Of a DNA stretch of 37,010 nucleotides, positions 1 to 37,010 are shown piece after piece. The notes under the pieces were generated by a model that saw only the letters and a list, made by a program, of their open reading frames with translations, did no database searches and was not told the origin of the DNA. The DNA is from a virus. Taxonomy: Duplodnaviria > Heunggongvirae > Uroviricota > Caudoviricetes. Each line of letters opens with the position of its first letter. The stretch's first letter is position 1. The position numbers were made by a program, and so were the translations under genes. The DNA is taken from IMG/VR virus record IMGVR_UViG_2778261177_000006. The stretch is one strand, 5' to 3'.

Positions 1-1293
<1,293 letters not shown>

Positions 1294-1312
1294 TACCCAA
1301 TTTTTCTGAATC

Positions 1313-1338
1313 TAAAAAGCGCCTGCGGGCGCTTTAAG
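1313..1338 (+). terminator. Weak hairpin just after serS stop (agcgcc-tgcg-ggcgct)
   Basis: GC stem of 6 bp with 4-nt loop directly after the serS stop; only a short T tract follows, so weak on its own. Confidence 0.35.
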
Positions 1339-1410
1339 TAGAGGTTTAATCATTTGAAAATAAATGGATTTTATTTTTAAGTGTCCATATAACGTCCATC
1401 TTTGAATGCA

Positions 1411-1447
1411 AAAAGCCCACAGCTTCTATGCTGTGGGCTTTGTTTTT
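1411..1447. terminator. Bidirectional rho-independent terminator (agcccacag...ctgtgggct, flanked by A run and T run)
   Basis: 9-bp perfect stem flanked by AAAA upstream and TTGTTTTT downstream, so it reads as hairpin plus U tract on either strand. Confidence 0.6.
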
Positions 1448-1469
1448 GGTGTCCTCATGAGTGAGGGAA

Positions 1470-1503
1470 CCAAAAAGAAAACCCGCAGTTTTTACGCTGC
1501 GGG
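1470..1503 (-). terminator. Minus-strand rho-independent terminator, probable 3' end of the hok-like transcript
   Basis: Stem cccgcag/ctgcggg; on the minus strand the hairpin is followed by TTTTCTTTTT. Confidence 0.5.
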
Positions 1504-1595
1504 CTTGTTGTTCACGTCAACTGGAAATAGGGTGCCTTTTCGACCTTTACCCTGGCAACCGATTGACGGGGGATTGCTCCCCCGTCGCGGTTTCC

Positions 1596-1736
1596 TTACT
1601 GCTTACACTGTAAGAACGCCGCAAACTCCGCTCCCCAGAAGCTCATCCGTATTTCACACAGCGAACCGTGCAGCATCCAGATGATGAGGATTACCGTCAC
1701 GCAGAACGTGATGGCCATAAGCGATTTTTGCGACAT
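1596..1736 (-). CDS. Hok/Gef-family type I toxin, 46 aa (MSQKSLMAITFCVTVILIIWMLHGSLCEIRMSFWGAEFAAFLQCKQ)
   Basis: Hand-translated minus-strand ORF (below the ORF-track length cutoff): ATG preceded by AAGGAG at 8 nt; hydrophobic N-terminal helix followed by the SLCEIR motif and an AAFLxCK tail, as in Hok/HokA-type toxins. Confidence 0.6.
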   Translation of the reverse strand: MSQKSLMAITFCVTVILIIWMLHGSLCEIRMSFWGAEFAAFLQCKQ

Positions 1737-1866
1737 AGCGCTTGCTCCTTTGTTGGAGAGGCGCTAACCTACGACTTGCGAAGGTTGTATGGTCAGGGCC
1801 TCGGTTAAACAAAAATGTTTTCCGGGGCCTTTCCACATCCGGCCTTCGGGTATTCCCTCCGACCAT
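1654..1866 (-). CDS. mok-like overlapping reading frame (70 aa) coupling translation to the hok-like toxin
   Basis: ORF-track 70-aa ORF starts upstream of the hok-like ORF, overlaps it in another frame and ends inside it, which is the mok/hok arrangement; no independent sequence signature. Confidence 0.35.
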   Translation of the reverse strand: MVGGNTRRPDVERPRKTFLFNRGPDHTTFASRRLAPLQQRSKRYVAKIAYGHHVLRDGNPHHLDAARFAV

Positions 1867-1926
1867 CAGCCGAAAGGCACCCGCGCGTAATCTATCGCTT
1901 TTTTGTTACTCCGGCAATTCTGCCTG

Positions 1927-2187
1927 TTAATTCTGAGGTAAAGGCAAGCTCATCTGATTGTTTCCCCTGTGTGAAGCTGGCAGCTCATGCCACGGGATAC
2001 CTTCTGATGAGTGAACGCCGGAGGCGTGTTTCGATGTGAATTTATGGAAAGCTTCCAGTGTTGAGAAGCATACGCCGCATTCCAGGTTGTTACACTGGTA
2101 ATACTTTTGCCGCACGGTGTTTGAATCATTTTCCGGACGACTGGTGCGGATACGGGCAGATGCGCCACAAAGCGGACAACGGAACAT
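1927..2187 (-). CDS. ogr: Ogr/Delta-family zinc-finger late-gene transcriptional activator (86 aa)
   Basis: N-terminal CPLC and downstream CNNLEC form a C-x2-C...C-x4-C finger; small basic protein; AAGGGAGG before the ATG; sits next to tail gene D as ogr does in P2. Confidence 0.8.
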   Translation of the reverse strand: MFRCPLCGASARIRTSRPENDSNTVRQKYYQCNNLECGVCFSTLEAFHKFTSKHASGVHSSEGIPWHELPASHRGNNQMSLPLPQN

Positions 2188-2229
2188 AGCGACCTCCCTT
2201 AACGTGGTGCTGCCGCTATTCTAAGTTCC

Positions 2230-3339
2230 TCACTCTGTTTCCGCTATCCATTCCGGGATTTTTGCCTCAAGCTCAAGCTGTGTGGTAAAGCCACTGTTAT
2301 CAATGGTGTGCTCGGCTTTCGCAATAATCCAGTCCTGATTATCAATCTCGCTTTTAAATCCTGTTACCGTGCCATGCATTTCGGGGTAGAGTTCTGCGCG
2401 TCCGCGTGCCAGTGTGATGGAGAATGATGCGGCTCCGCGTTGTAGCTGCTGCCACTTTGCCGCCGCTGCGCGTCTTGCTGCCTGCTCGTTCTGATAAGTC
2501 TTGCGTAACACAAACACATTGCCTTCCGCGCCTTCCATATAATCACCTTCACGGCTGCTGCTTTTCTCCTTTTTGGGTTTTGGCGGTTTGCGGCGTTTCA
2601 CGCTGACTTTTTTCTTTTTCCCGTAATTAAGATCAAGCCAGTAAGCGCGTACCCCCGTATACGCTTCGCGGTCAGCAATGCGGAACTGATGGCGATCGCC
2701 GCTGCTGCGTGTAATGGCGAACGAGGGCAACGGCTGGCCCTGCGCGTTCACACCACCACCTGGCATGATGAATAACAGATTGCCGCTTTTTACCGTGGTG
2801 ATTGCGCCCAGCATTTCCGCCATGCGCGTAAGGAAGGACATGTCGCTTTCTTCGGTCTGGTCGGCGTGGTCGATTTCGATATCCATCAGCATTTCGCTGA
2901 TTTGCGGTTTCAGACCGTACCGATGAGCGATGGCGGATACCACACGCTCAACGGTCACATCATGCCAGGACACCTCTCGTTTAACGTTAAATTCATCCCG
3001 AAAATCTGCGCTTCTGGCTGAAATGGTCAGTCTGTCGGGCGGTCCTTCATGAGCAATTTCATCAACAATGTAAGTGCCTTTTTCTGTCAGCGGTTCTCCT
3101 TTCCAGCCAATGAGAACCGTCAGGCGCGCGCCCCGTGGCGGTAGCTGCAACTGACCATCCGCATCATCCAGCGTGATGGTGAGCTGGTCCGCTTCAAATC
3201 CCCGGTTGTCGGTCAGTGACAGGCTCATCAGGCGCTCTGCCACGCCGGACAGCGTTTCCCCCTCCGCGAGAATATCAAAATCCGGCATTTTCACGGGGTC
3301 TGTGCCCTGACTGAGCAATTGCATGGTGGTGTCGGTCAT
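2230..3339 (-). CDS. D: Tail protein D (late control gene D family), start chosen at MTDTT with GGGAGGG RBS
   Basis: About 369 aa, P2 gpD size; adjacent to ogr; translation has the character of the Phage_GPD family; contains an internal lysine-rich stretch (KKKKVSVKRRKPPKPKKEK). Confidence 0.8.
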   Translation of the reverse strand: MTDTTMQLLSQGTDPVKMPDFDILAEGETLSGVAERLMSLSLTDNRGFEADQLTITLDDADGQLQLPPRGARLTVLIGWKGEPLTEKGTYIVDEIAHEGPPDRLTISARSADFRDEFNVKREVSWHDVTVERVVSAIAHRYGLKPQISEMLMDIEIDHADQTEESDMSFLTRMAEMLGAITTVKSGNLLFIMPGGGVNAQGQPLPSFAITRSSGDRHQFRIADREAYTGVRAYWLDLNYGKKKKVSVKRRKPPKPKKEKSSSREGDYMEGAEGNVFVLRKTYQNEQAARRAAAAKWQQLQRGAASFSITLARGRAELYPEMHGTVTGFKSEIDNQDWIIAKAEHTIDNSGFTTQLELEAKIPEWIAETE

Positions 3340-3495
3340 CTTTCCCTCCCTGTGCGGCATAGTCGCATGTGCGTGCGGAGGGGGTTACTGCTTTTTGTTG
3401 TCGCCGTGGCGGGAGAACGGCGCAGGGGTGAGATTACGCGCGTGGTGGGTGATGATTGTTGCCGAATCATTTAACGGATACAAGGGGCTGAAGCT

Positions 3496-4680
3496 ATGAG
3501 TGAAACTCGTTTTCATGGTGCCCGTGTTACGGAAAGTACCGACCTGGTAACAGCGATTAATGATGTTGATTCCAGTGTTATCGGTATCGTGGCAACGGCG
3601 GATGATGCGGATGCGGAGCTGTTCCCGCTGAACAAGCCCACACTGCTGACCCGCGTCAATGACGTGCTGGGAAAATGCGGAACAACGGGGACGCTTTATC
3701 GTGCGCTTAAGGCCATCGCAGACCAGGTGAGCACAAAGGTGATCGTCGTTCGCGTGGCTGAACACAAAGAAGAAGACGGAAAAACGCAGGATCAACTGGT
3801 TATCGGTGGTTCTGAATCTGACGGCAGCTATACGGGGATGTATGCGCTGCTTGTTGCAGAGCAGGATGAAAGCATCGGATACCGTCCGCGTATTCTGGCC
3901 GCGCCGGAGCTGGACACGGAGGCGGTAACAAAATCCCTGTGCGTGATTGCGGGTAAACTGCGCGCGTTTGTGTATGCCTCATGTCACGGCTGTAACACGA
4001 TGGCTGAGGCGATTACCTACCGCCAGAAATTCAACGAACGTGAGGTGATGCTCTTATGGCCGGACTTCATCGCCTACAACCCGAAAAGTGGCAAAAACGA
4101 AACGTTCCCCGCGCCTGCCTATGCGTGCGGCCTTCGTGCGTACATTGACCATGAGCAGGGCTGGCACAAATCGCTGTCCAACGTTCCGGTTAAAAATGTG
4201 CTGGGGATGTCCAGGCATGTGTTCTGGTCGTTGCAGGCCGAAGACAGTGATGCCAACAGCCTCAACAACAAAGAAATCACGACCATTATTCGTCGCAACG
4301 GGTTCCGCTTCTGGGGCAACCGCACCCCGGAAACGAACGCCTACATCTTTGAGGTGTATACCCGAACCGCACAGGTGCTGGCTGATTCAATTGCGGAAGC
4401 GCAGTTTGAAACCATCGACAGTCCACTGACGCCTGCGAACGTGAAAGATGTTATCAGTGCCATCAGGGCAAAACTGGATTCACTGGTTACTGCCGGGAAA
4501 CTGATTGGGGCGTCGTGCTGGTATGACGTGGTGGATAACGGCACCACGAATTTACGTCAGGGGCGCGTGCGTATTCGCTACAAATATACGCCTGTTCCCC
4601 CGCTGGAAGACATGGAGCTTTACCAGTCGTTTACTGATGAATTCTTTGGTCCCGCATTTGCGGTGCTGGGAGGTGCCTGA
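3496..4680 (+). CDS. FI: Contractile tail sheath protein (P2 FI-like, 394 aa)
   Basis: Size and position directly upstream of the tail tube gene; AAGGGG RBS 8 nt before the ATG; stop overlaps the next start (ATGA-type coupling). Confidence 0.9.
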   Translation: MSETRFHGARVTESTDLVTAINDVDSSVIGIVATADDADAELFPLNKPTLLTRVNDVLGKCGTTGTLYRALKAIADQVSTKVIVVRVAEHKEEDGKTQDQLVIGGSESDGSYTGMYALLVAEQDESIGYRPRILAAPELDTEAVTKSLCVIAGKLRAFVYASCHGCNTMAEAITYRQKFNEREVMLLWPDFIAYNPKSGKNETFPAPAYACGLRAYIDHEQGWHKSLSNVPVKNVLGMSRHVFWSLQAEDSDANSLNNKEITTIIRRNGFRFWGNRTPETNAYIFEVYTRTAQVLADSIAEAQFETIDSPLTPANVKDVISAIRAKLDSLVTAGKLIGASCWYDVVDNGTTNLRQGRVRIRYKYTPVPPLEDMELYQSFTDEFFGPAFAVLGGA

Positions 4681-5192
4681 TGGCTGTACCAAAACATCTT
4701 CGCTTTTTTACGCTGTTTGTGGATGGTGAAAACGAAGTGGGTAAGGTGACGTCTGTCACTCTACCTAAGCTGACGCGCAAAACCGACAGCTACCGGGGTG
4801 GTGGCATGATGGGTGCGGTAAGTATTGATCTCGGTCTGGACGACTCCGCGCTTGATGCGAGCTTTGTCATGGGGGGCGCAGTTCGTGAGCTGTTCCTTAA
4901 GTATGGCGGCACGATTGACGGCACGCTGCTGCGTTTTGCGGGTGAATACTACACCGATGCAGAAAGCGACCTGTATGAAGTCGAAATGCGCGGACGTGTG
5001 ACGGAAATTGATATGGGGGAAGCCAAACAGGGCGAAGCCACATCACACACTTACGCCATTAAAAACACCTACTACAAGCTGAGTGTTAACGATCGCCCGT
5101 TGTGGGAGATTGACCTGCTGAACTTCATTTACCGGAAGGACGGCAAGGACATTGTGCCCGATCGCATCCGTTCCGCGCTCGGGCTTGGCTGA
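4680..5192 (+). CDS. FII: Tail tube protein (P2 FII-like, 170 aa)
   Basis: 170 aa, start overlapping the sheath stop; canonical sheath-tube pair. Confidence 0.9.
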   Translation: MAVPKHLRFFTLFVDGENEVGKVTSVTLPKLTRKTDSYRGGGMMGAVSIDLGLDDSALDASFVMGGAVRELFLKYGGTIDGTLLRFAGEYYTDAESDLYEVEMRGRVTEIDMGEAKQGEATSHTYAIKNTYYKLSVNDRPLWEIDLLNFIYRKDGKDIVPDRIRSALGLG

Positions 5193-5246
5193 TAAGTAAT
5201 ATGCAGGCGGCGCAGTGCGTCGCCTCTGACTGAAAGGAGTTTCCTG

Positions 5247-5612
5247 ATGAAAGAGACGAAAAACATCGATACCGAAAACACGGTAGTTACTGACACTGTG
5301 AAAGAAACCAGTGAGCGTGGCGTAAAACTTACCCAACCAATTGAGCGAGGCGGCGAAAAAATCACGTATGTGGAGATTACCGGGGCTATTGAGCAGGCTG
5401 GATCTCTGCGAGATTTGTCGCTGTCTGATGTGCTGAATCTGAAAGCGGAATCCATGTTTACGCTGCTGTCACGCGTGACATCACCGCGACTGGATGAAGT
5501 GACGATCAAAAAAATGGCATCCCGTGACTTTATTCAGTTATGTGTGGTTGCCGTAAATTTTTTGAGCGGTGCGGACTCTGGCGGGAAGAACGAACAGGCG
5601 ACGGAAGCCTGA
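5247..5612 (+). CDS. E: Tail assembly chaperone E (121 aa)
   Basis: Small acidic protein between tube and tape measure; AAAGGAG RBS; contains the slippery heptamer used for the E' frameshift. Confidence 0.8.
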   Translation: MKETKNIDTENTVVTDTVKETSERGVKLTQPIERGGEKITYVEITGAIEQAGSLRDLSLSDVLNLKAESMFTLLSRVTSPRLDEVTIKKMASRDFIQLCVVAVNFLSGADSGGKNEQATEA

Positions 5613-5776
5613 TCACGGTTGTGTGCTTTGAGCACATAGAAGACTTTGTGGCAGATATTGCCGTTATTTTTAACTGGTCGCCCGCCGAAATCTTCATGAT
5701 GACGCCCGGCGAAGTGGTTAGCTGGCGTGAGCGGGCGGCACTTCGCAGCGGGAATGCAGACAATGAAGACTCTTGA
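5247..5776 (+). CDS. Tail assembly chaperone E+E' fusion produced by programmed -1 ribosomal frameshift
   Basis: TTTTTTG at about 5558-5564 lies in the E frame as TTT-TTG; the -1 frame stays open to 5776 (ORF-track ORF 5540-5776) and overlaps the tape measure start, as for P2 E/E'. Confidence 0.7.
5558..5564 (+). other. Slippery heptamer TTTTTTG (programmed -1 frameshift site)
   Basis: Six T followed by G read directly from the sequence, inside E and at the 5' end of the -1 frame ORF. Confidence 0.7.
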
Positions 5777-8570
5777 TATCCGGGTCGCTTTCAGCGCCGT
5801 TGACAGGCTGACCCGGCCTGCCGAAAACGCCCGCCGCCTGATGGGGCAGTTTGGTGACTCCATTCAGCGAACGCAGGGGGCGATCAAAAATCTCGAGCGT
5901 CAGGCGCGTTCATTTGAGCGCGCCCGCGACGCGGTCAGTAAAGCGGATGCGGGTATCGTGAAAGCACGACGCCAGCTTAACGCCCTTAATCAGTTACAAC
6001 GCACGGGTACAGTGCTCAGCGAAAAACAACAAAAGCTGATGCAGCAGTTAAGCACCCGGCTTGAACGCCTGAATGAATCGCGCACACGGGAAATTCAGAA
6101 AATGCGGGAGCTTGGCGGAGAGCTGAAACGCCACGGCATTTCCCTGACAGGCAGCGATAACACCATTCAGCAGGCCATCAGACGCACCGAACAATACAAC
6201 AACCAGCTTGAACGCGAACGGCAGGCGCTTGCGCGTGTAACGCGGGCGCGTGAGCGGTATTCGCGCGCGCAGGAAACAGCGGGAAAACTGAAAACAGGTG
6301 GTGCGCTGGCAATTGGTGCGGCAGCGGCGGGCGGCTATGCTGCCGGGCGTTTTTTGCAGCCTGCGATCGGGTTCGGCAAAGAGATGTCCCGCGTTCAGGC
6401 ACTGACGCGAATCGACAAAAACAGCCCGCAGTTTAAGGCGCTGCGTGAGCAGGCGTTAAAACTTGGCTCTGAAACACAGTTTACTGCGAGTGATGCCGCC
6501 AGTGGGCAGAGCTTTCTGGCAATGGCTGGTTTTACTCCGCAGGCCATTCAGGCCGCATTGCCCGGTGTTCTTAATATGGCGCTGGCAGGTGGCGTCGAAC
6601 TCGGCGAGACGGCTGATATAGGCTCCAATATCCTCACACAGTTCAACCTGACAGCCGATCAAATGGACCGGGTGGGCGATACGCTGACAGCAGCATTTAC
6701 CCGGACCAATACTGATTTACGCGCGCTGGGCGAAACCATGAAGTATACCGGTCCGGTTGCCGCAAAACTTGGTATCAGTCTTGAAGAAGCGGCGGCCATG
6801 GCCGGGATGCTTGCCAATAATGGTCTTCGCGGAAGCGATGCTGGTACGGCCATGCGCGCAAGTCTGTCCCGCCTTGCATCACCGCCAAAAGCTGCGGCTG
6901 ATGCACTGAAAGAGCTGGGGGTGTCAGTTGCTGACGCCAGAGGCAAAATGCGCCCGATGGAGGATGTGCTGCTTGATCTCTATAAGGCGACACAAAAATA
7001 CGGACAGGTGGACCAGGTCTCCTTCTTTAAGGACATCGCCGGAGAAGAGGCGTTCGTTGGTTTGCAGACGCTTGTTGCGGCGGCTGGTTCAGGAGAACTG
7101 CAAAAACTGACCAGAGAATTGCAGGGGGCAAGGGGAGAGGCCGATCGCGTTGCAAAAGTAATGGCCGATAATCTTGATGGGGACCTGAAAAATCTCGACA
7201 GCGCATGGGAAGGTCTTCGTATTCGCATCAGTGATCTGGTTGACGGTCCGCTGCGTTCTGTCACGCAGTGGCTCACGCGGGTGCTTGAAAAAATCACCTC
7301 GCTGGCGCAGGCCCATCCGGTACTGACGCGCCAGCTACTGATAGCAGGCGGTGCGTTGCTGGCAATGACTGCAACGATTGGCTCGTTGTCGCTGGTTATT
7401 GGGGTGCTTTACGGGAAGCTGGCCACCCTGCGTCTTGGTTTTGACATTCTTACCCGGTCAATGAATGTCGTCAGGGTGTTGCCTGCGCTGTGGGGAATGG
7501 TGACGGGTTCTGTTTCTTTGCTGGGAGGCGCTATCGGGGCGCTGTTCAGTCCGGTTGGTCTTATCGTGGCTGCGCTTGCCGGAGCTGCTGTTCTTATCTG
7601 GAAATACTGGGATCCCATCAGGGCATTTTTTGCCGGGGTGTTCAGCGGGATTATGGAAAGGCTGACCCCGTTGCGCGAAACCTTTGAACGGTTTGGTCCT
7701 GTTTTTGACGCAATCGGAAGCGGGATCAGCCAGGTGTTTAACTGGTTTAAATCGCTGCTGTCACCGATGGAGTCCAGCAAGGAAACGCTGGATAAATGTA
7801 CCAGTGCTGGCGAGATATTCGGTAACGTTCTTGGCGGTGCGTTACAGCTTGTTCTGACACCTGCAAAAATGCTACTGGATACGCTGGCGTGGATACTTGA
7901 AAAGCTCGGTGTGCTTCCGGATGAAGCGGAAAGGGCGCGCAAGAAAATCGAAGACGCACAGCGTGCGGCCATTCTTCAGGACAAGGTTGCCTTGCTTCAG
8001 GGGGACCTGGCGAAAATCAATCCGCCGAAGCCTGTGGAAAATGGCAATGGCACCGGAGGTGATAAACCCAAAGACAACAAACCGCTCACAGACAGCAATA
8101 CCGGGACGCTACGCAGACTCAGCAAAATTGCTGATAACACAGGTAAGCTGGTTGATGAGACGAAAAAACGCATTGGCCCCGGCGATATTGTCTTTAAGAA
8201 CCTGCCCCGCGCACTTGCTGTTCGTGGGGAGTGGCAGGAGCGGAAGATTGCACAGGTCAGTAAGCCTGCCCCCGCAATTAATATCACACCCGTGGTCCCG
8301 GCTCCGCTGCCTCCGGCGCTGGTCCCTGTTGTTGCGGCCAGCTCCCGCCCGGTGGCGGAGGCCATACGATCTCCAGTGGCATCAGTTCCTGTAACTTCCC
8401 GTAACCGGGAGCCTGTTGCCTCCGGATTTGGTGGTGAAATTCATGTTCATCTGCATAACGTTGTTACGCAGAATCCCCGCGAACTGGCGAAACTGGTCGG
8501 TGAAATGGTCAGGGCAGAGATGGAACGGCGCGCCCGTGCCGGACGTGGCAGTTTTTACGATAAAGATTGA
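5763..8570 (+). CDS. T: Tail tape measure protein (P2 T-like, about 935 aa); alternative in-frame ATG at 5754
   Basis: Long ORF after E/E'; coiled-coil N-terminus, glycine/alanine-rich hydrophobic central segments, proline-rich C-terminal region. Confidence 0.85.
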   Translation: MKTLDIRVAFSAVDRLTRPAENARRLMGQFGDSIQRTQGAIKNLERQARSFERARDAVSKADAGIVKARRQLNALNQLQRTGTVLSEKQQKLMQQLSTRLERLNESRTREIQKMRELGGELKRHGISLTGSDNTIQQAIRRTEQYNNQLERERQALARVTRARERYSRAQETAGKLKTGGALAIGAAAAGGYAAGRFLQPAIGFGKEMSRVQALTRIDKNSPQFKALREQALKLGSETQFTASDAASGQSFLAMAGFTPQAIQAALPGVLNMALAGGVELGETADIGSNILTQFNLTADQMDRVGDTLTAAFTRTNTDLRALGETMKYTGPVAAKLGISLEEAAAMAGMLANNGLRGSDAGTAMRASLSRLASPPKAAADALKELGVSVADARGKMRPMEDVLLDLYKATQKYGQVDQVSFFKDIAGEEAFVGLQTLVAAAGSGELQKLTRELQGARGEADRVAKVMADNLDGDLKNLDSAWEGLRIRISDLVDGPLRSVTQWLTRVLEKITSLAQAHPVLTRQLLIAGGALLAMTATIGSLSLVIGVLYGKLATLRLGFDILTRSMNVVRVLPALWGMVTGSVSLLGGAIGALFSPVGLIVAALAGAAVLIWKYWDPIRAFFAGVFSGIMERLTPLRETFERFGPVFDAIGSGISQVFNWFKSLLSPMESSKETLDKCTSAGEIFGNVLGGALQLVLTPAKMLLDTLAWILEKLGVLPDEAERARKKIEDAQRAAILQDKVALLQGDLAKINPPKPVENGNGTGGDKPKDNKPLTDSNTGTLRRLSKIADNTGKLVDETKKRIGPGDIVFKNLPRALAVRGEWQERKIAQVSKPAPAINITPVVPAPLPPALVPVVAASSRPVAEAIRSPVASVPVTSRNREPVASGFGGEIHVHLHNVVTQNPRELAKLVGEMVRAEMERRARAGRGSFYDKD

Positions 8571-8576
8571 GGAGTC

Positions 8577-9071
8577 ATGGCCATGATGATGATCTACGGC
8601 ATGTTTGTTTTTGAGCTGCGCACGTTGCCGCATCAGCAGTTACAGCAAAATAAAAGCTGGCGGCATGTGAAAAATGAACGCGTTAACCGTTCAGCAAGCT
8701 GGCAGTATATCGGGGCAGGCGATGATCGTATTGTTCTTTCTGGTGTGCTTTATCCTGAAATTACAGGTGGTGAAGTGTCACTGTCGCTGCTGACCACGCA
8801 GGCGTATACAGGACGCCCCTGGCCTCTTATTGATGGCGTCGGGCAGATTTACGGCATGTATGTTCTGACCGAAACGAATACGACCCGTTCCGAGTTTGAT
8901 CGCTACGGTAAGGCGAAAAAGATAGAATTTTCACTGACCCTTGAACGCTGTGATGAGGATTTGCGGGAGCGCCTGCAATCCTCATCGTTCAGCGATATGC
9001 TGTCCGGCTTCAAAGATAAGGTGACATCATCTCTTAACAGCGCAACCAGTTCAGTTAAAGGGCTGTTCTGA
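8577..9071 (+). CDS. U: Tail protein U (164 aa); true start may be the third ATG at about 8583
   Basis: Size and position directly after the tape measure; GAGGAG RBS overlaps the T stop. Confidence 0.8.
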   Translation: MAMMMIYGMFVFELRTLPHQQLQQNKSWRHVKNERVNRSASWQYIGAGDDRIVLSGVLYPEITGGEVSLSLLTTQAYTGRPWPLIDGVGQIYGMYVLTETNTTRSEFDRYGKAKKIEFSLTLERCDEDLRERLQSSSFSDMLSGFKDKVTSSLNSATSSVKGLF

Positions 9072-9080
9072 ATTAACGCA

Positions 9081-9118
9081 AAAAACCGCTAATGTTCAGA
9101 TTAGCGGTTTTCTTTTTC
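9081..9118. terminator. Bidirectional rho-independent terminator between convergent U and G
   Basis: Stem aaccgctaa/ttagcggtt flanked by an A run and a T run; lies between the ends of two convergent genes. Confidence 0.65.
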
Positions 9119-9325
9119 CTGGATCTGCCTGGTTGTTTCTTCAGTCTGTATATCGCCTATGGGGCTCACAGCTACGGCTGGGCATCATTTCCGACGAGAA
9201 TAAACAAAAATTAACCGAATGGATGCTCTACGCGTAGAAAGTCGAATCCACAGACACCTCCGGCCTGCCAGTAACGTTTCCCGAACAACCAGAATGAGAG
9301 AAGGCCCGATATCGGAGCTTAATTT

Positions 9326-9853
9326 TTACTCAGGCTTTTGTGGCCATTCGGGCTTTGCTGTATCCACACGGCTGACCAGAACGCTGTAGCGTTCCCAGGC
9401 TTCCAGTCGTGTGCGCTCCTCATCCGTCGCCATATTCAGCCTGACAGCGCGTTCCAGCTGCTGGATGACTGATTCAGCTTCGGAAAGCAATGCGGCCTTT
9501 TGTAATTCGGCCTGCTGTTGCTGCTCGTCTGCCGTATAAATCCGTTTAACCACAGCTCCGTCCTTAAACAGCCACTTTCCTGAATCGTCGGCGCGACGAT
9601 TGGCGGTGATATCGGGAACTTCGACAACGCTGTAGCCTGTAGGGTCCAGTGTTGAAGCGTCTCTGGTTACGGCCACAATAATATTGTTCTCGTCGTAAAG
9701 AATTTTTATTGTGTCCGGCTGAAAGTTCTTCACTTCCTCATACCAGTTTTTTCCGTCTTCTGACCACAGCCAGGCAACATTAAAATTTTTTGTTAGCTGA
9801 TATTGCTCAACGGTTTTTGGATTGCCGGCGACAATGTTTTTTAAATGCTGCAT
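9326..9853 (-). CDS. G: Tail fibre assembly chaperone (P2 G-like, 175 aa)
   Basis: Directly downstream of the tail fibre gene on the same strand; size typical for this chaperone family. Confidence 0.8.
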
Positions 9854-9856
9854 AAA

Positions 9857-12592
9857 TTACACCTGTGACACGTTGTACCACGTTCCGTTAATTAACTTTT
9901 GTATTGGTCTGAATACTGCCGGATCGTCGCCATCAACTTCGCCGACAATGCCAAGCCCGGTAATTACATGGCCTGATTTCTCATACATCACGCCTTTTTG
10001 CATGGTCTGAACAACACGTGTGCCAAGTCGGACATCCCTCACGTATCGGCCATCAAAATTGCCGTAATCCGAGGGGTTAACGCGCCCCGTAATATTTACG
10101 GTTTTATTACTCTGAATGCTTCCGGAAACAAAGCGCATAACATGGACGTTATTAGCATAAACATCCAGATTACCATCGCCATTTTGTTTAAAGCCCGTGT
10201 CATTATCACCCAAAACAATCGAATTACCGCCAAGAGCACTGGATGTTCCGATACCCAGAGCACCATTCAATTGACCACCAGATAACGACAGTGCACCGAC
10301 ATCTCCCGCTGTAGGTTTTCGCGTTGTGGTATAAAACTCAGACCAGTCAGCCTCGAATCCGTAACCGTCACGAGCAGAACGATAAAAAATACCGCCGTTC
10401 TTATAATTAACGCGGAACTGGGCGGCGGGGCAACTTCCTTCACCGATATTAAAATGAAGAATTAACGTTGATGCCCCACCAATATTTGCGTTATAGGCTC
10501 CGCTACTCCAGTTCCATCCAACGGCTTTATCATTCGCAACGGTGTCTCCTGTTTTTCCTGAAGCAAATGCACCAATATTTTTCGGCGTCAGGTTAATATC
10601 TGATGTCCCATCAAACGAAACGTTATTAATTTTACGGGCTGTTTTCAGCTTTGTTGCTGTCGCCGCATTGCCGGACAGTTCACCAGAAAGGCCAGCACTG
10701 AATGTTTGTTTCGCGCCCCATGTCTGGGCTTCGTCAATGATTGGTACTCGTCTTGCTGTGATCGTGCGGCTTCCCGGATTTCCTGAAATACGCACCATAA
10801 AAAAGCGGTAGTTCGCTTTACTTACAGTGCTGCGCCATACATGCATTGAGCGCCCCGTACCGGAATCATCACTCGGACCAACTGCGATGTTTATCAGGTT
10901 GCCATCAATGACGCCCCAGTCCATACCGTCGGGAATATTGGTCATATTATCCAGCCGAACGGTTATCAGACTGCCCGGCACAAAATCGTAGGTCTGCCAG
11001 TCCAGACTGGATAGTTTTGCCACTGCGCCACCGATGCCCAGATTCAGGGGAAGTGAATAAGATGTGTAAACTTCCCGCCATTCGCTCCATGAGCTGCCGG
11101 TAAAAACGCGCTCAAACGTGCGACCTTTAAGGGTTGTACCTGTTCCGGCAGTTGTATAACGCTGCCATACGTTAACACCATCAAAGCGCCTCAACACTTC
11201 CAGAATACCGAGGACTGTCACGCCGTTTCCGTCCAGTATTGGACCGTTGGTCGCTTTACCTGTAACGCTGTAAATACCTGGTGAAGTCACATCATTCAAA
11301 TCCCCGTCGTAATAACGACTCTCTGACTGATGACCGACTCTTAACCACGGTTCCCACTGCGGATTTGATGCATCCCAGCTTGCCGCAAGGCAGCGGACGT
11401 ACATATTTCCACGGCGAGTGGTATAACGTTGCGTTCTTCCATAATTCCCGCCTTCGAGGATCTCAAGCGTCCCCTGAGCAAAGCCGCCTTCCTCTGGATA
11501 ATTGCGTTCATATGAAGCTATAGCCGAGCTACTGTTACGCCATAAACCAAGATGCTCGGCGGCTCCAAGCGTATTCAGGTCTATAGTCGTACTCAAAGGG
11601 CGGGTAGCTGATTGAGTGTGACGCCATATGCCCCACGGACCATCAGAGCCATTCCACTTATTGGCGAGTCTGCGCATGTATACATTGCCGTCTCTCGTGG
11701 TGAAGCGTTGCGTACCTGCAAAATTGCCGGCAGCAAAAACCTCAAGCACACCGACAGCATTATCTTCCGGGAAATTTTTCTCCAGTGTTGCGTTAGTTGA
11801 GGTAGCTTTAGACCAGATCCCCAGATAAGCCTTAACGGGACCAAATGTATTCAGATCAGCATCAAGCGGCATTTCGCCATTGTTTTTCATAAACGTCAGG
11901 CTGGTAACGCCAACATTGCCCAGAAAAGCGCCCTTATCTGGAATATCGCCACCGTTCTGGTCTTTCTGCAGACGTTTCTCAGCATTGTCATAGGCTGCTT
12001 TTACTGCCTTTGGCGTTGCCGCCAGCTTTTCACTGGTGCTGTTTGTTGCACTGCTTAACTGGGTAAAACCTTTTTCTGTCAGCGTGGCGTCAGGATGGCG
12101 GCGGGATTGCTCATGCTCTGCGATTTTGTCATCGACGTAATCCTGCGTCGCCATCACTGTGCTGGCATCAATACTCAGCTCAACGGACGCCACGTTGCTG
12201 ACAATAATAACCATGCGGCAGGTCTGCGCGCGCCCGGAGCCTTCAGCGAGTTCAGGTTTATAGCTTTCCGCCATGTTAGCGACCGCAATCAGTGTTCCGG
12301 CATCGTCATACAGACCCAGCTCACGCATCCAGAAGCCGCCCACTTCTGGCGGTACAACCAGTTCAGCCACGATATAGTTTTTATTCTTGTTATCCACGCT
12401 GACTTTATTCAGAGCGTGACGCCAGACCTCATGCACCAGTTTCGTCTGACCGGCATCCGGCACCGGCAATTTGCCATTACCGTCACCCACGGCCATTGCA
12501 GACAGAGTTACTTTTTTCCCGCCGGGGACAGTGGCGGCTGCCAGCTTCGCGGCTCCGGCAGTAGTGATAACGGTTTTAAATTTCGTGCTCAT
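9857..12592 (-). CDS. H: Tail fibre protein (P2 H-like, 911 aa) with internal repeat modules
   Basis: Conserved N-terminal baseplate-attachment region followed by repeated segments (FPEDNAVGVLEVFAAGNFAGTQRFTTR / YPEEGGFAQGTLEILEGGNYGRTQRYTTR) and a Gly/Asn-rich C-terminus. Confidence 0.85.
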   Translation of the reverse strand: MSTKFKTVITTAGAAKLAAATVPGGKKVTLSAMAVGDGNGKLPVPDAGQTKLVHEVWRHALNKVSVDNKNKNYIVAELVVPPEVGGFWMRELGLYDDAGTLIAVANMAESYKPELAEGSGRAQTCRMVIIVSNVASVELSIDASTVMATQDYVDDKIAEHEQSRRHPDATLTEKGFTQLSSATNSTSEKLAATPKAVKAAYDNAEKRLQKDQNGGDIPDKGAFLGNVGVTSLTFMKNNGEMPLDADLNTFGPVKAYLGIWSKATSTNATLEKNFPEDNAVGVLEVFAAGNFAGTQRFTTRDGNVYMRRLANKWNGSDGPWGIWRHTQSATRPLSTTIDLNTLGAAEHLGLWRNSSSAIASYERNYPEEGGFAQGTLEILEGGNYGRTQRYTTRRGNMYVRCLAASWDASNPQWEPWLRVGHQSESRYYDGDLNDVTSPGIYSVTGKATNGPILDGNGVTVLGILEVLRRFDGVNVWQRYTTAGTGTTLKGRTFERVFTGSSWSEWREVYTSYSLPLNLGIGGAVAKLSSLDWQTYDFVPGSLITVRLDNMTNIPDGMDWGVIDGNLINIAVGPSDDSGTGRSMHVWRSTVSKANYRFFMVRISGNPGSRTITARRVPIIDEAQTWGAKQTFSAGLSGELSGNAATATKLKTARKINNVSFDGTSDINLTPKNIGAFASGKTGDTVANDKAVGWNWSSGAYNANIGGASTLILHFNIGEGSCPAAQFRVNYKNGGIFYRSARDGYGFEADWSEFYTTTRKPTAGDVGALSLSGGQLNGALGIGTSSALGGNSIVLGDNDTGFKQNGDGNLDVYANNVHVMRFVSGSIQSNKTVNITGRVNPSDYGNFDGRYVRDVRLGTRVVQTMQKGVMYEKSGHVITGLGIVGEVDGDDPAVFRPIQKLINGTWYNVSQV

Positions 12593-12602
12593 TGTTTCTC
12601 AC

Positions 12603-13130
12603 TTATCCGGGATAAACAGTAATAACATCACCATCACAGACCACACCGCCTGTATACAGATAGCCGGGAATGTCCTGGATAATGTTCAGGCCGATAAGGT
12701 GGCGACTTGCGGGTTTGGCATCGGCAATCAGCCGTTCCATTTCCAGATACATTTCCTCGGTCACACCACTGTCCAGCGTGCCAACATCAACCTTGAATGT
12801 TCCGGGTTCGCCGTCGAACTCCCACCACTCAGACACACGAATGAGATATCCCAGCGGCTCAATGGCCCGGCGCAGTGCGCTGATGGTTCCCTTGTGTCGG
12901 TGTATCAGCCATGCATCACGAATCACCTGTCGCTTTGTCTCTTCCGGCCAGTTGCGATCCCAGCGGTCAACGGAAAATGCCCAGGCGAGATAAGGCAGCA
13001 GATGCACCGGGCAGGTGTCCGGCGACCACAGCGTGTTGAGGTCTACCGGAATGTCTGTAATGCGCGCTCCGACAGCTTCGGCGCAACGCATGAAATTGCT
13101 GGCTGATGGCGGTAACAGTGAATTACTCAT
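12603..13130 (-). CDS. I: Baseplate protein I (start taken at MSNSLLPP)
   Basis: Position between J and H; about 175 aa from the chosen start, matching P2 gpI length. Confidence 0.8.
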   Translation of the reverse strand: MSNSLLPPSASNFMRCAEAVGARITDIPVDLNTLWSPDTCPVHLLPYLAWAFSVDRWDRNWPEETKRQVIRDAWLIHRHKGTISALRRAIEPLGYLIRVSEWWEFDGEPGTFKVDVGTLDSGVTEEMYLEMERLIADAKPASRHLIGLNIIQDIPGYLYTGGVVCDGDVITVYPG

Positions 13131-14019
13131 TACGCCCACCTTCGCTGATGGTGAATGACTCACAGCGCGCCGCCTGTATGTTGCTGATGGCCATATTCTG
13201 TGTGGGTTCGATTATCTCCACGCGTTGAACACCGTGCACATGCAATGCGGCAGCAATGGCGGACAACGCCACGTCCTGACCGATAAGCCCCTGCTCAGCC
13301 AGCCACTTCCTGAACGACGATTCAGCCGCAGCCAGAATAGGTTCGGATTCCGGGCCGGGATAAAAGTACAGTTTTGCATTCAGCCGCCATGTCACGATTC
13401 TGGCACTCTGTACGGTCAGGCGGTCGGCCACCGGGCGGGTATCCTCTGCATTCAGAACGGCACGAACGGTATTAAGCAACGCCTCCGTTGCTGTGCCGTC
13501 GCCTTCAGTGGACAGGATGGAAACCGTCACGTTGGCCGGAGACGGACTGATAGCCCGCGCATCACGCACCAGACCGCTGGCGCTGCGGGCAAAATACTCG
13601 TATGCACCTGACGGGCCAGCAACACTCAGGCCGTCGTACGCCCGCTGCGCCCGCAGTCTCAGCGAGGTGTCACTCTCCATCACCGCGTCGGTGGTATCCG
13701 TTGCCGGAGTGATGGTCAGGCGCTTTGTGTTCATATTGCCCGCGAGGTTGTCCAGGTCTGTCCCGGCGCTGTGGCTTAACATGCAGGCGCGTGCCCCCTC
13801 ATTGACCCGCTGGCGTAACAGCATTTCACGAAACGCTGTTGTCTGGGCGATAACGTTCAGGGGTTCCGATTCCAGCTCCAGCGCGGCGGAGACGGCTTCA
13901 CGCTGTTCGGCGGGATAAGCCGCAATCATCATGGCCTTTGTGTCAGCCAGAATTGCCTCAAAGTCAGGTTCCGCGATGATGGCGGGGTCCGGTAACTGTG
14001 AAAGGTCAACGGCGGGCAT
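13123..14019 (-). CDS. J: Baseplate protein J (298 aa)
   Basis: Size and position within the conserved V-W-J-I-H-G order. Confidence 0.85.
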   Translation of the reverse strand: MPAVDLSQLPDPAIIAEPDFEAILADTKAMMIAAYPAEQREAVSAALELESEPLNVIAQTTAFREMLLRQRVNEGARACMLSHSAGTDLDNLAGNMNTKRLTITPATDTTDAVMESDTSLRLRAQRAYDGLSVAGPSGAYEYFARSASGLVRDARAISPSPANVTVSILSTEGDGTATEALLNTVRAVLNAEDTRPVADRLTVQSARIVTWRLNAKLYFYPGPESEPILAAAESSFRKWLAEQGLIGQDVALSAIAAALHVHGVQRVEIIEPTQNMAISNIQAARCESFTISEGGRNE

Positions 14020-14022
14020 GAT

Positions 14023-14373
14023 TTACTCCCTCAGCGTGATGGTTAATTCAACATTCTGCATGGTCTGCATGACAGTGCCCGACAGCGTCACCCCGGCGCG
14101 GCCTCCCGCTTTCCAGACAACGTCGATGGCATCCAGGGCAATGCGGGGTTCCCATCGTGTCAGCGCAATCACGGCAGCACTCATGCATTGCAGACGCGTG
14201 GTGTTATTCATGGGTTCGTCAATCAAATCAGGCACAAGGCTGCCATATTCCCGTCGCATAACCCGGCTTGCCAGCGGGGTGGTCAGGATGTCCCTGACTG
14301 ACTGTTTCAGGTGCTCCATATCGTTCAGGTTTCCCGTTCCGTCCGGGTTCATTCCTGTGTAGCGGGTTGTCAC
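14023..14373 (-). CDS. W: Baseplate protein W (gp25-like, 116 aa)
   Basis: About 115 aa between V and J; start overlaps the V stop. Confidence 0.85.
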   Translation of the reverse strand: MTTRYTGMNPDGTGNLNDMEHLKQSVRDILTTPLASRVMRREYGSLVPDLIDEPMNNTTRLQCMSAAVIALTRWEPRIALDAIDVVWKAGGRAGVTLSGTVMQTMQNVELTITLRE

Positions 14374-14951
14374 TGCGGGCCTCCTGTCGAATCGCTGCCG
14401 CCTTTCACGCCACCGTGTTTATGCGTATGCACGGTAATGCCGTTTGAGGTGAAGTTGCCGCCGCTGTGCGTGATATGGCCGCTCATCTTTCCTCCTTTTG
14501 TGACGTCAAGCGTCGCCGTTCTCAGAAGGTTTGTGCATTCCACGACGGGCGTATCCAGTGTCACGCTGACGGATGCCTGCAGGGTGGCTGTTTTCATGCC
14601 GCTGGCGCTCAGTGCGCCTGCGTCCGCGTCGTAGCGGAACACCGCGCCATCCGGCGCGCTGACCACGATTTCTTTCAGGCTTTTGCCGGGGGCCGGACTG
14701 GCATCACTCCACAGGCTGCCAATTATCATGGCGGTTTCCGGGTTGCCGCCAATGCAGGCAATTACCACCTGTTCGCCTGGTGATGGCGGCAGCCACACAT
14801 TGAAGGCTCCCGCGCGCGTGGTGTTCCAGCGCAGCCAGCCTGTTTCCAGTTCGCCGCTGCGAACGCGCACGCGCCAGGACTTCTCATCAACTTCAGAGAT
14901 GATCCCGGTGCGGATGATATTGCTCAGCAGTCGCATGAGTTCTGCGCTCAC
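14370..14951 (-). CDS. V: Baseplate spike/assembly protein V (193 aa)
   Basis: Position and size; Gly/His-rich C-terminal tail typical of spike proteins. Confidence 0.85.
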   Translation of the reverse strand: MSAELMRLLSNIIRTGIISEVDEKSWRVRVRSGELETGWLRWNTTRAGAFNVWLPPSPGEQVVIACIGGNPETAMIIGSLWSDASPAPGKSLKEIVVSAPDGAVFRYDADAGALSASGMKTATLQASVSVTLDTPVVECTNLLRTATLDVTKGGKMSGHITHSGGNFTSNGITVHTHKHGGVKGGSDSTGGPQ

Positions 14952-15592
14952 CGTACAGCCTCCGCAATCCGGCCCAGCACCGTGTTATAAATCAGGCGTT
15001 CATCTGCCTGACTGATGCCCAACAGCTCACGTACCGGGTAATCGGTGAAAATGCCCGGCGCAACCTGATCGCGCTCACCGAACTGATGAACGCGTGCAAT
15101 ACGTGCGGCCACGCCGCTGTAACCCACCGTCACACCGGAAGCATCCGCACGGGCTTTCAGGTAGCGGGCGGTGCGCAGTTTTACGAACATGGGGACGCGC
15201 TTTGTGCTGTCCTGGTTGATGCGCCGGGTGCGTATTTCCAGAAAACGGTCGATGTCATCCCGGTAAAACGTGCGGATATTGTTTTTATCCTCATCCCACC
15301 CGGTAATGGTTCGCCCGTATTTCCCCGTGTCGTGATGCCAGTTTTTCAGCGTGCGTGCTTCGTTATTCCAGATAAAGCGAATGCACTCCTGTATCCGGGT
15401 TACGCGGCGTCTGCGAGGTGTCCACGCGGTCCCGTCCGGCGCTTTCTGTGACCGGATACGTGCCTGCTGGGCGCGGCGTAAATCCTGTGCCAGCTTTCTG
15501 GCGATGTTATTGATGGCCTGCTGATTCAGGCTGTCGCGGATGGCCTCAAAGGTTTCATCCACGCGGGTGAATGCCTTATCCATCGCTTTCAC
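14948..15592 (-). CDS. S: Tail completion / virion morphogenesis protein S-like (214 aa, non-ATG start in track; internal ATG at MDKAF possible)
   Basis: Position after R in the P2 order; longer than P2 gpS, so the call is by synteny. Confidence 0.65.
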   Translation of the reverse strand: MKAMDKAFTRVDETFEAIRDSLNQQAINNIARKLAQDLRRAQQARIRSQKAPDGTAWTPRRRRVTRIQECIRFIWNNEARTLKNWHHDTGKYGRTITGWDEDKNNIRTFYRDDIDRFLEIRTRRINQDSTKRVPMFVKLRTARYLKARADASGVTVGYSGVAARIARVHQFGERDQVAPGIFTDYPVRELLGISQADERLIYNTVLGRIAEAVR

Positions 15593-16043
15593 CCCACGTC
15601 ACATCCTGGAATACATGCGACCAGTCGCCTTCGGAAGAGGGCAGACGGGGTTTTGGCTCCGGCAGGTGTTCTGCCTGCGGTGTGCCCTGACTGTTGCGCG
15701 TAATGCGAACGCGTTCCCGCAGGGGGAGCGTAAACAGGAGATCGGCGCTATCATCGTCATTGATAACGGCGGAAAATTTGATGTCCTGATTACGCTCCGG
15801 ATTGAGCAACAACTGTGGCTGATTTTCGGATAACCACGCCAGTAGCGGCAGCGTGAGGTCGTCCAGCTCCCCGGCGTAATCCATGACAAACATCACCATC
15901 TGATAGCGGTAAACAAACGAGGGAGTTTCTCCGGTCGTTTCAATGTTGCCGCTCTCCACGAAAATGGTGAATTTTTCCGGGTTAGCCTGACACCATCGGC
16001 ATGAACGGGTCATGGCTTCACGCAGGGAATCAGTTTTCAGCAT
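15576..16043 (-). CDS. R: Tail completion protein R (155 aa)
   Basis: 155 aa, equal to P2 gpR, directly after the lysis genes. Confidence 0.75.
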   Translation of the reverse strand: MLKTDSLREAMTRSCRWCQANPEKFTIFVESGNIETTGETPSFVYRYQMVMFVMDYAGELDDLTLPLLAWLSENQPQLLLNPERNQDIKFSAVINDDDSADLLFTLPLRERVRITRNSQGTPQAEHLPEPKPRLPSSEGDWSHVFQDVTWGESDG

Positions 16044-16320
16044 GGTTGTTATCCTCGTTGTTCAGTCGTTGCAGCCTGCGCTGTTCCAGTAATTCAATGG
16101 CCTGTTTATCCGCGTTACAGGTTTCCAGTGCATCCAGAAGGCGGTCGCCCCATATACCGAGATTTCCCCATGTGGGAGTGTCAGGGAAGGGGGGAGGCGT
16201 TACCGGTATGGTCAGCGTCTGCGGTATAAGCCGGACTGACGGCGCTGGCCGTGGCGCGTTCTGCGTGCCTGCGCAGCCTGTCAGTAAAACGAGCGTCAGG
16301 CAAAGCGTGGGCGCATTCAT
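16030..16320 (-). CDS. Outer-membrane spanin (LysC/Rz1-like lipoprotein), partly embedded in the i-spanin gene
   Basis: Signal peptide with lipobox (LTLVLLTGC) followed by a proline-rich segment; starts inside the i-spanin ORF in another frame and extends past its end. Confidence 0.6.
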   Translation of the reverse strand: MNAPTLCLTLVLLTGCAGTQNAPRPAPSVRLIPQTLTIPVTPPPFPDTPTWGNLGIWGDRLLDALETCNADKQAIELLEQRRLQRLNNEDNNHAEN

Positions 16321-16588
16321 CTTTTGCAATATCGTTGCGTAGCTGTTCACGTCTTACCTCTCCGTCCTGATTGCGTTGCTGATTTTCCACGCGGAGTTGC
16401 GCCAGCACCTGCTGCATATCCTGTACCCCGGCGCTGATGATATTCAGGGTGTCGGCGGTACTTTTCAGGGTGCTGGCCTGCGCTTCGTTTCTGGCGTTCT
16501 CCCGGCCCAGCGACCACGACAGACGCATGGATGTTCCCCATCCGGCAATCAGAAGGAAAGCGACGCCAAGCGTGGGCCAGAGCTTCAT
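16181..16588 (-). CDS. Inner-membrane spanin (LysB/Rz-like), start at MKLWPTLGVAFLL
   Basis: N-terminal transmembrane helix then a charged coiled-coil region; ATG overlaps the endolysin stop. Confidence 0.6.
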   Translation of the reverse strand: MKLWPTLGVAFLLIAGWGTSMRLSWSLGRENARNEAQASTLKSTADTLNIISAGVQDMQQVLAQLRVENQQRNQDGEVRREQLRNDIAKDECAHALPDARFTDRLRRHAERATASAVSPAYTADADHTGNASPLP

Positions 16589-16977
16589 GCCGGATAGGCT
16601 CCGTGTGGTAACTGAAAATGCGGTCCGTCTTTCAGGGTCTTCCAGTCGCCGCCCCATTCCACCGGAATATTCAGCTCCCGGCTGGCCTGTCTGAATGCTG
16701 CTGCGATTTTTTCGTACAGCGGCCATTCCCATGACACCTGGCTGCCGATATAAGCCACAACATCCACGGCATGTCCCGTAAGGTGGCGGCTGTTCATGGT
16801 CTGGCTCTTACCCGTGGCCACCAGTTGCTTCTGGCGGTAACGGCTGCGCAACCCTTCGGTGATACCAAAATCCACTTCCGAGATTTCCAGTGCCCGTCGG
16901 GTCACTTTCACCAGATCAGGATTTACGTCCTGCAAATTCTTTTCGCTCCGGCTGCTGAATTTAAATGTGTTGCTCAT
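16585..16977 (-). CDS. Endolysin, peptidase M15 (L-alanyl-D-glutamate peptidase type), 130 aa
   Basis: SRHLTGHAVDV-type metal-binding motif and size typical of small M15 phage endolysins; AGGAGAAGG RBS; located between holin and spanins. Confidence 0.75.
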   Translation of the reverse strand: MSNTFKFSSRSEKNLQDVNPDLVKVTRRALEISEVDFGITEGLRSRYRQKQLVATGKSQTMNSRHLTGHAVDVVAYIGSQVSWEWPLYEKIAAAFRQASRELNIPVEWGGDWKTLKDGPHFQLPHGAYPA

Positions 16978-17297
16978 TCGTCCTTCTCCTTCACCCTGCG
17001 ATTAAAGGCCGCAATAACCTTGTCGCGTGCTTTCTCTGCCCCCATAAAACCGATTGATGCGCCGATAAACGTCACGGCATCTTCAGGAAACCCGAAGAAG
17101 CGCAACGACCCGGCCACGGCCATGGCAAGAACGCCGCACGCCAGCGATCCCGTTACGGTCTGAACCAGTGTTCGTCCGTCATAAAGACTCATCAGCGCGG
17201 AAATGCTGACCGCCGCGCCTACTGCATACACCGTTGGCAGGTGGTCAAAGAGCCACGCAATAACCTGCTCTGTGATCCCTGTTTGAATGGTGCTCAC
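16974..17297 (-). CDS. Holin (about 107 aa, probable GTG start just after the gpX stop)
   Basis: Three hydrophobic segments with a charged C-terminus (RRVKEKDE); sits directly upstream of the endolysin; GGGGGGAG precedes the GTG. Confidence 0.55.
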   Translation of the reverse strand: MSTIQTGITEQVIAWLFDHLPTVYAVGAAVSISALMSLYDGRTLVQTVTGSLACGVLAMAVAGSLRFFGFPEDAVTFIGASIGFMGAEKARDKVIAAFNRRVKEKDE

Positions 17298-17299
17298 TG

Positions 17300-17500
17300 C
17301 TACTCCCCCCACAACTGAATCATTTCTCGTTTCTTCTTCTCCGGCTCCGGCATCTCCACTTCCTGCCCGGCGTCCAGAAATACCTGCTGACAGAGTCCGG
17401 GGTTGGCATCCAGCACCTTTTCGGTGACGCCCTGCGTCGTGCCGTAGTACCGGAAACAGAGCGAATCCACGGTGTCGCCTTCCAGTGCCTTCACTTTCAT
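17300..17500 (-). CDS. X: Tail protein X (LysM-like, about 66 aa)
   Basis: MKVKALEGDTVDSLCFRYYG...VLDANPGL matches the P2 gpX pattern (QGDTLDAICVRYYG...VLAANPGL); start overlaps the gpL stop. Confidence 0.7.
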   Translation of the reverse strand: MKVKALEGDTVDSLCFRYYGTTQGVTEKVLDANPGLCQQVFLDAGQEVEMPEPEKKKREMIQLWGE

Positions 17501-18003
17501 CAGCACAATTCCGCAAAGATTCGCGGGCGGCACAGAATGTCAGAGATGGCCCAGCTCACATCGCGCCACAAATCCGATGTCTGTATATCCAGTGCGTCCG
17601 CCCGGCGGTCGCCCTTGTCCGTTGTGTCCGCATCGCGGTAACGCTCCAGAATCAGGGCGCGCGTGGCGGTATAAACAGCATTGCGCCAGTGCCAGAGATT
17701 GACGCTTTCTCCGTTAATTACGGGGGCCGGAACATCGGCCAGCGTCTGATGGCCAGCCGCCTGCTGTTCCTGCTGCCATGCTTCCAGCTCGCGGGTAACG
17801 TGTGCCACAGCCCCGGTGGCAGTATGCAGCAGGCGGGAGGTGGTCACGCGGCCCGGCAGTCGTACCGCCAGACGCAGCTCGCGCAGCACAATATCCGGCC
17901 AGAATGCACCCGCTGAAATGCGGGTATCGCCATCATCGGTATCGGTGATGTCGTCCTCTGCGGGTCTGGGTTCAGTTCTGGCAACCATACTCATGGGGTT
18001 CAC
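17500..18003 (-). CDS. L: Head completion/stabilisation protein L (167 aa)
   Basis: Size and position between small terminase and X. Confidence 0.8.
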   Translation of the reverse strand: MNPMSMVARTEPRPAEDDITDTDDGDTRISAGAFWPDIVLRELRLAVRLPGRVTTSRLLHTATGAVAHVTRELEAWQQEQQAAGHQTLADVPAPVINGESVNLWHWRNAVYTATRALILERYRDADTTDKGDRRADALDIQTSDLWRDVSWAISDILCRPRIFAELC

Positions 18004-18096
18004 TCCTGAAAAAAATCGGGCGGTGGGTGCGCGGTGTAAACGGTCACGGAGTCAAACCGGAACACCGCGCACGCCGCCCGCTGACGGGGTCAGTCG

Positions 18097-18897
18097 TTAA
18101 CCGCGCTTCGCCTTCTGCGTCGCGGTGGTTTTTCGTGTTGCAGGCTTCCGCGTTGTCTTTTTACTTTTACTGCTTTCGTCCTGCGTCTGCTGTGCGCTGG
18201 CGTCTTCTGGTGCGACTGCGGAATCGGCTTTTTTCAGGGCGCGGGAAAGGGTTGCAATCTCGCGTTTCACACCTGCGTTCGGGTTCAGGTGCATTGCTTC
18301 GCGCAGCAGCTTCAGTGATAAGGCCATGTTGTCTGCATCGCTCAGACCACGACGGGCAAAGGCGCATGCCTTGCATAATTTGGCGCGTACTTCGTCCGGC
18401 ATGTCCTGGTCGGTGACAATCTCCCGGAGGGTGTCCAGTGGTTCGATAAAGGCGGACAAATCCGCGTCGGCATCCGTCCCGGCCTGCGTCAGCACTGGAT
18501 TGCAGATTTCTTCGGTCAGCACTGTGGCAGCAGTACGGCCAAAGTTATCCGGCATGATGAGGTTGTGACGGACCACATACGCGCCGATACGCAGCGCAAG
18601 CGGAAGATCGCCGCAGTCAATCGCCCACACCATCAGCGTGGCAATCACTTCATCCTGCTGCCCGCCGTCAGCCTCCAGTGTTCCCTCAATCCAGCCGGAA
18701 AAGTCCGGCAACAACTCTTTTTTGATGGCGGCTTTCGCGCTTCTGGCCTGTACGCCCTTAAGCCGGGCCTGTGCCAGACGCAGACGATACAGCACCTCTT
18801 CATGCGCGGTACGCGCGGCGTGGTCCACGCCTTCATTTGCCCGGCCTGCGCGCTGTGCCATCACGTTCTGCCAGTGTTGCTGTGCAGGAGTAATCAT
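18097..18897 (-). CDS. M: Terminase small (endonuclease) subunit M-like (266 aa)
   Basis: Position after the major capsid gene; basic Lys/Thr/Arg-rich C-terminal tail; GGAGAG RBS. Confidence 0.8.
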   Translation of the reverse strand: MITPAQQHWQNVMAQRAGRANEGVDHAARTAHEEVLYRLRLAQARLKGVQARSAKAAIKKELLPDFSGWIEGTLEADGGQQDEVIATLMVWAIDCGDLPLALRIGAYVVRHNLIMPDNFGRTAATVLTEEICNPVLTQAGTDADADLSAFIEPLDTLREIVTDQDMPDEVRAKLCKACAFARRGLSDADNMALSLKLLREAMHLNPNAGVKREIATLSRALKKADSAVAPEDASAQQTQDESSKSKKTTRKPATRKTTATQKAKRG

Positions 18898-18942
18898 TTT
18901 TTCTCTCCGTTACAGGCGGGCATGATGCCCGCCGTGAGTTGA

Positions 18943-19995
18943 TTAGCTGTCGGCGAACTTCAGGCCAGTGACCATCGCGCACTTGCCATAGTCTTCAACG
19001 ACATAAGCGTCATTGATGGACTGGTAGGTGGCGATGCGGTTGTATTCCGGTTCGTCTTTCATCAGACGACGCATTGAACCTTTCTGCCAGTAAATCGACA
19101 GGTTGTTGAACGAGGTGATCAGCATCGTTGAATCCGGGAAGAACGGCGCAAGGAACACGCCCAGCCCGCCAATGGTGCGCGATGACAGAATGAGCTGCCC
19201 GGCGAGTAATTCCGCATTGGGATTCTGGCCGCTGATGCTGTTCAGCACGGGCAGACGCAGCGAGTTAAACAGGTTGCGCCCCATAATCACCACGAGGTCG
19301 TCAGCTTCCTTGTGCCATTCATCCAGCAGGGATGAGCGCGCGTCCTGTACCAGTGCATCAGCGTTCGCATACTTACCCGCGTGCGCCACGGTGTTGTCCA
19401 TGTTACGGGAGGTCAGCGTCACGTCATTCATAACGCGTTCGCTGGCGTCGGTTCTGATGTGCTCCAGCCAGCCCACGTTAACGTCCTGAAGCAGCTTGTT
19501 GGTGCTGAAGTTAGACTCATCCGCGTGAGACGTGCCGTTGAAACCGATCATGATGCGGTCAAGTGCCACCTGTCGGGCAATCTGTGCGCTGATGCGGGAC
19601 TGAAAATCAGGGTGTGCCGCCCAGGCATCAAGCTGCGGATATGAAATAAACGTGTCGTAGTTCACCTGTTCGCACTGGTATTTGCGGTTTTTCAGATCAA
19701 CCACGTTATTCGGGTTACGGCGTTTTGTGCCGTCATAACTGGTATTCGTGCGCGCAATCGGCCCGGTGGTATCCAGGAGGATTTTTTCGCCTTTCTGGTC
19801 GGTCACGCCGATCACGTTAATTCTTTTTGTAAATTCGGTGCTTTCCTTTGAGGCGTTTTCAAAACGCTGCTGTACCGAGGGTTCCACGGTAAATCGCGAT
19901 ACCAGTGCGGAAACCGGGATATTGTTAAGCGACGCCTGCTGCGCCATATAACAACCCAGCTTGTTGCGGGTAATATCTGACATCACCAGATTCAT
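18943..19995 (-). CDS. N: Major capsid protein N (350 aa)
   Basis: Size, AAGGAG RBS, and position between scaffold O and small terminase M. Confidence 0.9.
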   Translation of the reverse strand: MNLVMSDITRNKLGCYMAQQASLNNIPVSALVSRFTVEPSVQQRFENASKESTEFTKRINVIGVTDQKGEKILLDTTGPIARTNTSYDGTKRRNPNNVVDLKNRKYQCEQVNYDTFISYPQLDAWAAHPDFQSRISAQIARQVALDRIMIGFNGTSHADESNFSTNKLLQDVNVGWLEHIRTDASERVMNDVTLTSRNMDNTVAHAGKYANADALVQDARSSLLDEWHKEADDLVVIMGRNLFNSLRLPVLNSISGQNPNAELLAGQLILSSRTIGGLGVFLAPFFPDSTMLITSFNNLSIYWQKGSMRRLMKDEPEYNRIATYQSINDAYVVEDYGKCAMVTGLKFADS

Positions 19996-20018
19996 AAAAA
20001 ATTTGCTCCTTTGTCTTA

Positions 20019-20855
20019 TCAGAAGTCAGCCAGCTGGTCGGAGGCTGCGCCCGTTGCGGTGAACCGGTTCTGCGGATCGCCGTCCTGCGTGCGCAGTTTT
20101 TCCTTCAGTGCTGCCAGCTCTGTGGTCAGTGAAGTGATTTTCTGGCTGTCCTGCTGATGGCGGGTTTCCAGTGCATTAAAACGGTCGATAATGTCGGCCT
20201 GTGACGTTGCGACGCCTTCCACCGCTTCCTGAATGCGGGAGAAACTGGCGTCATCCGCTTTGCGGCCACGGCCAATAATCCCCATTACGCGGTTAAACCA
20301 CTGGGTGCCTTCTTCCTGGCGTTGTTCTGCCATTTCGATGATTTCAGACTCGATGGCTTCGGAGATAAGCGGTGCTTCACCCTGGACACTGTTGAACGTC
20401 ATCACCGCCTGACGTTGCTGTGCCGTGAATTTCAGGCGCTCAGTGCCCAGGCTTGCCGGGGTGTCGGTCATCGCCAGCCCGACCAGATAGGCGCGCCCGT
20501 TAACGGAGAACTGCGGGTGCAGTTCGATACTGGAATAGATTTTCTTGCCGTCAGCGACAAGCTGCTTCATGCGCTCGGTCGGTTCGATTTCTGCATACAG
20601 CGCAGTACGTCCGGCCAGCGGGCCTTCCGTAATATCTTCCGTACTCAGCGCGGTGACATCGCCCATTGCGGAAAATTCGCTTGACGGGCATGGCGAGAGA
20701 TAGTGCTCAACGTTCACGCGGGCAGCGTAAACATCCGGGTTGAAGTTCTCGGCGGCTTCACGCAGATGTACCGGACTGATTTCGCGGCCATCAACAGTTG
20801 ATCCGGAGACAGCCACGCGAAACTTTTTGCGGGATGTCTTTTTTTCATTAGCCAT
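20019..20855 (-). CDS. O: Capsid scaffolding protein O (start at MANEKK with AGAGGGG RBS)
   Basis: About 278 aa, first gene of the minus-strand late operon, divergent from the terminase gene. Confidence 0.85.
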   Translation of the reverse strand: MANEKKTSRKKFRVAVSGSTVDGREISPVHLREAAENFNPDVYAARVNVEHYLSPCPSSEFSAMGDVTALSTEDITEGPLAGRTALYAEIEPTERMKQLVADGKKIYSSIELHPQFSVNGRAYLVGLAMTDTPASLGTERLKFTAQQRQAVMTFNSVQGEAPLISEAIESEIIEMAEQRQEEGTQWFNRVMGIIGRGRKADDASFSRIQEAVEGVATSQADIIDRFNALETRHQQDSQKITSLTTELAALKEKLRTQDGDPQNRFTATGAASDQLADF

Positions 20856-21009
20856 AGTTTTTGCCCCTCTGACTGGTTCTTCAGTCATGATGGCAAAGCG
20901 TAACAGGCTGATACAAAGGGCTTTTGTTGTAAGAAAACGGCCAGAACAGGGGGGTAAGGAGAACGGTTTCGCGCGCGGGTAATCTTCCTGTAATTACTCA
21001 GGGGGAGCA
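20856..21009. promoter_or_regulatory. Divergent late-promoter region between scaffold O and terminase P
   Basis: Intergenic stretch separating two divergent late operons; no canonical TGT-N12-ACA Ogr site was found by eye. Confidence 0.35.
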
Positions 21010-22761
21010 ATGATTCAGGACGCTTTTGTGCGCCAGCGTGCGCGGCAACTTTACTGGCAGGGTTATCCGCCCGCAGAAATATCACGTCTGATGGGAATAA
21101 ACCCGAACACGATTTATGCGTGGAAAAAACGCGACCAGTGGGATGAAACGCCACCCGTGCAGCGTGTCACGCAGTCCATTGATGCGCGCCTCATCCAGCT
21201 TACTGAAAAACAGAATAAAACAGGCGGTGACTTTAAGGAAATAGACCTGCTGACCCGGCAGCTTAAAAAGCTGCATGATGGCCAGCCGGATGTGATGGCC
21301 GCAGGAAAGAAAGGCCGGGCGAAAAAACTCAAAAATCATTTCACGCCGGAACAGATTGCCGCACTGCGGGAAAAAATCATCAGCAGGCTGGAGTGGCATC
21401 AGCGGGGCTGGTTTGACTCCCTGACCCTTTGCAGGGAAGCCGGGATACGTAACAGGATGATCCTGAAATCCCGACAGATTGGGGCGACCTGGTATTTTGC
21501 ACAGGAAGCACTGCTGATGGCGCTGCGTGACGATGTGGCGCAACCTTACCAGCGTAACCAGATTTTTTTGTCTGCGTCGCGTCGTCAGGCGTTCCAGTTT
21601 AAAAGCATTATTCAGAAGGCCGCGGCTGAAGTTGATGTGGAGCTGAAAGGGGGTGATAAAATCATCCTCTCCAACGGCGCAGAGCTGCATTTTCTCGGCA
21701 CTTCTGCTGCGTCGGCACAGTCCTATACGGGCAATTTTTATTTTGATGAATTTTTCTGGGTCAGTCGCTTTGCTGAACTGCGCAAGGTGGCTGGCGCTAT
21801 GGCAACCCTCAGCGGACTGCGGCGCACCTACTTCTCCACGCCATCCACCGAAACGCACGAGGCATACGCCTACTGGAACGGCGACCGCTGGAACGAGAAA
21901 AAGGCCTCGCATAAACGCCAGCGTTTTTCTGTGGACTGGAAAACGCTGCATAACGGACTTATCTGCCCTGACCGGACATGGCGGCAGATTGTCACGCTGG
22001 AAGATGTGGTTAATCACGGCTGGAAACACACCGATATTGACGAAATCCGTGATGAAAACACCGAAGACGAGTTCCTCAATCTCTACATGTGTGAGTTTGT
22101 CCGCGAAGGGGAATCGGCATTTAACCTGAATATCCTGATTGGCTGCGGCGTTGACGGATACGACGACTGGAAAGACTGGAAACCTTTTGCTCCCCGCCCG
22201 ATGGGAAATCGTCCGGTATGGATTGGGTATGACGCAAACGGCAGCAGTGGCAACGGCGACAGCGGCGCTGTGTCCGTGGTGGTTCCTCCGGCTGTTCCTG
22301 GTGGCCGTTTTCGAACGGTGGAGACGCGACGCGTTCAGGGGCTGGAGTTTGAAGAACAGGCCAGAGTCATTGAAGAGTTCACGTGTCGCTACAACGTGGA
22401 ACACATCGGTATTGATGTGACGGGCGGGAACGGGGAGGCTGTTTATCAGATAGTGAAACGGTTTTTCCCTGCTGCTATTCCGTACACCTTCACGCTGTCA
22501 TCAAAACGGTCGCTGGTACTGAAAATGCTGCAAATAATGCGTGCCGGGCGGTGGGAATACGATCGCGCCGAACGCGAGCTGGTCGCGGCCTTTAACGCCG
22601 TGCGTAAGGTGAAAACACCGGGCGGCTTTATCACTTACGAAACGGACCGCGCGAGGGGGATCAGCCACGGCGACCTTGCGTGGGCAACCATGCTTGCTGT
22701 CATTAACGAACCGATTGGCGGCGAAGGAGAAAACGAGCGTTTCACGGTTATGGAGTTCTGA
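21010..22761 (+). CDS. P: Terminase large (ATPase) subunit P (583 aa)
   Basis: About 580 aa with ATPase-like N-terminal half and acidic nuclease-like C-terminal half; divergent from O as in P2. Confidence 0.9.
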   Translation: MIQDAFVRQRARQLYWQGYPPAEISRLMGINPNTIYAWKKRDQWDETPPVQRVTQSIDARLIQLTEKQNKTGGDFKEIDLLTRQLKKLHDGQPDVMAAGKKGRAKKLKNHFTPEQIAALREKIISRLEWHQRGWFDSLTLCREAGIRNRMILKSRQIGATWYFAQEALLMALRDDVAQPYQRNQIFLSASRRQAFQFKSIIQKAAAEVDVELKGGDKIILSNGAELHFLGTSAASAQSYTGNFYFDEFFWVSRFAELRKVAGAMATLSGLRRTYFSTPSTETHEAYAYWNGDRWNEKKASHKRQRFSVDWKTLHNGLICPDRTWRQIVTLEDVVNHGWKHTDIDEIRDENTEDEFLNLYMCEFVREGESAFNLNILIGCGVDGYDDWKDWKPFAPRPMGNRPVWIGYDANGSSGNGDSGAVSVVVPPAVPGGRFRTVETRRVQGLEFEEQARVIEEFTCRYNVEHIGIDVTGGNGEAVYQIVKRFFPAAIPYTFTLSSKRSLVLKMLQIMRAGRWEYDRAERELVAAFNAVRKVKTPGGFITYETDRARGISHGDLAWATMLAVINEPIGGEGENERFTVMEF

Positions 22762-23807
22762 TGAGCAGAAAAAATAAAAAAGTGCGCATGAGTTCACGCA
22801 TTGATCTCGCTGATGCGCTCAGGAAAGAATCATCGCTCAGTGCATTCACATTTGATGGTCCTTATCGCCTGACCGGGCATGACCTGCTGGACAATATGTA
22901 CTGTGCTGATAACGGGCGGTGGTATGAAACCCCGGTGGACTGGTACGGTCTGGCAAGAGCTGCCCGGCAAACGTCCTGGCATCAGTCTGCGCTTTACTTT
23001 AAGCGTAATGTATTGCTCGGCTGCTATATTCCGCATCCGCTGCTTTCCCGGCAGGATTTCTCGGCGCTGGCGCTGGACTGGTTTGTGTTCGGTAACGCAT
23101 TCCTTGAGCTTCGGAGCAATATGCTCGGCGAACCGCTTAAATTACGGCACGCCCTGGCGAAATACATGCGACGCGGAAGCGATCTTGAATCATGGTGGTA
23201 TGTGCAGGATGGCAAGGACGCGTTTCAGTTTCGCCCTGGCAAAGTGTGCCACCTGATGAATCCTGACATTAACCAGGAAATCTACGGCATGCCGGAATAT
23301 CTCGGCGCATTACTCTCGGCCAGCCTGTCTCATTCGGCGGACATGTTCAGAAAACTGTATTACGACAACGGATCCCACGCCGGGTGTATCATCTACATCG
23401 GTGCAGCGCAGGTAAACCGCGAAAGCATGGACTCCCTGAAAGAAACGCTACAGGGTGCACGTGGTGGTGGTGCGTTTAAAAACGTGCTCATTCATGCGCC
23501 CAACGGGGGCAAAGAAGGTGTGCAAATTTTGCCGTTCCAGCAGATCACCGCAAAGGATGAGTTCATGAATGTTAAGGCGGCATCCCGTGATGATGTGCTG
23601 GCTGCGCACCGCGTTCCGCCGCAACTGATGGGGGCGATGCCGGGTGAAAAAAGTGCGTTTGGTGATGTGGAAAAGGCCGCGCGGGTTTACGCAATTAACG
23701 AGCTGATGCCCGTTATGGAGGCCATGAAGCACATCAATGACTGGCTTGGCGAAGAGGTGATCCGTTTTAATTCTTATGCTCTTCTTGATGAAAAAACAGC
23801 CCCGTGA
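22761..23807 (+). CDS. Q: Portal protein Q (348 aa)
   Basis: Start overlaps the terminase stop (TGATG); size matches P2 gpQ. Confidence 0.9.
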   Translation: MSRKNKKVRMSSRIDLADALRKESSLSAFTFDGPYRLTGHDLLDNMYCADNGRWYETPVDWYGLARAARQTSWHQSALYFKRNVLLGCYIPHPLLSRQDFSALALDWFVFGNAFLELRSNMLGEPLKLRHALAKYMRRGSDLESWWYVQDGKDAFQFRPGKVCHLMNPDINQEIYGMPEYLGALLSASLSHSADMFRKLYYDNGSHAGCIIYIGAAQVNRESMDSLKETLQGARGGGAFKNVLIHAPNGGKEGVQILPFQQITAKDEFMNVKAASRDDVLAAHRVPPQLMGAMPGEKSAFGDVEKAARVYAINELMPVMEAMKHINDWLGEEVIRFNSYALLDEKTAP

Positions 23808-23828
23808 TGGGGCTGTCCTTTTTACCAG
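23796..23828. terminator. Bidirectional terminator between convergent portal gene and orphan gene
   Basis: Stem cagcccc/ggggctg with an A run on one side and a T run on the other; contains the portal stop codon. Confidence 0.6.
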
Positions 23829-24346
23829 AGTTGAACCATTTTCTGGGTGCCGTCAGGCTTGAGATTATCAATTTCAGAGAGAACGTAATATTGAATGGCT
23901 TCACAAACGGTGGTGTATGGTGAATTACCTTCTTTAAGTGGCACGATATTATTATTAACGCGAACCTGTATTTCATCGTTATACATTGCGATCGAAAGAG
24001 GAGTATGCACGAAGGCGACTTCGCCAGGTGTGTCGTCAACCACTGTCTCAATGCTGAAAATCAGTTTTCGCTCATCATTGCCGCCCCTTGCTTTGGGGGT
24101 AGCGGCAGGAATCTGAGATAAAGGCATTCTGCGAAACCCTTCAGCCGTTTCCAGTCCGCATGAAACGTAATGCTGGCGATTACCGTCGCTATCCGTCCAT
24201 GTCTGTGATGGCAGCTCCAGAGAGATTTCATAAGCATCAACAATTCCCTGGGCAATGCGTACAAGCGGGGTCAGGTCTTCATTGCGGCGAAAACTCTCCT
24301 TTACCTGATCTCGTTTTTCTCGTAACTGCTTGTAATTAATGACCAT
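23822..24346 (-). CDS. Hypothetical protein, about 174 aa (start at MVINYKQL with GGAGG RBS); function unknown
   Basis: Clean ORF with strong RBS, own terminator, convergent with portal; no family recognised; GC visibly lower than the structural genes. Confidence 0.55.
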   Translation of the reverse strand: MVINYKQLREKRDQVKESFRRNEDLTPLVRIAQGIVDAYEISLELPSQTWTDSDGNRQHYVSCGLETAEGFRRMPLSQIPAATPKARGGNDERKLIFSIETVVDDTPGEVAFVHTPLSIAMYNDEIQVRVNNNIVPLKEGNSPYTTVCEAIQYYVLSEIDNLKPDGTQKMVQLW

Positions 24347-24448
24347 AGAACAGCCTCCATTGATTTCTTTGCTCGTATTTTGCACTTATGAAGTGTGGTC
24401 GGCAAGGTGCCGCATCACTGACGCGCTTCGCTTGTCTGCTGCTTCGCC

Positions 24449-24471
24449 GGGGCATAAAAAATTTATGCCCC
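24449..24471. promoter_or_regulatory. Perfect palindrome ggggcataaa-aaa-tttatgcccc upstream of the orphan gene
   Basis: 10-bp inverted repeat with 3-nt spacer read directly from the sequence, in the promoter-proximal region of the 23822-24346 gene. Confidence 0.4.
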
Positions 24472-24844
24472 GACTCTCCAGCTCCTGTATCAATCAGATA
24501 ATTTCGCGACGTCTTCCGACTTATCGCTATCATCGACGGCCAGACTCTTACACAATCCCGCCGCGCTGACTGCATGTTCTCGCCGCCTCAGTGCGATTTT
24601 GACGGCCTTACCTTTCATCCCATCAAATCAGAACACCTTACGTCTTTTTCACGCTCAGCGTGAGCGATACAGCCATTTTGTTGTGTCGCTGCGACATCGT
24701 TCAGGGAATGCTATTTACCCCCTGAAACGCGGGCTGTTCCCCCGTCACCTGCGCGCAGAAAAAGCGCGTTTTTTTGTGCACGCACGGATCCTTGACGGAT
24801 CCAGCCGCCATGCGGGCCGGAAGGGTAAAAAGTCGTTCAAAAAA

Positions 24845-24871
24845 ATTGTGCAAATTTGTGCACTTTTGTGC
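24845..24871. repeat. Three direct TTGTGCA repeats phased at 10 bp
   Basis: ttgtgcaaat / ttgtgcactt / ttgtgcaaac in tandem, one helical turn apart, next to the terminator hairpin. Confidence 0.6.
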
Positions 24872-24877
24872 AAACAA

Positions 24878-24900
24878 AAAGCGCCCCTGAGGCGCTTTAG
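24878..24900 (-). terminator. Rho-independent terminator of the parMR-containing operon (agcgcc-cctg-aggcgct)
   Basis: GC stem directly after the last minus-strand gene, followed on the minus strand by a T run. Confidence 0.6.
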
Positions 24901-24932
24901 TGTTTTATAGGTTGTGTATATTGGCTGGGTCC

Positions 24933-25196
24933 TTATCCTGCTGTGCTTTCAACTGATGAGGGGAACAAAATCTTTTCATCAAACCCTGCATTCATATCAT
25001 GGACAGCAACACACCAATCCATTGACGAACGATTATCAAGAGCCTCCATGATTTCATCCATGCGGCGTAGGTCATACAGGTAAATGCTTTTATCGCCAAT
25101 GGTGTAAAAACCAATTTTTTTCGGTGATGGACAGCGATCAAGAACGTCCTGTAATTCGCTCAACCATGCTTGTTCTTTTTTTGTCAAAGTTGCCAT
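24933..25196 (-). CDS. Hypothetical protein, about 87 aa (start at MATLTKKEQ)
   Basis: Last gene of the parM-parR operon; tightly packed with the upstream ORF; no family recognised. Confidence 0.45.
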   Translation of the reverse strand: MATLTKKEQAWLSELQDVLDRCPSPKKIGFYTIGDKSIYLYDLRRMDEIMEALDNRSSMDWCVAVHDMNAGFDEKILFPSSVESTAG

Positions 25197-25197
25197 A

Positions 25198-25629
25198 TCA
25201 CTCTCCTTTGATGCCAATGTCTACAGCTTGGCAAGCCTCTTTGGTCACCCAGTCAATAGCGTCTTTCCATACTCCAGTTTCGACTGGCGGATTCTCACGC
25301 TTTACCTGTTCATAGAAACGCACCGCTCTAACCAGTCCATCTGGTACTGCTGGCGCTGGCGGCTCTCGATACATAGGGATAACACGTCGCGGGTCCGCGT
25401 ATTTATCTGGCGGACACTGAAATATCTCACCGAAACCATACTGCTTGACATCACGCAGTTCCTCATCATCAGTCCATGCAACAGGTTTCGCTTCCAGCGA
25501 TGTGAGTGCGATTTTCAGTGCGATTAACATATTGTGATCGTTTTCATCAAGGCCAAACGGGATGTCTTCACGACACGATTCAAGGTCTGCAATTTTGCGT
25601 TGTAACCATTTTTTGGGGATAGTTGCCAT
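25198..25629 (-). CDS. Hypothetical protein, 143 aa
   Basis: Co-directional and closely spaced after the parR-like gene; no family recognised. Confidence 0.5.
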   Translation of the reverse strand: MATIPKKWLQRKIADLESCREDIPFGLDENDHNMLIALKIALTSLEAKPVAWTDDEELRDVKQYGFGEIFQCPPDKYADPRRVIPMYREPPAPAVPDGLVRAVRFYEQVKRENPPVETGVWKDAIDWVTKEACQAVDIGIKGE

Positions 25630-25648
25630 AGATGCTCCTCTCCTGTTT

Positions 25649-25963
25649 TCACTCTGGGAAAAATGACTGAATGTTCTTTCTTATCTCGCTAGTGCTGTGA
25701 TTGCTTCCGGTGGCAGGTGCGCTGGCATATTTACTCTGAATATTATTCTTGGCTGGCGCAGCTCCTTCTTCCGGCCATTCGGCCAACCAATAGGCAAATG
25801 CAGGATCGCGTTTTATGAGTGCCAGCCCGGCCAGAAAGGCCGCGCGTTGCGCGCGGCTGCGTTCAGAGGCTGGCAGGCTGTCGAGGTAATTACACGCCTC
25901 CCGTTCACTATTGACGGCGACTGGCTTCAGATAGAAACTTATCCGTCTGGTTGGTGTCGTCAT
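25649..25963 (-). CDS. parR: ParR-like ribbon-helix-helix centromere-binding protein (about 104 aa, start at MTTPTRRISF)
   Basis: RISFYLKPVAVNSEREACNYLDSLPASERSRAQRAAFLAGLAL closely parallels plasmid R1 ParR (RTIAFKLNPDVNQTDKIVCDTLDSIPQGERSRLNRAALTAGLAL); AAGGAG RBS; immediately downstream of parM. Confidence 0.75.
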   Translation of the reverse strand: MTTPTRRISFYLKPVAVNSEREACNYLDSLPASERSRAQRAAFLAGLALIKRDPAFAYWLAEWPEEGAAPAKNNIQSKYASAPATGSNHSTSEIRKNIQSFFPE

Positions 25964-25967
25964 TGGT

Positions 25968-26927
25968 TTACTCCTTGTCCATTGCGTACAAACCATTGAC
26001 CAGAGCAAACTGTGGCACCCCGTCCGCGATGAAAGTCGCATTAACTCCGCAGGCTTCGCGGATAGCGGGTGCCACAATCTCCGCCCCGCCACCGACAACC
26101 ATCACCCGCCCGTAACCCGAAAAACCCGCCAGCGCGCGGATCACTCGTTGTTTCAGCGTTTCTTCCTTTTCACGAATAACCGCCATCAGGCTGTCGTAAT
26201 GCGCGTCATTGTGGATGTGCTGGCGCAGCCAGGCTTCATCGTGGCGATGTTCGATAATGGTATTGGCGATATGGTGACTGGTACGCATACCGTTAGTGGC
26301 CATCACCGACAGTACGGCATCGGCCATCAGGGAAACGCCTACGTGTGGATCGCAAAACACCTGGCTGATACCTGCCAGTTGTCCCTGGACCTTTGCCACA
26401 TCCAGCGTGGTTCCGCCTAAATCCACAATCAGCAGGGATTCAAACGGACTCATGTCAGCCAGTGCTTTAAAACCAGCCGGAATGGATTCAGGCATAACCC
26501 GTACGTTACGGATAGTGAATGCTTTTCCGTTCTGGTACGCCACCGGGCGCATGACGTTTGCTTTTTTGCGGTTGATGTTGGCCATGTCCGGCTGTGCGTT
26601 TGTGTCGAAATATTCGCTCAGTGGCAGGGTGACAACCACATCCACTTCCTGTGGTGTGATGCCTGATTTGACCAGCGCGTGATGAATGGCAATGACATTC
26701 ACATCGCTGTACTGGTATTGCGTGTCGGTCGTCTGGACAAAGCGATCGCTGACCGGATCAAAACCATAGCGCACGCCATCAAGCATGTAGTTTGCGGGCT
26801 GCGTGCCACCGAACGGCGCAGACCATTCCGACTTGAAGCTGTTCGGGCTGATGGCGTTGCGGCGTTCGCCGTTCTCAGTCCATGCCAGCTTGATGTTGGT
26901 GGAGCCGTCGTCGATACAAATTTTCAT
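25968..26927 (-). CDS. parM: ParM/StbA-family actin-like segregation ATPase (319 aa)
   Basis: Near-complete colinearity with R1 ParM landmarks: IDDGSTNIKL, SPNSFK, YSDVNV-A-HHAL, KKAN, VMPESIPAG, DLGGTTLD, GVSL, VMV-GGGAE, LVNGLY. Confidence 0.85.
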   Translation of the reverse strand: MKICIDDGSTNIKLAWTENGERRNAISPNSFKSEWSAPFGGTQPANYMLDGVRYGFDPVSDRFVQTTDTQYQYSDVNVIAIHHALVKSGITPQEVDVVVTLPLSEYFDTNAQPDMANINRKKANVMRPVAYQNGKAFTIRNVRVMPESIPAGFKALADMSPFESLLIVDLGGTTLDVAKVQGQLAGISQVFCDPHVGVSLMADAVLSVMATNGMRTSHHIANTIIEHRHDEAWLRQHIHNDAHYDSLMAVIREKEETLKQRVIRALAGFSGYGRVMVVGGGAEIVAPAIREACGVNATFIADGVPQFALVNGLYAMDKE

Positions 26928-26958
26928 GTCGCTTTTCCTTATGTTGATTAATTAATCG

Positions 26959-26997
26959 TTTACGGGATTCTGAAATCCCGTTTTTGCCTGTTTTGTG
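26959..26997. repeat. 38-bp repeat unit 1 (tttacgggattctgaaatcccgtttttgcctgttttgtg) with internal palindrome, upstream of parM
   Basis: Contains inverted repeat acgggatt-N-aatcccgt followed by a T-rich tail; near-identical copy 73 bp away. Confidence 0.6.
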
Positions 26998-27003
26998 TGC
27001 GCT

Positions 27004-29826
27004 TCATATATCGCGGCGCGTTTTTTGCTCATTTACGGGATTTGTGAATCCCGTTTCTGTCTGTTTTTTGTTTCCACTGGTCAGGCCACCCCGCAGCAGG
27101 TCTGCTTTGCGGCGGGCACGTTCAGTGGTTTCACTGATTCTCTGTGCGTGCTCTGCGTCGCGGATGGCGCGCAGCATGTCAGAAAGCACGGTAACGGGTG
27201 TTTTCATGGTGTTCTGGTCCTGCTGAAGTGTGGATGCCAGGCGTGTGGCGGCTTCAGGGTCTGATGCCCCCAGCTGTGCCAGATAGCTGGCGACCGGGTT
27301 ATGGCGGATCTCCGTGCTGCTTACACCGTGATTACGGCTCAGGCGCTGCCAGAGCTGCGTGATTCGGCTGTCCGGGCGGGTATCCGGTTTGCGTACAATT
27401 TCAAATCCCTGCGGTGCAATGATGCTGCCGTCAACGTACAGACTGCCGCCCCGTAACAGGTGCTGCATTTGTTGTTCACCGATATGCAGGCCGAGAGATT
27501 CAGCAGACTCCCGCCATTCTCTAGCGAGTAATTCGTGGTTATCAGGCAAAGGCCGCTGCTGTTTGCGGCTCTGTGTCCAGCTCTGCATTTCATCACTGCT
27601 GTTTTTTGCCTGTTTGTCACGAAGCGAACGCATCAGCGCCCGGCGTTCGTGCCGTTTCAGTGAGCGCATCCATTCGTTCACTTCAACGCCGTCAGGGAGC
27701 TGCGGCCACGGTGCTGGCCGTTCTTCCGGCTGTTCTGTCCCGTTGTTGTCCGTTTCCTGTACACGGGGACAGTTATTGCCACGAGTCCAAGGGGCGGCAG
27801 GGCCGCCCTGAAGGTCAAAACCATTTTCGCGGGCGCTGTCTTCCGCTTCCGGTTTGCGTCTTACCAGCTTCCAGTTATCCGGATGCGTGCACACACGGGA
27901 GGATTCCCCGATGAGTGGTGACCAGATCCCGTAAATCTGTACGCCCTGCTCGCCGTAATCGTTCAGCTCATCTGCGAGGTCGTAGGCGGTGCGAATCAGG
28001 TAGTCCTTGCGTGGAACAAGTACGCCACCCTGTTTTTCAATGTAGGAGGCAAAACACCCGGCATCAGCGGCAGCAAGAACCGCATCCATTGCGTCATCCT
28101 TCAGCCGTTGCGGGCCTTCCGGGTTGCGTGCCATCTGGCTGGCAAGGCGGCGGAGTTCACGCCACACCTGACGGGAGGGGATGCCAAAGAACTGGAACTG
28201 GCGGACCCGGTGAAGGCGCGCCCAGCCGATGGCGCGCTCCACGCTCTCGGCCATTGATTTACCTGTTTCGTGGTCAACGCGTGGCTTGCCCGTTTTCGGG
28301 TCGATGCCATCCACGGCGCGGCTGTCCAGGTTCTTTCCGATGTAGGTCGCGATATAGCTGGTTGGTGTGCCTTTTGAGCCGTCGACATACTCCACCTTAA
28401 AGCGCGGAGTAATATCATTGCCGAGCTCGTGGCGGTCTTCCTGAATGGCAATATCGCGGGTGATGGCCACGATGCTGTCGATTTCTTCCGGATGTGCAAA
28501 GACCATCATATGCCAGTGCACTGTGCCGTCATGGTGAGGCTCCACCGTGCGGATGCCATACCAGCGAAGACCGTCGCGGTTCAGTTTTTTGCGGACCGCT
28601 GCAAAAAACGTGTTAACCAGGTAATCGCTGGAGTCGCGCATGGTGGCCCCGTTCCATCTGGGATTCGGATGACCGTTCTCTGTTGTGGCGTGGTACTTCG
28701 AAGGGGTGGTGACAGTCAGAAACACCGCTCTGTCGCCACGGGCTTCGGCCAGAAGTTCCAGCCCCTTCATGGTGGCCATCATTTCTGCCTTACGGTGAAC
28801 CGGGTTACTTACTCCCGCGTAATACACTGTCTCGAGATCAATCGTGAACCCGTCTTCGTTTTCCAGCATGAAACTTTTCAGGAAGTCGCGTGTTTTCTCG
28901 CGCTGTGCGCGAAACTCGCTTAACGCGTCCTGGCTCAGATAGGGCGATGTTTTTCTGGAAACCAGACAGGCGGCACGGAGTTGTTCTTCCCGCCACTCGC
29001 AACGTAACAGCCACAGTTTGCGTTTCCACCATTCCGCACAGGTCAGACGAAGGATTGCGCCCGGCAGCAGCTCCGTGTCCGGTTCGTTCCTCCGGTCTTT
29101 GTCTGTTGTCAGTGCTTCGTAATGCGGCGGCACGGTGTGCAGGTGTAACGCCATGCGGGCCAGCATCTGATACGCCTTCAGTGCCACCTCCATGGTCAGC
29201 TCACCATCAGTCGCGCCAAAGCCATCGCAGAGTTTTTCGAAGGTGCTGCTGAACATCGCCGCCGTCATGGTGGCCAGCGTCTGTATCTGGTGTTTGTTGA
29301 GCTGCGGCAGGTAAAGCAAATCATCCAGGCGTTCACGTCCGGCGAGGGAGCGATAACCCGGTGTCAGCCAGCGACTGTCGGCACGGTTAATGCGATCGAA
29401 TATCTTGCGCAGGGTTCCGCGTGCATAGCGTTCTGCCTGCCAGCTCTTTTTGCCTTTCCGGCGATCGGCTTCCTGTTTTTTGCGCAGGAAGGAGAGGTGG
29501 CGAATAAGCGGATCGCGCAGATAAGACGGCAGCAGGCGCAGCGAGGCCATGGCTTCATCCACCGCGCCGCGTGCCTGTTTTCTGGCGTCTCCTGCCAGTG
29601 TGATGGTTTTGTCCTGTTTTTCCTGTGCGTCCAGGCTTTTATTAATCAGGTTGCCCAGCGGCGTGGCGGAGAACGCCGCATCAGCCATTTCCTGGCGGCG
29701 CTCGTTCTCTGCCCGGTAGGCATCCAGCCAGGAGGAAAGCGCGGATTCAGGAGCGGGGATCCCCGTTCCTTCACGCCCCACTGCGTGGCGCGGTTGTTGC
29801 CAGTCCCTGATGTACTCTGCCGTCAT
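27004..29826 (-). CDS. A: Replication initiation endonuclease A (rolling-circle initiator, P2 gpA family), 940 aa
   Basis: HUH-type motif (HWHMMVFAH) and tandem active-site tyrosine motif (YIATYIGKN) in the translation; largest early-region ORF. Confidence 0.9.
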   Translation of the reverse strand: MTAEYIRDWQQPRHAVGREGTGIPAPESALSSWLDAYRAENERRQEMADAAFSATPLGNLINKSLDAQEKQDKTITLAGDARKQARGAVDEAMASLRLLPSYLRDPLIRHLSFLRKKQEADRRKGKKSWQAERYARGTLRKIFDRINRADSRWLTPGYRSLAGRERLDDLLYLPQLNKHQIQTLATMTAAMFSSTFEKLCDGFGATDGELTMEVALKAYQMLARMALHLHTVPPHYEALTTDKDRRNEPDTELLPGAILRLTCAEWWKRKLWLLRCEWREEQLRAACLVSRKTSPYLSQDALSEFRAQREKTRDFLKSFMLENEDGFTIDLETVYYAGVSNPVHRKAEMMATMKGLELLAEARGDRAVFLTVTTPSKYHATTENGHPNPRWNGATMRDSSDYLVNTFFAAVRKKLNRDGLRWYGIRTVEPHHDGTVHWHMMVFAHPEEIDSIVAITRDIAIQEDRHELGNDITPRFKVEYVDGSKGTPTSYIATYIGKNLDSRAVDGIDPKTGKPRVDHETGKSMAESVERAIGWARLHRVRQFQFFGIPSRQVWRELRRLASQMARNPEGPQRLKDDAMDAVLAAADAGCFASYIEKQGGVLVPRKDYLIRTAYDLADELNDYGEQGVQIYGIWSPLIGESSRVCTHPDNWKLVRRKPEAEDSARENGFDLQGGPAAPWTRGNNCPRVQETDNNGTEQPEERPAPWPQLPDGVEVNEWMRSLKRHERRALMRSLRDKQAKNSSDEMQSWTQSRKQQRPLPDNHELLAREWRESAESLGLHIGEQQMQHLLRGGSLYVDGSIIAPQGFEIVRKPDTRPDSRITQLWQRLSRNHGVSSTEIRHNPVASYLAQLGASDPEAATRLASTLQQDQNTMKTPVTVLSDMLRAIRDAEHAQRISETTERARRKADLLRGGLTSGNKKQTETGFTNPVNEQKTRRDI
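27032..27070. repeat. 38-bp repeat unit 2 (tttacgggatttgtgaatcccgtttctgtctgttttttg) inside the 3' end of gene A
   Basis: Same architecture as unit 1; lies within the last ~20 codons of the A ORF. Confidence 0.6.
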
Positions 29827-29832
29827 AGTGAT

Positions 29833-30198
29833 TTACTTCGTCATGCCATTCAGGGTGTCGCGGCAGACTGTAGCCAGCCGCTGAATTTCCAGCACGGTGT
29901 CTTCTGTGTCGGCATGGCGATGTGTGATGCGGATGCTGTCGGCAATCACATCGACGATTGCAGAGGATGGGCGCTGGTAAATGCCAATAACGGACGGGGT
30001 GCCACCTTCAATGCGGTAAAGCCTGTAATTTCCCTCGTGGCTGTCAATCATGTAGCGACCATCAATAACAATCTTTCCGTCAGCGAGCTGCGGTACAGGC
30101 AGGGATTTCAGGTACATGTCATAACGATCACGCACGCGAGCGGCAAGATCACGTTCTGTGTTGAGCAGGTATTCAAGAAAGTCGTTGGCGAGAATCAT
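29833..30198 (-). CDS. Hypothetical early protein, 121 aa
   Basis: Immediately upstream of A and co-directional; no family recognised. Confidence 0.5.
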   Translation of the reverse strand: MILANDFLEYLLNTERDLAARVRDRYDMYLKSLPVPQLADGKIVIDGRYMIDSHEGNYRLYRIEGGTPSVIGIYQRPSSAIVDVIADSIRITHRHADTEDTVLEIQRLATVCRDTLNGMTK

Positions 30199-30270
30199 TG
30201 CGGCAATCCTCTTGTTACAGATGTGCGAAGGCCTCCCGCCGCAAGGTGCAGGAAAGGCCCGGAACAGGAA

Positions 30271-30501
30271 TTAATGGAGTTTGTTTTGCTGCTGGATGAG
30301 CTGTTGAAGCTCGTGCAGATCATCCGCCAGATAGCTGAAAACAGCGGCGGAATAGATGTTTGATAGTGCGTGGCTGCGCTCATGCAGCATATTGATGTGC
30401 ATGATTTGCGCGACGCGTGATGCGCGGAAAAGTCTGCGGTTGATTTCAGTCTGGATGTGACGACGCTCCGCGATAGCGCGGTGCTGTTTGCGGTTTGCCA
30501 T
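30271..30501 (-). CDS. Hypothetical early protein, 76 aa
   Basis: Small basic protein upstream of the replication genes; no family recognised. Confidence 0.4.
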   Translation of the reverse strand: MANRKQHRAIAERRHIQTEINRRLFRASRVAQIMHINMLHERSHALSNIYSAAVFSYLADDLHELQQLIQQQNKLH

Positions 30502-30680
30502 GGTGTGGCCTCGTACGTAGTAAGTTTTAAAAACTCACCATCCAGAGGTGGAAAACTCGGGGTGGTGAGACGTACAGGGTTTCCACAACCGGCTACGCAC
30601 GAATCCGGCCCGACCGAAGTCGGCCCTGTACGCCCCACCATAATTCTGACGCGAAAAAGACGTGGCGATACGGTACGCAC

Positions 30681-30701
30681 AAAAAAACCGCTGGCGCGGT
30701 T
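30681..30701 (-). terminator. Minus-strand rho-independent terminator (aaccgc-tggc-gcggtt plus T7 on minus strand)
   Basis: 6-bp stem preceded on the plus strand by an A7 run, i.e. hairpin plus U tract when read on the minus strand. Confidence 0.55.
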
Positions 30702-30837
30702 GTGCGCGTGCATAGTCAGCGGGGTGGAAATCCCGGCACCCGTTTTATGAGGTGCAGCGGAAATGTAACCTGACTGATTGCGGCATGGCAAGCGGTTTTT
30801 TTGTGAGAACGGCATACTAAAAAATCCTGATACTGCT

Positions 30838-30865
30838 CCGGCCAGCGGTTTTCACTGGCCGGGTT
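30838..30865 (-). terminator. Hairpin directly after the SPFH gene stop (ccggccag...ctggccgg)
   Basis: 8-bp GC stem right after the stop; the T tract on the minus strand is a few nt away, so efficiency is uncertain. Confidence 0.45.
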
Positions 30866-30868
30866 TAA

Positions 30869-31699
30869 TTACTTCACCGGAACAAACGGAACAGCGGTAT
30901 TGCTGGTCATATATTGCGGCAGCGTGCCGTTCCATTTGTTGATTGCTTCCAGCTCCATAACGCCGGGATTCTGACGCAGAGCTTCACCGCGTAAACGAAT
31001 GGCGTCAGCTTCAGCCTGGGCTTTTGTGCGAATGGCATCAGCCTGTCCGGCAGCTTCTGCGCGCAACATGTTGGCTTCAGCTTCGCGTTGCTTGACTTCC
31101 TGTTCGCGTTGCAGGGTTTTCTGGTTTGCCGTGACTTTGGCGTTAATGCTGTCGATAACGGTTGGCGGATATTCCGGTTTACCGACATAAGAGAGGCTCA
31201 TGACCTGAATGCCGATGGGGGTCATCTCTTCCTGAATATCTTTAAGTGCTGAATCCAGCAGTTCAGACTTACCACCGTCGATAAACTTATCGGTGGTCAT
31301 TTTGCTGGCCAGTCGGTTGAGTGCATCGGCGATCTTCTGGCGCAGGTCAGTGTCGGTAATGTCATCCACGCCTTTGCGGTAGGTTTGAAACACTGTGGTA
31401 ACTTTGGATGGATCAACCTTGTAGGCCACACCGATGTGATAGCCGATGGTTGTGCCGTCACTCATCTGAAAGCTGAACGGCTCATCGTAGGTCTTCATTT
31501 GTTTGAAGGTCGGGAAGATGTAAACCTCGGTATTCCAGCCAGTCCAGTAGCGGCCAACGCCAACCACTTCGCCAACGCCTTTGTCGTCGCCCAGCTTGTT
31601 GACTTTGATGCCCACATTACCTGGCTCAACGCGATCGCAGCCAACCAGCAGGATGGCGGCAAAAAGCGGGAGAATCTGAAAGAGTTTGAATTTCTTCAT
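30869..31699 (-). CDS. SPFH/band-7 (prohibitin/stomatin-like) domain lipoprotein, 276 aa
   Basis: N-terminal signal peptide with lipobox (LLVGC); SPFH core (GNVGIKV...) followed by an Ala/Glu-rich coiled coil (AEANMLRAEAAGQADAIRTKAQAEADAIRLRGEA). Confidence 0.8.
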   Translation of the reverse strand: MKKFKLFQILPLFAAILLVGCDRVEPGNVGIKVNKLGDDKGVGEVVGVGRYWTGWNTEVYIFPTFKQMKTYDEPFSFQMSDGTTIGYHIGVAYKVDPSKVTTVFQTYRKGVDDITDTDLRQKIADALNRLASKMTTDKFIDGGKSELLDSALKDIQEEMTPIGIQVMSLSYVGKPEYPPTVIDSINAKVTANQKTLQREQEVKQREAEANMLRAEAAGQADAIRTKAQAEADAIRLRGEALRQNPGVMELEAINKWNGTLPQYMTSNTAVPFVPVK

Positions 31700-31899
31700 T
31701 GTTTGATTTCCTTGATGTACTTACTGAAAAGGCGAACAACGCCTGCCGGGTACAGCATGGCAATGAAAATGCCCAGCAATACCAGGAAGGAGCTGTCTGA
31801 TGAAATCATTCGGGGGAGTAGTCCTGCATACAGAATGAGAGAAACGAGGACGCATACCAGCGCCCACATGTATGCGCGAAACCAGGTCTTTTTGTTCAT
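31696..31899 (-). CDS. Small two-helix membrane protein (67 aa), translationally coupled to the SPFH gene
   Basis: Two hydrophobic segments; its stop overlaps the SPFH start (ATGA). Confidence 0.55.
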   Translation of the reverse strand: MNKKTWFRAYMWALVCVLVSLILYAGLLPRMISSDSSFLVLLGIFIAMLYPAGVVRLFSKYIKEIKQ

Positions 31900-31910
31900 A
31901 TCGCGGTCCT

Positions 31911-32210
31911 TTACTGGTTAAGGAAAAAATCAAAAACCTTGTCGATGCGTTGCAGTAGCTCTCGTTGCATTGCTTCCGGTGTTTCTGGTTCACCTGGTGA
32001 CTCCAGCGTCGCGCAGAAATCCCTGATTTCATGATGGAGCGTCAGGCGAATGGCAGGAGCCGTGGTTCTGGCGTGCTCCAGCTCATCCAGTAGTGCCAGC
32101 ACGGCAGACGGCGAGAGCATTGCGCGAAATGCCAGTAATTTTTGAGGTGTTGCCATTCGTTGCAGGGCAAATGCCAGTTCGCGTAGTTTCTGGTGGTTGA
32201 TGGTGCTCAT
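31911..32210 (-). CDS. Hypothetical early protein, about 99 aa (start at MSTINHQ)
   Basis: Start overlaps the upstream stop (ATGA); no family recognised. Confidence 0.45.
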   Translation of the reverse strand: MSTINHQKLRELAFALQRMATPQKLLAFRAMLSPSAVLALLDELEHARTTAPAIRLTLHHEIRDFCATLESPGEPETPEAMQRELLQRIDKVFDFFLNQ

Positions 32211-32473
32211 GCTCTGGCTTCCTTCAGTAGCTGGTTGAACATGTGAGTAAGTGGATTGCCACACCCGAATGGCATCGGGTTTACGTGGTAAGAAGCCTGA
32301 CCCCCTGTTTTGCGAGCGCGACCACCTGTGCTGCGGTTTGTTCTGATGACTAAGCCGCCGCGCCAAAGTTGGCGTAACTCAGCATTAATGGCTGTGGTTG
32401 GAGTATTCAGTGCTGCGGCGATCTCTCCGCCGCTACACCCCGGATGAGTAGCGATGTAGTCCAGAATGGTCAT
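32207..32473 (-). CDS. Small putative winged-helix DNA-binding protein, 88 aa
   Basis: Helix-turn-helix-like segment (GGEIAAALNTPTTAINAELRQL); start overlaps upstream stop. Confidence 0.4.
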   Translation of the reverse strand: MTILDYIATHPGCSGGEIAAALNTPTTAINAELRQLWRGGLVIRTNRSTGGRARKTGGQASYHVNPMPFGCGNPLTHMFNQLLKEARA

Positions 32474-32673
32474 CTGCGTGGCTCCTGTACCTGTCGGATA
32501 AGATTCACCCGCGCCACGTTGGTGGCGCAGAAGTAAGTGCCGTCAGTGAGGTAGATGTGGTGTGCATCCTTTTCCGAACGATGTTTGTCGATAGTGGTAA
32601 TCAGGCGTTCGTCGACCTCGTATTCGCGCCCTCTGGAGGTAAAGCGAACGACGGGAAAATGCTTAATTGCCAT
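32470..32673 (-). CDS. Hypothetical protein, 67 aa
   Basis: ORF in the AT-rich early segment, co-directional and tightly spaced. Confidence 0.35.
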   Translation of the reverse strand: MAIKHFPVVRFTSRGREYEVDERLITTIDKHRSEKDAHHIYLTDGTYFCATNVARVNLIRQVQEPRR

Positions 32674-32696
32674 TGCGCCCCCTTTGTCCAGTAACC

Positions 32697-33113
32697 CTAT
32701 GCGTTAAATACGGCACGTTGCGCGTCATCAATGAATACAGCTTGAGAGCGTTCTATCAGGCGGAGATTTGTCAGAAGCTCTGACTCTTTTGTGTGGTAAG
32801 GCGTTATCAGGTATTTGCCGTGCAGTTCGGCAATAATGGTGTATTGCGTCATTATTGCCGAACCAAGAATGTAAATGCGGCGTCCAATGCTGGACGGATT
32901 CATGGCTGCAACTGTTGACTGTGTTTTAAGAGTGTCGATTTCTTTGCCCTGTTCCTCAATAATTTTGGCTGCGTCAGCGGTGATTTTTGCGATGGTCAGT
33001 GCGTGAAGTGCTGCCATATGTTGGCTACGCTTCACGGCATCTTTAGCCATTTCATCTTCCGCTTCTGATATTTTTTTTAATGTGTTGATAATGCCTTCTT
33101 CTTTTGCGTTCAT
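32697..33113 (-). CDS. Hypothetical protein with N-terminal coiled coil, 138 aa
   Basis: ORF in a visibly AT-rich segment; no family recognised. Confidence 0.45.
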   Translation of the reverse strand: MNAKEEGIINTLKKISEAEDEMAKDAVKRSQHMAALHALTIAKITADAAKIIEEQGKEIDTLKTQSTVAAMNPSSIGRRIYILGSAIMTQYTIIAELHGKYLITPYHTKESELLTNLRLIERSQAVFIDDAQRAVFNA

Positions 33114-33205
33114 TTTATATCTCCATTATTTACGTGTGCGAATACCTCCGTTAATACGGATGGTTTTCACGTTTTCTTATTTAATTTGATGTTTTATTTG
33201 TATCG

Positions 33206-33319
33206 TTATTCATCAGAGAAAAAACGCTCGATCTTTTTCACTGAATTAATAATTCGCATAATCCCAATGGCGCAGACCACCGAAATAATCAGAATAAGCC
33301 ATGAGATAAAGATACTCAT
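33206..33319 (-). CDS. Small hydrophobic peptide, 37 aa (MSIFISWLILIISVVCAIGIMRIINSVKKIERFFSDE)
   Basis: Hand-translated; ATG overlaps the upstream stop (ATGA); single predicted transmembrane helix; below the ORF-track cutoff. Confidence 0.35.
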   Translation of the reverse strand: MSIFISWLILIISVVCAIGIMRIINSVKKIERFFSDE

Positions 33320-33558
33320 GCAATATTCCCCAGCTTATACGGTTCAATATGTTCCCCGCATTCTGCGGCACAGATCAGCTCGGAAAGTTCGTTAAGTGCA
33401 TCCAGATCATCAGCGTAAAAAGCCACGTCATACAGACTCCGGATTGCCCTGGTCAATGAGTCACGGGCTGCACGTTCAGCATGAGCGCCTGATGCACTTA
33501 AGCGAAAATAAAAACGCTCAAGTGCTTTATTAATGAGAGTTTTATATTCTTTGCCCAT
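33316..33558 (-). CDS. Hypothetical early protein, 80 aa
   Basis: ORF co-directional with the early operon; no family recognised. Confidence 0.45.
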   Translation of the reverse strand: MGKEYKTLINKALERFYFRLSASGAHAERAARDSLTRAIRSLYDVAFYADDLDALNELSELICAAECGEHIEPYKLGNIA

Positions 33559-33650
33559 CGCAACGCCCTTTAATCTGCTTTCTGAATTTCAGTTTCTGAA
33601 TCCATACAAATAATTTCGATATAGGGTTTATCGCCATTAACCTGGTGTGC

Positions 33651-33857
33651 CTATTCAGCTTCGCTAATGATTTCTCGTACGGTCTGGTACGGAAGTTCCA
33701 CAAGCAGTCGCGTGCCGTTCAGATAAACGTAAGTGGCTTCGTCGACTCCGTTTTTACCCGCCGGAGCCACTCCATCAATAGCGGATGCGCGTAATAACAG
33801 TTCACCGCGAAAATCAATAAAACGGATAAATACACCTTGTGCATGCTCTTTGGTCAT
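33651..33857 (-). CDS. Hypothetical early protein, about 68 aa (start at MTKEHAQ)
   Basis: Start chosen to avoid overlap with the upstream gene; no family recognised. Confidence 0.35.
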   Translation of the reverse strand: MTKEHAQGVFIRFIDFRGELLLRASAIDGVAPAGKNGVDEATYVYLNGTRLLVELPYQTVREIISEAE

Positions 33858-33867
33858 AAAGCACCTG

Positions 33868-34218
33868 TTATAAATCAGCCTGTTTAATAAAACTTTGTCC
33901 GCGAAGCAGACGATCAACCGTGCGTAGTGCTTCGTATAATGTGAAATCCTGCCCGAACTGATTGTCGCCGCTGCTTAGTGCAAAAATGCGATTTCCGGTA
34001 AACGGATTGCGTGGGCATTTATGGACCACGATTCCAGCTTTCTCAATCAGCCAGGAATGCTCGCCGATTTGTTTTACTGGGTGGCCATCCGGCGTTGCGT
34101 GTGTATCACTCAGGCTGTAGCGGATGTTGCTGCGTGATGCACTGGTAGCGAAACGGTTAGCATGGCGTTCCGCACCGTTGCGGAAGCGCTGCTGTGAAGA
34201 ATTGCGCTGTAGTTTCAT
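33868..34218 (-). CDS. Hypothetical early protein, 116 aa
   Basis: ORF co-directional with the early operon; no family recognised. Confidence 0.45.
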   Translation of the reverse strand: MKLQRNSSQQRFRNGAERHANRFATSASRSNIRYSLSDTHATPDGHPVKQIGEHSWLIEKAGIVVHKCPRNPFTGNRIFALSSGDNQFGQDFTLYEALRTVDRLLRGQSFIKQADL

Positions 34219-34353
34219 ATTAAAACTCTGTACCTTCGGTAAGGTGTACTCGTGTCACCTTGTATTGATTTGTGGTATTTTTTGTGTGTCTAGGACTTGG
34301 ACTGGCCGGTTCAGGTCCTGGCTTATGTTTAATTAAATTGTTTAGAGGTTTTC

Positions 34354-34545
34354 ATGTCAGAAGATAAAAAAGTTGTTAATTTGTTGAGTGAACTTAGTGC
34401 TGCTCTGGATAACATTAACTCTCCCAGGGTAAAAACGACGGGTGATAAAGACGCATTAAACGCAGAGATTCATATATTACTGGCGTTAGTAACTGACAAA
34501 ATTCAGCGTAAATACCCACCTGTCACACAACTGGTTGATTTTTAA
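34354..34545 (+). CDS. Hypothetical small protein, 63 aa, convergent with the neighbouring AT-rich gene
   Basis: AGAGG RBS before the ATG; shares a terminator hairpin with the convergent minus-strand gene; AT-rich. Confidence 0.45.
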   Translation: MSEDKKVVNLLSELSAALDNINSPRVKTTGDKDALNAEIHILLALVTDKIQRKYPPVTQLVDF

Positions 34546-34551
34546 TTTGAT

Positions 34552-34974
34552 TTATGCCGGGCTGCTCCCGGCATCTTCTAGCTGCCATAATGTCTCGTCA
34601 CCTGATAGAGCAAAACGAAATGAGTGAAGTATATCCTCCCGAGAGAAGCTCACGGCTACAGCTGCGGGAAAGTCAAATATAATCCCACCTTCATTTTTAA
34701 AACGATTACGCAATTGATAGGCTATCGGTTTGATTTGTGCAGGAAGAGTATCTATATCTCTTCCATTGACAACAGAATCTTTGTTTTCAAGTACTGATTT
34801 AGCGATTAGATATAGATGCCAGTAACTGGTTACAATTGTTACTCCTGTGATGTGTCGTAAATTAATTGCAATTCGTCCGTTATTATGTTTTTCCGCAAGG
34901 TATTTCAGGTTATCAATTAATGCTTGGTCATTTTTTGAAATAGTTATTGTGAAATCTGACGTGTTTGTTTTCAT
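34552..34974 (-). CDS. Hypothetical protein, about 141 aa (start at MKTNTSDF), AT-rich
   Basis: ATG one codon after the upstream stop; visibly low GC; no family recognised. Confidence 0.5.
   Translation of the reverse strand: MKTNTSDFTITISKNDQALIDNLKYLAEKHNNGRIAINLRHITGVTIVTSYWHLYLIAKSVLENKDSVVNGRDIDTLPAQIKPIAYQLRNRFKNEGGIIFDFPAAVAVSFSREDILHSFRFALSGDETLWQLEDAGSSPA
34554..34576. terminator. Bidirectional hairpin (gccgggctgctcccggc) between convergent genes
   Basis: Inverted repeat gccggg...cccggc located between the two stop codons. Confidence 0.45.
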
Positions 34975-34978
34975 ACGA

Positions 34979-35500
34979 TTAGTTGCCTCTGTTGTTTCTG
35001 AGTTGCTCCAGTTTTGAGCTTCTGCCTGTATAAATTCGCTTACCGTTAATGGTCTGGCAGTCTTCTTTATTAGCTGGAGAGAACTTCCTTTTCTGGCGGT
35101 CATACGTCCAGTAACTTTTCCAGTTGTGCCATTCTGGGGGCTCGTACTCTGGTAGCTCATCAGCCAACTTGTCCCACTCTTTGGCGTTAAACCACCATAC
35201 TCCGTCTGAGTTTTCATCTTCCGGGTTTGTGCGCGTTTTGTGTCCCGGCATTTGACCGCGATGAATGGCTACGCGCAGTGCAGATTTTGTTAGCCCAATA
35301 TATGCCGCGCCTTTTTCCAGAGAGCAAAGCCCGGCGATCGGACCATCCAGCCGTAAAGTCGCTCCTTTTTTGTAGGAACGCTTTTTCTTGTTTTCTTCGT
35401 GTTCGTCGTCGTTGGCGGCATCAGCGGGTTCGCCAATACCACCACTTTCCTGGAGTTGTTGAGTGTCAGATAACTCTTTATCGGCAATGATGTCCCGCAT
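34979..35500 (-). CDS. First early-operon gene, putative HTH DNA-binding regulator (Cox/Apl position), 173 aa
   Basis: Divergent from the C repressor gene; helix-turn-helix-like segment (AAYIGLTKSALRVAIHRGQMPG); much longer than P2 Cox, so function assigned by position only. Confidence 0.45.
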   Translation of the reverse strand: MRDIIADKELSDTQQLQESGGIGEPADAANDDEHEENKKKRSYKKGATLRLDGPIAGLCSLEKGAAYIGLTKSALRVAIHRGQMPGHKTRTNPEDENSDGVWWFNAKEWDKLADELPEYEPPEWHNWKSYWTYDRQKRKFSPANKEDCQTINGKRIYTGRSSKLEQLRNNRGN

Positions 35501-35600
35501 TTGTTATCCTCTTGCGTTGGTGCGCTTGTCGCGCCTTGTGATTGATTGTTTTGGTTTGTCTAATGTCGAGATTACGACACTTTAAGAGGATTTTAGTGGT
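35501..35600. promoter_or_regulatory. Immunity switch region between the divergent early operon and the C repressor gene
   Basis: 100-bp intergenic stretch between divergent starts; contains short direct repeats (cttgcg / cttgtcgcg / ccttgtg, gattgattgtt) but operators were not defined. Confidence 0.5.
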
Positions 35601-35948
35601 ATGAATTCGACACTGTCAACGTGTATCGGCGAAAAAATTTTATTGATTCGAAAAAGTGAAGGGCTGACAAGAAAGCAATTCTTTGAACTTACAGGGATTC
35701 CGGTTAATACCCAAAGATACTACGAAACCGGAAGACAGGAAGGGATAGGGAGTGAAATTTTGTTAAAGATTACAAAGAATTCACGACTCAAAAAATATGC
35801 GCTTTGGTTAACGACAGATGAAACATTTGAAGCCGGAGGGCAAATCGCCCCGGCTCTCTCTCTTGATGGCTCTATTCAGTCGGAGGACGATCAGGTTTCA
35901 ATCGGCATTACCCAAAAATCACCCCGATCAGGCCGCAATGTTGGCTGA
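35601..35948 (+). CDS. C: P2 C-type immunity repressor (115 aa)
   Basis: EKILLIRKSEGLTRKQFFELTGIPVNTQRYYETGRQ and KYALWLTTDETFEAGGQIAPAL match the P2 C pattern (EKIVLMRKSE...LTGVP...YYESGR; KYTLWFMT...GQIAPAL); directly upstream of the integrase. Confidence 0.8.
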   Translation: MNSTLSTCIGEKILLIRKSEGLTRKQFFELTGIPVNTQRYYETGRQEGIGSEILLKITKNSRLKKYALWLTTDETFEAGGQIAPALSLDGSIQSEDDQVSIGITQKSPRSGRNVG

Positions 35949-36017
35949 CTTTACACATTGAGCGAATTACATATCGCAAGGAGTGTTTAGTTAATTTATC
36001 CGTTGGAGGGGCTAATC

Positions 36018-37010
36018 ATGTCGATTAAGCAACTCAAAGACGGACGTTATCAGGTCGATATCAGACCGCAGGGGGCGGAAGGAAAGCGGATTCGAAAAAT
36101 CTTTGCCCTGAAATCAAAGGCTCAGGAGTTTGAGAAGTATGTGTTACAGAACTTTCATGACAAGCCATGGCAGGCTAAGCCAGCTGATCAGCGGCGATTA
36201 TCAGAGCTGCTTGATGCGTGGTGGATGCTTGATGGGCGTAATCAGGCTTACGGGGATAGCTACAGGGTTAGGCTAGGGAAGGTTGTTCGTGAAATGGGAG
36301 ATCCTCGCGCCAGTCAGATGACGCGAAAATTTATGCTTGAATATCGGTCAGAGAAATTACAGGCCGGCTTAATGCCGTCCAGTATTAATCGTGACTTATG
36401 CGTACTGTCTACCATGTTCACGGTGCTGATTGAAGCTGAGGTCTTTCACAACGCGAACCCTGTACGCGGTATACGAAAACTGAAAGTTCAGAACACAGAG
36501 ATGGCCTTTCTTTCTGATGATGAGATTGAACGGCTTCTTGAGCGACTGGAGGGTGATGCGCGTCGTGTTGCCATTCTGTGTCTTTCTACTGGTGCCCGAT
36601 GGAGTGAAGCATCGGAACTACGTGGAGAGCATATCGTTGGCAACCGGGTGACGTTCTTTAACACCAAAAACGGAAAATCCCGTTCGGTTCCTGTGGCGGA
36701 TTCGGTCGTGCCTCTGATTAAAACCCGTCGAACGGGGTTATTGTATCAGGTTGATTATCTGAAGTTCCGGGAGATTCTTCAGGAGGTGAAACCGGATTTG
36801 CCGAAGGGGCAGGCTACGCATGTCATGCGTCATACATTTGCCACACACTTTATGATGAATGGCGGAAATATTGTTACGTTGCAACGAATCCTGGGGCACG
36901 CAACGATTCAGCAAACAATGACGTACGCTCATTTTTCGCCGGACTTCTTACAGGACGCGATCAACTTTAATCCGCTGGCTGAAAGTGTCCATAAACTGTC
37001 CATCGATTAG
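36018..37010 (+). CDS. int: Tyrosine integrase, P2 Int family (about 330 aa, start at MSIKQLKDGRY)
   Basis: N-terminal MSIKQLKDGRYQVDIRP as in P2 Int; C-terminal catalytic box HVMRHTFATHF...LGHATIQQTMTYAHF (His-x-x-Arg ... Tyr); GGAGGGG RBS; stop is the last codon of the window. Confidence 0.9.
   Translation: MSIKQLKDGRYQVDIRPQGAEGKRIRKIFALKSKAQEFEKYVLQNFHDKPWQAKPADQRRLSELLDAWWMLDGRNQAYGDSYRVRLGKVVREMGDPRASQMTRKFMLEYRSEKLQAGLMPSSINRDLCVLSTMFTVLIEAEVFHNANPVRGIRKLKVQNTEMAFLSDDEIERLLERLEGDARRVAILCLSTGARWSEASELRGEHIVGNRVTFFNTKNGKSRSVPVADSVVPLIKTRRTGLLYQVDYLKFREILQEVKPDLPKGQATHVMRHTFATHFMMNGGNIVTLQRILGHATIQQTMTYAHFSPDFLQDAINFNPLAESVHKLSID

Follow-up and report, generated by a model that had tools for sequence, protein, structure and literature searches.

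A two-gene cassette between cox and DUF4761

The window (the whole stretch of viral DNA that was analysed, 37,010 nt; IMG/VR record IMGVR_UViG_2778261177_000006) is a P88-like E. coli prophage (Xuanwuvirus, P2-like). Homology to phage P88 stops at position 34225, and between this point and the stop codon of a cox-like gene lies an AT-rich cassette with two convergent genes, ORF140 and ORF63 (Table 1). A first-pass annotation made from the letters alone had described positions 34250–34975 as an AT-rich insert next to the immunity region and proposed GC and codon-usage windows as a check. The compositional break was confirmed: the GC content of 34250–34975 is 0.379 versus 0.528 window-wide, which is approximately the minimum of the window (0.1% of 726-nt windows are equally low). 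The genes on either flank of the cassette have a GC content of 0.49–0.50, and the difference is also found at third codon positions, with GC3 values of 0.29 for ORF140 and 0.31 for ORF63 compared to 0.51, 0.49 and 0.51 for cox, DUF4761 and int, respectively.

The status as an insert was borne out as well. In phage P88 cox is directly followed by DUF4761 without anything between, so the segment represents variable cargo; P88_4B11 and ETEC4085 are likewise without the cassette, and in other relatives different small ORFs occupy the slot between the two genes. A search in complete E. coli genomes yielded the segment at an identity of at least 99% in 270 out of 5426 genomes, whereas the DUF4761 backbone gene occurs in 1342. 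The carriers (∼5% of complete E. coli genomes) take in much of the pandemic ST131 lineage; the annotation of both cassette proteins in these genomes is hypothetical only. The data support a compositionally foreign, variable cargo adjoining the immunity region. Its sequence context makes it a mobile accessory unit of two genes in P2-like (Peduoviridae) prophages, heading the early lytic operon right behind cox.

Table 1. Features of the cassette and its surroundings (positions in the window)
Feature	Position	Strand	Basis
AT-rich accessory cassette	34226–34978		Between DUF4761 start codon region and cox stop codon; GC 0.384
-35-like motif GTGTCA	34252–34257	+	18 nt upstream of the extended -10-like motif
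Extended -10-like motif TGGTATTTT, putative ORF63 promoter	34273–34281	+	Sequence prediction
5′ hairpin at predicted ORF63 transcript start	34290–34321	+	Strand-specific fold
Stretch absent from natural variant L004 (E. coli PRO_A-1504-6M-A_ESBL)	34295–34981		Sequence comparison
ORF63 ribosome-binding site AGAGG	34344–34348	+	Read from sequence; 5 nt before ATG
ORF63, 63-aa acidic soluble protein	34354–34545	+	ORF call; convergent with ORF140; same direction as C and int
ORF140, 140-aa early-operon gene	34552–34974	-	ORF call; homologues at the equivalent position in other P2-like prophages
Terminator-like hairpin of ORF63	34554–34574	+	ATGCCGGG-CTGCT-CCCGGCAT, 8-bp stem, tail CTTCT
cox-like first early gene, 173 aa	34979–35500	-	Pfam Phage_Cox 3.2e-07; phrog_23196 5.7e-112, positions 1–173 of 174-position profile
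Early promoter Pe candidate	35590–35619	-	TTGACA, 18-nt spacer, TAAAAT; 11/12 matches

ORF140 in the early operon

ORF140 encodes 140 aa, not 141 aa as assigned before, and its start does not lie one codon past the stop of the first early gene: the stop codon TAA (34979–34981) of the cox-like gene immediately upstream is followed by TCGT and then by the ATG of ORF140 (34974–34972) in a different frame. The gap of 4 nt is too short for a promoter of its own, and according to this layout ORF140 is predicted to be part of the cox transcript. Transcription of the early operon, with cox and ORF140 at its head, would start from the Pe candidate, which faces the putative ORF63 promoter at a distance of ∼1.3 kb. 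Since ORF140 starts 4 nt past the cox stop, repression by C should keep it silent in the lysogen, and it should be made only after infection or induction. The protein is hydrophilic (GRAVY −0.19). Its homologues (P0013 and P0016–P0023) are 21–35% identical and take the corresponding position in further P2-like prophages, with dN/dS values of the large gene of 0.21–0.24.

Predicted signals of ORF63 and the convergent 3′ ends

Homologues of ORF63 comprise 60–64 aa with identities of 24–40%, and M1, D4, K6, L10, L11, A17, L18 and K53-Y54-P55 are invariant among them. The small gene shows dN/dS values of 0.11–0.34 and encodes proteins with a pI of 4.5–5.6; ORF63 has neither a membrane segment nor an enzymatic domain. 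The pattern TGnTAnnnT occurs exactly once within the 140 nt upstream of each of nine small genes, its distance to the ATG is 66–72 nt in eight of them, and its columns are invariant in our alignment (A4), in which AGG or GGA is also kept at the position of the ribosome-binding site. The 81-nt fragment 34280–34360 with the 5′ hairpin folds at −21.5 kcal/mol on the plus strand versus −7.8 kcal/mol on the minus strand, a difference caused by G-U pairs in the hairpin, and equivalent hairpins precede the small gene in the Salmonella loci. The promoter motif, the strong ribosome-binding site and the two hairpins, one at the 5′ end and one resembling a terminator, make ORF63 look like a self-contained unit on the opposite strand that is probably running in the dormant prophage.

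The two genes had been noted to share a hairpin. The stem is indeed present, but it is located within the last seven codons of ORF140, beginning 8 nt past the ORF63 stop, and not in the 6 nt between both stop codons; in most relatives the stop codons of the two genes overlap by 4 nt. Compared to shuffled sequences the hairpin alone is not exceptional (z = −0.96 on the plus and −1.92 on the minus strand; −1.96 on the minus strand in a wider 81-nt fragment). All eight homologous cassettes carry an equivalent hairpin of different sequence at the same place: a GC hairpin with a T-rich tail is found 8–35 nt past the stop of the small gene in 9/9 cassettes, followed by canonical U-tracts in L038, L007, L021 and L023. 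The terminator tail in the window (CTTCT) is weak. In the direction of the early operon the hairpin is without a U-tract, so early transcription can pass through. Apart from this hairpin, only one terminator-like site was found on the plus strand on the way from ORF63 to C, at 35519–35535. Rfam covariance models (oop, sRNAs and others) gave no match in 33800–35700 at E up to 1.

Conservation of the gene pair

The convergent, adjacent pair is intact in 9/9 distinct contexts at identities of 21–40%: the window and eight loci in P2-like prophages of E. coli and Salmonella (L038, L005, L007, L018, L021, L023, L017 and L035). Seven loci were used for the comparison of clades and dN/dS values, and the large and the small genes sort these into the same clades. 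Whatever the cox type and the downstream genes, the pair is passed on as one unit. None of the nine contexts contains a small gene without an adjacent large gene. Sequence conservation confirms both ORFs as real genes of families that are undescribed in any library searched.

The ORF140-like domain is also found in other settings: L022 has no ORF63 homologue, L007 carries a 225-aa fusion of the domain, and in L023 a tandem paralogue of the large gene represents a second, divergent type. In long relatives the domain is fused to other C-terminal domains. A 103-aa reverse gene accompanies the C1 domain in 2/2 cases with differing N-domains, and a 168-aa reverse gene is located beside the C-terminal domain phrog_10410 in two of the four proteins that have this domain. 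An extra 37-aa hydrophobic ORF upstream is present in the Salmonella cassettes only.

The natural variant L004 encodes a Cox protein of 185 aa, compared to 174 positions in the family profile and 173–174 aa in close relatives. It more likely represents a deletion that fused cox to the ORF63 promoter region. We also considered L004 as an empty site, with 34295–34981 inserted into the 3′ end of cox; this was rejected because the 173-aa Cox is the family norm, because the L004 form occurs in one or two genomes only, and because the conserved promoter motif of the small gene falls outside the supposed insert.

Searches for related proteins and folds

Neither ORF140 nor ORF63 gave a significant match in Pfam, PHROGs, PADLOC or NCBIfam, and the neighbours and the partner genes of the relatives belong to DUF or unknown families only. 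Single-sequence and profile queries against PDB sequences found nothing, and PADLOC-DB 2.0 contained zero families for either ORF at E up to 1. A word-indexed search of 5.8 billion proteins returned near-identical E. coli copies only. A full HMMER search of 1.8 billion representatives yielded the first distant relatives, which made the comparative analysis possible. Neither family was found in GTDB species representatives, a metagenome scan returned the E. coli version alone, and no match came from 50,697 phage genomes queried by tblastn with the Salmonella-type and L038-type proteins or from a literature search by protein accession. No homologues outside E. coli and Salmonella prophages were found in the databases searched.

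AlphaFold gave a useless model from the single sequence (pLDDT 36.5) and a moderate one from an 11-sequence alignment (pLDDT 60.6, pTM 0.55), with which a fold search found no match. For ORF140, neither a helix-turn-helix nor another DNA-binding domain was detected in Pfam and NCBIfam. The remote-homology and structure-prediction checks thus agree with the first-pass description of two ORFs of unrecognised family.

The first-pass annotation had further pointed to toxin–antitoxin, exclusion or anti-defence functions. Membership of a known toxin–antitoxin or defence family is unsupported, as known toxin, antitoxin, immunity, defence and anti-defence proteins showed no homology or fold match. Type II toxin–antitoxin genes are co-directional in one autoregulated operon, whereas the genes found here are convergent and have no family homologue in Pfam, NCBIfam, PADLOC, PHROGs, PDB or the fold search. 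Type I systems combine a small hydrophobic toxin with a non-coding antitoxin RNA, whereas ORF63 is protein-coding. What stood of the earlier interpretation is the foreign, variable cargo with two real genes that behave as one unit. As a hypothesis the functional guess is reasonable, and the architecture makes it more specific, because ORF140 goes with the early lytic operon whereas ORF63 is self-contained on the opposite strand.

Possible functions of the cassette

The explanation we tentatively favour is a phase-separated antagonist pair, in which an early-lytic effector and a small neutraliser expressed in the lysogen would be kept mutually exclusive via convergent transcription. Expression of ORF63 would take place in the lysogen, co-directional with that of C and int. 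When Pe fires, convergent transcription would suppress ORF63; the ORF63 transcript in turn would be complementary to the 3′ part of the ORF140 message and, given the weak terminator tail in the window, might reach more of this gene. Suppression and antisense pairing together would make the expression of ORF140 and ORF63 mutually exclusive. ORF140 could then act as an early-lytic effector in host takeover, or be toxic to the cell, and the acidic ORF63 could neutralise it during lysogeny as a guard against leaky early transcription. Sizes and charge suit a small acidic neutraliser and an effector of ∼140 aa, and the 103-aa and 168-aa reverse partners track the C-terminal domains of the forward proteins. 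Counting against an antagonist pair are the negative homology and fold searches, the moderate quality of the structure model, the weak terminator tail in the window, and the occurrence of the ORF140-like domain without the small gene (L022), fused (L007) or duplicated (L023).

This asymmetry, with the large gene alone in places and the small gene never, agrees no less well with the reverse polarity. ORF63 would then be an exclusion or defence effector that is expressed in the lysogen against incoming, probably related, phages, and ORF140 would be the self-immunity factor that allows the resident phage to grow; orphan ORF140-type genes of other phages would consequently be counter-defences. We regard this as rather unlikely, but there is a case for it. 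A small gene that is always found beside the large one (9/9) and a large domain that also exists alone, fused or duplicated is the pattern expected of immunity genes, and as the first gene after cox ORF140 would be made first on derepression, a timing that suits a neutraliser. There are also precedents: the antisense exclusion factor STnc6030 (PMC7067206) and BstA/aba, a prophage defence gene with cognate self-immunity (PMC8585504). On the other hand, a soluble acidic protein of 63 aa lacking membrane segment and enzymatic domain would be an unusual defence effector, PADLOC gave no match, and the sample of orphans is tiny (n = 3).

Alternatively, two independent genes may merely be linked: ORF140 as an early accessory protein (anti-defence or host takeover) and ORF63 as an unrelated moron, i.e. 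a lysogenic-conversion gene. They would travel together because the terminator of the small gene sits in the 3′ end of the large gene, and co-inheritance could partly stem from this arrangement. Indeed the terminator is located within the coding end of the large gene in 9/9 loci, the ORF140-like domain functions in settings without the small gene, and the accessory regions of phages frequently consist of unrelated ORFans in a mosaic arrangement. However, the whole large gene, beyond its last codons, groups with the small gene across different flanks, no case was met in which recombination had joined a small gene to a foreign large one, and most relatives have a 4-nt overlap of the two stop codons. 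We judge independent genes to be unlikely.

A regulatory module of the lysis–lysogeny decision, comparable to cII/pE of phage 186 or cII/oop of lambda, appears improbable. ORF140 would be a regulator, and transcription of ORF63 to the left would disturb Pe or the cox mRNA and might run on in the direction of C and int. The position of ORF140 right after the Cox/Apl gene corresponds to that of cII in phage 186; ORF63 points in the direction of C and int, with one other plus-strand terminator-like site before C, and oop-type RNAs provide known examples of antisense transcripts at the 3′ end of cII (PMC7067206). In contrast to a CII-type regulator ORF140 lacks a detected helix-turn-helix, ORF63 is a protein under purifying selection and more than an RNA, a canonical terminator directly follows the stop of the small gene in most relatives, and many functional relatives such as P88 live without the cassette; AT-richness and patchy distribution are typical of cargo and not of core regulation.

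That the ORFs are functionless and open by chance, in a gene remnant or a non-coding AT-rich insert, is hardly conceivable: the restriction of database homologues to E. coli and Salmonella prophages and the poor single-sequence structure model would agree with it, but both ORFs stay open at 21–40% protein identity in nine contexts, with dN/dS values of 0.1–0.35 and retained start codons, ribosome-binding sites and motifs, and conservation and dN/dS rule out spurious ORFs as far as sequence analysis goes.

It is known that P2-like prophages harbour a reservoir of functions against phages and satellites; the hotspots on record are at sites other than the slot right after cox. If effector and neutraliser are indeed split by life-cycle phase, the cassette would add two new protein families and a compact regulatory design, an antisense, self-terminated gene with its terminator coded inside the partner, for which other phages could be searched. 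Beyond the favoured antagonist pair, it is conceivable, if doubtful, that the cassette founds a new class of prophage phase-separated pairs, in which a lytic-only protein and a lysogen-only, antisense and self-terminated partner are expressed either-or through convergence. Such pairs might serve as a defence with self-immunity or as a takeover toxin with its antidote, and the relatives with swapped C-terminal domains and differing reverse partners (103 aa, 168 aa) would make them a polymorphic family in P2-like phages of Enterobacteriaceae. If the genes are independent, the locus would still present a clean, well-delimited moron embedded antisense in an essential operon.

Comparison with known systems

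Hendrix-type morons are genes that have a promoter and a terminator of their own, sit as insertions amid the phage backbone genes and are expressed by the prophage. ORF63 resembles them in its predicted promoter, ribosome-binding site and terminator, with promoter and terminator found in silico at 9/9 loci, and the cassette does so in its composition (GC 0.38 vs about 0.5 in the neighbours) and its patchy presence among close relatives (270 genomes vs 1342 with DUF4761). Unlike a typical moron, the ORF63 unit is embedded in an essential early operon in antisense orientation, never occurs apart from a second gene, which is a member of this operon, and has its terminator encoded within the coding sequence of that partner.

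In the operons of pore-forming colicins an induction-controlled colicin gene is accompanied by a convergent, constitutively expressed immunity gene. The cassette likewise combines a gene that should be released only on derepression with a small convergent gene that has its own, here predicted, promoter, and the reverse partner tracks the variable C-terminal domain that the forward protein carries in the long relatives. However, there is no sequence or fold similarity to colicin operons, ORF63 is soluble and acidic and no membrane protein, control would lie with the phage C repressor and Pe instead of LexA, and there is no sign of ORF140 secretion.

Type I toxin–antitoxin loci with convergent transcripts overlapping at their 3′ ends comprise par/Fst and, in B. 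subtilis prophages, txpA/ratA and bsrG/SR4. In lambda, the oop RNA sets a precedent as an antisense to the 3′ end of cII (PMC7067206). In all of these, convergent units overlap at their 3′ ends; the predicted units of the cassette would do so around the shared hairpin, likewise in a prophage setting. In contrast, the reverse unit described here encodes a conserved protein, no Rfam family is present, and ORF140 is a hydrophilic protein of 140 aa and not a small hydrophobic peptide.

With BstA/aba and the accessory hotspots of P2-like phages (PMC9122126, PMC13586616) the cassette shares its nature as accessory cargo by the immunity region of a P2-like prophage. Unlike prophage defence genes it matches no PADLOC model, and the size of either gene is far below that of a typical defence system. 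Classical hotspots of P2 are located at other sites: one lies between gpA and gpQ, where tin/old are known to reside, and the other is found in the tail genes downstream of gpL. The cassette falls in the interval between integrase and primase, where a minor defence hotspot accounts for 8% of P2 systems (PMC13586616).

Composition and genomic setting of the cassette

The right end of the window comprises the immunity and early genes of a P2-like prophage, which by DNA comparison groups with the P88-like phages of E. coli (Xuanwuvirus, Peduoviridae). Next to the immunity region the first-pass annotation had described an AT-rich segment with two convergent ORFs of no recognised family, and both points are borne out. 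The GC content of 34250-34975 is 0.379 versus 0.528 for the whole window, a value as low is found in just 0.1% of windows of equal length, and the proposed composition check confirmed the break, as GC3 is 0.29 and 0.31 in the two ORFs versus 0.49-0.51 in cox, DUF4761 and int. Neither ORF140 nor ORF63 has a match in Pfam, PHROGs, PADLOC, NCBIfam or PDB sequences. The large ORF encodes 140 instead of 141 amino acids and starts 4 nt, not one codon, after the cox stop (TAA TCGT ATG). With such small corrections the earlier observation stands.

Features of the cassette, its surroundings and related Salmonella loci (window coordinates unless a locus is named)
Feature	Position	Strand	Remarks
Integrase gene	36003-37010	+	
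C-type helix-turn-helix repressor gene	35601-35948	+	
Pe, strong early promoter candidate	35619-35590	-	TTGACA, 18-nt spacer, TAAAAT; start of early operon
Cox-family gene	34979-35500	-	Pfam Phage_Cox; phrog_23196 at 5.7e-112
ORF140	34552-34974	-	140 aa, convergent with ORF63
Hairpin ATGCCGGG-CTGCT-CCCGGCAT	34554-34574	+	8 nt past ORF63 stop, within last seven ORF140 codons
ORF63	34354-34545	+	63 aa
5′ hairpin	34290-34321	+	at predicted transcript start
Extended -10-like motif TGGTATTTT	34273-34281	+	putative ORF63 promoter
-35-like GTGTCA	18 nt 5′ of TGGTATTTT	+	
Hydrophobic ORF	33206-33319		37 aa; membrane protein in P88 annotation
ORF140-family paralogues	L023 3536-3955 and 4001-4444		139 aa and 147 aa, 29% identical
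Hydrophobic ORF, Salmonella cassettes	L005 5876-5989; L021 3873-3986; L007 5102-5233		ends 11 nt before large-gene start

This prophage looks like a heteroimmune mosaic with a rare immunity specificity: its C repressor shares only 59% identity with C of the 270 genomes that carry the same cox (~96% identical) and cassette (at least 99%). This divergence lies mostly in the N-terminal helix-turn-helix half. For the stretch 35560-35837, which takes in that half and the operator region, complete E. coli genomes offer no good match (best 84.5%). The plus strand has a terminator-like hairpin at 35519-35535 (GGTGCGCTTGTCGCGCC, then TTGTGATT), located between the start of cox and the Pe/Pc region, which could insulate C against plus-strand transcription coming from the cassette. 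A second AT-rich stretch (33000-33450, GC 0.36-0.40) lies farther along the early operon and takes in the beginning of the phrog_9338 ORF (138 aa), the 37-aa hydrophobic ORF and an intergenic gap.

The cassette is variable cargo

Comparison with related elements identifies the cassette as variable cargo. In phage P88 the DUF4761 gene directly follows cox, and homology between the window and P88 ends at 34225, just beyond the DUF4761 start. Since other P88-like prophages (P88_4B11 and that of E. coli ETEC4085) hold different small ORFs there, the slot behind cox behaves as a small variable locus. Of 5426 complete E. coli genomes, 270 carry the cassette at ≥99% identity, including many of ST131, in each case as a single chromosomal copy; the DUF4761 backbone gene occurs in 1342 genomes, this cox type in 311, and three deposited phage genomes contain the cassette. 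The slot cargo in ETEC4085 (L037 1584-1790) and P88_4B11 (L003 3663-3869) is a 68-aa early-strand ORF; in ETEC4085 its translation is hydrophobic.

In locus L004 (E. coli PRO_A-1504-6M-A_ESBL) the same cox is joined to the left flank and exactly 34295-34981 is missing, L004 2537-3094 corresponding to window 34256-34294 plus 34982-35500. Its cox runs 12 residues longer (LDTQKIPQINTR), into the window's small-gene promoter region, giving a Cox of 185 aa, while the family profile has 174 positions and close relatives 173-174 aa. Because of this excess length, the rarity of the form (one or two genomes only) and the position of the conserved small-gene promoter motif outside the gap, we dropped the reading as an empty site; L004 is probably a deletion derivative, and the strain may offer a ready-made cassette-minus control.

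Both genes form a conserved unit

Distant relatives of ORF140 were collected by a full HMMER search against 1.8 billion representative proteins. This search gave P0013 (34% identity) and P0016 (30%), and a profile search yielded about ten further clusters, whose sources are without exception E. coli or Salmonella enterica. The genomic contexts are all early regions of P2-like prophages. Every large protein of 131-149 aa has a convergent 60-64-aa gene next to it, the stop codons overlapping by 4 nt or standing a few nt apart. The small proteins are ORF63 homologues (24-40% identity) in which three features are invariant: MxxDxK..LL at the N-terminal end, the residue pair AL, and KYP at the C-terminal end. 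In all we distinguished nine contexts (the window, L038, L005, L007, L018, L021, L023, L017 and L035), which differ in the upstream Cox or Cro-type genes and in the downstream genes. Pairs of moderate divergence give dN/dS values of 0.21-0.24 for the large and 0.11-0.34 for the small gene, and both genes sort seven compared loci into identical clades. These comparisons rule out chance ORFs: both are real genes forming one unit. The products of both genes are hydrophilic; that of the small gene is acidic (pI 4.5-5.6). In E. coli JNEC-KY174 (L038 1163-1766) a 174-aa Cox is followed by a very divergent cassette encoding proteins of 131 and 64 aa, which retains the TTY..H and KYP motifs.

Other architectures were also observed. 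The Salmonella locus L022 contains the large-gene domain and no ORF63 homologue, while L023 carries two divergent ORF140-family paralogues in tandem with a single small gene, after the second paralogue only; a small gene lacking an adjacent large gene was not found among the loci compared. In Salmonella cassettes the large gene is directly preceded by a hydrophobic ORF of 37-43 aa, conserved and single-transmembrane-like (for example MYDLKNLCIDILAIIAIACLSTVLMAATIKFIITYLF), and the E. coli cassette of the window has no such ORF. ORF140-like domains are fused to two different C-terminal domains in proteins of 225 and 234 aa. One C-terminal domain (C1), common to the long forward proteins L7_225 and L5_259, is accompanied in both by a convergent 103-aa gene, their N-terminal domains being unlike; of the four proteins that bear the phrog_10410 C-terminal domain, two are paired with a convergent 168-aa gene. 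In Salmonella prophages a second type of convergent pair occurs just downstream of the cassette (L005 6766-7804, L007 6001-6937, L022 4001-5237, L023 4754-6068), whose forward genes of 225-260 aa are assembled from shuffled domains, an ORF140-like or other N-domain with one of two C-domains, and whose reverse genes encode 103 or 168 aa; a 53-nt overlap is seen in some of the pairs.

Control elements of the small gene

Exactly one extended -10 motif (TGnTAnnnT) is present upstream of each of nine small genes. In eight loci its distance to the ATG is 66-72 nt; in L038, where TGGTATTCT lies 3′ and not 5′ of the upstream hairpin, it is 34 nt. The 5′ hairpin of the window depends on G-U pairs, and the surrounding 81-nt fragment has a predicted energy of -21.5 kcal/mol on the plus strand versus -7.8 on the minus strand; Salmonella loci have equivalent upstream hairpins. 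ORF63 has a good ribosome-binding site. Every small gene is followed, 8-35 nt after its stop, by a GC-rich hairpin and a T-rich tail. This tail has the canonical form in L038, L007, L021 and L023, and that of the window (CTTCT) is weaker. The hairpin sequence varies by lineage, yet its place is always opposite the codons for the C-terminus of the large protein. The hairpin said to be shared by both genes is thus real, but it sits inside ORF140 and not in the 6-nt gap between the stops, and is best described as a putative terminator of the small gene encoded within its partner's coding sequence. In the early-operon direction no U-tract follows these hairpins, which fits the need of P2 early transcription to go on to the downstream replication genes.

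Possible functions

Our functional explanation is based on architecture. ORF140 would be expressed together with cox from Pe and hence be off in the lysogen, whereas ORF63 would be an autonomous antisense unit, transcribed in the same direction as C and int and probably on in the lysogen. Its predicted promoter faces Pe, and the predicted transcript overlaps the 3′ end of ORF140. On the basis of established work on the convergent promoters of phage 186 and the cII/oop pair of lambda, this convergent layout predicts mutually exclusive expression. The oop element is described in PMC7067206.

We tentatively favour a phase-separated antagonist pair, in which ORF140 may be an early effector and ORF63 its small acidic neutraliser in the lysogen. 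The reverse polarity, with ORF63 as a lysogenic exclusion effector and ORF140 as an early self-immunity protein, is somewhat unlikely; it is slightly favoured by the orphan pattern, as among the loci compared the large-gene domain occurs alone and the small gene does not. That two independent accessory genes are merely linked is rather doubtful, and a regulatory module resembling CII/oop is improbable. Non-functional ORFs deserve practically no credence, given the dN/dS values and the conservation.

Comparison with known systems

By its sequence the segment is a real, well-delimited and conserved two-gene cassette of undescribed protein families with a distinctive regulatory layout. It differs from type II toxin-antitoxin systems in lacking both an operon structure and homology to known families. 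From type I systems it is set apart by a reverse unit that codes for a conserved protein and by a forward product other than a small hydrophobic peptide. Nor is the cassette a listed defence system, and it does not lie at the classical P2 hotspots (between gpA and gpQ; among the tail genes). It falls within the integrase-to-primase interval, according to PMC13586616 a minor hotspot of P2 defence with 8% of P2 systems. ORF63 fits the in-silico definition of a moron, and the cassette is prophage accessory or moron cargo, possibly of a toxin-antitoxin- or immunity-like kind; the proposed antagonist pair resembles pore-forming colicins with their convergent immunity gene.
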